Program-made: the position numbers and the translations under genes
The notes under the pieces: generated by a model
The model's database searches: none
The model's input: only the letters and a program-made list of their open reading frames with translations
What the model was told of the DNA's origin: nothing
Shown: one piece after another, positions 1 to 64,000 of the stretch
How positions within the stretch are numbered: position 1 is the first letter of the stretch
How the letters are laid out: every line of letters starts with the position of its first letter
From: Eledone cirrhosa
Taxonomy: Eukaryota
Direction of reading: 5' to 3'
DNA: 64,000 nt
NCBI GenBank assembly: GCA_964016885.1
Contig: OZ024744.1
Coordinates: 112,158,001 to 112,222,000 of the forward strand

Positions 1-8
1 GACAGGTT

Positions 9-243
9 GTCATACATACATACATACATACATACACACATACACACATACATACACACACATATACACATACAAACATACATATATACACACATACATA
101 CATACACACATACACACACACACTTACATACACATGCACACACATACATACGCACATACATACATACACACATATACATACACACATACATACATATACA
201 CACACACAAATACATACATATACACACACAAATACATACATAT

Positions 244-276
<33 letters not shown>

Positions 277-335
277 CATACACACATAATGCATACATAC
301 ACACATGTACATATAGATTCATACAGGTGCATACA
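9..335. repeat. (CA/TA/CATA)n compound microsatellite
   Basis: Direct reading; the ORFs here are HT/YI low-complexity artefacts. Confidence 0.95.
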
Positions 336-365
336 TATTTAATAAAGAGTAGTTTTAGTTGTCAT

Positions 366-2665
366 TGTTAGATGAGGTAACGAGGTTATTAGAAGAAATA
401 ACAAGAATAGCTGATTTACTTCATATAAAAAGGTTTACTTCACTTCAGTCAAAAAGAACAATAATCAAGTTACCACGAGCAACGAAGGTTGACAATGTTA
501 TTTTGTGGTTGATATGAAAACAGCGAGCGACTAGATAAAGTTTGTTGGTGGTTGCAGTCCGTGGTAGTAGTTCTCGTCGTAAGTCCGAGACCGAGAGAGA
601 GAGTAATGGTTTGTAGTTGACTGTAGACCACTGTGGCCTGAAGGTAGCGGTGATCTTTACATAGCTTGTTGCTAGCGTACTGCTCCTATCTCTCTGTATA
701 TCTGTAGACCACTGTGGCCTGAAGGTAGCGGTGATCTTTACATAGCTTGTAATAGCGTACTGCTCCTATCTCTCTGTATGTCTGTAGACCTCTGTGGCCA
801 GTAGATAGTGGTGAATCTTTCACATAGCTTGTAATAGCGTACTGCTCCTATCTCTCTGTATGTCTGTAGACCTCTGTGGCCAGTAGATAGTGGTGAATCT
901 TTCACATAGCTTGTAATAGCGTACTGCTCCTATCTCTCTGTATGTCTGTAGACCTCTGTGGCCTGTAGATAGCAGTGAATCTTTCACATAGCTTGTTGCT
1001 AGCGTACTGCTCCTATCTCTCTGTATGTCTGTAGACCTCTGGGGCCTGTAGATAGGGGTGAATCTTTCACATAGCTTGTAATAGCGTACTGCTCCTATCT
1101 CTCTGTATGTCTGTAGACCTCTGTCGCCTGTAGATAGCAGTGAATCTTTCACATAGCTTGTAATAGCGTACTGCTCCTATCTCTCTGTATGTCTGTAGAC
1201 CTCTGTGGCCTGTAGAAAGCGGTGAACCTTTCACATAGCTTGTAATAGCGTACTGCTCCCATCTCTCTGTATGACTGTACACCTCTGTGGCCTGTAGATA
1301 GGGGTGAATCTTTCACATAGCTTGTAATAGCGTACTGCTCCTATCTCTCTGTATGACTGTAGACCTCTGTGGCTTGTAGATAGCAGTGAATCTTTCACAT
1401 AGCTTGTAATAGCGTACTGCTCCTATCTCTCTGTATGTCTGTAGACCTCTGTCGCCTGTAGATAGCAGTGAATCTTTCACATAGCTTGTAATAGCGTACT
1501 GCTCCTATCTCTCTGTATGTCTGTAGACCTCTGTGGCCTGTAGATAGCGGTGAGTCTTTCACATAGCTTGTAATAGCGTACTGCTCCTATCTCTCTGTAT
1601 GTCTGTAGACCTCTGTGGTCTGTAGATAGCAGTGAATCTTTCACATAGCTTGTAATAGCGTACTGCTCCTATCTCTCTGTATGTCTGTAGACCTCTGTGG
1701 TCTGTAGATAGCAGTGAATCTTTCACATAGCTTGTAATAGCGTACTGCTCCTATCTCTCTGTATGTCTGTAGACCTCTGTGGCCTGTATATAGCAGTGAA
1801 TCTTTCACATAGCTTGTAATAGCGTACTGCTCCTATCTCTCTGTATGTCTGTAGACCTCTGTGGCCTGTATATAGCAGTGAATCTTTCACATAGCTTGTA
1901 ATAGCGTACTGCTCCTATCTCTCTGTATGTCTGTAGACCTCTGTGGTCTGTAGATAGCAGTGAATCTTTCACATAGCTTGTAATAGCGTACTGCTCCTAT
2001 CTCTCTGTATGTCTGTAGACCTTGGCTGTGGTCTGTAGATAGCAGTGAATCTTTCACATAGCTTGTAATAGCGTACTGCTCCTATCTCTCTGTATGTCTG
2101 TAGACCTCTGTGGCCTGTAGATAGCAGTGAATCTTTCACATAGCTTGTAATAGCGTACTGCTCCTATCTCTCTGTATGTCTGTAGACCTCTGTGGCCTGT
2201 AGATAGCAGTGAATCTTTCACATAGCTTGTAATAGCGTACTGCTCCTATCTCTCTGTATGTCTGTAGACCTCTGTGGCCTGTAGATAGCAGTGAATCTTT
2301 CACATAGCTTGTAATAGCGTACTGCTCCTATCTCTCTGTATGTCTGTAGACCTCTGTGGTCTGTAGATAGCAGTGAATCTTTCACATAGCTTGTAATAGC
2401 GTACTGCTCCTATCTCTCTGTATGTCTGTAGACCTCTGTGGTCTGTAGATAGCGGTGAATCTTTCACATAGCTTGTCTGTATCGTGGTGCTCCAATCTCT
2501 CTGTATAAACGTGGGATGATATAGGCTTTATATACCTGTTGCTTTCTGTCTCCCACCTTGAGGGGATAGCCCACGCATGAACCTGTTCACACCAAAAGGG
2601 TGGTGACCTAGAGTTTGACCTTTAGGTATCACCCAAGGTTCAAGAAGTGGACAGATCTTGCTACA
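366..2665 (-). mobile_element. possible solo-LTR-like element containing the 82-bp array
   Basis: Minus strand starts TGTAG at 2665 and ends CTAACA at 366; TATA-like gtatataaa near 2527-2535; no clean target-site duplication (TSD). Confidence 0.25.
621..2476. repeat. 82-bp tandem minisatellite, about 22 copies
   Basis: Unit tctgtagacctctgtggcctgtagatagcagtgaatctttcacatagcttgtaatagcgtactgctcctatctctctgtatg recurs at 781, 863 and onward. Confidence 0.95.
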
Positions 2666-2990
2666 CATACACACATACACATACACACACACATACATAC
2701 AAATATACATACATACATACATACATACATACATACACACATATATATATACATACATACCCACACATACATACCGTGCATACATACACACATACATATA
2801 CATATGCACATACATACATACACACATACATACACACACATACATACACACACATATATATACATACACACCCGTATATCTCTATATACATACAGATATA
2901 TATATACACACATGCATACATTCACCCATACACACATGTGCATGGATATATCTCTTTCCCCACCAAACAGTATATATTCATACATATATA
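2664..2990. repeat. (CA/CATA)n microsatellite
   Basis: Direct reading. Confidence 0.9.
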
Positions 2991-3189
2991 CTGAAGTATT
3001 TAAGTTCATATATACATTTGTGGGGTGGGGGAGAATTAGTGAAATGGTAGTGAACCTCCGAGGGTTATCCTCTTCAACGATCGAATGTTTGAAAGTGTGG
3101 GTGTCATCAACTTCTATTTGGATACTTTTTTTCAATATGCAATTTTTAATATAAAACCTATTACTGGAAGATGAAATATCAGGGGATCT

Positions 3190-4485
3190 GGGTTCTGTTT
3201 TCTCTTCTACTTACTAGGACCTTAGTCTTTGTCAGGTTGACTTAAAGACCCCTTCTTTCTAGGCCCTGTTTCCATGTTTGGAATTTCTTCTCTAGATCCA
3301 CCATACATTTAGCTATAAGTGTAAGATCATCCATGTTCAGAAGTTCCCATGGGCAGCCAGTCTTAAACTCCTCTGTTATAGCCTGCAATACTATAATAAA
3401 CAGGAGAGGGCTAAGAACAGACCCTGGTGGACACCGACCTGTATGCTAAATTCCTCGCTATAGTCATTGCTAACCCTAACTTTGCTGACTGCTCCCCTAT
3501 ACATGGCTTGTACAGCCTCCACAAGCCATTTATCTACTCCTAGTTTTCTAAGAGCCCACCAGATTATAGCACGGGGCACTCTGTCAAAGGCTTTCTTCAG
3601 ATCAACAAATACCATGTAGAGAGGCTTACTTTTAGCTAGGTAATTTTACTGTAATTGCCTCATCAGGAAGAGAGCATCAGTGGTGCTTTTGTCTGGCACA
3701 AACCCAAACTGCATCTCATCTAGATTTACTCTGTCCCTAATCAATTGTGCTATACCTCTCTCTGTAACTTTCATGACCTAGTCCATCAGCTTTATAGCTC
3801 TATCGTTACCTCTATCTAGTGCATCTCCTTTACGTTTGTAGCAGTTGACAATGAAGCTGCTGCACCAATCCTTTGGTATGACACCCTCTAGTATTACCTG
3901 GTTAACAATTCGTGTGGTTATGGTATGACCTACCAACCCAGATGCTTTCAGCATCTCGGCAGCTATACCCAATGGACCGGTTGCCTTCCCAGTCTTCATA
4001 TCTTTAATTGCCTTACTATACTGCTGGGCCCTCTATAGGGTCCACTTGGAGTAGGGTCTCTTTCTCCCATGCATTCTCCTCATTCAGTAATCTTTCTTAA
4101 TGGCTCTTCCATGCAGCTTTCTTCTCGGCACTTGTGAGGGCAAGCTCACTTTTATCATTCCAGATACACTTCTCTCCAATGACATCACAATTTTCTCTGA
4201 CACACTGCCTTGCAATCCTGAACACCTCCTGTTTCTGGTCCTCACACAGCAAAACATGCTTGAATTTTCTATCCTCCACTTCCCTTCTAGCTAAGTATAC
4301 TTGTCGCCTAGCTTCTCTCCTGGTCTCTATATAAAGTCTGAGTTTTATGATTCTCAAATTCACCTTGTTCACAGAGATTAACTTATCTACCCATTTATCA
4401 GCTAATAGTATACCTACACCACTCAAACCATTGTCACTTCCCACCCAGAAAAATTTGTAGCACTGTTTTTTTTGCCTTTGTAAGA
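3190..4485 (-). pseudogene. degraded RTE-clade LINE fragment (APE remnant plus RT)
   Basis: Minus-strand ORFs FVDLKKAFDRVPR, GVHQG, GKATGPLGIAAEMLKA, GVGILLADKW; homologous to 28827-31890; stops and an internal deletion. Confidence 0.9.
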
Positions 4486-4987
4486 TAGATAGCCATCATG
4501 GTGTATATCTTCACTGAAGATTTGGTGGTGGTGTTGGTGGTGGTGGGGGGGGGGGGGGGGGGGGGGGGGAATAAGCAGATAGAAACAGGCATATTCAACA
4601 AGGCTAATGTTTGAGAGAATTTTGAAAAACAGCCATCCACTAAATGAGTAGAGGGAGCAAGATGAATTGTTCAAATAGGTAGCTAGATAGATAAAGTGGT
4701 TTATTTCGAAAATAAACACTTGGGAAAACAAATATATACAATAATAAAAATGATAGTAATAAATGGAAAATATCACTATAGCATCATAATTTATTTCATT
4801 ATATATATATATATATCAAGGATACTAATTTATAGTATGCTTCCATCAGATAAAATACAATATTTGATGTATAAGATAGTGACATACTCCCAAAAATAGA
4901 CCTCATACAGACAACATGCCTATTTTAGTTGACCCGTAACAGGTCTATTTTGTGGGGGTATGTCACTATCTTATACATCAAATATTG

Positions 4988-5250
4988 TATTTTATCTGAT
5001 GAAAGCATACTATAAATCAGTATCCTTGAAATATATATAATTGTTTCTACTTTTGGCACAAGGCCAGCAATTACCAAGTGCATTACTGGTACTATATTTT
5101 ATCGACCCCGTAAGGATGAAAGGCAAAGTTAACCTTGGCGGGATTTGAACTCAGAATGGCAAGGGCTGTAACTCTATGCGTCAAAGCATGGCATCCGACC
5201 CTCTACCGATACTGCCAATACCCCGCCTTTGAAATATATATAATGAAATA
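4988..5250 (+). ncRNA. type I hammerhead ribozyme motif split by a SINE insertion
   Basis: tattttat-CTGATGA(4996)-aagcatact/agtatcctt stem II-GAAA-tatata-TA-[SINE]-atgaaata. Confidence 0.7.
5042..5228 (-). mobile_element. tRNA-derived SINE family 1 with about 16-bp TSD
   Basis: A-box tggcagtatcgg, B-box gagttcaaatccc, core ctttgcctttcatccttacggggtcgataaaa; TSD ttgaaatatatataat on both sides. Confidence 0.9.
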
Positions 5251-5308
5251 AATGATGATGCTATAGTGATATTTTCCATTTATTACTATTATTATCATAA
5301 TACTCCAA

Positions 5309-5461
5309 GCTTTGCAGCATGGAGTTACGGGCCTTTACGATCTGAGTTCAAATCCCGCTGAGGTTAACTTTGCCTTTCATCCTTACGGGGTCAATAAAAT
5401 AAAGTACCAGTAATGCACTGGGATAATTTCTGGCCTTGTGCCAAAAGTAGAAACAATTATT
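5309..5461 (+). mobile_element. SINE family 1, 5'-truncated, TSD ataatactccaa
   Basis: Same core and 3' tail; flanking direct repeat. Confidence 0.85.
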
Positions 5462-5600
5462 ATAATACTCCAAATAAAATTTCCTTGTAGAGTGCTTCAT
5501 ATCTATTATAAACATAACTTTGTTGAATACTTAACAAAACATATAACTCATTGTTTATATATATATACCCACAAACTCCCTTCAACATATTTATCTATAT

Positions 5601-7392
5601 AGGGTTGACCATCGTTACCTGGATGCAGTGCTCGAGGCGGCAGGCTTCGGACCCGTGTTCAGGGGCTGGATTGCTGCAATGCACAACAGCAACATCCGCT
5701 CAAGGGTCAAGGTGAACGGCTACCTCTCGGAGCCATTCCATATCACGCGATCCATTCGACAGGGATGCCCTCTCTCCTCCCTTCTGTACGTACTGACTCT
5801 CGAGCCACTACTGCAGAAGTTGGGGCTATTGCAGGGCATCCATTTGGAACCGGGACTGCGAAAAGCGGTGTCGGCCTACGCCAACGACGTGACAGTAATG
5901 GTGTCGAGCGCCTCGCAAATCGGGGAGGTCGGCACCTTACTGAAGGAATAGGAAAGGTTCACAGGAGCGAAGCTGAACCAGGACAAATCCGTCGGTTTGG
6001 AACTCGGATCGTGGAGAGGCAAACCGATGCCTTCCGATGGCGTCGTCGGACGCTGGACGGAAGGACCAGTAAAGCTGCTCGGGGTCTGGTTTGGTCCGGA
6101 CCTCCAGGTGGAGAAGAACTGGAACGAGGTGTCGGCCAAGGTGTTTGCACTCACCCAGAAGTGGGCCGAGTGCAAACTATCCTTGAAAGGTCGAGCGGAG
6201 GTTGCGAACACTTTTATAGCGTCCGTCATCTATTACCGCTTGACCGTCGTGCCTTGTCCAGCCAAAACGCTCACCGAAATGGAGCGCGCGATCTTCCAAT
6301 TACTTTGGAAGAAACGGGCTCCTTTGGTGAGAAGATCCATCTGCTGCCAACACCCTTCAAACGGAGGGCTGGGGATGCCGTGGCTGATGATGCGCAAACA
6401 CGTGCTCAGGCTGCGGCACCTCCATGTATTCCTCACCGGACAACCGGTGTGGGCCCCGTTCGTGAGGCGAGCCTTCCCACGACTCTTCTTGCTGATCGAG
6501 CTGCAGTCCTGGGTCAAGCAAAGACCGAGGAAAATGGGCGACTGGCACATCAAATGTGCTCAGGCGCTCACAGTGCTCTGGCCAGTCTGTTCGGAAGGAC
6601 CTTCCGCCCGAGACCGATGGACAACTTCCAAAAGTCCCTGGCCTGGCAGTGCTACCGAGGAAATCTACCAGTTCAAGACAAGCTCTACAGACACGGGCGC
6701 CCAGGCAGAGACCCTTCGAAAAAGATCTGTTCGAGATGTGTGCGCGACGAGGAAACCGTTGCGCATGCATTTGTACACTGCCCGGGTGTTACCGACCTGT
6801 GGGGCTATGTAGAACGACTATTGTCGCGGGTGGGACCAATCGAGTTGACCACCGAGTTCATTGTCATGATCAAACCACCACCCCCCTTCAAAAACGAAAG
6901 AGAGGCGGATTTCCTATGTGTTATGGCTATGGTGAAAGAGGTTATATGGTGGATGAGGTTAAAAGGGCTGAGGTCAGACACCTTTCTCTCCGGTGAACAA
7001 CTGATTTGTTTTTTCAAATATCATTTTGGAAGAAGAATCAGGATGGAGAGAGAGGTGCTGTACCCCAGCAAGTTTTATAAAAGGTGGGTGAATGTGGCAA
7101 AGATGGCCCGAGTGGTTGGGCCTTCTCTCTATATAAGCCTGTAGCTTGAGGAAAAATAGGAAGAGAGGAAGGGAGTACTCACTCTTGGTGCTCCTGGAGA
7201 TGAGGGTTGTACATTTTTTGGGGGTGTGTACAACCCCTGTGTAACGCCTCCCCCCTATTGGGGATTTCAATTGCTATTTGTTATTTTATTAATAGTTTTA
7301 TTTTCATATACCTGTATGTAAACTCCCCATTTGTATTTGTCCCCTTCTTTTGTGCCCTTGTGGCTAATAAAGATATCTATCTATCTATCTAT
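5601..7392 (+). pseudogene. 5'-truncated Tx1/L1-clade non-LTR retrotransposon (RT C-terminus plus zf-RVT)
   Basis: RQGCPLSSLLYVL, AYANDVTV, GGLGMP, CSRCVRDEETVAHAFVHC; in-frame stop and frameshift; ends aataaa plus (tatc)n tail. Confidence 0.88.
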
Positions 7393-8085
7393 CATCAACC
7401 CACCCATGTGTATGTAACTCTCTCTATCATCACCTCTTCCCTTAGTCTAATTGAAGAAGACCGAATGACACAATCCACGGCTAATTAACACAGGAAAGAA
7501 AGTATTTTTATGTATAAAAATTGAAAGTTTCGTCATTACAGGACTGTATCATCATCAGTAGCAGAGATTCCATGGGTTTGTGTGTGGGTTCCATTTGGGA
7601 TAATCTGACTTTCTTTTGTCTTTTGAATTGATGTGTGTAAACATCTGTATATTGATGTGGATGTGTGTGCATGTGTGTGTGTATGGATGATGTTTGGAAA
7701 TCTTGTGCTAGGTGCCAAAAAGTTTTAGGTTCACAAAAGTACCATAATATTTTCTGCACTGGAACCATTACAACATGTGTGTGTGTGTGTAACCATATAC
7801 AGACAATCACACACATATAATTTAGGATTCTTTGTTTTCACTAAATATCATACCAGTGAGTGCAAGATGTAACAAAATATTGACAAAAAAAAAAAAAATT
7901 AAATAAACATTCTTAGTGAAATAAAATTGCAGCAAAGTGCCAGGTTTGGCATGAGAAGCAAACTCCAAAATTTATAGAAATCTTTGTAACAATATACATA
8001 TGTTTAAAGAACAATTGTTTTATAATTAAATTAAGAGGGTTGAGAGTTAGAATGGGATGAAAAAAATCATATTAACTATCTTTAA

Positions 8086-8524
8086 CCCTTTATATACCAA
8101 CCCTTCTGAAATAAACCCTAACCCTGTTGAAAACAACCCATTCAAGACCATCCCTAGTTTTACTATTAAACCTCCCATTTTAAAATGTTCATATCTAAAT
8201 TAAAATTGGCCATCATAATTCTATTTTGTTCTAAACACTGGCCTAATCTTTTTGATACTATCCCAACAAAAACCATCAATTGTAAAGAGTCCCCATTGAA
8301 ATGAAGATTTTCCAACATACTTTGACATAAGAATCATATATCGAATTACATTTTAATAATAAAATAATTCAAATAGAGTGTATTTAATAAGAAATACATC
8401 GACAAAAGTGTTAATGTCAAAAGTACTTTACTAAATCAATGTAAGTCTTTGGTTATTTTTAAAATAAAAAAAATATATATATACATAGGCAGTCTAATTC
8501 TGTGAAAATGTAGTGATGAAAGGG
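8086..8524. mobile_element. putative piggyBac-like MITE
   Basis: ttaa|CCCTTT ... AAAGGG|ttaa termini with TTAA duplication; no ORF. Confidence 0.45.
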
Positions 8525-9378
8525 TTAAAGATCTTAACTACATTCTCATTATAATATCAGTGATATTGTAAAGTTTCAGTTGGACAAGCCCAACATAATT
8601 ATAGTTTCGTAACACAGAGGAGGGAAACAATAATATCGACCCTAAAACTTAACTGATACTTTCCTTCCTTTAAGCAAGGGTAGATTAAGCTTGTATGGAG
8701 CCCATGGCTGAACATTTCACTAGGGTCATTGTGTATTATTTATCATAGCACAAACATTTATATGGGGTCACTTTAAATATTGTAGGGCTCTTGGCTGAAC
8801 ACTTCACCTGGTCCACATGTATATTATATTATATTTTACATATAAACATTTGAAAAGGTGTGAGGTTCACCTGTTGCTACCACCTGATTAACAATCATGA
8901 AAGGTTTAAAGATTTATCCCATTGACCCCAGTGCATTACTGGTACTTTATTTTATCGACCCCGTAAGGATGAAACTAACCTTGGCAGGATTTGAACCAAG
9001 GTTAGCTTTGCATTTCATCTGCCACTCCTAACTAACTAAGGTGTCATTGGTCAATATAGTATAATGACAGTGTGTTGAATTAGTCAAGAGTTAGTGTTGA
9101 CTTATATGAATGAAATAAAGGTAAAGTAAAAATGAGGCTGGAGATAGATGATAGATGATGATTAAGTAAACGAGGAATACATCACATCACAACATCACAT
9201 CACAAACATAAAATAAATGGTACACAATAAAGGGCTGAGAAAAAAATTGAAGAACAAAAAAACCTGAAGAACGACACTGTGGGGTGTGTGGAAAGACATA
9301 AGATTAGACTCTACCAATGCATAATATCTCACAAAATTGGTAGTGGTACGGCCATATAGAATACTCTAAGAAACATAA

Positions 9379-9562
9379 CTGTTTCTACTATTGGCACAAG
9401 GCCAGAAATTACCCAGTACATTACTGGTACTTTATTTTATCGACCCCCGTAAGGATGAAAGGCAAAGTTAACCTCGGCGGGATTTGAACTCAGAATGGCA
9501 AGGGCCGTAACTCTATGCATCAAAGCATGGCGTCCGAACCTCTACCGATACTGCCAATCCAC
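9379..9562 (-). mobile_element. SINE family 1
   Basis: Full family consensus; flanked by a repeated catactctaagaaacataa-like TSD. Confidence 0.9.
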
Positions 9563-10094
9563 CCCCACCCCCCACCCCCGCCCATACTCTAAGAAACATA
9601 ATAGAATCATATTTTCAACAAGGAATTGATGAAATGAGGGAAACCCAATGAGATGTAAGGTGTAAGTCCTATTGTAATGTTACTGTAGCCCTAGGATAAG
9701 GTTAGAGATTAAAGGAGACAAAATGAGATAGAAGGGGTAGGGATGGTCCATCTAGAACACTAGGAGGCAGATTACTAACCATATAGCTCGAGGAAAGTGA
9801 TAATGTTGATGATAATGATGATCATGGTGGTGGTGGAATCAACCAAAATGGCATAGAATTTATTTTCGAGTCATGTTACACCAAAAAATAGACACACATA
9901 TATAAATATATATATATATGCATATACATATATAATATATAAGATTGAAATAGATAGAAGGCTAAACAATGCAAAATGGACTATAAGATGAGGTAATTAA
10001 AAGTAAGTTACATGGTAATCTTTTTTTTTTTTTTTTTTTTTTTTTTTTGTTCTTTCTTCTGACCAATATTTCGAGACCTAAAAGTCCCTTCTTT

Positions 10095-10229
10095 GGGGTT
10101 TGAGGAACTTTCAGGAGACAATGTTCCAATTTCCTCTCTTTGAAAAAGACTTCAAAAAATGTTAATCAAAATCTAATCCCAAAGAGAGGAAATTGAAACA
10201 TTATCCACTGAAAGTTCCTTAAACCCAAA
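10095..10229. repeat. imperfect inverted repeat, about 50-bp arms
   Basis: ggggtttgaggaactttcag...tcctctctttg versus caaagagaggaaattg...ctgaaagttccttaaaccc. Confidence 0.75.
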
Positions 10230-10291
10230 CTACAACATTTTATATCTATATGTATATATCTCTATATCAATATATATATATATATATATAT

Positions 10292-10470
10292 AACCATATA
10301 GACAATAACTCACCAGACTACTGGATACATAGGGTAGTAGAGTGGGTAATAGGAAAAAGAGTTAGGACTCCGACAGCTAAGCTCTGGCCATTTCGACAGC
10401 TAGATCCGAACTGTTGGGATCGAGCCGTCTAAGTGGCCAGAGCTCAGCCATCAGGCTTACTCTTTATCCT
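10292..10470 (-). mobile_element. hairpin element family C, copy 1
   Basis: Homologous to 10529-10729 and 47738-47938; internal palindrome; flanked by (TA)n. Confidence 0.75.
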
Positions 10471-10528
10471 ATATATATATATATACAAACACACATACTC
10501 ACAATATATATATATATATATATATATA

Positions 10529-10727
10529 GGAACCAGTAAGACCCCGACAGCTGAGCTCAAGCCGTTTCGACGGCTAATTCTGGACTAATTAGTCCAGAAT
10601 TAGCCGTCGAAACGGCTCGAACTCAGCTGTCGGGGTCTTACTGGTTCCTATTACCCACTCTACTACCTCAAGTATTGAGTACTTTGGTGCGTTATGGTCC
10701 ACCTGGTTCCTTACCACATTTCCTTCG

Positions 10728-10729
<2 letters not shown>
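10529..10729 (+). mobile_element. hairpin element family C, copy 2
   Basis: Near-perfect palindrome 10529-10650, then tail ...gtattgagtactttggtgcgttatggtccacctggttccttaccacatttccttcgtta into (TA)n. Confidence 0.8.
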
Positions 10730-10762
<33 letters not shown>

Positions 10763-10764
10763 TA

Positions 10765-10978
10765 AATTAGCGAGAATCGTATTTCAGCTCAGGAATTAAC
10801 GAAAAACAACTTCCAAGATGTGTGGCAAGTGCTCGATGATTCATGTGAATCAGAGCTAAAACATACGTTAAAGGCCAAACACAGTGAGATGGTGGTTAAA
10901 CCAATCATCTGCACAGCCAAAAAAAAAACGACCAAGTAATTCGGGTCAAACAATAAAAATTTATGTGATTGAAAAATA
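10765..10978 (+). repeat. interspersed repeat (inverted homolog at 24078-24289)
   Basis: Shared gcgagaatcgtatttc...cgttaaaggccaaacaca...cgaccaagtaattcgggtcaaaca; both copies are next to (TA)n. Confidence 0.8.
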
Positions 10979-10983
10979 TATGC

Positions 10984-11145
10984 AAAGTGGTTGTGGAGGT
11001 GCCACGGAAAAAAAGCACCCAGCACTCACTGTAAATAAGGTTGGTGTTAGGAAGGGCATCCAGCTGTAGAAATCAAGCCAGAATCAGTTCCCGTCCCACC
11101 CTTGCAAGCAGGGAAAAAGTGGACGTAAAATGAAATGATGAAAAA
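10984..11145 (+). mobile_element. 3' part of SINE family 2 (RTE tail)
   Basis: Matches 19710-19870. Confidence 0.85.
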
Positions 11146-11159
11146 TAATGATATATATA

Positions 11160-11335
11160 TATATTGTTATACTTGGGGAGAGTCGTATTGTTGTAATAAT
11201 ATTGCCAGAAATAATAACAGAACACACTCACTGTTTGGTTGGTTTTCACTTCTGTATCTTTTATATCTCCATAGTTAAGTCATTTGGCAATCAACGTTTA
11301 CCATTGACTGACCAACGGTTAAAAATACAGACATA
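11160..11335. repeat. interspersed repeat (copies at 60462-60680 and 55892-56015)
   Basis: atattgttatacttgggga...aacacactcactgtttggttgg shared between copies. Confidence 0.8.
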
Positions 11336-11403
11336 ATTATAGTCTCTCAGGGAGGAAACAATAGTATCACTGATGTCACACAGGTGTGTGATGAAAGAAC
11401 TTT

Positions 11404-12888
11404 GTACTATACTATACTATACCATACTGTACAATACTATACTGTACTGTACTGTACTGTACTATACTATACTATTCTGTACTGTACTATACTATACTGC
11501 ATTGTACTAAACTGTACTGTACTGTACTGTAATATACTATGCTGTACTGTACTGTACTATACTATACTGTACTATACTATAATGTAATGTACTATACCGT
11601 ACTATACAGTACTATACTGTACTGTACTATACTATACCATACTGTACAATACTATACTGTACTGTACTGTACTGTACTATACTATTCTGTACTGCATTGT
11701 ACTAAACTGTACTGTACTGTACTGTAATATACTATGCTGTACTGTACTGTACTATACTATACTGTACTATACTATAATGTACTATACCGTACTATACAGT
11801 ACTATACTGTACTGTACTGTACTATACTATACTATACTGTACTGTACTATAGTGTACCGTACTATAGTGTACTATACTGTACTATACTATACCGTACTAT
11901 AGTGTACTATACTGTACTATACTATACTGTACTAAACTGTACTGTACTATACTATACTGTACTGTACTATACTATACTGTACTATACTATACTGTACTAT
12001 ATTGTACTATACTGTACTGTACTATATTGTACTGTACTATACTGTACTATACTGTACTATACTATACTCTACTATAGTGTAGTGTACTCTACTATACTGT
12101 ACTGTATTGTATTATACTATACTGTACTATACTATACCACACTACTATACTATACCATACTATACTATACTATAATGTACTATACTGTACTGTACTATAC
12201 TGTACTATACTATACTATACTGTACTATACTGTACTGTACTATACTATACTATACTGTACTGTACTATACTATACTGTACTGTACTATACTATACTGTAC
12301 TATACTATAATGTACTATACTGTACTGTACTATACCGTACTATACTATACTATACTGTACTGTACTATACTGTACTGTACTGTACTATACTGTACTGTAC
12401 TGTACTATACTGTACTATACTATAATGTACTATACTGTACTATACTATACTGTACTATACTCTCTACTATAGTGTAGTGTACTATACTATACTATACTGT
12501 ACTATACTGTACTATACTATACTGTAGTATACTGTACTATACTATACTGTAGTATACTGTACTATACTATACTGTATTGTACTGTATTGTACTAAACTGT
12601 ACTATACTATACTCTACTATAATATAGTGTACTCTACTATAATATACTGTACTATACTGTACTATACTATACTATACTGTACTGTACTATACTATAATGT
12701 ACTATACTGTACTGTACTATACCGTACTATACTATACTATACTATACTATACTGTACTATACTATACTCTACTATAGTGTAGTGTACTCTACTATACTAT
12801 ACTGTACTATACTATACTGTATTGTACTATACTATAATATACTATACTGTACTATACTACACTGTACTATACTGTACTATACTGTATT
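11404..12888. repeat. (ACTAT/ACTGT)n pentanucleotide satellite, about 1.5 kb
   Basis: Direct reading. Confidence 0.95.
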
Positions 12889-13693
12889 ATGAAGTCCCAA
12901 ATTTTGCACAGTTAGTACCTCTCACTCTATCTTCCTTGCTCTCCTTCTCTCTCTCTCTCTATATATATATATCAATCTTCTCAAAGGTTTTAATGGACAT
13001 GAGTTAGTTGTTAGTTCGTTTGAGAATACAGCTACCTTGGCTACAATTGTTCCTATAATGGCTTAGTTGTTAGTCTAAAAATTGTTCTCTTAACAGCTCG
13101 CCTAACCTCCGCTGGTGCAATGGTGCTACTCTGATATAGTGATACATGCTGAGGAATGTCACACAGAAAGATATTATTATCGTAGAATGTTAGAATTGTT
13201 GAAAAGACTAGATCTGTTAGAGAGGGAGATGAAGAAAGAAAACATTGGTTGTTGAGTGATATAGCAGTTGCAGGACATGAGATGATTGATGAGAAGATAA
13301 CGATATTTATAGTAGCCACAGAAATTTGAAATAATATGGACAGAGTGAAATATATTCTTGGCTGTTGTTGAGGTCTTTTAGTGTAGTTAGAAAGAAAAGC
13401 CAAATTGGATCTCAAATATTAATGAAAGTAGGGTGAACTGCAGAACACTTGGGCATTCTTTATGACCTGTTCATCATCATCATCACCATTTAACATGAAT
13501 TGTCTACACTAGCATGGGTTAGACAAGTTGTCCGTTTGTGATTGATACAAGCCAAGTCAGGTGACCACGTTTTGCTCATACAGAACTGTTTCAGGCTTCG
13601 TTTCTAAAGCTGGATGCCCTTCCTAACACCAACAACATTTACAGTGTCCCTGCATGTTAATTTTGATGACATGACATCTTTCTGAGCTTGAAG

Positions 13694-13949
13694 TTATAAT
13701 AATAATAATAATAATGATGGTGGTGGTGTGCTGGTGGTGATGGTGGTGATGGTGGCGATAATGATGGTGGTGATGATGATGGTGGTGGTGGTGGTGGTGC
13801 TGGTGGTGATGGTGGTGCTGGTGGTGGTTGTGATGGTGGTGTTTGTGATGGTGATGGTGGTGGTGGTGGTGATGATGATGATGGTGATGGTGGCAGTGGC
13901 GGTAACGGTGGTGGTGGTGGTGGTGGTGGTGGTGATGATGGTGATGATT
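13694..13949. repeat. (TAA)n followed by (TGG/TGA)n trinucleotide repeat
   Basis: Direct reading; poly-V and poly-T ORFs are artefacts. Confidence 0.95.
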
Positions 13950-13989
13950 ATGTATTCAGTATTCTTTAAGAAAACAAGGAACGTGTGTG

Positions 13990-14700
13990 ATAACAAAAAT
14001 ACTTGGTTATGGTTACGAAAAGGCTTCATTAAGAAAGAAAACAAAGACTTATATTAGCAGCACAAGATCAAGCCATAAGAACAAGGTGGGTAATGAAAGA
14101 CATAGACAAGAAAGATGTTAAATCTGAATGTGGAATTTGTGGGGAGAAAGCAGAGATAGTTGCCCAATAAGTTCCAGAGTTTAAACAGTTAGCCCAGAAT
14201 GATTATAAAAAAGGCAGACATGATATGGTGGTTACCGTTGCACTGGAGTTTTGTGTAAAAAGTATGGATTTACATGTGCAAAAAAGCTATGAAAACGGTG
14301 TCACAAATTAGGTGAGAGTGCTAGAGAATGATACAATACAGCTTTTATGGGACTTCCTACTTCAGACTGAGATGAAGATTGAACACAGCAGACCAGATAT
14401 TGTTGTAATTGAGAAGGAAAGAAAGTGAACCCTCACAGATGTAGCATGTCATGTTGATATCAGAATCGAACAAAAGGAGAAAGAGAAATTAGGGGTTTAT
14501 ACCGACATAAAATATGAGATCTTGAAAAGCTGGAGTAATGAAGTGTAGACAGTCATCATTGTCCCAGTGGTGATTGGTACTCTTGGTATGGTGACAAAGA
14601 ACCTTAACAACTACCTGTTGAAGATAGATTTTGCACCAGAAGTCATCCCTACTGGGAACAGCCTGAATATTGAGAAAGGTTCTGGACTACCAACAGTAGT
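13990..14700 (+). pseudogene. degraded R4/Dong-like LINE 3' end (CCHC plus restriction-like endonuclease)
   Basis: Readable remnants AAQDQAIRTRW, ECGICGEK, LWDF, SRPDIVV, PVVIGTLG. Confidence 0.75.
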
Positions 14701-15224
14701 GAAATGACAAGGAAGAATAGGAAAATGTTGGTGTTACCCTAGGTTAAAAGTTGCAGCGTGATCTTCCCTAAAATAACTGGGTCTGGCCTTCCCATGGCGA
14801 GGAGGCGTGTGTGTTCTGTACATCTGAGAGAGCATTACTGTCTGTTCATAGTAGGACCACCTTAGGCATGCCTGTCTCCTGGGGAAGTTCCAGACCAATG
14901 GTGACTTGCGGTATATCAGTTCGCTGCCAAGATAGCAGCCCCATTATCAGACTATTCTGCAGAAAGCCAACAACCCAACCCGCCCAGAAGAACCATCAAT
15001 CTGTTATGATACCAACCAGAAGAAACCAAACTGCCCATTGGATCAGACCTCTGCATGCTCCCCACCAATGAAAAATTGACTTATGCTACACATTTGTGGT
15101 GCCACATGGAATGACCTGTTGCTCCTTCACCCCAGAGCAGCCACTCTGCTGGTCCTAGAGCTATCCCACTATAACATCATACTGGCATAACTCTGCAAGA
15201 CACGGTGACCTGGCAGCAGTGAAT

Positions 15225-15968
15225 TTATTGCAGGAGATGGATAGAAATGGATAGGAAGACTAGGAAGCTATTGACTAACTACAACATGTTCCACAAGAGG
15301 AGTGATGTTGATAGACTCTACTTAAAGAGATCTGAAGGTGGAAGAGGTCTTATCAGCATAGAGGACTGTGTTCAGATGGAGAAAAACAGTCTACCCAAAT
15401 ATGTGTCTGACAGTAGGGAGCCAATGCTCAAAGTTATACTGAAGGAGAAAACAATAGACCAGGGGATGTCCAAGGAGGAAGTAACAACAAGGAGGAAGAG
15501 CAACCTTCATGAAAAATCCCTTCATAGTACCTTCTTTAAGAACATGGAATTCAGAGATCCACCAACATGGAACTGGTTAAAAAGAGGAGACCTTTAAAAA
15601 GCTACAGAAGAAATGCTAATGGCTGCGCAAGAGCAAGCCCTCAGAATGAAGTGGGTGAAACATCATATTGACAAGGAGGAGGCTAGCTCACTGTGTAGGA
15701 TCTGTGGAGAGAGAGAGGAGTCTGTGGCTCACATTGTATCCGAGTGTAAACACCTAGCCCAGACTCACTATAAGGGCTGGAGACATGATGTGATAGGCAG
15801 GGTGATCCACTGGCACCTATGCAAAGTAAACAATTTACCACATTCTGAGAAGTGGTATGAGCATAAGCCAGAGTCGGTGATAGAAAACGATCAGGTGAAG
15901 GTGCTGTGGGATTTTAGGATACAGACGGACAAGAAATTAGAACACAATAGGCCTGACCTGGTGGTTTT
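15225..15968 (+). pseudogene. R4/Dong-like LINE fragment
   Basis: DVDRLYLKRSEGGRGL, AAQEQAL, CRICGEREESVAHIVSEC, RHD, LWDFRIQTD, NRPDLVV. Confidence 0.85.
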
Positions 15969-16080
15969 GTCTATCAGAGTGTGCATCATGGTTCACAGTA
16001 AGGCACGGATGAGGGGGGGAGTATGTTATAATTGAGAAGAGGTATTTGTGAATTGCCCCTTATCATTCATTCAAATTATG

Positions 16081-16404
16081 AGGACTAAGGTAGGACTATA
16101 TAATATCCTTAGGGAGCAGGGGACTAGGGTAGGGCTATATAACAACCTTAGGGGCAGGGGAGTAGGGTAAGGCTATATAATAACCTTAGGGGGCAGGCAA
16201 CTGAGGTAGGGCTATATAACCTCAGGGGGCAGGGGATTAAAACAACCTTAGGGGGTAGGGGATTAGGGTAAGGCTATATAACAACATGAGGGGGCAGGGG
16301 ACTAGGGTAGGGTTATATAACAACCTTAGGGGGCAGGGGACTAGGGTAGGGCTATATAACAACCTTAGGGGGCAGGAGACTGAGGTAGGGCTATATAACA
16401 ACAA
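16081..16404. repeat. about 39-bp G-rich minisatellite
   Basis: Unit aacaaccttagggggcaggggactagggtagggctatat, about 8 degenerate copies. Confidence 0.85.
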
Positions 16405-16689
16405 CTATATATCACAACAGAACTTTACAATTTTTGCCTCAGCCCTAAAAAGAAAGAAAGCACACCCCAGCTGTTTAGTGTTAGCAGGAAATATTTGTGG
16501 ATAACATAAGTTAAACCTGAAATATGCCTGGGTAGAAATTAGCATTAAATGACAGCATAATCTATAATTTATACAACAACAGCATGTTAACCCATTTGAG
16601 GGTAATGATGCTTTTTGTTGGTACCCTAGACAAACTTTCAGCACTTTGAATTGCAAATTTGTTCACTTAATTAAGAATGAAGGTGTGTC

Positions 16690-16950
16690 TGTCGTCTTAT
16701 GTTCAAGGTGTTGAGCTTAGGATCATAATATTGTGAGTTTGATTCCTGGACCAGGAGGCATGCTGAGTTCTTGAGCAAAACACTTTATTTTATGTTGCTC
16801 CAATACACTCAAATCAAGGGGTTGGGGGTAATCCTGTGATGGACTGATGTCTTGTCCAGGGGAAGTCTTGAACTCTTACTCACTTAATAACTTAAACTCG
16901 GGATGAAAACCAGCCTGATGTCCCTGGTGGATTGGGACAGACTTTAACAT
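16690..16950 (+). mobile_element. degenerate tRNA-derived SINE related to family 2
   Basis: gtgagtttgattcc B-box; ttcttgagcaaaacactttattttatgttgctcca core. Confidence 0.6.
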
Positions 16951-17127
16951 TTTTTTTAATGAGAATAAAAAAGAAATTGAGGACAATTTGGGTATATGTG
17001 AGAATATAAATCATAGTTTCTTACATGTTAGCAAACAATCTATACATAATAAAGGGAGGAGTGCGGGACTGGGCCCTCTTTATATTTTTTAGCATGTTAG
17101 TAAGATAAGTTAGATCTTTCAATAAAT

Positions 17128-17317
17128 AATTGTTTCTACTTTAGGCACAAGGCCAGCAATTACCCAGTGTATTACTGGTACTTTATTTTTATCGACCCCG
17201 TAAGGATGAAAGGCAAAGTTAACCTCGGGGGGATTTGAACTCAGAACGTAAAGGGACGTAACTATGCTGGAAAGCATGGCGTCCGACCCTCTACCGATAC
17301 TGCCAATCCACCGCCCT
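17128..17317 (-). mobile_element. SINE family 1
   Basis: Family consensus; TSD-like ctttcaataaata. Confidence 0.9.
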
Positions 17318-17529
17318 TTCAATAAATCTTTCAATAAATAATGAATGAATATTACATAATTTATGTACTAAATTTCGTAACTCTTGATTAAATATAAATA
17401 ATTATATTGCTTATTTCAAGCTTCACAAATACACATACTTTCACAGAAACACATACATACATTCACACATTCACACAAACACACAATATTTGTTGTTACA
17501 TGTTTATTCACGGTTGTATAAAAATATAA

Positions 17530-17714
17530 TAATTGTTTCTACTTTAGGCACAAGGCCAGCAATTACCCAGTACATTACTGTTACTTTATTTTATCGACCC
17601 TGTATGGATGAAAGGAAAAGTTAACCTCGGCGGGATTTAAAATCAGATCATAAAGGGACATAACTATGCTGGAAAGCATGTCTGACCCTCTACCGATACT
17701 ACCAATTCACCGCT
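17530..17714 (-). mobile_element. SINE family 1
   Basis: Family consensus. Confidence 0.88.
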
Positions 17715-17806
17715 TAAATATGATCATATAATGGTTACAGAACGAAAACACAAATAAATATGATGTATACAAAGGAAAGGGAAAGTAAAAAAAGAAAGAG
17801 AAAAAA

Positions 17807-18967
17807 ACACACAAGCAGGTAATACACACATCTAGGACCACATTCAACACACAAGCTGGTAATACACACATCTAGGACCACATTCCACACACAAGCAGGT
17901 AATATATACATCTAGGACCACATACAACACACAATCAGGTAATGTATACATCTAGGACCACATACAACATACAACCAGGTAATACACATATCTAGGACCA
18001 CATACAACACACAAGCAGGTAATGTATACATCTAGGACCACATACAACACACAAGCAGGTAATGTATACATCTAGGACCACATACAACACACAAGCAGGT
18101 AATACATACATCTAGGACCACATACAACACACAAGCAGGTAATACACACATCTAGGACTACATACAACACACAAGCAGGTAATACACATATCTAGGACTA
18201 CATACAACACACAAGCAGGTAATACATACATCTAGGACCACATACATCACATAAGCTGGTAATACACACATCTAGGACCACATTCAACACAAGGTAATAC
18301 ATACATCTAGGATCACATACAACACACAAACGGGTAATATATACATCTAGGACTACATACAACACACAATCAGGTAATACACACATCTAGGATCACATAC
18401 AACACACAAGCAGGTAATACATACATCTAGGACCACATACAACACACAAGCAGGTAATACATACATCTAGGACTACATACAACACACAATCAGGTAATAC
18501 ACACATCTAGGACTACATACAACACACAAGCAGGTAATACACACATCTAAGACCACATACAACACACAAGCAGGTAATACATACATCTAGGACCACATCT
18601 AGGAACACAGAATCAAGTAATACACACATCTAGGACCACATACAACACACAAGCAGGTAATACACACGTCTAGGACCCCATACAACACACAAGCAGGTAA
18701 TACACACGTCTAGGACCACATACAACACACAAGCAGGTGATACTCATGTCTAGGACCACATACAACACACAATCAGGTAATATACACATCTAGGACCACA
18801 TACAATACACAAGCAGGTAATACATACATCTAGGACCACATACAACACACAAGCAGGTGATACTCATGTCTAGGACCACATACAACACACAATCAGGTAA
18901 TATACACATCTAGGACCACATACAATACACAAGTAGGTAATACATACATCTAGGACCACATACAACA
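17807..18967. repeat. 40-bp tandem minisatellite, about 29 copies
   Basis: Unit acacaagcaggtaatacacacatctaggaccacatacaac. Confidence 0.95.
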
Positions 18968-19049
18968 AAAGGCAGGCGAAAGGGATGGACAAACGAGCTA
19001 TTACCAGAGCAAAAGATAACAATATAGCAAGGAGGACTGGGGAACCTCT

Positions 19050-19280
19050 CTAATAATTTTTGAGGCAAGCCAGTACACTCACAGTGTTACCTCGGGCGAT
19101 GGCGAGGCTGAGGTGCTGAAACAACCAGGCACCCTCACAAGCATCACCAGTTACCTCAGTTAGGTGAGTTGCTAGTGAAGACAAGAAGCTTGCAGTGAGT
19201 AGCCTGATTCCCGCAAATGTGTCGAACGCCACAGGCTGGAAAATGTAGTTAGCTGACAGTTCACGGTATTCCATTCGGCT
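19050..19280 (-). pseudogene. CRE-like non-LTR retrotransposon 3' fragment (endonuclease C-terminus)
   Basis: YIFQPVAFDTFAG...TGD...WLFQHLSLAIARGNTVSVL resembles the F.P.A.ET.G...LFQRLS.A.QRGNA motif. Confidence 0.65.
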
Positions 19281-19531
19281 GTGTTTTTTAGGTTAATTTT
19301 TAAAAACAATGTTCTTAATGATGATAATAATATGTACAGACATACATACATTCGTGCATGCACACATGCTCTCACACACACACACTTATATATACACATA
19401 CAAACATACATAGAGAAAATAACAGTACTAGGCACTGCACATATATTTACAAAGAGTACTTCTCAATACAATAATCCTGCACAGACCCAAGGAACATAGA
19501 GCTGTACCAGGTAATGCAGTTACAACACACA

Positions 19532-19870
19532 TGGAGGCACATGGCTTAGTGGTTAGAGCATTGGCGTTGCAATCGAAAGGTTGTGAGTTCAATTCTCAAA
19601 CCGGGTGATGTGTTGTTTCCTTGAGCAAGACACTATATTTCACATTGCTCCAGTTTACTCAGCTGTAGAAATGAGATGATAGGGACTGGGGTCACTATCA
19701 TTCCACTGCAAAGAGGTCGTGTAGGTGCCACGGCAAAAAAGCACCCAGCACTCACTGTAAATGAGGTTGGTGTTAGGAAGGGCATCCAGCTGTAGAAATC
19801 AAGCCAGAATCAGTTCCCGTCCCACCCTTGCAAGCAGGGAAAAAGCGGATGTAAAATGAAATGAAATGAT
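19532..19870 (+). mobile_element. full-length tRNA-derived SINE family 2 with RTE-derived 3' part
   Basis: A-box tggcttagtgg, B-box gagttcaattc, core ccttgagcaagacact; tail cccgtcccacccttgcaagcaggg matches the LINE end at 31853-31890. Confidence 0.9.
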
Positions 19871-20036
19871 CAATAAGACTAATATAGATATTGATAATAA
19901 TAATTTTGAGAAGGGTGATGGGGGGAATTTAAACCCCAGAAGGTAACCGAAAGTCCCTGGGTCATTAATTATGACCTGTCCTTGGTTTAGTAATGTGTCA
20001 AAAGAACAGCCTGCGAAAGAAATAATAATAATAATG

Positions 20037-20449
20037 ATTTCTAGTATAGGCACAAGGCCAGTAATTTGGGGTGAGGGGAAAGTCGATTAAATCGACCCCA
20101 GTACATTACTGGTACTTTATTTTATCGATCCCGTAAGGATGAAAGGGAAAGTTAACCTCAGCAGGATTTGAACTCTGATCATAAAGGGTCGTAACTCTAT
20201 GCTGCAAAGCATGGCGTCTGAGCCTCTACTGATACTGCCAATCCAATAATAGTAGTAATAATTGTTTCTACTTTAGGCACAAGGCCAGCAATTATCCAGT
20301 GCATTACTGGTACTTTATTTTATCGACCCCGTAAGGATGAAAGGCAAAGTTGACCTTGGCGGGATTTGAACTCAGACCGTAAACTTAAAGGGACGTAACT
20401 ATGCTGGAAAACATGTCCAACCCTCTACCGATACTGCCAATTCACCACC
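20037..20449 (-). mobile_element. two tandem SINE family 1 copies (20037-20245 and 20261-20449)
   Basis: Family consensus present twice. Confidence 0.88.
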
Positions 20450-20453
20450 AGTA

Positions 20454-20498
<45 letters not shown>

Positions 20499-21880
20499 GA
20501 GTTGAATGCAAGGAATAGGATCGATGCCATAAACACGCTTGCCATACCAGTAGTAACCTACAGTTACAATGTCATCAACTGGTCAAGCACAGAGATCCGT
20601 AGGCTTCGATACAAAAATTCGAAAATTCTTAACCATGCACAGAATGCATCACCCTAAGGCAGATATAGATAGAATATATCTCCCTAGGAAAGAAGGAGGA
20701 TGTGGGTTAATCCAGTTAGACATTGCGTTGAAAACTGCAACAATTGGATTATCTACATATCTAAAGGAATCACATGATTGGATGATCAAACTCGTTTTGA
20801 AACACGAAAGCATCAAAAGATCATACTCCATTACAAAAGATGCACAAAGATACAGTAATGGACTACACATTTCAGAAGTCCCATTTACTGCTGAAATGGA
20901 AAACACAGAAAAAGCAAAGCAGGTAAAAGTAACTGCAAAGAAAGAACTGCTACAGAAACTGGCTAAGAAATGGCAAGAAAAGCCTCTGTATGGAAAATAC
21001 CCAGAAAGAGCTAACAATCCTGATGTTGACAAAACTTTAACCCATCAGTGGTTGGCATCCTCTGGACTGAACTTGGAGACTGAAGGACTGATTATATGAG
21101 CACAAGATCAGTGTCTGCCAACAAAAAATTACCAAGCCAACATAATAAAAAATGGATGCAACCCATTATGCCGTGTATGTAAAAAACAACCAGAGACCAT
21201 TGATCATATAATTTCAATGTGCAGTCCTATAGCTCCAACCGAATACCTAAACAGGCACAACAGAGCTGCATAATACATACATTGGAAATGTGTAAGCATT
21301 TTGACCTGCCCCATCAAAAGAATTGGTGGGAGCATCAACCACCTCCCATACTTGAAAAAGATCACATCTCAATCTTGTGGAACTTTAGCATCCAAACAGA
21401 CCAAAAAAATAGATGCAAATAGACCTGATATAATACTGAAGGACTTTAAAAAGAGGGTATGCCTGCTAATTGATATGTCCGTTCCAATAGACAAGAATGT
21501 ATCTATAAAAACATTTGAAAAATTGAGCACGTATAAAGACCTGGAGATAGAAATTGGAAAATTGTGGAAATTGAGAACTAAAACAATACCAGTGGTTGTA
21601 GGCGCTCTGGGAATGATACCTAAGGGGTCTAATGATTACTTATCGCAAATCCCAGGAAACCCACGTATAGGAGAAATACAAAAGATAGTACTAATGGGAA
21701 CTGCCCATATACTAAGGAAGATTCTGTCAATATAAATACATCACAAGTCTAAACACTAAAGATGCATGTGTGAGTATGTATGTTCTTTCTTGAACATGGC
21801 GGACCTTGTTGTCTCTTGAGGTCACTGGTTGTGACTTGGTGATAACTCGTATGAACATAAAGCAAGATAAAGGAAATTGA
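20499..21880 (+). pseudogene. 5'-truncated R4/Dong-like LINE in a (TAA)n tract
   Basis: HPKADIDRIYLPRKEGGCGL, QDQCLPT, CRVC, NRPDIIL, LIDMSVP, YKDLEIEI, IPVVVGALG; (TAA)n at 20455-20498 and a TAA/CAA-rich tract at the 3' side. Confidence 0.9.
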
Positions 21881-22232
21881 TGATGATAACAACAACAATA
21901 ACAATAATATTAATAACTGAGGAAAGAAACATGTGACTTTCTTTTTCCAGAATTTTCTCTGGAACCAGTGTGATGAATTATTTGTTGATAGATTCCAATG
22001 ATATTGTGCACTCCTGATAGAGCAAGAGAAGAAGAAAAGCCATAGTTATGCAGTGTAATAATAATGTAGTGTTTGAGACCATCAGGTGTCAACTCAGTGA
22101 CAGTAGAACAAGCAAACACAGCCAGAGTGTGGGAATACTATAAATAGCTTAAATACTAACTACTACTCAACTGAAATATCAAGATTGTTTGGATGCTAGC
22201 TAAACTCTATAATGGAAAGAACCAAAGTAGTC

Positions 22233-22243
22233 AAGTAATAACT

Positions 22244-22275
<32 letters not shown>

Positions 22276-22282
22276 TCACACA

Positions 22283-22359
<77 letters not shown>

Positions 22360-22490
22360 ACACTCAAACCACACATACACACACACACACACACACTCAG
22401 ATACAGACACAAACACACACACTCACACACACATATACACAATCACAAACACACATGTATATATATATATATACACACAAACACACACAT
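22233..22490. repeat. (CA)n microsatellite
   Basis: Direct reading. Confidence 0.95.
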
Positions 22491-22717
22491 GTAAGTATCA
22501 TCATCATTTTAAACTGCATTTTTCCATGCTGCCATGTCTTGGTCATGATGGTTAGAGGCAGTGGTTGACTGCCCTTACTGATGTCAACCCTTTTAGTTGC
22601 CTCTTACATACATATATAATCATCATTATCACGGTTTAACGTTCCTTTTTCCACACTAGCATGGGTTAGACGATTTGTCCCGTTATGAGACACGCCAAAT
22701 CAGATGACCAGGTCTTA

Positions 22718-22770
<53 letters not shown>

Positions 22771-22793
22771 ATGTGTATATATATATATATATA

Positions 22794-23098
22794 AGAATTA
22801 AAATACTAGAGTGTGTTGGAGTTAAATACCCTCTTCATATTATAGAAATGACAGTAAAGGTATAGCTCAATGTAATGGAACAGAGCCGAAGAATTATAAA
22901 AAAATAAAGCAAAGAAGCCTTCAATACATCAAAAGTTTCGTCCTATTAAGGACTCATCAGGGCAAGTAAAGCTACAAGAAGCACTATCGGCCAATACAAG
23001 CCAAAATCTCAGAAGAATAGGGAGTATACATCTATTAAAGCTTAGGAAAGATATCAAGGAAAAGTTTGCTAAGATTAAGAGTGAGCAGTTACAAACAT
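22794..23098 (-). mobile_element. hammerhead-bearing element family G (copy with stem III deleted)
   Basis: Near-identical to 27263-27560; minus strand CTGATGA-gtcc-ttaata-ggac-GAAAC at 22935-22960. Confidence 0.75.
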
Positions 23099-23123
23099 AG
23101 TATATATATATATATATATATAC

Positions 23124-23380
23124 ATGGTGGCTGCCAACTCGTTTTCGAGTACGGCCACTACTTTATATCCATGTAGGAGAACCCCTACTGATGCGCTGAA
23201 AGAGTGTGACTTTTTAGTCCAGCCAGTGACTTGAAAACTCTGGTACAAACACTACACCTGTGACAATTATTAACACATAGTGCTGGGCCCATATGTATGT
23301 ATGTATGCAGCATCGGTAGGGGTTCTCCTACATGGATATAAAGTAGTGGCCGGACTCGCAAACGAGTTGGCAGCCTCCGT
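23124..23380 (-). mobile_element. 3' end of a LINE (probably RTE-type) with C-terminal C2H2 finger, plus a short inverted copy
   Basis: CSVCTRVFKSLAGLKSHTLSAH stop; 23308-23380 is an inverted repeat of 23127-23196; homologs at 43042-43130 and 43302-43600. Confidence 0.65.
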
Positions 23381-23587
23381 GTATATATATTATATGTATG
23401 TATATATATCAAAGCTCTTAAGAGTCAATGGTCATCCAAAATCACCGGGAGAGATGACCCCTTAACCTTTGTAAAGGCAGAATTCTAGGAGAAGGAAAAT
23501 TCTGATATATATATATATATATATACATATATACACACGAATATATATACACACAATCATACATATATATATCTATATATATGCACA

Positions 23588-23621
<34 letters not shown>

Positions 23622-23639
23622 TATATATATACATTACAT

Positions 23640-24057
23640 ATATTAGCAAATGGAAACTATATTTATAAAACCCTATTTATTTCATTATACATATTTCAAG
23701 GACACCAAGTCAAATTATGGTGTGCTTTCATCAGATAAAATATAATATAGATCAGTTTTATAAATAAATTTTGATGCAACCATTTCTGTTGGAAGCTTCA
23801 GAAATGGTCACATTCTTTAAGGGTATGTCAATATTTATTTATAAAACTGATCTATATTATATTTTATCTGATGAAAGCACACCATAATTTGACTTGGTGT
23901 CCTTGAAATATGTATAATAAAATAAATATGGTTTTATAAATATAGTTTCCATTTGTTAATATATCGTATTTTTACTCCAATAATTTGTTGAGTGCTTTAT
24001 ATCAGTTATAAAAATATTTGCTTGTTGTATCCCAACAATTTAAATAGAACTTTTACA
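23640..24057 (+). mobile_element. fold-back hammerhead element (family A/D)
   Basis: Arms 23640-23770 and 23832-23962 are inverted; 3' extension to 24057; flanked by (TA)n. Confidence 0.8.
23860..23924 (+). ncRNA. type I hammerhead ribozyme motif (mirror copy at 23678-23742, minus strand)
   Basis: tattttat-CTGATGA-aagcacacc/ggtgtcctt-GAAA-tatgta-TA-ataaaata; perfect 8-bp stem I. Confidence 0.82.
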
Positions 24058-24290
24058 TATATATATATATATATATATTTTCAATCACATATATTTTTAT
24101 TTGTTTGACCCGAATTACTTGGTCGTTTCTATGGCTGTGCGGATAATGGTTTAACCATCGTCTCAGTGTGTTTGGCCTTTAACGTATGTTGTAGCTCTGG
24201 TTCGTTAGAATTTATTGAGCACTTGCCACACATCTCGGAAGTTGTTTTTCGCTAATTTCCAATAGCCGAAATACGATTCTCGCTAACTTA

Positions 24291-24341
<51 letters not shown>

Positions 24342-24342
<1 letters not shown>

Positions 24343-24765
24343 GTAGGAGGTGAGTTTTATTGTAGTACAATAAAGCAATGCAGATATCGGATAAGAAGCA
24401 CTCTACAGTTTGTGGGACTGGAGTATGCATAATATAAGATCAAAAGATGGTTAAAGGAGTTCAATATATTTTATTATGCGCATTTCAAAAACAAACATCA
24501 TCAAACAATAATATTTGTGTTTTCATCAGATAAAACAGGAGAACATGATATGAAGGCTAAAAAAACACTTGTTGATAGTGCAGTTTTAAATCAACATATC
24601 AGATATGTTGATTTAAAACTGCACTATCAACAAGTGTTTTTTTAGCCTTCACATCATGTTCTCCTGTTTTATCTGATGAAAACACAAATATTATTGTTTG
24701 ATGATGTTTGTTTTTGAAATGCGCATAATAAAATATATTGAACTCCTTTAACCATCTTTTGATCT

Positions 24766-24773
<8 letters not shown>
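24342..24773 (-). mobile_element. palindromic hammerhead element family E
   Basis: 172-bp arms 24429-24600 and 24602-24773; extension 24342-24428; homolog at 41870-42298. Confidence 0.85.
24665..24735 (+). ncRNA. type I hammerhead ribozyme motif (mirror at 24467-24537, minus strand)
   Basis: tgttttat-CTGATGA-long stem II-GAAA-tgcgca-TA-ataaaata; palindromic stem III. Confidence 0.82.
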
Positions 24774-24814
<41 letters not shown>

Positions 24815-24928
24815 AGTATTGAAGTTTCCGTTGAAAATTGAAAAAGTCATAGGAGGAAGATTCAACCCCAGTACCGTGTGTAGATATCTATGTATATATA
24901 TATGTGTGCGTATATATATATATATATA

Positions 24929-25350
24929 TATTAATAAGAGGAATTCCAACTTTGTCTGATTTACTCGTTTTATTTACAATCCTTTAAAATATATATAATA
25001 TGGTATTATAATGAAATAGTATGATAGAATATTAAATTCTAAGTGTTAATTGAACAAGTACTTTCATGCTTTCGCAATCTTCAGGTTCATGATATGTGGT
25101 GACAGTCGAGTTTGCAATTTTCGAACAGTTGAAAATTGCAAACTCGACTGTCACCACATATCATGAACCTGAAGATTGCGAAAGCATGAAAGTACTTGTT
25201 CAATTAACACTTAGAATTTAATATTCTATCATACTATTTCATTATAATACCATATTATATATATTTTAAAGGATTGTAAATCAGACTAAGTTGGAATTTC
25301 TCTTATTAATATAATCTTCTATACACAATCATACACACCCATGTATTTTT
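24929..25350 (+). mobile_element. palindromic hammerhead element family F
   Basis: About 190-bp arms around a centre near 25126; flanked by (TA)n. Confidence 0.8.
25164..25202 (+). ncRNA. minimal type I hammerhead motif (mirror at 25051-25089, minus strand)
   Basis: tgaac-CTGAAGA-ttgc(gaaa)gcat-GAAA-gtac-TT-gttca. Confidence 0.78.
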
Positions 25351-25363
25351 ACCTATCTATATC

Positions 25364-25398
<35 letters not shown>

Positions 25399-25436
25399 AT
25401 AGATATATATTTGTATGTGTATATATATATAAATAT

Positions 25437-26310
25437 ATCCTAGGTGACCGAATTAGCAGCGGAGGTGGGTGTTCAGAAAGTACAATAACTAGGGTAAGTA
25501 CGGGATGGAAGAAGTTCAGGGAACTACTGCCACTGCTAGCTACAAAAGGCTTCTCCCTCAGAATGAAAGGCAGACTGTCTGATGCGTGTATCCGAACAGC
25601 AATGTTACAGGGTAGTGAGACCTGGGCGCTGAAGGTGGAAGACTTGCGTAGATTAGAGAGAAACGAAGCCTGCATGCTCCGATGGATGTGTAATAGTAAT
25701 ATACGCGACCAACAAAGCATAAATGAATTGAGAGAGAGACTGAGCATCAGAGGAATCAAATGCTGTGTGCAGGAGAGGCGGTTGCGCTGGTATGGACATA
25801 TGATGTGTATGAAGGATGACAGCTGCATAAAAAGGAGCAGAGCACTAGAAGTCAATGGAACCCGAGGAGTGAGGAGACCCAAGATGACCTGGGATGAGGT
25901 GATAAAAGCCGACTTTACCCAATTACATCTCTCAAAGGCAATGACACATGACCGTGACCTCTGGCGTCACGCAGTAATACAGAGTACCAGACCTCCCATG
26001 AAGCATATAGACAATATTCCCCCACCCCACCCACCGCAAGGTGGTTGTGGAGGTGTCACAACAAAAAAGCACCCAGCCCACACTGTAAAGTGGACGTGTA
26101 GGGGCCATGAAAAAGCACCCAGCACTCACTGTAAATGAGGTTGGTGTTAGGAAGGGCATCCAGCTGTAGAAATCAAGCCAAAATCAGTTCCTGTATGAGC
26201 AAGGCATAGTCAGCCGACCAGACACTGCCCACAACAGGCCAACTCGTCTAACCCATGCTAGCGTGGAAGGACGGACGTAAAACGGTGATGATGATGATGA
26301 TTATGATGAT
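25437..26310 (+). pseudogene. RTE LINE 3' fragment with 3' UTR and (ATG)n tail
   Basis: LGDRISSGGGCSE...[11 protein letters not shown]...GSETW...RRLRWYGH...RPKMTW. Confidence 0.9.
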
Positions 26311-26363
26311 ATATATATATATTTGTATGTGTATATATATATATATATATAGATATATATTTG

Positions 26364-26395
<32 letters not shown>

Positions 26396-26399
<4 letters not shown>

Positions 26400-27212
26400 A
26401 TAAAAACACTTGAGTGCATTAGAGTCTTGTACTGTCATTTCTCTAAGAGAAATGACAGTACAAGAGATAGCTCAATGTTATCAAACAGAGCCGAAAAAAT
26501 TATATAAATCAACAAAGGAGCCTTTAATACATTAAAAATCTTTATTCGCTGACAATGTTTCGTCCCAGTAATAAGGACTCTTCAGAGCAAGGAAAAGACA
26601 AAAAATATCAACGGCTAGAACAAGCCAAAATTCAGAAGAATAGAGAAATAGAAAAATAGAAATTTATATGTTACTTTATAAGATATAATATGCAGGTAAT
26701 ATAAAAACAGGATAAGGAGGCAAGATCTAGGATGTTGCGACATATTTAGATTTCAGGTAACTAAGAATGGATAAAAATTTATAATATTTATAACACACCC
26801 AGGAGAGACGTGTCAACCTAATAGGGTACATTGGTACATAAAAACTATAGGGCAAGAGAGCAAGCAAACATTAAAATAGCCACGTTAAAAGTACAATATA
26901 TGTCCAATGCTCGAAATACAACATAGTAATATAATCCGAGAAATAAGATATAAAAAATATAAATAATATACAATACAATGCAATATATAATACAGAAATC
27001 CTGTTTTTATATTACCTGCATATTATATCTTATAATGTAACATTTAAATTTATATTTTTCTATTTCTCTATTCTTCTGAATTTTGGCTTGTTCTAGCCGT
27101 TGATATTTTTTGTCTTTTCCTTGCTCTGAAGAGTCCTTATTACTGGGACGAAACATTGTCAGCGAATACAGATTTTTAATGTATTAAAGGCTTCTTTGTT
27201 GATTTATATAAT
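26396..27212 (-). mobile_element. fold-back hammerhead element family G
   Basis: 26498-26713 and 26998-27212 are inverted with a spacer of about 285 bp. Confidence 0.8.
27121..27165 (+). ncRNA. canonical-core minimal hammerhead with GUC site (mirror at 26546-26590, minus strand)
   Basis: ttgct-CTGAAGA-gtcc(ttattactg)ggac-GAAAC-att-GTC-agcga. Confidence 0.85.
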
Positions 27213-27229
27213 ATATATATATATATTTG

Positions 27230-27262
<33 letters not shown>

Positions 27263-27263
<1 letters not shown>

Positions 27264-27655
27264 AGAATTAAAATACTAGAGTGTGTTGGAGTTAAATACC
27301 CTCTTCATATTATAGAAATGACAGTAAAGGTATAGCTCAATGTAATTAAACAGAGCCGAAGAATTATGAAAATAAAGCAAAGAAGCCTTCAATACATCAA
27401 AAGTCTTTATTAGCCAACAATGTTTCGTCCTATTAAGGACTCATCGGGGCAAGTAAAGCTATAAGAAGCACTATCGGCCAATACAAGCCAAAAACTCAGA
27501 AGAATATGAAGTATACATAGATTAAAGCTTAGGGAAGATATCAAGTAAAGATTGCTAAGGAAGTGAATAACATTTTGAACCATATTACAAATATAGTACA
27601 ATGCAAAGACTAAAACTAAACACAAGTGGTGATATAAAACGAGAATTACAGTACT
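27263..27655 (-). mobile_element. family G copy, hammerhead core mutated to CCGATGA (27411-27452)
   Basis: Minus strand ttgcc-CCGATGA-gtcc..ggac-GAAAC-att-GTT-ggcta followed by aataaa. Confidence 0.75.
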
Positions 27656-27788
27656 ATATATGATATATAGTATATATATATATGTATATATACTATATAT
27701 ATATATATATATATATATACTATATATATATATATATATATATATACTATATATATATATATATATATATATACTATATATATATATA

Positions 27789-27824
<36 letters not shown>

Positions 27825-28073
27825 TATATATATATATACTATATATATACTATATATATATATATATATATATACTATATATATACTATATATATATATA
27901 TATATATACTATATATATATATACTATATATATATACTATATATATATACTATATATATATATATACTATATATATATATACTATATATATATATATACT
28001 ATATATATATATACTATATATATATATACTATATATATATATATACTATATATATATACTATATATATATATA

Positions 28074-28115
<42 letters not shown>

Positions 28116-28431
28116 TATATATATATATATACTATATATATATATATACTATATATATATATATATATATATACTATATATATATATACTATATATATAT
28201 ATACTATATATATATATACTATATATATATACTATATATATATATACTATATATATATACTATATATATATATATACTATATATATATACTATATATATA
28301 TATACTATATATATATACTATATATATATATATATACTATATATATATATATATACTATATATATATATACTATATATATATATACTATATATATATATA
28401 CTATATATATATATATTATATATATATATAC

Positions 28432-28468
<37 letters not shown>

Positions 28469-28616
28469 GTATATATATATACTATATATATATACTATAT
28501 ATATATATATATATACTATATATATATATGTATATACTATATATATATACTATATATATATATATATATACTATATATATGTATATACTATATATATACT
28601 ATATATATACTATATA
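27655..28616. repeat. (TA)n satellite with periodic TAC interruptions
   Basis: Direct reading. Confidence 0.95.
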
Positions 28617-28637
28617 TTTTTTTTTTTTTTTTTTTTA

Positions 28638-31600
28638 ATGACCATGCTGTAAAATGGAGTGGTAGAGAGGGCCCTTGAGTCTAGTAAGACATCCTCTCTA
28701 GTGCTGGTGGCACAAATAAAAGCACCCAGTCCATGCTGTAAAGTGGCGCTGGTGTTAGGAAGGGCATCCAACCAGTGTATCAATGCCAAAAGCTTATCAG
28801 CACAGCAACAAAACAGCATAGAAAATATGAAGACGTCGCATCTCAGAGTTGCAACACTTAATGTTGGCACTCTCAGAGGTAGATCTGCTGAAATAGCGGA
28901 GATGCTGGAGAGAAGGCAGGTGGATGTGTGCTGCGTGCAAGAGGTGAGATGGAGAGGTGCCTCTGCGAGACTAGTCGTAGGCAAGCGTCTTAGCTATAAG
29001 CTATTCTGGGTAGGTAAGGATGATGGGTTAGGGGGAGTAGGCATTTTCCTGGCTGAGAAATGGATCAATAAGACAATAGAGGTAGTTCGAGTTAGTAATC
29101 GAATAATTAAGCTTAGATTAGTTGTAGGTAGGAGACTACTGACAATCATCTCGGTCTATGCTCCCCAAGCAGGCCTAGGCAAAGATGAGAAAGACTGCTT
29201 TTATGAGCAACTCTTGCAAACAACCACAATGACAGAGGACGGAGACATCGTTATGCTAGCAGGAGACTTCAATGGTCATGTTGGACAGCTCCAGGATGGT
29301 TACACTGGGGTACATGGTGGGCACGGTTATGGTTCAAGAAATGAAGAAGGAGTGAGACTTCTTGAATTTTGTGATGCAAGTACATTGACTATTTGCAACA
29401 CAAACTTCCAGAAACCTGCCAATCACCTAATAACCTACAAATCTGGTGAGCACATAAGCCAGATTGACTTCCTGCTAGTTAGGCAGCGGGACAGGCAGAT
29501 AGTGTCTAATACCAAGGCATACCCTGGGGAAGAATGTACCCCACAGCATAGGTTAGTTGTTAGTGATATCTCAGTAAGCAAGAGATGGAATGAGACATAT
29601 AGGAAGGTGTGGAGAAGAAAGGTCTGGAAGCTAAAAGACCTTTCACTAAAATTCAAATTTAGGAAAGCCCTTCAAGATGTATATGACGAAAAAGAAGACG
29701 ATTTAGAGACGTATGACATAGATAATAACTGGAAGCTCTTACGTGACAACTTGCTGCAGGCTACTGATGAAACCTGTGGCTGGAGCAGAGCTCCAACCAG
29801 ACAGAGAGTGACCTGGTGGTGGAACAGCACAGTAGATAAGGCTATTAGAGACAAAAGACTAGCATAGAAGGCTTGGAAAAAGGGTGGGAGTAGGGAAGAA
29901 TATACAGCCACTAAGAGAGAAGCTAGACGTCAGGTGTACTTAGCACGCAGGGAGGCAGAGAGTAGGAAGTTTGCCAATGTTCTGCGACGGGAAGATCAGA
30001 GGCGTGCGGTGTTCCACATTGCAAGGCAGTGTGTCAATGCAAATCAGCATGTCGTTGGTGATAAATGTGTCCGGGATGATGCCGGTGTACTTAGTGTCAC
30101 GAATGACCAGAAAAAGGAGGCCTGGAAATGTCATTATGAGAGACTGATGAATGTGGAGAACGAATGGGAGAGAGAGAAATTACCCTTGGTAGATCTGACA
30201 GAGGGACCAGCTATTGAGATTGACGAATATAGGGTCCAAGAGGCGATTAGGGAAATGAAAAATGGTAAGGCGGCCGGACCATCGGGAATAGTTGCTGAGA
30301 TGCTGAAGGCATCAGGGGACGTAGGCACTAAATTGGTTGCACGCATCATCAATCAGGCTATATATGGTGGTGTCATACCCAAAGACTGGTGCAGCAGTAT
30401 TCTCATAAATTGCTACAAAGGTAAAGGGGATGCTTTGGAGAGGAGCAATTATAGGGGTATAAAGCTGATAGATCAGGTTATGAAAGTGGCAGAAAGGATT
30501 TTAGCACAACTAATTAGAGAAAGGGTCAAACTAGATGAGATGCAGTTTGGTTTTGTGCTTGGGAAGAGTACAACAGATGCCCTCTTCTTGGTGAGACAAA
30601 TGCAAGAGAGGTTCTTAGAGAAGAATAAGCCACTATACTTAGCCTTTGTTGACCTAGAGAAGGCCTTTGATAGGGTAACCCGATCTGTCATCTGGTGGTC
30701 CCTAAGGAAGCTGGGTGTTGAGGAATGGCTTGTGAGGACAGTGCAAACTTTGTACAGAGCTACTCTCAGTAAAGTCAGGGTAGGAATGGAGTTTAGTGAG
30801 GAATTCCAGATACAAGTAGGAGTACATCAGGGTTCGGTCCTCAGCCCGCTCTTGTTCATTATAGTCCTCAAAGCCATAACAGAGGAGTTTAAGACTGGCT
30901 GTCCATGGGAACTTCTCTATGCTGACGATCTGGCTCTTATGGCAGAATCAGTAGAGGAGCTAGAGAATAAATTCCGGCTATGGAAACAGCAGTTGGAAGC
31001 AAGAGGACTGAGAGTAAATCTAGCTAAGACAAAAGTGTTGATGAGTAGAAAAGAGGACAAAACCCCGATTCCGTCAGGGAAATGGCCATGTTCGATATGC
31101 AGAAAAGGAACTGGCATAAATTCTATAAAATGCACACAATGCAGGTCCTGGGTACACAAGAGATGTAGCGGGATAGCAGGCAAACTAACAGGTAGGGAGA
31201 AATATGTATGCAGTAGATGTACAGGGAAATTAGACAGTAGAAGTCGCACTGATAGACACATTTTTCAATAGCGCTATAGAAGTGGTGGATAGTTTCCGGT
31301 ACCTAGGAGATCAGATTAGCATGGGAGGAGGGTGTTCCGAGGCCATAGTATCTAGAATAAGGACGAGTTGGAAGAAGTTTAGGGAGCTGCTTCCTCTGTT
31401 GACGAAGAAGGGTTTCTCCCTGCGTACGAAAGGCCGGTTGTATGATGCCTGTGTGAGGAGTGCGATGCTGCATGGTAGTGGGACATGGGCAGCAACCGCA
31501 GAGGATATGCGACGGCTGGAGAGAAATGAGGCAAGCATGCTCCGTTGGATGTGCAGTGTAAATGTGCGTGAACGACCCAACATAAATGTGTTGAGAGAGA

Positions 31601-31905
31601 AACTGTGTCTGAGAGGGATAGAATGTAGTGTACGGGAGAGGAGACTGACGTGGTATGGACATGTGATGCGCATGGAGGATGACCGATGGGTGAAGAAGTG
31701 CCAGGAAATGCCAGTTGAGGGAAGACGTGGTAGAGGTAGACCACGAAAAACATGGGCGGAGGTGGTGAGAACAGACCTCAGATCATTGAAGCTCACGACG
31801 GTGGAGATGACGAGGGACCGTGACGAGTGGAGAGATGCTGTGCTGAATAAGACCCGTCCCACCCTTGCAAGCAGGGAAAAGCGGACGTAAAATGATGATG
31901 ATGAT

Positions 31906-31906
<1 letters not shown>
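28638..31906 (+). mobile_element. near-full-length RTE-clade LINE (APE-RT-PHD) with two disabling lesions
   Basis: Short 5' UTR; ORF from ATG 28827: ATLNVGTL, CCVQEVRW, SVYAP, GDFNGHVG, QIDF, VDLEKAFDRV, GVHQGSVLSP, YADD, FRYLG, RGRGRPRKTW; (ATG)n tail. Confidence 0.95.
28827..31890 (+). pseudogene. RTE endonuclease/reverse transcriptase ORF (TAG at 29865-29867; frameshift near 31265)
   Basis: ORF-track pieces 28659-29867 and 29934-31271 share a frame; 31282-31890 is shifted; the paralog at 63547-63879 has W at the stop position. Confidence 0.93.
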
Positions 31907-32680
<774 letters not shown>

Positions 32681-33090
32681 CTTTGAATAACTTTGAAATG
32701 TTTTGGCCAGTATTGGCCCAGGCCATGTCTAACTTAATAGCACCACCTGGCGAAGTCTTTCAATTCAGGATTTGGGCACCATGGCCCATTCGAGAAGAGA
32801 ATTACTGTTTGCGGAGACATATCCGGGTGTGGGTGGTTTGTCCGGGATTACTTGGAGGAATTTGTCCAAAGACTTCTTGAATTTTGTGTGGTCAGTTTCG
32901 GTTTTGACGTGTCCTGGTGTGATGTTGAAGAGAGCAGGGCCGATTGAGGTGAAATAATTGTGCCGTATTGTTGTTATGAGTTGCGATTTAGAATTTTGAA
33001 TGGGACGGATAGCACGGGGCCCAAGCCTTGGGTGTATCTTGAAGGCGATGCCAACATCATTTGGGCAGTGATGATGGAACATTTTCCACA
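32681..33090 (-). pseudogene. CR1-like LINE 3' fragment
   Basis: HNYFTSIGPALFNITP...FKKSLDKFLQVIPDKPPTPGY...NSLL, typical CR1-group ORF2 C-terminus. Confidence 0.7.
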
Positions 33091-33668
33091 TATATACATA
33101 TATATATATATACATATATATATAGTATATATATATATATAGTATATATATATACTATATATATATATACATATATATATAGTATATATATATATATATA
33201 GTATATATATATACTATATATATATATACATATATATATAGTATATATATATATATAGTATATATATATACTATATATATATATACATATATATATAGTA
33301 TATATATATATATATAGTATATATATATATACTATATATATATATATATACTATATATATATATATACATATATATATAGTATATATATATATATATAGT
33401 ATATATATATACTATATATATATATACTATATATATATATATACATATATATATAGTATATATATATATACTGTATATATATATATACATATATATATAG
33501 TATATATATATATATAGTATATATATATATACTATATATATATATATACATATATATATACTATATATATATATATACATATATATATAGTATATATATA
33601 TATACTGTATATATATATATACATATATATATAGTATATATATATATATATATAGTATATATATATAC

Positions 33669-33706
<38 letters not shown>

Positions 33707-33714
33707 CTATATAT

Positions 33715-33756
<42 letters not shown>

Positions 33757-33798
33757 TATATATATACATACATATATATATATATATATACTATATAT

Positions 33799-33840
<42 letters not shown>

Positions 33841-33847
33841 TATATAT

Positions 33848-33891
<44 letters not shown>

Positions 33892-33993
33892 TATATATAT
33901 ATATATATAGTATATATATATATACTGTATATATATATATACATATATATATAGTATATATATATATATATAGTATATATATATACTATATAT

Positions 33994-34028
<35 letters not shown>

Positions 34029-34036
34029 CTATATAT

Positions 34037-34077
<41 letters not shown>

Positions 34078-34081
34078 ATAT

Positions 34082-34125
<44 letters not shown>

Positions 34126-34460
34126 TATATATATATATATATATATATACTATATATATATGTATATATACTATATATATATGTATATATATATACTATA
34201 TATATATACTATATATATATATATATATATATACTATATATATATGTATATATATACTATATATATATATATATATATACTATATATATATATATATATA
34301 TACTATATATATATGTATATATATACTATATATATATATATATATACTATATATATATGTATATATATACTATATATATATATATATATATACTATATAT
34401 ATATGTATATATATACTATATATATATATATATATACTATATATATATGTATATATATAC

Positions 34461-34492
<32 letters not shown>

Positions 34493-34689
34493 CTATATAT
34501 ATATATATACTATATATATATATATATATACTATATATATATACTATATATATATATATATACTATATATATATACTATATATATATATATATATATACT
34601 ATATATATATATATACTATATATATATACTATATACTATATATATATATATATACTATATATATATACTATATATATATATATACTATA

Positions 34690-34727
<38 letters not shown>

Positions 34728-34730
34728 CTA

Positions 34731-34768
<38 letters not shown>

Positions 34769-34906
34769 CTATACATATATATATATATATATATACTATA
34801 CATATATATATATATATATACTATATACTATATATATATATACTATATATATATATATATATATACTATATATATATATATATACTATATATATATATAT
34901 ATACTA

Positions 34907-34944
<38 letters not shown>

Positions 34945-34992
34945 CTATATACTATATATATATATATATACTATATATATATATATACTATA

Positions 34993-35088
<96 letters not shown>

Positions 35089-35150
35089 TATATATATATA
35101 TATATATACCTATATATATATATATATATATACCTATATATATATATATA

Positions 35151-35201
<51 letters not shown>

Positions 35202-35719
35202 CTATATATATATATATATATATACTATATATATATATATATAGTATATATATATATAGTATATATATATATATATAGGTATATATATATATATATATAT
35301 AGTATATATATATATATATAACGAAGGAAATGTGGTAAGGAACCAGGTGGACCATAACCATATATATATATAGTATATATATATATATAGTATATATATA
35401 TATATATATATAGTATATATATATAGTATATATATATATATAGTATATATATATACTATATATATACATATATATACTATATATATATATATATATACTA
35501 TATATATATATATATATATACTATATATATATATATATATATATACTATATATATATATATATATATACTATATATATATATATATACTATATATATATA
35601 TATATATATATACTATATATATATATATATATACTATATATATATATATATATATATATACTATATATATATATATATATACTATATATATATATATATA
35701 TACTATATATATATATATA

Positions 35720-35750
<31 letters not shown>

Positions 35751-35998
35751 CTATATATATATATATATATACTATATATATATATATATACTATATATAT
35801 ATATACTATATATATATATGTATATATACTATATATATATGTATATATATATACTATATATATATGTATATATATATACTATATATATATGTATATATAT
35901 ATACTATATATATATGTATATATATACTATATATATATATATATATATACTATATATATATATATATATATATACTATATATATATATATATATACTA
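33090..35998. repeat. (TA)n satellite of about 2.9 kb containing a 40-bp family C tail at 35320-35360
   Basis: Direct reading; aacgaaggaaatgtggtaaggaaccaggtggaccataac is the reverse complement of 10691-10729. Confidence 0.93.
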
Positions 35999-35999
35999 T

Positions 36000-36342
36000 C
36001 ATCATTTCATCATTTCATTTTACGTCCACTTTTCCCTGCTTGCAAGGGTGGGACGGGAACTGATTCTGGCTTGATTTCTACAGCTGGATGCCCTTCCTAA
36101 CACCAACCTCATTTACAGTGAGTGCTGGGTGCTTTTTTTGCCGTGGCACCTCCACGACCACTTTGCAGTGGAATGATAGTGACCCCAGTCCCTATCATCT
36201 CATTTCTACAGCTGAGTAAACTGGAGCAATGTGAAATAAAGTGCCTTGCTCAAGGAAACAACACATCACCCGGTCTGAGAATTGAACTCACAACCTTTCG
36301 ATTGCAAGGCCAATGCTCTAACCACTAAGCCATGTGCCTCCA
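36000..36342 (-). mobile_element. SINE family 2, full length
   Basis: Reverse complement of 19532-19870. Confidence 0.9.
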
Positions 36343-36373
<31 letters not shown>

Positions 36374-36399
36374 CTATATATATATATATATATATATAC

Positions 36400-36505
<106 letters not shown>

Positions 36506-36552
36506 TATATATATATACTATACACACACACACACACACACACACATATTTG

Positions 36553-37124
36553 TAGTAATTAGATTCCCATCTGTTGTTTTGACATTTTTATAGAATATAT
36601 TATTGGTTATTTTTCTAAATCTATAGAGGGATTAGAGATAGTATAGATATGATAGAGGGATTAGAGATAGTATAGATATGCAAATAACCAATAATATATT
36701 CTATAAAAATGTCAAAACAACAGATGGGAATCTAATTACTCACTGCCACCAAAAATTCTCACTGCTATCAACAAACCACTCCCTCAACTATTCTTCTAAC
36801 AACTTCACCCCTCCCTCCTAATATTCTTTATAAAAACTAAATAGGTCCTCAGTAATATTATTCTGATGAAATGACAGTTGATAATAACATTGAAATATTG
36901 AATGTCTGCATAACTAATACTTTGTAGATAGCAGCTGTTTTAGGTTACGTAACTGTTATAGAAACACGTGTCAATAAATTCCTTTTAACTAACCTGTATC
37001 CATTCAAATCTTTCTATTTTTCTCCGGATTACTTTTGGAACTACAACTGGAACCGTCGAGCAAACTCTACGTGAGCTGTCCATCTACTGTGTGTAATATT
37101 TATATTACAACACTACGGAAAATA

Positions 37125-37128
<4 letters not shown>
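36553..37128 (+). mobile_element. hammerhead element family H with a 5' inverted arm
   Basis: 36555-36612 is inverted at 36682-36740; homolog at 56245-56722. Confidence 0.78.
36858..36977 (+). ncRNA. hammerhead with a large insertion in stem II
   Basis: ttatt-CTGATGA-a-atgacagttg...(about 70 nt)...taactgttat-a-GAAA-cacgtg-TC-aataa. Confidence 0.72.
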
Positions 37129-37168
<40 letters not shown>

Positions 37169-37438
37169 TATATATATATACTATATACTATATATATTGT
37201 TTATAAACAATGATTACAAATTGTTGGCCTTGTGCCAACAATTGTGGTGAGCTGAAAATGAATTACATTAACTCCAGTATGTGACACGTACTTTATTTTA
37301 CCAACACTAGAAGGATGAACTAATAAATACTGAATATACTAAGTAAAACTGCCTTTTTCTGGCAACAAAAATATGATTGGTAGGATTGCTTAACATGTAG
37401 GTAGGTTAAACAATTTAAATAAGTGTTGTTATTATTAT

Positions 37439-37830
37439 TGGTGAATTGGCAGTATCGGTAGAGGGTCGGACGCCATGCTTTGACGCATAGTTACGTCCCT
37501 TTACAGTCTGAGTTCAATTCCCGCCGAGGTTCACTTTGACTTGCATCCTTACGGGGTCGATAAAATAAAGTACCAGTAATGCACTGGGTTATTTGCTGGC
37601 CTTGTGCCTAAAGTAGAAACAATTATATTGGCAGTGAATTGGTAGTATTGGTAGAGGGGTGGACGACATGCTTTCCAGCATAGAGTTACGCCCCTTTACG
37701 GTCTGAGTTCAAATTCCGCCGAGGTTAACTTTGCCTTTCATCCTTACGGGGGTCGGTCGATAAAAAATAAAGTACCAGTAATGCACTGGGGTAATTTGCT
37801 GGCCTTGTGCCTAAAGTAGAAACAGTTATT
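37439..37830 (+). mobile_element. two tandem SINE family 1 copies
   Basis: Family consensus present twice (37439-37627 and 37632-37830). Confidence 0.9.
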
Positions 37831-37875
37831 ATGTAGAATAGAGTGAATGTGTGTGTGTGGTTGAGTAAATTAGCT

Positions 37876-38279
37876 TGCCGAGCCACCTTGCCGTGCCACC
37901 TTGCAGTGCCACCTTGCAGTGCCACCTTGCCGACCCACCTTGCAGTGCCACCTTGCCGTGCAACCTTGCCGAGCCACCTTGCCGTGCCACCTTGCAGTGC
38001 AACCTTGCCGTGCCACCTTGCCGTGCCACCTTGCCGTGCCACCTTGCCGTGCCACCTTGCAGTGCCACCTTGCAGTGCCACCTTGCCGTGCAACCTTGCC
38101 GTGCCACCTTGCCGTGCCACCTTGCCGTGCCACCTTGCCGTGCAACCTTGCCGTGCAACCTTGCCGTGCCACCTTGCCGTGCCACCTTGCCGTGCCACCT
38201 TGCCGTGCCACCTTGCCGTGCAACCTTGCCGTGCAACCTTGCCGTGCCACCTTGCAGTGCCACCTTGCAGTGCCACCTT
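37876..38279. repeat. 13-bp GC-rich minisatellite (gtgccaccttgcc)n, about 31 copies
   Basis: Direct reading. Confidence 0.95.
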
Positions 38280-38496
38280 TCTGCCGCTGCGCATGCAGTT
38301 CAAGTTTACCTTTTTTGTGGTTGTAGCAAAAGTCAATTAGTCTAAGCCCCCTCCACCCTGCATCCCAGTGTAAATTGTGTTCTCCTCGTTAACTAGTGAC
38401 ATTGTCAAGAACAAGTAAGTCTTGATATATATCTATGCATTCTTGATTGGGAGGAAGATTGTGGAGGAGAGTATAAGAGAGAGAGAAGGAGAGAAT

Positions 38497-38775
38497 GAGA
38501 AAGGGGGAAGAAAGAGAGGCAATGAGAGAGGGGGAAAATAGGAGAGGGAATGAGAAAGGGGGAAGAAAGAGAGGCAATGAGAGAGGGGGAAAATAGGAGA
38601 GGGAATGAGAAAGGGGGAAGAAAGAGAGGCAATGAGAGAGGGGGAAAATAGGAGAGGGAATGAGAAAGGGGGAAGAAAGAGAGGCAATGAGAGAGGGGGA
38701 AAATAGGAGAGGGAATGAGAAAGGGGGAAGAAAGAGAGGCAATGAGAGAGGGGGGAAAATAGGAGAGGGAATGAG
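38497..38775. repeat. 55-bp purine-rich tandem repeat, 5 copies, inside a GA-rich tract running to 39060
   Basis: Unit gagaaagggggaagaaagagaggcaatgagagagggggaaaataggagagggaat. Confidence 0.9.
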
Positions 38776-39009
38776 AGAGAGAGGTAAAAGAGAGAATGGG
38801 AACGAAGAGGAAGTGAAAATGACAAAGGGGAGGAAAAGAGAATGAGAGAAGGGGAGACAGGGAGGGAGTATAAGAGTGAGAGGGAGGGTGTGTGTGTATA
38901 AAAAAAGGTAGAGACATAATGAGAGAAATAAAGAAGATACACTAGAGTAGGAGGGGGGGGTAATGAAGTGGACAGTGAGGAGGGAGAGAGAGGCGGACTG
39001 AGAGAGGGG

Positions 39010-39068
<59 letters not shown>

Positions 39069-39484
39069 GAGTTAACTGGTAAAAAGAAAAGAAGAAATAA
39101 GTAAATAAAGAAAGTAGATGTAAAGTAGACAGGTGTGTCTTTCTGCCACACCTGATTATTAATTGCTATACAAGAGGAGGTATAGTTAGTGCAGTACACA
39201 CACTCCTACACACACACACACACACACATATATGTACACACACAGACACACATATATGTGAGTATATATATATATATATACATACATATATATATATATA
39301 CGTACATGCATATATACATACATATATATATATATATATATACATACATATATATAACACATACATACATATATATATACATACACATATATATATACAT
39401 ACTTATACATATATACATATACATACATATACATACATATACATACATATATATATATACATACATACATATATATATACATAC

Positions 39485-39520
<36 letters not shown>

Positions 39521-39685
39521 ATACATACTTATGCATACATATATATATATACATATATATACATACATATATACATACATACATATACATACATATATAT
39601 ATATAACACATACATACATATACATACATATACATACATATATATATATATACATACATATATATATATACATACATATGCATAC

Positions 39686-39750
<65 letters not shown>

Positions 39751-39827
39751 CATATGCATACATATATATATACATACATACATTTATATTTATATACATA
39801 CATACATATATATATATATATACACAT

Positions 39828-41332
39828 AATCATCATCATCATCATCATCATCTTCGTTTAACGTCCATCTTCCACGCTAGCATGGGTTAGACGGGAGTTG
39901 TCCCACTTGAGATAAGGTTGGTCGGGTGACCGTGTCTCGCTCATATAGGACTATCTGGCAGGTTTTCTACGGCTGGATGCCCTTCCTAACACCAACCACA
40001 TTTACAGTGTGGAACTGGGAACTTTTTACTGTGTTACCTACACGGCCACATTACAGCGTGGACTGTGTGTTTATTTTTTTTTCCTGAGACCTACACGAAC
40101 TCGATCTGATTTTCTCGTGTTGTTGGTGGGAGTGGGAGGATAGGGTAGGGTAGGGGTACTAGATTGGGGTGTATATTTGGTTAAGAGGTGCCTACTGACT
40201 GTAGGTTTCGTTTTCTACATAGGCAAGGCGGGTCTTCTGTATTACTGCGTAGCGCCAAAGATCTCGGTCCAGAGACATTGTTTTAGAGAGGTGTAAGTGT
40301 GTGAGGTCGGAATTTATCAGATCGTCCCAGGTTTTTCTGGGTCTACCTACTCCGTCTACCAACTGGGTCTACCAACTGGGTTTACCTACCATCAATTTTG
40401 ATCGCCCTGCACTTTTTTATGCAGCTCTCGTCTTTCATGCACATCACGTGACCATACCAACGTAGTCTTCTCTCAAGTAAACTGCATCTGATCCCTCTTA
40501 TTCCTAATTTCTCATTTAGTTCATTTATGCTTTGCCGTTCACGTATATTACTATTACACATCCAGCGGAGCATGCATGCTTCGTTCCTTTCCAGTCTACG
40601 CAGGTCCTCTGCACGTAATGCCCATGTCTCACTGCCATGTAGTATTGATGTTCGTATACAGGCATCATACAGTCTGCCTTTCATTTTTAGAGAGAAACCT
40701 TTTATGGCCAACAGCAGTATCAGCTCTCTGAACTTTTTCCATCCCGTTCTGACTCTAGCTACCGTACTTTCAGAACACCCACCACCACTGCTGATTTCGT
40801 CACCCAGGTAATGGAAAATGTCTACTATTTCTATAGAACCATCTGGGCAATAGAAGGGGCTAGTATCCTGTGGACACCTGCTACTTATTGCACCTGAGCA
40901 TTGGCCACATATAAAGTCTATGTTCTTAGATAGTTTACCTGTGATCCCACTACATCTTTTATGTACCCATAGTTTGTATTTCTACCTACTCCTTTCTTAC
41001 ACACTGAGCATGACCAATTCCCAGAGGGCACCTGTGCCCTATTTTCCTTTCTACAAACTAGAACTTTAGTCTTAGACAAGTTAACTTTAAGGCCTTTTGA
41101 TTCTAGGCCATGCTTCCATGTTTGGAATTTCTTCTCTAGTTCAGCCATTGATTCAGCTATGAGCATTAGATCATCTGTGTATAGGAGTTCCCATGGGCAG
41201 CCGGTCTTGAACTCCTCTGTTATAGCCTGAAGGGCAATAATAAATAAGAGGGGGCTAAGGAAAGAGCCTTGATGAACGCCAACATTTACATTAAATTTTT
41301 CACAATATTCATTGTTAATTCTAACCTTACTG
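39828..41332 (-). pseudogene. RTE LINE 3' half, degraded, with 3' UTR
   Basis: [36 protein letters not shown]; (CAT)n tail at 39828-39852. Confidence 0.9.
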
Positions 41333-41436
41333 ATACATATATATATATATATATATATGTACATACATATATATATATATATATAATTATACATACATAT
41401 ATATATACATACATACATACACACACATATACATAC

Positions 41437-41467
<31 letters not shown>

Positions 41468-41617
41468 CGTACATATACATACACACACATATACATATAT
41501 ATATATATATATATATACATGTACATACATATACATACATATATATATACATACGTACATATACATACACACATATATATATACATATATATATACATAT
41601 ACATACACACATATATA

Positions 41618-41838
41618 AAGGAACGATCGACTTTCGTCAAATCGGACCGAGGGAACAATGTTTCCGTTGGTCTTTCCAACTGCTAATACTATCTATCGGT
41701 CGCAACTCCAGGTAGAAGGAGCAACGTGAAATAAAGTGTCTTGCTCAAGGACATAACGCATCGCCTGGTCCAGGAATCGAACTCACAACCTTACGATTGC
41801 GAATACAATTCTCTAACCACTCAGCCACACGCCTTCAC
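41618..41838 (-). mobile_element. tRNA-derived SINE related to family 2
   Basis: Minus strand gtggctgagtggttag A-box, gagttcgattcc B-box, tccttgagcaagacactttatttcacg core. Confidence 0.8.
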
Positions 41839-41869
41839 AATATATATATATATATAGATATAGATATAT

Positions 41870-42298
41870 ATATAAGATCGAAAGATGGTTAAAAGAGTTC
41901 CATGTATTTTATTATGCGCATTTCAAAAACAAATATCATCATGCAATAACATTTGTGTTTTCATCAGATAAAATAGGAAGACATGATATGAAGGTTAAAA
42001 AACACTCGTGGATAGTGCAGTTTTAAATCAACATATCTTGATATGTTGATTTAAAACTGCACTATCCACAAGTGTTTTTTAACCTTCATATCATGTCTTC
42101 CTATTTTATCTGATGAAAACACAAATGTTATTGCATGATGATATTTGTTTTTGAAATGCGCATAATAAAATGCATGGAACTCTTTTAACCATCTTTTGAT
42201 CTTATATATTATGTATACTCCAGTCCTACAAACTGTAGAGTGCTTCTTATCCGATATCTGCATTGCTTTATTGTACTACAATAAAACTCACCTCCTAC
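41870..42298 (+). mobile_element. palindromic hammerhead element family E, copy 2
   Basis: Arms around centre 42038-42039; hammerheads at 42102-42172 (+) and 41905-41975 (-); 3' extension 42210-42298. Confidence 0.85.
42102..42172 (+). ncRNA. type I hammerhead motif
   Basis: tattttat-CTGATGA-stem II-GAAA-tgcgca-TA-ataaaatg. Confidence 0.82.
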
Positions 42299-42728
42299 AT
42301 ATATACATACATATATATATACATACATACATATATATATACATACATATATATATACATACATATATATATACATACATATATATATACATACATATAT
42401 ACATACATATATACATACATACATACATATATATATACATACATACATATATATATACATACATATATATATACATACATATATATATATACATACATAT
42501 ATATATACATACATACATATATATATACATATATATATACATACATATATATATACATACATATATATGTACATACATATATATACATATATATATACAT
42601 ACATACATATATATATATACATACATACATATATATATACATATATATATACATACATACATATATACATATATATATACATACATACATATATACATAT
42701 ACATATATATATACATATATATATATAC

Positions 42729-42761
<33 letters not shown>

Positions 42762-42815
42762 CATATATATATACATACATATATATATACATACATATAT
42801 ATATATACATACATA

Positions 42816-42847
<32 letters not shown>

Positions 42848-42953
42848 CATATATATATATACATACATATATATATACATACATATATACATACATACAT
42901 ATATATACATATATATACATATATATATTATACATACATATATACATAGAAAC

Positions 42954-43002
<49 letters not shown>

Positions 43003-43004
43003 AA

Positions 43005-43039
<35 letters not shown>

Positions 43040-43041
43040 AA

Positions 43042-43188
43042 ATGTCACACTCGTTCAGCGCATCGGTGGGGATTCTCCTACATTGATATAAAGTAGTGGC
43101 CGTACTCGAAAACGAGTTGGCAGCCACCATATATGTGTCTATGTATATATATATATATATGTATGTATGTATATATATATCTATAATA

Positions 43189-43223
<35 letters not shown>

Positions 43224-43600
43224 GATACATATATATATATGCATACATATACATAGATACATGTATATATACATACATACATATATATATATTCATAAAT
43301 ATATGGTGGCTGCCAACTCGTTTTCGAGTACGGCCACTACTTTATATCCATGTAGGAGAACCCCTACCGATGCGCTGAACGAATGTGACTTTTTAGTCCA
43401 GCCAGCGACTTGAAAACTCTGGTACAAACACTACACTTGTGACAATTATTGACACATAGTGCTGGGCCCATGGTACCATGTGACGACAAGTGCAGAGAGA
43501 TCTCCAGATATAAAGCAATGCCTGTGCCGTGAAGCTTTTATAGTGAGCAAAGGCACGGCACAAAGCCAGTCCCACTCTCTTAACCAAGATGATATTTACC
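43042..43600. mobile_element. two oppositely oriented 3' ends of the C2H2-finger LINE family around a TA tract
   Basis: 43042-43130 is the reverse complement of 43302-43390; homologous to 23124-23290. Confidence 0.7.
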
Positions 43601-43688
43601 AAAAATACATACATACATACATACACACATAGTCTAACCCATGCTATCGTGGAAGATGGACGTTAAACGAAGATGATGATGATGATAT

Positions 43689-43721
<33 letters not shown>

Positions 43722-43772
43722 AAAAAGAAAATTTTGAGCTACGTGGCTGAATACAATAATGGTAATCTGGGC

Positions 43773-43980
43773 TTTTCAAATATTAATAATAACATTCGAT
43801 TCGTTTGAAATTATGCAAACAAGCCTCAATTTTATAGCCATATCAGTAGAATGAACACTTCATTCTTGCTCTTGTGTTGGCATGCGAACAGAAGTGCAGA
43901 CATGGTTGTAAAATTGAGGCTTGTTTGTATAATTGCAAACGAATCAAATATTATTATTAATATTCGAAAAACTCTGATTA
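43773..43980. repeat. imperfect fold-back, about 80-bp arms, flanked by (TA)n
   Basis: aatattaataataacattcgattcgtttgaaattatgcaaacaagcctcaattt versus aaattgaggcttgtttgtataattgcaaacgaatcaaatattattattaatatt. Confidence 0.8.
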
Positions 43981-44016
43981 TATATATATATATATATAAT
44001 ATATATGTATATATAT

Positions 44017-44474
44017 AAAGGAACTGGCATAAATTCTATAAAATGCACACAATGCTGATCCTGGGTACACAAGAGATGTAGCGGGATAGCAGGCAAACTA
44101 ACAGGTAGGGAGAAATACGTATGCAGTAGATGTACAGGGAAATTAGACAGTAGAAGTCGCACTGATAGACACATTTTTCAATAGCGCTATAGAAGTGGTG
44201 GATAGCTTCCGGTACCTAGGAGATCAGATTAGCATGGGAGGAGGGTGTTCCGAGGCCATAGTATCTAGAATAAGGACGGGTTGGAAGAAGTTTAGGGAGC
44301 TGCTTCCTCTGTTGACGAAGAAGGGTTTCTCCCTGCGTACGAAAGGGCGGTTGTATGATGCCTGTGTGAGGAGCGCGATGCTGCATAGTAGTGAGACATG
44401 GGCAGCAACCGCAGAGGACATGCAACAGCTGGAGAGAAATGAGGCAAGTATGCTCCGTTGGATGTGCAGTGTAA

Positions 44475-44477
<3 letters not shown>
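44017..44477 (+). pseudogene. internal RTE fragment embedded in (TA)n
   Basis: Highly similar to 31105-31565, including the same frameshift. Confidence 0.92.
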
Positions 44478-44553
<76 letters not shown>

Positions 44554-44673
44554 TATCATACATATACACCATACATATATATATGTATATATATATATAT
44601 ACATATACATGTATACCATACATATATATGTATATATATATACATATACATATATACCATACATATATATGAT

Positions 44674-44704
<31 letters not shown>

Positions 44705-45066
44705 GTATATATATATACATATACATATATACCATACATATATATGTATGTATATATATATATACATACATACCATATATATATATATATATATACATAC
44801 ATATATACCATACATATATCATCATCATCATCATCGTTTAACGTCCGTGTTCCACGCTAGCATGGGGCTGGGAGGTTTTTACCGTGTTGCCTACACGGCC
44901 ACATTACAGCGTGGACTGTGTGTTTTTTTGTCGTGACACCTACACGACCTCATTTGTTTCGGCCTGGATGTTGTGGCACCAACATAACTTTACATTGAAA
45001 GGGGTGGTGTGGATGTGGTGGGGGTGGTGGGACGGGGGTGTATTTTGTTATACATATATACCATAC

Positions 45067-45098
<32 letters not shown>

Positions 45099-45786
45099 AC
45101 TAATTTTACACTCATACATGTCCACATGTACTACATACACGGTGTTGTTGGTGGTGTTGTAGTGGTGTTGGTTGTAGTAGTGGCGGTGATAGCTGCTGCT
45201 ACTCATGGTGGTAGTAGCGTGGGTGTTGTTTAGCCCCAGGTCAGTATTGGTCCAACAGACTTATGATCAAAGAAAGATGTTCTCCCTGCTGTGAAAACAT
45301 TCCATCTTTTGATTTCAGCCATCTGGGAATACATTACCTAACCTGTCCTTCTTTGGTTTTGTTGCTGCTTAGCCCCAGGTCAGCTGATCCAGTCGACCTT
45401 TGATCAAAGGATACTTTCTTCAGGCATTGTATAACTAGGACTAAATTATCTGATGTATCCCCTACACCCATTTCTTTAAAAAGGGTAAATTTGGGGGAGA
45501 TATGGCTAGTACTCCTATCATGTCAAGCAACCATATAGAGGTTCGCTCGTTTTTTTTGTTTTTTTTTTACTGTTAATACTGATAACTGTTTCTACTTTAG
45601 GCACAAGGCCAGCAATTACCCAGTGCATTACTGGTACTTTATTTTATCGACACCCGTAAGAATGAAAGGCATTGTTTTTGATAGAGATGATGGTAGTTGT
45701 GGAAATGGTGAAATTGTTGAGTACAGGAGTGTCTGTGGTAGAGTTGAAAATAGAGAACATACAAACTGGTGTATCTGTGTATATAT

Positions 45787-45856
<70 letters not shown>

Positions 45857-45867
45857 AACAAAAGATG

Positions 45868-45938
45868 TATTTTATTATGCGCATTTCAAAAACAAATATC
45901 ATCTTGCAATAATATTTGTGTTTTCATCAGATAAAACA
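45868..45938 (-). ncRNA. family E hammerhead in a truncated element
   Basis: Minus strand tgttttat-CTGATGA-...-GAAA-tgcgca-TA-ataaaata. Confidence 0.78.
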
Positions 45939-45949
45939 GGAGGACATAT

Positions 45950-45991
45950 TTACATAAATATTTAGCAAAATTTTCTAATCTCAGTAATATA

Positions 45992-46051
<60 letters not shown>

Positions 46052-46178
46052 TATATTACTGAGATTAGAAAATTTAGCTAAATATTTATATATCTTGTTT
46101 GATGACTCTGCGAGTGTGCTGGTGAAACTCCAGTGTAACAAGACAAGACAAGACTCACTACTTAGCCATAACAAATAT
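45950..46178 (+). mobile_element. fold-back element K with a degenerate hammerhead at 46093-46143
   Basis: Inverted arms 45953-45992 and 46050-46089 around (TA)n; tcttgt-TTGATGA-...-GAAA-ctccagtg-TA-acaaga. Confidence 0.6.
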
Positions 46179-46183
46179 ATATG

Positions 46184-46261
<78 letters not shown>

Positions 46262-46382
46262 TATGTATGATATATATATATATATATATAAACCCATGCA
46301 AGCGTGGAACACGGACGTTAAACGTTGGTCCAAACCCATGCAAGCGTGGAACACGGACGTTAAACGTTGATGATGATGATGA

Positions 46383-46417
<35 letters not shown>

Positions 46418-46427
46418 CAAATATATA

Positions 46428-47663
46428 CAGGGTGTGGACGATATTTGTTCGCAATTTTCAACTGCTAATTTTATGCAAATTTCTTTTACTTCCGTTGTCA
46501 CTCTTGCCTTCATAAAAACAGTGACTATATTTCCATTATTTATTTTCAGAATAATTGATTATGAATAAGTTTGTACCTACAAATTTGAGGAAGAGACACA
46601 TTCTTGGAATCCGCGCCGGGAGGACAAATAAGGAAATTTCAGACTTTCTCAGTGTCAGCAGGAGAATGGTGGAAAAGGTCAGAAAGGAATTGGAAGATTC
46701 AGGATTCGACTATGAAACAACATCAGGGAGGAAAACACATGATCGACGATCTGACGCCTTCAGAACGCCCGAGTTAGTCGCTGAAGTTCAGGATATCATC
46801 AACAATGAACTCCCATTGCAAGGGAGAAAGGCGTGGATGAAAAGCTCATTAGGCTGGTAGTACATGAAGACATTCGCTACGTTTCATACAAGATGAGGAA
46901 AGGACAATTCTGTCAAAGGCGATGCAAGAAAAGCGACTGAAGCACGCAAAGAAGCTGATCAACAAGTTGAAACACCCACTGGAGCCAGACATGCTGTGGT
47001 TTTTCTCCGACGAGAAAAACTTCTGCCAAGACCAGAAGATCAACTCCCACAACAACAGGTGGCTCGCTGTCTCATCCAAAGACGTGCCCAGAGTCATGCA
47101 GACAAAGTTTCCAGCGACAACATTGGTTTTAGGTGTCGTCGGCAGTCAAGGTGACGTCATGCCACTTCACTTCTTCCCTGAGGGCCTCAAGCTGAACACC
47201 GATGGCTACATCCGCGTTCTGAGCGAGGTAGTAAAGCCCTGGATCGACCAGGTAGCTGCAGGTAGGCCGTACGTGTGGCAGCAAGACAACTTCGTCGACC
47301 ACACTTCACCTGACATCTGGCCTCCCAGCTCGCCTGACTCCAACCCCCTCGACTTCTTTGTGTGGGGCGCAGTGGAACGAGACACCAACAGATCTAGCTG
47401 CAATACGAAAGACAATCTGAAGGCCAGGATCACAAGTGCCTTTAGGGGCCTAAGTCGGGGGACAATGATGAAGGCCAGTAGCCGGTTCCGAGGCCGCCTT
47501 GAGGCAGTCATCAAAGCCAATGGCGGGTTTATCGAGTGAGATCGAAAGAACAAGTCATGAAGACAAACTGACCCAAGTTTGATAAATAAATCTTAAAAAA
47601 TAAAACTACTGTGTTATTTTTTCCTAGACAGTAATCTTGTGAACAAATATCGTCCGCACCCCG
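46428..47663 (+). mobile_element. Tc1/mariner (DD37D/maT-like) DNA transposon relic
   Basis: TIRs cagggtgtggacgatatttgttcgcaa / ttgtgaacaaatatcgtccgcaccccg; TA on both sides. Confidence 0.92.
46560..47539 (+). pseudogene. DDD transposase, frameshifted and internally deleted
   Basis: HTH-like N-terminus; WFFSDEKNF, YVWQQD, WPPSSPDSNPLDFFVW; the spacer after QQD is shortened. Confidence 0.88.
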
Positions 47664-47737
47664 TATATATAATTGAAAAAGTGGAGAATAACATTGATTA
47701 CCTATAACAATATTTTGCTATCCTTTATATATATATA

Positions 47738-47935
47738 GGAAAAGACTCAGGACCCCGACAGCTGAGCTCCAGCCGTTTCGACAGCTAGATCTAAACTAAA
47801 TTTGGATCTAGCTGTTGAAACGGCTGGAGTTCAACCGTCGGGGTCCTGACTCTTCCTATTACCCACTCTACTACCCTAAGTATTGAGTACTCTGGTGCGT
47901 TATGGTCCACCTGGTATCTTACCAAAGGCTCTTTG

Positions 47936-47938
<3 letters not shown>
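47738..47938 (+). mobile_element. hairpin element family C, copy 3
   Basis: Palindrome 47738-47858 plus the same tail as 10650-10729; flanked by (TA)n. Confidence 0.8.
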
Positions 47939-47979
<41 letters not shown>

Positions 47980-48335
47980 TCATCATCATCATTTAATGTC
48001 CACTTTCCCTGCTAGCAAGGGTTAGCCAGGTCTTCACACACTGAGTCAGTGTCCTGAAGTGGTGCTACTGCCTACCAAGACAAGTCAGAGATTTACATAT
48101 CATGTACATATAGTTCCACGTTCAACAAAGTGCATTGTATCATAGCAGCAGCACTAGAGAGATTGTCTTTGATACAACTGGAGGATCCTCGCGATCCTTT
48201 GACAAACTTTTTACAGCTGGCTACTCTTTCTATAGCCAACCACCTGACAGAATGTACTGGCTGAATTTTCATGGCAGTGTTACTAGAGAGGTTGCTGGTC
48301 TTGGTCCCATCTGAAGAGCCCTCTCTTCTCTGTTG
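47980..48335 (-). mobile_element. degenerate bipartite non-autonomous RTE (5' UTR plus 3' end)
   Basis: Minus-strand 48200-48335 resembles LINE 5' UTR 28660-28780; 47980-48025 resembles the RTE tail. Confidence 0.55.
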
Positions 48336-48689
48336 GAGTTGGAAGTGATTGAGAAGAGAAGGGGATTATGGTTAGGGATTATGGTCGGGGGTGCATGGTT
48401 AGTGTGACATGATGAGTAGGAGGAAGGATGACCAATAGTATAGAGAGGGGAGGGCATGTAGTGGTCGGTAAAATCTATAAGTGGAGTTAGTGGTGATGAA
48501 TCAATAGCATGTGTGTGTGTGTGGGGGTGGGTGGGGGGTGTAGGTGGGGGGCTAGTGATGGCGAGAGTAGCTACTAGCGTGTAATAGTGAGGGTATCTAA
48601 GGCCTTCAGAAGGATGTGATACTGGAGGGAGCATGGGTGGGGAAGCATGCAGTGATGGTGAAGATAACTACTGGGGAGTGTTAATATAT

Positions 48690-49032
48690 ATCATCATCAT
48701 CATCATCATTATACGTCCACTTTTCCCTGCTTGCAAGGGTGGGATGGGAACTGATTCTGGCTTGATTTCTACAGTTGGATGCCCTTCCTAACACCAACCT
48801 CATTTACAGTGAGTGCTGGGTGCTCTTTTGCCATGGCACCTCCACGACCACTTTGCAGTGGAATGATATGGACCCCAGTCCCTATCATCTCATTTCTACA
48901 GCTGAGTAAACTGGAGCAATGTGAAATAAAGTGTCTTGCTCAAGGAAACAACACATCACCCGGTCTGAGAATTGAACTCACAACCTTTCGATTGCAAAGC
49001 CAATGCTCTAACCACTAAGCAATGTGCCTCCA
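48690..49032 (-). mobile_element. SINE family 2, full length
   Basis: Reverse complement of 19532-19870. Confidence 0.9.
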
Positions 49033-49447
49033 TATATATATATATCAAAGTTATAAGAGTAAATTCAATCAAAAGTCTTGAAGAAGTAAGTGTGTATTAG
49101 TTTACTAGTAAACCAACAACATGTCAGTAATAATAGCAATCTATATAGTAATATGAACAATATCATAAAAGATACCCAGCATAATCGCGACAACCCTCCT
49201 CATTATGGAAAACTCCACATCCTAAAAGGACTAGATATATTTCCTGGTATAATCCCTCATTCTCTCGTAGCATAGCTTCTAACATCACTAAAAAGTTTTT
49301 CAACTTTATATGTAATAACTTCGCACCAATTCATAAGTACTATAAGTTATTTAACAAAAATAATGTTAAAATTTCTTTTTCTACTACCCCTAACCTTGCA
49401 GACCATATCGCTTTTAGTAACTATAGGAAATTATATAAACATAATGA

Positions 49448-49800
49448 TTTCTTTATTAACCACAAGGGTTTACATAAAGTAGACATTAAGGACAGTGCAG
49501 GACAATACAGGACGGTACAAATGGGCATTTCTGCGTGTAAAGAACAAAAACAGAGGATGTAACAAAAAAATAACAATGAAAAAATTCCCCAATAGGGGGG
49601 AGACTTCGGAGGGACATTTGTGGAGAAAGCCCAGTAAAAGGCCACAGTGACCCTGACCACCAAGGCAAGTGCCCTCTCCCAGTTTTCCACCTTTAATTTA
49701 CAGATACGTACTCAGAGTAGGCCCATTCACTCGGGCCATTCTTGCTTCTCTCACCCATCTTTCAACAAAATGCTGGGAAGAGAGCACTTCCCTCTCTACC
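49448..49800 (-). pseudogene. Tx1-like LINE 3' end
   Basis: VEREVLSSQHFVERWVREARMARVNGPTLSTYL resembles MEREVLYPSKFYKRWVNVAKMARVVGPSLYISL (7042-7144); aataaa tail. Confidence 0.8.
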
Positions 49801-50557
49801 CATAATGCCTGTGATAGTGATACTCTGCCTGTATCAAATGACCCTTTAAATACTAATAGTTCTAACTTAAGTATTACTTCTGGTAACTCCTCTCTCACTA
49901 TAACTTCAACAGACACTCGAACTAGTTCTAACCACCTAATGTAGTAACTCTAATGTCTCTAACTTAAATTGTAATTGTTGAATTCCCAGTAACTGCCATC
50001 TTGACGGTCAATGTATATTCAATAACTTAATATATAGATGCACTGTGACTACCCAAAGTAGTACTAAAACATACATTGGTGACACTGCATATTTTATATA
50101 GTGTTAGAGTATATTCTTTATAGGGCAGTGATATAATTCTAATAAGTAGTTATATATCTAGGTCACTTTATATCTTGGGTCAACACTAAATCAGGTTCTT
50201 AATCACCCATATGTATAATTAGATTACAGAGGAGTTTGATCCCAAACTTAACTTTTCCTTTTGACTAAACATAACACACACATTAGGTAAGCCCTTGTCT
50301 ATTAATAAAATATTACAATATATCATAAGTTTAACTTGTTCATTAAATATGAACATATAGACAATGTTATTCAATATTCCTTATCTAACCCCTTATTTTC
50401 CTATTTATATGATTTCCTCATTAACTAACATTTCTGAATTGATCAAGTCATATTAATAATTATAAATGAATTGACATTATATTATCCTGTCACCTCACTA
50501 CTGATAAATGATTTACACCACCTGTGATAATAGTCACTTCTTACACTATTATTTAGT

Positions 50558-50742
50558 AGTGGATTGGCAGTATTGGTAGAGGATCGGACGCCATGCTTTC
50601 CAGCATAGTTACGTCCCTTTACGATCTGAGTTCAAATCCCGCCGAGGTTGACTTTGCCTTTCATCCTTACGGGGTCGATAAAATAAAGTACCAGTAATGC
50701 ACTGGGTGATTGCTGGCCTTGTGCCTAAAGTAGAAACAATTA
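50558..50742 (+). mobile_element. SINE family 1
   Basis: Family consensus; TSD-like ttatttagta. Confidence 0.9.
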
Positions 50743-51377
50743 TTTAGTAATAGCCTAATGTTATATAATTTATACTTTTTCTTATTATAATAAATAATTT
50801 ACATATATTAAAGCTCTTCTGTGTATTTAAACACATCCTAGGTAGGAGTCATTTCTCTTCCATTTGTTTACCTCCTGTTAAATATCCTTTAACTATGGCT
50901 GCATATGTATTTGTGACCAGAAATTTTTTGGGACCTTTCTCGTTCATTCCCACTATGGTTTCTTTTTGATAGAAATTACTGGTATGCTTTCCATGCTTGT
51001 TGCAATCGACCCCAAGTAACATATTTTTGAAATTTGTTTATGTTCCAAAGACAAGGTTCAGGTCACAATTTGCTCTTAATCATGTGTGTATCTGTTAATT
51101 GAAATATTGGTAGTAACTACATTTATAGATTGGATTTTGATCTCATCCTTAGAAACAATTCTTCAAGAATTTTGGTAAATTTTCTCTGATCATAACTTTG
51201 ATATTCACACCCTGCCTATATATTTAACGCTTGGCTTATACTTTGTTTTGCCCTCTCTAAACACTTGTCTTACATCCTATACACATTGAGCACACTGCCC
51301 TCCTTGTTACTGGCATTTAATTCTCGCAAACTAATCTCTACTCTCTCTTCTTGGATTGGATTGTACACATACATATG

Positions 51378-51471
<94 letters not shown>

Positions 51472-52139
51472 GTGGTGGACCATGGTATACGTTCAAACAA
51501 TTATTTGGTCATTGTTAATCATTTATCAATTTAATACCAAACCACATGAGACTACATCAGGTTCAACAATACTAAGCTGTTTATTTTTATATGTTTATAT
51601 ATATCTAAGAACCATCCACTATAGTTTTATGTAATAACCTTTGTTAAGTTATGTTCCAAACACCAGATTAATAATGAGAATGTTAGTTACATTACTAAAT
51701 CTGTCCAAATTGTTGATTAGTTTCAAAATTATTCGAACACCACAGACAGTGGTGGCTTTCATTAGAAATACATATGATTTTATGTAAAAGCCTTCATTAA
51801 GTTATGGTCCAAACACCAGATACCCCCACCCCACCCCACCCCACCCGCACCTCAAGCCTAGAAGCTCACCAGGCTGGTGCTTATCACTGTTTCCTCAGAA
51901 CTAAGCTACTGACAAAACAAGACTTGCTTCTGGACAAGATGTCAGGTTAAACACTCTGCTATACAGTTTTAGCTGGGTATACTAGTGCAACATGAAAGTG
52001 GCAGTTACTATAAAAATCAAATGTATGACATTATTATCATTAGTCCAACACCCTAATCACTCTGCCACATTCCTTGTCTAAAAACATCACATAACTAATA
52101 AGAAGGTTATAATACTAAATCTTTTCTTCTTCTTCAACC

Positions 52140-52770
52140 ACTTATTCCTTGAAGGAGTGGGGGGGGGAGAGGGGCGCAGAAGCAACCGTCTCCAATTCAG
52201 ACAAACCAAGCTCGTGGATGTTGTCCAAGTATATTGCTTGGGGTCTGCCCCTTGGCCTCCTGCCAGTTGGTTTTGCCCATAAAATATCCAGTAATTCTTT
52301 CCTGAGACATTCTAACTGCATATCCATAATATTGGAGCTGTGATCTCTCAATTCAGAGAAGTAGTGGCTCCACCTAGAGTGACTCTCTGACCTCCGACTA
52401 TGCACACTATCGAGTAACCTTACTCCAAAGACCCATCGGAGGAATCCCATTTCAGCCACTTGTATTCATGATTATATTCTTTCGGTCATTACCCAAGATT
52501 CATGACCATAGGTAAGGGTTAGCATGAATACTGAATTGGAGAGAGAGCGAGTTGGGTTTCTTCACTTACCTCCCTTCCGAGTACTGAATGCTGAAGCTGA
52601 TGCAATACTGCACCAGCTTTTGCAATTCTTGCACTTAATTCAGCCTCCTGCATTCTTGAACTCTTGAACCTTTGAACACAGCCCTGAGATACTTGAACTT
52701 CTCTACCTGATTCAGTGCAACTCCATTCATATGTAGAGTGCATTGTACAGGCTTCCTTGAGAAGATGAAA
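52140..52770 (-). pseudogene. old RTE-like LINE 3' fragment (different subfamily)
   Basis: AEMGFLR, AELSARIAKAG and KPTGRRPRGRP remnants. Confidence 0.6.
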
Positions 52771-53634
52771 GTCTTAGGAGCAATGAGATTGCTTAAAGTC
52801 AAGAAATCCTACAAAACTGGATGCTTTAGCTTAACCTACAGAATAAAATTCGAAGCACTGGATGAGGTATGCAAATAGTATTGCATCCAAATTCAGCGAA
52901 CTCCCTAAATCTCTGTGATTAAAAGTAAAACAACAAAAGGGCTTCCTATACCCTAACCACTAGGTCATGTCCCTTTACAAAAACCAGATTAATAATGAGA
53001 AAGATATGTATATTAATAAATCTCTTCAAATTCTTCATTAGTTTCAAAATTATTTGAAAACAAATCATAGGTGGTGTCTGTTGTTAAAAATATGGGTTAA
53101 AACTGTCTTCGATTCCACAAAATATTTGAGGGTCTCCACTCTTATAGTCTATATGAAAATCACGTCACCATGAACTTCAAGGGAAAAAAAAATGAAAAGT
53201 GTTGCTACTACCACACCCAAACTACTGTCAAAAAACAGCCAAAACCTCTACCCCTATTTTTACTTCAGTTGTTTTTCACACTACATTTGTAACAATTCTC
53301 AATATACAAGAGTAGGTCAGAAGAAGGAGAGATGTGTTATCGTTTGTAACAGCAGGCAATATAATTCACACAAAAGAATTTCATGGATGAATGAATCCAT
53401 CAGTTGGTTACATTAGTTGTTGTTGTTAAGTATCTATTGCTTCAGTAAGTAACTAAGTCATTAGAACATTGGAAAGAATGTTATGCAGTATTTATTCCAG
53501 GTCTCTGTGTTCTGAGTTCAAATCTTGGTTACAGTTAATTTGATAGTAAATCTCCCACAACTATAGCTTTTCTTGACAATAAAAACAACATGGGTTCCTT
53601 AAAAATCTTCAAATGAGTTTTTTCAAGAACAAAA

Positions 53635-53821
53635 GTGGATTGGCAGTATCGGTAGAGGGTCGGACGCCATGCTTTGCAGCATAGAGTTACGGCCCTTGCC
53701 ATTCTGAGTTCAAATCCCGCCGAGGTTAACTTTGCCTTTCATCCTTATGGGGTCGATAAAATAAAGTACCAGTAATACACTGGGTAATTGCTGGCCTTGT
53801 GCCAAAAGTAGAAACAATTAT
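53635..53821 (+). mobile_element. SINE family 1
   Basis: Family consensus. Confidence 0.9.
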
Positions 53822-53970
53822 CTTCAAGAGTCAGTTTAAGGATAGTTAGAGTGTGGGGGTTGTGCAGGTATGGTATATTTTGTGAGAGATTTACATACGT
53901 ATAGTCATAATTAAATGGAGTTTTTCATTACTGAAATTCTGGGAATATTCCTTATGGAAGGTGATAGACA

Positions 53971-54492
53971 TGGTTAAAATTTGTTCTGGTAATACAAGTT
54001 GTCTGTAGTTAGAATCGATCCTGGTTAAAATTTGTTCTGGTAATACAAGTTGTCTGTAGTTAGAATCGATCCTGGTTAAAATTTGTTCTGGTAATACAAG
54101 TTGTCTGTAGTTAGAATCGATCCTGGTTAAAATTTGTTCTGGTAATACAAGTTGTCTGTAGTTAGAATCGATCCTGGTTAAAATTTGTTCTGGTAATACA
54201 AGTTGTCTGTAGTTAGAATCGATCCTGGTTAAAATTTGTTCTGGTAATACAAGTTGTCTGTAGTTAGAATCGATCCTGGTTAAAATTTGTTCTGGTAATA
54301 CAAGTTGTCTGTAGTTGGAATCGATCCTGGTTAAAATTTGTTCTGGTAATACAAGTTGTCTGTAGTTAGAATCGATCCTGGTTAAAATTTGTTCTGGTAA
54401 TACAAGTTGTCTGTAGTTAGAATCGATCCTGGTTAAAATTTGTTCTGGTAATACAAGTTGTCTGTAGTTAGAATCGATCCTGGTTAAAATTT
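53971..54492. repeat. 51-bp tandem repeat, 10 near-identical copies
   Basis: Unit tggttaaaatttgttctggtaatacaagttgtctgtagttagaatcgatcc. Confidence 0.95.
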
Positions 54493-54859
54493 TATGATTA
54501 TTTTGGAATACTTTGGAATACTTCGTTATTGACATTAGGCCAATAATAACGAACTTGAATAAAATTAATGGTCTACGTCAATAAGGAAGTAGAAAAGATT
54601 CATTTCAAATTTTCAATTTTCAAATTTCAAATTTCGAGGTTTTTTTTAACTGCAACTCTATAGTCCTGGGACAAAGTTTAGGGTAGCTGAAACATATGTC
54701 AGATTGAGAATGCATTGGTTCTTTGGTGTTCTTTATAAATAGTATATAAACAGCACTGCATGAATCCTATTGCATTGACTTTCTAACAATCTGGTAAAAT
54801 TTCAATACTCCACTAAAAAATAACAGTATTATTATTATTATCACTATTATATATACATA

Positions 54860-55857
54860 TAGCGAGGAATTTAGCATACAGGTGAGTGTCCACCAGGGCT
54901 CTGTTCTTAGCCCTTTCCTATTTATTATAGTATTGCAGGCTATAACAGAGGAGTTTAAGAGCAGATGCACATGGGAACTCGTGTGTGCAGATGATCTTAC
55001 ACTTATAGCAGAATCTATAGCGGAACTAAAGAAGAAATTCCAAACCTAAAAGCAGGGACTAGAAAGAAAGGGTCTCAAAGTCAACCTGACAAAGACTAAG
55101 GTATACATATATATATATATATATATATACATACATACACTCAGACGCATATATATACATACACACACACACATATACATACACACACACACACATATAT
55201 ACATACACACACACATACATACACATATATACACACACACACACACACATATACACACACTTACACACATATATATATATACATATATATATATACATAT
55301 ATATACACATATGTATATACATATAAATATATACATCTATAGATATACATACATATATATACACATATACATCTAGTGGTCTCTAAGGAAACTAGGTGTA
55401 GAGGAATGGCTTGTGAGGACGGTGCAAGCTCTGTACAGAGGTGCCGTCAGTAAAGTGAGGGTAGGCATGGAGTTTAGTGAGGAAATCCAGATACAAGTAG
55501 GAGCACATGAGGGTTCGGTCCTCAGCCTGCTCCTGTTCATTATAGTCCTCCAAGCCATAACAGAGGACTTTAAGACTGGCTGACCATGGAAACTTCTCTA
55601 TGCTGACAATCTGGTATGTACTGCAGAGGGTGCTCTGAGACCATAGTATCTAGAATAAGGGCGGGTTGGAAGAAGTTTAGGGAGCTGCTTCCTCTGTTGA
55701 CAAAGAAGGGTTTCTCCCTGCAAACGAAAGCCGGTTATATGATGCCTGTTTGAGATGCGTGATGCTGCATGGTAGTGAGACATGGGCAGCAACTGCAGAG
55801 GATATGCAACGAGGAGTTTAAGAGCAGATGCACGTAAAATGATGATGATGATGATGA

Positions 55858-55860
<3 letters not shown>
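54860..55860 (+). pseudogene. scrambled RTE fragments separated by a microsatellite
   Basis: HQGSVLSP and ADDL pieces (54860-55100, 55375-55612) joined to a WKKFRELL piece and the tail. Confidence 0.8.
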
Positions 55861-55893
<33 letters not shown>

Positions 55894-56244
55894 TTTCTGA
55901 ATTTGTTTAGCAAGATTCTTTATCTGAAATCGTGTGTTGAAACCGATATTGTTATACTTTGGGAGGGTCATGTTGCCAATAAGAAACACACGCACCAGTT
56001 GCTTTCACTTCAATTTATTATATATTTATAAATTTATAAATTTACAAATTTACAAACTTATAAATTTCTGGTTGGTTGGTTGGTTCCACAACCAGATAGT
56101 TGTTTATATATAGTCATAGTCCTTTCGTCATACACTCTGTGACCTCTTCAGATATATATGTATAGGTTGAGGAGGGGTGGGAGTGGGGTGGGGAGGAGGT
56201 AGAGGGGCTATATGTATATATAAATATATATATACATTTTTTAT

Positions 56245-56722
56245 AGAAAGATTTGAATGGATACAGTTTAGTTGAAAGGAATTTATTGACACGTGTTTCT
56301 GTAACAGTTACATAACCTGAAAACAGCTGCTATCTACAAAAGTTTTAGTTATGCAGACATTCAATATTTCAATGTTATTATCAACTGTCATTTCATCAGA
56401 ATAATATTATTGAGAACCTATTTGGTTTTTATAGAGAATATTAGGAGGGAGGGGTGAAGTTGTTAGAAGAATAGTTGAGGGAGTGGTTTGTTGATAGCAG
56501 TGAGAATGTTTTGGTGGCAGTGAGTAATTAGATTCCCATCTGTTGTTTTAGAATATATTATTGGTTATTTTTCTAAATTTATAGAAGGATTAGAGATAGT
56601 AAAGATATGCGTGGTTGGTTTTGTGTTTGGAACTACAACTGGAACCGTCGAGCAAACTCTACGTGAGCTGTCAATCTACTGTGTGTAATATTTATATTAC
56701 AATACAACGGAAAATACTGTAT
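56245..56722 (-). mobile_element. family H copy 2 (hammerhead at 56283-56404 on minus strand; 3' terminus on plus strand)
   Basis: 56245-56550 is the reverse complement of 36712-37015; 56625-56722 matches 37034-37128 forward. Confidence 0.78.
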
Positions 56723-56909
56723 ATATTTTTTATATGTATATATATATATATGTATGTGTGCATATATATATATATGTATGCATATATATATATGTATATA
56801 TATGTGTATGTGTGTATGTGTATATATGTATATATATATATCATCATCATCATCATCATTTTACGTGCATCTGCTCTGAAACTCCTCTGTTGCATATCCT
56901 CTGCAGTTG

Positions 56910-57620
56910 CACGTGATGCTCATGAAAGACAACAGCTGTATAACAAAGTGCAGGGCAATAAAGATAGACGGTAGCCATGGAGTAGGCAGACCCAGAAAAA
57001 CCTGGGACGAGCTGATAAATTCCGACCTCACACACTTACACCTCTCCAAGACAATGTGACTGGACCGAGACCTTTGGCGGTACTCAGTAATAGAGAAGAC
57101 CCACCTTACCTAAATACAAAGTAAAACCTACTACAGTCAGTAGGCATCTCTAACAAAACACACCCCCGTCCCACCACCCCCACCCCATCCACACCGCTCC
57201 TTTCAATGTAAAGTTATGTTGGTGCCACACCATCCAGGCCGAAACAAATGAGATCGTGTAGGTGTCACGACAAAAAACACACAGTCCACGCTGTAATGTG
57301 GCCGTGTAGGCAACACGGTAAAAACCTCCCAGTCCACACTGTAAGTGTGGTTGGTGTTAGGAAGGGTATCCAGCTGTAAAAAACCCGCCAGACAGTCCAC
57401 GCTGTAATGTGGCCGTGTAGGCAACACGGTAAAAACCTCCCAGCCCCACACTGTAAATGTGGTTGGTGTTAGGAAGGGCATCCAGCTGTAGAAAACCCGC
57501 CAGACAGTCCTATGCGAGCAAGACAATCACTCTTGCCTCAAGTGGGAAAACCCCCGTCCAAACCCATGCAAGCGTGGAACACGGACGTTAAACATTGATG
57601 ATGATGATGATGATGATGAT
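56910..57620 (+). pseudogene. RTE 3' fragment with 3' UTR (internal duplication) and (ATG)n tail
   Basis: GVGRPRKTWD; ggttggtgttaggaagggc/tatccagctgta present twice. Confidence 0.8.
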
Positions 57621-57783
57621 ATGTGTGTATGTGTTTGTATATGTGTATATATATGTATATGTGTATGTATGTGTATATGTGTATGTATGTGTATATGTGT
57701 GTATATATATATGTGTGTGTATATATGTGTATATATGTATATATATATATGTATGTGTGTGTGTATATGTGTATATATGTATA

Positions 57784-57856
<73 letters not shown>

Positions 57857-58318
57857 GTGGGGGGGTGGGGGGTGCGTGTGTGTGTGTGTTTGTTAATGTG
57901 TCTGCTGACACCTGGAATATAGCTTAAGAGAAACTTGAAGATAATGGTATGATAGGCACTCAATATTTTGAACTTGGCCTTTGTCACTCTAAGTAGAACT
58001 TTAAAGAATTTGCTTTTAAAGAATTTCCCTTTTCTTTAAATCCATCAACCATGACCGACCCCCAAGATCTTATAGACACCTGAAATATAGGCATTGTTAG
58101 CTTAAGAGAAACTTAAAAATAAGGAGTGGCACCCCATTCTGAACCTGTTTATAGAATTCTATCTGCCTTTGTTACTCTAAATATAAATTATAGCTTTAAA
58201 GAATTAGCTTTTAATGAATTCCCTTTTCTATCAACCAATGACCTCCACCCATCCCACTCCCCACCCTCTCCTACCACCTGAAGAGACCTATAAATACCAT
58301 ATTTATTTTTGGATTGCC

Positions 58319-58369
58319 AGATTCCTGATGATTTCTTAAGAATGAAACAGTTCTAGTCCTGTAGAATCT
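58319..58369 (+). ncRNA. type I hammerhead ribozyme motif with complete stem III (GUA site)
   Basis: agattc-CTGATGA-tttc(ttaa)gaat-GAAA-cag(ttctagtc)ctg-TA-gaatct. Confidence 0.8.
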
Positions 58370-58584
58370 CATCTATATTAAAAATTTATACTCTGCTATG
58401 TATTGAGTACCTTACTTACTGTGGTTACCTCTGATTCAACTCGGAATAACGTACGATATATATATATATATACATATATATAGAAGTAGTAACACAACAG
58501 TTAGGTCACCATACTGAGAACAAATGTTTCATCTTGCGGATCTTCAGCTAGAATATACACTTGCTGCGTAGCAGCATCATCATT

Positions 58585-60452
58585 AACTGCATCATTAACT
58601 GCTACAAGGGTAAAGGAGATGCCCTAGATAGGGGAAACTATAGAGGCATTAAGTTAGTTGACCAGGTCATGAAGGTCATAGAAAGAGTTATAGCACAACT
58701 AATCAGAGATTGAATTGATCTAGATGAAATGCAGTTTGGGTGTGTGTCAGGTAAAAGTACCACAGACGCTCTTTTCCTTGTACAACTACAGGAGAAGTAC
58801 CTAGCTAAAAGTAAACCCCTCTACTTAGCTGTTGTTGACTTGGAGAAAGCCTTTGACAGAGTCCCCCACTCCATTATCTGGTGAGCCCATAGAAAACTAG
58901 GAGTAGATGAATGGCTTGTGAGAGCTATACAAGCCATGTATAAAGAAAGAGTCAGCAAGGTTAGAATTAACAACGAATATAGTGAAGAATTTAGTGTAAA
59001 AGTTGGTGTTCACCAAGGCTCTGTCCTTAGCCCCCTCTTGTTTATTATTGCCCTTCAGGCTATAATAGAGGAGTTTAAGACCGGCTTCCCATGGGAACTT
59101 CTATACGCAGATGATCTAACTTTCATAGCTGAATCTATGGCTGAGCTAGAGACGAAATTCCAAACATGGAAGCATGGCCTAGAATCAAAAGGCCTTAAAG
59201 TTAACTTGTCTAAGACTAAAGTTCTAGTATGTAGAAAGGGAAATAGGGCACATGTGCCCTCTGAGAAATGGCCATGCTCAGTGTGTAAGAAAGGAGTAGG
59301 TAAAAATTCCATTTTATGTCCCAAATGCAAACTATGGGTACATAAAAGGTGTAGTGGGATCAGAGATAAGCTATCTAAGAACATAGATTTTATATATGGT
59401 CGATGCTCAGGTGCAATAAGTAGCAAGTGCCCACAAGATACTAGCTCCTTCTACTGACCAGATGGTTCTATAGAAATAGTAGACACCTTCCGCTACCTAG
59501 GTGACAAAATCAGCAGTGGTGGAGGGTGCTCTGAAAGTACAGTAGCCAGAGTCAGAATGAGATGGAAAAAGTTCAGAGAGCTTATACCGCTGTTGGCCGC
59601 TAAAGGTTTCTCTCTAAAAATAAAAGGCAGGCTGTATGATGTCTGCATACGAACAGCAATGTTACATGGCAGTGAGACATGGGCATTGTGTGCAGAGGAC
59701 CTGCGCAGACTGGAGAGGAACGAAGCACACATGCTCCGTTGGATGTGTAATAGTAATATACGTGAACGGCAAAGCATAAATGAACTAAGTGAGAAATGAG
59801 GAATAAGAGGGATCAGATGTTGTTTACTCGAGAGAAGACTACGTTGGTATGGTCACGTGATGCGCATGAAAGACGACAGCTGTCTAAAAAAGTGTAGGTG
59901 ATAAAAATTGATGGTAGTTACGGAGTAGGCAGACCCAGAAAAACCTGGAACGATCTGATAAATTCCGACAATGCACACTTTAACCTCTCTAAGACAATGT
60001 CACTGGAACGAGATCCTTGGTGCTACGCAGTAATACAGAAGACCCGCCTTGCCTATGTACAAAGTGAAACCTACAGTCAGTAGGCACCCCATTACCCACT
60101 ATCCCTACTCCATCCTCCCACTCCCACCAAAACCACATTTTCTCTGTTAAGTTGTGTTGATACCACAACATCCAGTCCAAACTAATGAGGTTGTGTATGT
60201 GTCACAACAAAATAAAACAACACACAGTCCACACTGTAATTTGGTCGTATAGGTAACAGTAAAAAGCTCTCAGTCTACACTCTAAATGTGGTTGGTGTTA
60301 GGAAGGGTATCCAGCCATAGAAAACCTGCCAGATAGTCCTATACGAGCAAGACACAGTCACCCAACCAATCTTGCCTCAAGTGGGACAATTCACGTCTAA
60401 CCCATGCTAGCATGGAAGATAGACGTTAAACGATGAAGATGATGATGATGAT
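58585..60452 (+). pseudogene. RTE LINE 3' portion (RT, PHD, tail)
   Basis: INCYKGKGDALDRGNYRGIKL, DLEKAFDRV, YADD, CSVCKK...WVHKRC, RPRKTW; multiple stops. Confidence 0.92.
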
Positions 60453-60691
60453 ACATATACATATTTTGTTTTGCAAGGTTTTTGATATGAAATCGTGTGT
60501 CGAATCAAATATTGTTATACTTGGGGAGGGTCATATTGTTATAATATTGCCAGAAATAATAACAGAACACACTCACTGTTTGGTTGGTTTTCGCTTCTGT
60601 ATCTTTTATATCTCCATAGTTAATTTATTTGGCAATCAATGTTTATCATTGATTGACCAGTGGTTAAAAATAGAGATATAAATATATATGT

Positions 60692-60745
60692 ATAGTCTAA
60701 CAAAGTTCTTCCGTTGCACATCTGCGACATCATCAGTGATACTAT
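60692..60745 (-). ncRNA. degenerate hammerhead-like motif downstream of the Penelope ORF (homolog at 11358-11410, plus strand)
   Basis: agtatca-CTGATGA-tgtcgc(agat)gtgcaac-GGAA-gaactttg; homolog agtatcaCTGATGtcacac(aggt)gtgtgatGAAAgaactttg. Confidence 0.5.
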
Positions 60746-61034
60746 TATGTTTCCTTCCGTTGTATTGTATGTCTACGCCATATTATTTTATTTATTTATT
60801 TATTTATTCTTGTCTCTGTCTCTGTGCATATATTTGCGTGTGTGTATAATGTTTGGTGTGTGTGTTCGCGTTTGGGTGACTGTGTTTTTGTTTTTGTATT
60901 CTATCTTAGTTTACTAGTGTGTGTGTTTATATGTGTTTCTTGTTATTGTACTTGTGTATATATTTATTTATTTATTTATTTATATTTCCCTTAAGTCAGT
61001 ATTGTTTGTTTGGGTATGGTTGTTGTTGTTGTTA

Positions 61035-62290
61035 TTCCATTCGTTCTTACTGTTTAACTTTGGTCTTCTTAGTTCTATCTCAGTTGCTTCTCTGATTTGC
61101 CTACCTGTTGAGTCATTTCTATGTTTAGTTAGTATTTTAATTTCTATGTTGTCTATATTACCATCATGTCTTTGTCTGGCGTGTTTGTATAGTACTGAAC
61201 CGTTTTTTTGTCTTTTTAGTTCCCCCAGTGTTGGTCTATTTGTTCCCCTATGCTTCGAGCTGTCTCACCTATGTATGTCGTTGTCATGTTTCTGCAAGTA
61301 CCCTCTGTAGATCTTATGCTATAGACTACATTTCTAGTTTTACAGTTTATCTGGGGGTTCATTTTACATATAACACATTTCTTATTTGTACAGTGGGTTT
61401 TCTTAAAGGGGTGTTTGCTATTCAGGGATTTTATGGTAGTTACTGGCTTTTCTACCACCTTAATCTTTAGATGGGTCTTTCTTAGGGCCTTTCTACATTG
61501 CTTAGCTAATTCCCCCCAGGGGTAGCATCCACGAACATGACACTCTGGTATCTCTGGTTGTCGTACCATGAAGTGGCTTTCCCTATCTTATGTTTAGTCC
61601 TATCTAAGCTATTCCATGATTTACTCCTGTATAATGGGCAAATTTCTTTCATGTCCAGTTCTATGAGGGTCTTATATTTCTCCGTGGCTCCTTTATATAC
61701 TCTGATTCTGTCTCTTTGGTTGTAGCCAGAGAACTGCATACAGTTGATGAAGTGTTGGATGTGTCTTTCCTTTTCAGTTGGGTCACACATGTGGGACACA
61801 TTCTTCATCACTCTTACCAAGTCTGCGATCAGAATATTAAACTTAGCACTATTGGACATTGCTGAGTTTTTGAGTATCAGGTATTTGGAGGCCATGGGTT
61901 TAGCATAGTGTGAGTGGAGAATTTGGTCCCTCTCGTCTATAGTGCTTAACCAGAGTTCCATATCTAATACAGGTAGTCTATTGTTAGGGTATTTGGAAGG
62001 GTAGTCAATAGTTACAGTTATACTCTGGGGTTACAGCTATACTATGGGGTTAGCTATCTGCTGGATGCTCTCCATTGTGCTATCTTCTAAATCATGTTTA
62101 TTAGTACTCTCTTGTGAGGGTGTTCTTATTACTATATTGATATTGTCTACGTAACGAGAGTACATGATGAGGTCTATGGAGCTCTCTTTAAGGAGTGCTC
62201 TGAGTCTCCTATCCCACCATACAATAAATAGATTGGCAACATCGCCAGCTATGCTGACACCAATGGCTGCTCCCTCATTCTGGGTGTATA
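61035..62290 (-). pseudogene. Penelope-like element: RT plus Cys-rich linker plus GIY-YIG endonuclease
   Basis: Minus strand QNEGAAIGVSIAGDVANLF, SRYVDNINI, LPVLDMELW, HCTNKKCVICK...INCKTRNVVYSI...YIGETARS. Confidence 0.85.
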
Positions 62291-62297
62291 TATAACC

Positions 62298-64000
62298 ATC
62301 CTCTCGTACGCAGGGAGAAACCTGGCTTTGTCAACAGAGGAAGCAGCTCCCTAAACTTCTTCCAACGTGTCCTTATTCTAGATACTATGGCCTCGGAACC
62401 CCCCCCCCCCCCCCCCTTCCATGCTAATCTGATCACCTAGGTACTGGAAGCTATCAACCACTTTTATAGAACCCGCCTGTATTGGAAAAATGTGTCTATC
62501 ACTGCTATTACTACTGCTAACTTTCCCTGTACATCTACTGGATACATAGTTTTCCCTACCTGTTAGTTTGCCTGCTATCCCACATCATCTCTTGTGTACC
62601 CAAGATCTGCATTGCGTACATTTTATGAAATTTATGCCATTTCCCCGATGGAATCAGAGTATTGTCCTCTCTTCTACTTATCAACACTTTTGTTTTAGCT
62701 AGGTTCACTCTCAGGCCTCTTGATTCCAACTGCTGTTTCCATAGCCAGAATTTATTCTCTAGCTCCTCTACTGATTCTGATAGAGAAGTTCCCATGGGCA
62801 GCCAGTCTTAAACTCCTCTGTTATGGCTTGGGGGACTATAATGAACAAGAGCAGGCTGAGGACTGGAATTCTTCATCTGGAATTCTTCACTAAACTCCAT
62901 TCCTATTCTCACTTTGCTGATAGCACCCCTGTACATAGCTTACACTGTCCTCACAAGCCATTCCTCTACACCTAGTTTCCTTAGGGACCACCAGATTACA
63001 GATCGAGGTACCCTATCAAAGGTCTTCTCTAGGTCAACAAAAGCTAAGTATAGTGGCTTATTCTTCTTTAAGATCTTCTCTGGTAGTTGTCTCACTAAGA
63101 AGAGGGCATCTGTTGTACTTTTCCCATGCACAAAACCAAACTGCATCTCATCTAATTTGACCCTTTCTCTAATCAGTTGCACTAATATTCTCTCTGCCAC
63201 TTTTATAACCTAATCCATCAGTTTTATGCCCCTATAATTGCTCCTCTGTAGAGCATCCCCTTTACCTTTGTAGCAATTTATGAGAATACTGCTGCACCAG
63301 TATTTGGGTATGACACCACCATATATAGCTTGATTGATGATGCGTGCAACTAGTTTAGTGCCTACATCGCCTGATGCCTTTAGTATCTCAGCAACTATCC
63401 CTGACGGTCCAGCAACCTTACCATTTTTCATTTCCTTAATTGTCTCTTGTACCCTATATTCGTCAATCTCAATAGCTGGTCCCTCTGTCGGATCTACTGG
63501 GGGTTATTTCTCTCTCTCCCATTCATTCTCCACATTCATCAGTCTCTCATAATGACATTTCCAGGCCTCCTTTTTTCTTATCATTCGTGACATTGTGTAC
63601 ACCGGCATCATTCCAGACACACTTATCTCCAACTATATCCTGATTTGCATTGACACACTGCCTTGCAATGCAGAACACCGCACATCTCTGATCTTCCCAT
63701 CGCAGAACATTGGCAAATCTCCTTCTCTCAGCCTTCCTACGTGCTAAGTGCACCTGATGTCTAGCTTCTCTCTCAGCAGCTGTGAATCCTTCTCTACTCC
63801 CACCCCTTTTCCAAGCCTTCCATGCTAGTCTTTTGTCTCTAATGGCCCTATCTACCGTGCTGTTCCACCATGAGGTCACTCTCTGTCTGGTTGAAGTTCT
63901 GTCTCAACCACAAGTTTCTTCAGTAGCCTGCAGCAAGTTGTCACAAGAAATTCCAGTTATCATCTATGTCATATGATTCTAAATCGTCTTCTTTTTCATC
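62298..64000 (-). pseudogene. RTE LINE, same family as 28638-31906, degraded, runs off the window
   Basis: Near-identical peptides (LDEMQFGFV, FVDLEKTFDRV, WWNSTVD) with stops and frameshifts. Confidence 0.92.

What the first reader, a model, noticed from the sequence alone, without database searches (positions are those of the whole stretch)
23640..27655. Dense cluster of non-coding fold-back elements carrying a hammerhead ribozyme on each arm, inserted in (TA)n
Seen: within 4 kb there are four inverted-repeat elements (23640-24057, 24342-24773, 24929-25350, 26396-27212). Each places a type I hammerhead (stem I-CUGANGA-stem II-GAAA-short stem III-UH-stem I') on both strands, pointing outward. 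One arm is extended by a unique 3' tail, and the ends abut (TA)n. The same design recurs at 4749, 36553, 41870, 45950 and 56245, giving more than 15 hammerhead motifs from at least 6 sequence-distinct types. Established: Penelope-like elements carry minimal hammerheads in their pseudo-LTRs, often with an inverted 5' copy, and retrozymes are non-autonomous hammerhead retroelements. Inference: this is a diverse system of ORF-less, hairpin-shaped, ribozyme-processed retroelements targeted to TA microsatellites. Transcription in either direction would give a self-cleaving RNA that can also form long dsRNA.
Basis: partly seen in the sequence, partly recalled or inferred. Interest (0 to 1): 0.9.

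Follow-up and report, generated by a model that had tools for sequence, protein, structure and literature searches.

The report
Fold-back ends of Penelope-like retroelements
The four hairpins are real, but they are short, folded-back end pieces of protein-coding Penelope-like jumping genes rather than a new kind of element; their fixed ends likely record how the enzyme copies one RNA from two starting points onto both DNA strands.

Summary
In detail: four fold-backs at 23638-27212, each with an outward type I hammerhead on both arms (12 motifs in the window against 0.02 in shuffles). The interpretation mostly does not. Each hairpin is 95-99% identical to the terminal repeat (pLTR) of a coding Penelope-like element (PLE) in the same genome. 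Three families have Hydra-clade motifs and one has Neptune-type motifs. Inverted truncated copies, tails, (TA)n targets and opposed hammerhead pairs are published PLE features (PMC8557442, PMC4209133), and this scan noted the same pattern earlier in two shark-type genomes. Short and long copies interleave on a tree, so no separate ORF-less lineage is seen. What this genome adds is mechanism. 72 of 83 inverted pairs join one short end to one tailed end. In three families the arms stop at one fixed 5' base, in family B often with an extra G. This suggests two-site internal priming on both target strands, running off a capped RNA end. No RNA data tested it.

The parts
23638..24057 (.). E1: fold-back of family A pLTR (short arm left, tailed arm right); hammerhead cores 23734(-) and 23868(+), predicted cuts after 23686 and 23916
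   Evidence: 95-96.5% to L141; family A pLTR-broken ORF-pLTR in L201
24078..24290 (.). another dispersed repeat between two (TA)n tracts, no hammerhead found; not identified
24341..24778 (.). E2: fold-back of family B pLTR (tailed arm left, short arm right); both arms start 70 nt before the core with an extra G (24600 on -, 24602 on +); cores 24529(-) and 24673(+), predicted cuts after 24475 and 24727
   Evidence: 96.5% to the pLTR of L032 (821-aa ORF)
24929..25350 (.). E3: fold-back of family C pLTR (short arm left, tailed arm right); cores 25084(-) and 25169(+), predicted cuts after 25056 and 25197
   Evidence: 99% to L144/L148 (ORF1 476 aa + ORF2 775 aa with RVT_1 and GIY-YIG)
25439..26308 (+). 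3' fragment of an RTE-like LINE (label from my reading of the translation), unrelated to the hairpins
26396..27212 (.). E4: asymmetric fold-back of a D-related subfamily (tailed arm left and continuing through the 284-nt spacer; short arm right, starting 128 nt before the core); cores 26585(-) and 27126(+)
   Evidence: arms 94-96% to L287, where the pLTR is followed by broken PLE ORF pieces 69-85% like the family D protein
27264..27655 (-). E5: single tailed arm of family D, core mutated (27447); a second such arm lies at 22794-23100
41868..42300 (.). second family B fold-back, same stop and extra G on both arms, different junction letters

Best explanation
The hairpins are paired, oppositely oriented terminal-repeat (pLTR) fragments of four coding Penelope-like retroelement families, each likely made in one insertion event and likely dead on arrival. 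Shown: every family has two fixed 3' ends on (TA)n (B +108/+191, A +100/+192, C +158/+219, D +85/+184, counted from the ribozyme core). An insertion almost always has one of each. In A, B and C a third to over half of the arms stop at one fixed 5' base. Inferred: the element's RT-GIY-YIG protein cuts both strands of a (TA)n tract and primes two cDNAs at two internal sites of an uncleaved transcript. On a linear RNA that starts inside the pLTR, both cDNAs run off the capped 5' end after roughly 180-280 nt, often gaining a C opposite the cap, and repair joins the two ends head to head. That gives the hairpin with outward ribozymes and one tail. Long copies run past this point, so they need a template with sequence upstream of it: a ribozyme-made circle, a tandem read-through RNA or a template jump. 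The hammerheads in the hairpins would then be passengers.
For: Parents with ORFs: B L031/L032/L044, C L144/L145/L148, D L150/L154, A L201, E4 subfamily L287. Inverted pairs run from about 100 bp to 5 kb, and some enclose the ORF. End pairing: 72 short+tail, 7 short+short, 1 tail+tail, 3 running on into the ORF, of 83 pairs (P 3e-14 for 72 of 80). The short-ended arm is the longer one in 6 of 13 long C/D pairs; self-copying of a single cDNA cannot give that. Fixed stop, counted by eye in the first 100 listed rows (all contig C1): B 99 of 100 at -70 to -72 (whose filter removes read-through copies) and 26 stop/73 through/1 other; C 43/56/1 at -44/-43; A 35/65/0 at -88 to -86. Each stop is an A after a pyrimidine. 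In B, 14 of 26 junction inserts end in G against 4 G in the other 59 insert letters; the parent has C there. Junction letters differ among 19 short B pairs. Stop and read-through arms are mixed on the tree: 19 changes, shuffled mean 21.5, 80 of 500 as low, 5 identical sets span both. Published parallels: two internal RT start sites, cleavage and extension of both strands, uncleaved RNA as main substrate (PMC11167929); start site inside the pLTR (PMC8557442; PMC2377424); untemplated 5' G from caps in L1 (PMC9341517).
Against: No RNA evidence for the start site: both RNA runs were contigs that covered only GA repeats and one 168-nt ORF piece. Family C shows C more often than G next to its stop, and family D has no fixed stop. 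B's stop sits on a CATATG palindrome that could favour joining by itself; 3 of the 14 G cases could be the partner arm's templated base. A's extra G is only 7 of 17 by eye. E1 and E3 end a few to 20 nt short of their family's stop. The tree rests on 158 columns with 7 of 55 branches well supported, and arms of one insertion are not independent. Only 5 full-length A/B/C copies were checked for the 5' pLTR start, none at the stop.
Confidence: 0.72

Rival explanations
1. Same PLE origin, but the fixed stop is a structural pause or a microhomology hot spot, not a capped RNA end, and the second arm arises when one cDNA folds back on itself or switches template.
For: CATATG palindrome at the B stop; 11 perfect-palindrome junctions among 100 rows; arms of one insertion are more alike than arms of different insertions (B 0.8 against 4.8 differences); no G excess in C.
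Against: Extra G in B; stops at a pyrimidine-A step in three families; pairs in which the short-ended arm is longer than the tailed arm (6 of 13) need two priming events.
Confidence: 0.17
2. The hairpins are also templates: the promoter inside the pLTR transcribes the tailed arm outward, and the family's protein copies that RNA in trans, as for a SINE or a non-autonomous PLE.
For: About 58% of 12,418 B arms stop at -70 (estimate). Daughters made this way would get fresh junctions, so junction variety does not exclude it. Non-autonomous PLE derivatives are known (MRC1 in PMC8557442; retrozymes in bioRxiv 10.64898/2026.07.22.740005). Some clades of the tree are rich in stop arms.
Against: No separation on the tree. 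The arms end at the priming site, whereas the anole element needs RNA downstream of its start sites (first 172 nt of the ORF, starts at 111-118; PMC11167929). A similar downstream motif follows the tail in A, B and D parents and is absent from the hairpins (by eye).
Confidence: 0.09
3. One reading: independent ORF-less hairpin elements that move as whole hairpins.
For: High copy number of short inverted pairs; similar sizes within a family.
Against: 95-99% identity to pLTRs of coding PLEs; a continuum of spacer lengths up to full ORFs; junctions differ between copies; the two ends are unequal.
Confidence: 0.02

Closest known systems
Complex insertions of endonuclease-positive Penelope-like elements: pLTR, inverted 5'-truncated copy and tail (PMC8557442, Fig. 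2 legend and text)
   Same: Partial tandems, an inverted truncated copy, a tail at one end, a hammerhead in the pLTR, (TA)n targets.
   Different: Tails here are about 60-100 nt, not 30-40. The one-short/one-tail pairing and the fixed 5' stop with an extra G did not appear in the passages read or in searches.
Dual minimal hammerheads 100-700 bp apart on opposite strands in Schistosoma mansoni PLEs (PMC4209133)
   Same: Opposed pairs at the same distances, read by the authors as related to truncated PLEs; palindromic helix III.
   Different: Here the motifs have a 4-8-nt helix III insert, and parents are identified for each of the four families.
Hydra clade PLEs (PMC8557442, section 11)
   Same: Families A, B, D: DKT, CxCX5C linker; B and D: CxxC and CxH near the end, no cysteines between the GIY and YIG halves; (TA)n targets; hammerheads.
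   Different: Units are 3.9-4.7 kb against 'generally <3 kb'; thousands of copies; RW(T/I) where RWK is described; no tree against reference proteins.
Neptune/Nematis-type PLEs
   Same: Family C: GLKF, DKG, CX4CxxC linker, CxxC before YVG, two histidines; an overlapping upstream ORF1.
   Different: Neptune and Nematis were not told apart; frameshift not tested.
Poseidon element of the green anole, in vitro (PMC11167929)
   Same: Two internal RT start sites that bound the tail, both strands cut and extended, AT-rich target, hammerhead cleavage not needed.
   Different: There the start sites lie inside the ORF and close together; here they lie in the 5' leader, 60-100 nt apart. Use of both sites in one insertion was not shown there.
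Non-LTR retrozymes (bioRxiv 10.64898/2026.07.22.740005, first fifth read)
   Same: Type I hammerheads related to pLTRs, no ORF in the unit.
   Different: Retrozymes are head-to-tail tandem units with two same-strand ribozymes; these are head-to-head pairs.

Membership tests
EN+ Penelope-like element | ORF with RT and C-terminal GIY-YIG between direct pLTRs | tested here: met
   In parent copies, not in the hairpins. C: RVT_1 E 3e-6 (27.6 bits, below its 29.6 cut-off) and GIY-YIG E 3e-6; Pfam found nothing in the other 11 of 12 frames. B and D have YRDD and Y[FI]GST and are 44% identical; B matches C weakly, E 3e-5. pLTR spacings 3.3-4.8 kb.
EN+ Penelope-like element | Hammerhead in the pLTR | tested here: met
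EN+ Penelope-like element | Inverted 5'-truncated copy and one-sided tail | tested here: met
   L031, L144, L145, L149; 72 of 83 pairs
Hydra clade (families A, B, D) | DKT, CxCX5C linker, no CCHH, CxxC/CxH | tested here: met
   B and D; DKT and CxCX5C for A
Hydra clade (families A, B, D) | RWK motif; length under 3 kb | tested here: inconclusive
   B reads RW(T/I); units are 3.9-4.7 kb
Hydra clade (families A, B, D) | RT phylogeny with reference Hydra proteins | not tested
   No reference proteins fetched; supplements of PMC8557442 not opened
Neptune/Nematis type (family C) | CX2-5CxxC linker and CCHH endonuclease | tested here: met
Neptune/Nematis type (family C) | RT phylogeny | not tested
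   No reference set fetched
Type I hammerhead | Core and three helices with covariation | tested here: met
   47 motifs in 464 kb, 20 different inner helix I pairings, 41 of 47 with a fully self-complementary helix III insert (the descriptor itself demands some pairing)
Type I hammerhead | Self-cleavage | not testable with these tools
   needs an in vitro assay
Non-LTR retrozyme | Head-to-tail units with two same-strand ribozymes and no coding parent needed in the unit | tested here: not met
   Motifs are on opposite strands; no such tandem array in the finding
Non-autonomous lineage (SINE- or MITE-like) | Copies share one junction and form their own clade | tested here: not met
   Family B only:

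The most novel reading that the evidence does not exclude
The fixed-length hairpins are fossils of a 'strong-stop' step in PLE replication. A dimeric RT-endonuclease primes both target strands at two internal sites near the 5' end of the capped RNA. Hammerhead cleavage and circularisation is the switch that lets the same enzyme copy the whole unit instead of making dead hairpins of about 300-450 bp. That would explain inverted pLTRs, one-sided tails, variable pLTR length and the purpose of the ribozyme in one model.
Probability: 0.35. Interest if true: 0.68.

Novelty: new member of a known kind. Interest (0 to 1): 0.4.

Why it matters
As a class of element this is known. Its value is as evidence on an open question: PMC8557442 names the formation of tandem/inverted structures and microsatellite bias as unexplained, and the role of the PLE hammerhead as unclear. 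These young, high-copy families (exact motif counts 14,746, 5,085, 5,712 and 2,904) give exact, testable coordinates for two priming sites and a likely RNA start, and B has an unbroken 821-aa frame. Thousands of such hairpins could also act as outward promoters or as dsRNA sources in read-through transcripts (inference), and repeat annotators may mislabel them as MITEs or miRNA precursors (sub-threshold miRNA hits).

Tried and rejected
DNA search of the own genome with E2 found no candidates; the tool skips common words, so this says nothing. Rfam gave no hammerhead at threshold. Pfam missed the A, B and D proteins. The first arm-length test was invalid for family B because the reference held its own inverted arm (13 C/D rows kept, 14 B rows dropped); the repeat was readable for about half of 13 B loci and showed either arm longer. 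Upstream extents of -137 and -164 (B) and -71 to -117 (D) are mostly breaks against the reference, not true ends. The filter letter removed read-through copies; one search supplied them. An exact E4 motif occurs only in the window; a looser word found 108 places and the parent. Sequencing runs: two RNA contig sets with share 0.09 covered almost nothing, so expression is neither shown nor excluded; two runs of unrecorded kind cover the element. Target-site duplications cannot be read inside (TA)n. The paper on dimer cleavage (PMC5785218) is not held, so it is known to me only through the review PMC6765202. No protein homolog search, fold or reference phylogeny was run. The host was not identified; I searched an Octopus repeat paper because the window recalled octopus DNA, and it has no 'hammerhead', 'ribozyme', 'hairpin' or 'palindrom' in its main text (PMC13282606).
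Full report
Observation. The four inverted repeats are present at the stated places, with arms 97-99% complementary. A hammerhead descriptor finds an outward-reading type I motif on each of the eight arms, 12 in the window against 0.02 in shuffles. In 464 kb around the window there are 47 motifs with 20 different inner helix I pairings, and 41 have a fully self-complementary helix III insert. That is the dimer-type architecture described for PLE ribozymes (PMC4209133, parts 1-2 of 4 read). The cluster is a pile-up in (TA)n: 15 tracts in 4.2 kb, with other repeats in between. Of the five extra sites named, only 41870 and a decayed 4749 share the design.

Origin. Exact motif searches gave 14,746 (B, E2), 5,085 (A, E1), 5,712 (C, E3) and 2,904 (D) places. 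Opposed pairs lie about 100 bp to 5 kb apart, and same-strand pairs 3.3-4.8 kb apart. Forty long loci chosen for such spacings contain ORFs. L031 is an inverted pLTR, a pLTR, a 738-aa frame and a pLTR. L032 has 821 aa, L154 862 aa, and L148 has 476 + 775 aa with RVT_1 and GIY-YIG hits (1 of 12 frames hit Pfam). E2 is 96.5% identical to the L032 repeat, E3 99% to L144/L148 and E1 95-96.5% to L141. Family A has a pLTR-broken ORF-pLTR copy in L201. E4 is only 77-80% like family D, but its own subfamily has such a copy in L287 at 94-96%. B and D, and A where readable, carry the Hydra-clade motifs of PMC8557442 section 11, and C carries Neptune/Nematis-type motifs. No tree with reference proteins was made.

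Known status. PMC8557442 (introduction, section 11 and passages read) describes an inverted 5'-truncated copy, a one-sided tail and (TA)n targets. PMC4209133 reports hammerhead pairs 100-700 bp apart on opposite strands, related to truncated PLEs. Two earlier notes of this scan reached the same filing on shark-type DNA; I stated my reading before seeing them and did not check their data.

Ends. Each family has two fixed 3' ends. The tail is simply the next stretch of the parent's 5' leader. 154 of 181 arm ends fall on these sites, and 120 of the 154 abut (TA)4 against 6.35% at random. Of 83 inverted pairs, 72 have one end of each type, 7 are short+short (two of these, E4 and 4749, are diverged copies whose tail word was probably missed), 1 is tail+tail and 3 run on into the ORF. 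In long C/D pairs the short-ended arm is longer in 6 of 13 and the tailed arm in 7. One cDNA copying itself cannot give a tailed short arm with a longer untailed arm, so two priming events are needed (inference). This matches the anole Poseidon protein, which cuts and extends both strands, starts at two internal sites that bound the tail, is predicted to be a dimer, and uses uncleaved RNA (PMC11167929, parts 1-2 of 4 read).

Fixed 5' stop. I counted the first 100 listed rows of four searches by eye; all lie on contig C1. B: 99 of 100 rows without the parent's letter at -85 end at -70 to -72 (5,480 places); among rows with it, 73 read through, 26 stop and 1 ends near -76 (6,938 places). That gives about 58% of arms stopping at one spot. 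C: 43 stop at -44/-43, 56 read through, 1 ends near -49. A: 35 stop at -88 to -86 and 65 read through. D ends are scattered from about -20 to beyond -1,400, and E4 is of this kind. Each stop is an A after a pyrimidine, the usual initiator step. In B, 14 of 26 unexplained junction inserts end in G next to -70, against 4 G in the other 59 insert letters; three of the 14 are ambiguous. All four window B arms have this G. An untemplated 5' G is attributed to cap copying in L1 (PMC9341517, passages), and PLE transcription starts inside the pLTR (PMC2377424, passages; PMC8557442). Against this, C shows no G excess, A's is 7 of 17, and B's stop lies on a short palindrome.

Separate lineage? Junction letters differ among B hairpins. 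On a tree of 83 arms (51 stop, 32 read-through; arms ending before -70 left out) the label needs 19 changes against a shuffled mean of 21.5, and five sets of identical rows hold both classes. The tree is weakly resolved, so short-term re-copying of hairpin arms is not excluded. The arms lack the sequence downstream of the priming site that the anole protein needs, which argues against it.

Long copies. In eight copies with two pLTRs the 5' repeat began at -12 (with an inversion), -52, -137, -137, -579, -698, -886 and -900; none of the five A/B/C copies began at the fixed stop. Such copies need a template that continues upstream of the start: a circle, as proposed in PMC4209133 and reviewed in PMC6765202 (passages), or a tandem read-through RNA. 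This step is inferred only.

Whole elements fold at -213 to -404 kcal/mol, and single ribozymes at -5 to -11. A read-through RNA would be a long hairpin with the ribozyme buried. An RNA from the central start would hold one arm only. No RNA data bear on this.

Literature limits. Searches found no paper stating the end pairing or the cap-stop for PLEs. The library lacks most subscription papers, including early Penelope work, and I opened no supplements; those of PMC8557442 and PMC11167929 may bear on it.

Verdict. A real feature, of a known kind, with new families. Confidence that the hairpins are PLE terminal-repeat fragments is about 0.97; for the two-site, cap-stop mechanism about 0.7; for the ribozyme-switch extension about 0.35. 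Interest 0.4.

Noticed in passing
L148:717-9400 (G000:C1:21871300-21881200): Two family C copies, each with unbroken 476-aa and 775-aa frames, lie head to head as an 8.4-kb palindrome: the full-length version of the hairpin.
   Followed up: partly
L148:5200-8861: Family C ORF1 overlaps the start of the RT frame near a run of T, a possible frameshift site; ORF1 has no Pfam hit.
   Followed up: no
window 10093-10716, 23123-23381, 43765-43978, 47742-47924: Further fold-backs in (TA)n without a canonical hammerhead core; possibly ends of other PLE families.
   Followed up: no
window 60540-62300 (-): Decayed PLE 3' part with RT-end and GIY-YIG-like frames and a degenerate hammerhead core at 60736.
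   Followed up: partly
window 49185-50090 (+): Decayed Hydra-like PLE fragment, matched by the B and D proteins.
   Followed up: partly
window 36553-37127 and 56243-56719; L290: Rare family E (3 exact motif places in the genome, 2 in this window); the third place lies downstream of PLE ORF pieces.
   Followed up: partly
window 58325 (+); 464-kb neighbourhood: A hammerhead type with a 14-nt, non-palindromic helix III (4 of 47 motifs) that may work as a monomer.
   Followed up: no
L044, L150, L201, just after the tail end: Families A, B and D share a short motif with a possible stem-loop directly after the second priming site; a candidate protein-binding element (by eye, folds).
   Followed up: partly
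window 26425-26465: A 41-nt perfect palindrome inside the E4 tail, apparently a local rearrangement.
   Followed up: no
window 28653-31890 (+): Nearly full RTE-like LINE with endonuclease and RT frames broken by stops, followed by 4 kb of (TA)n.
   Followed up: no
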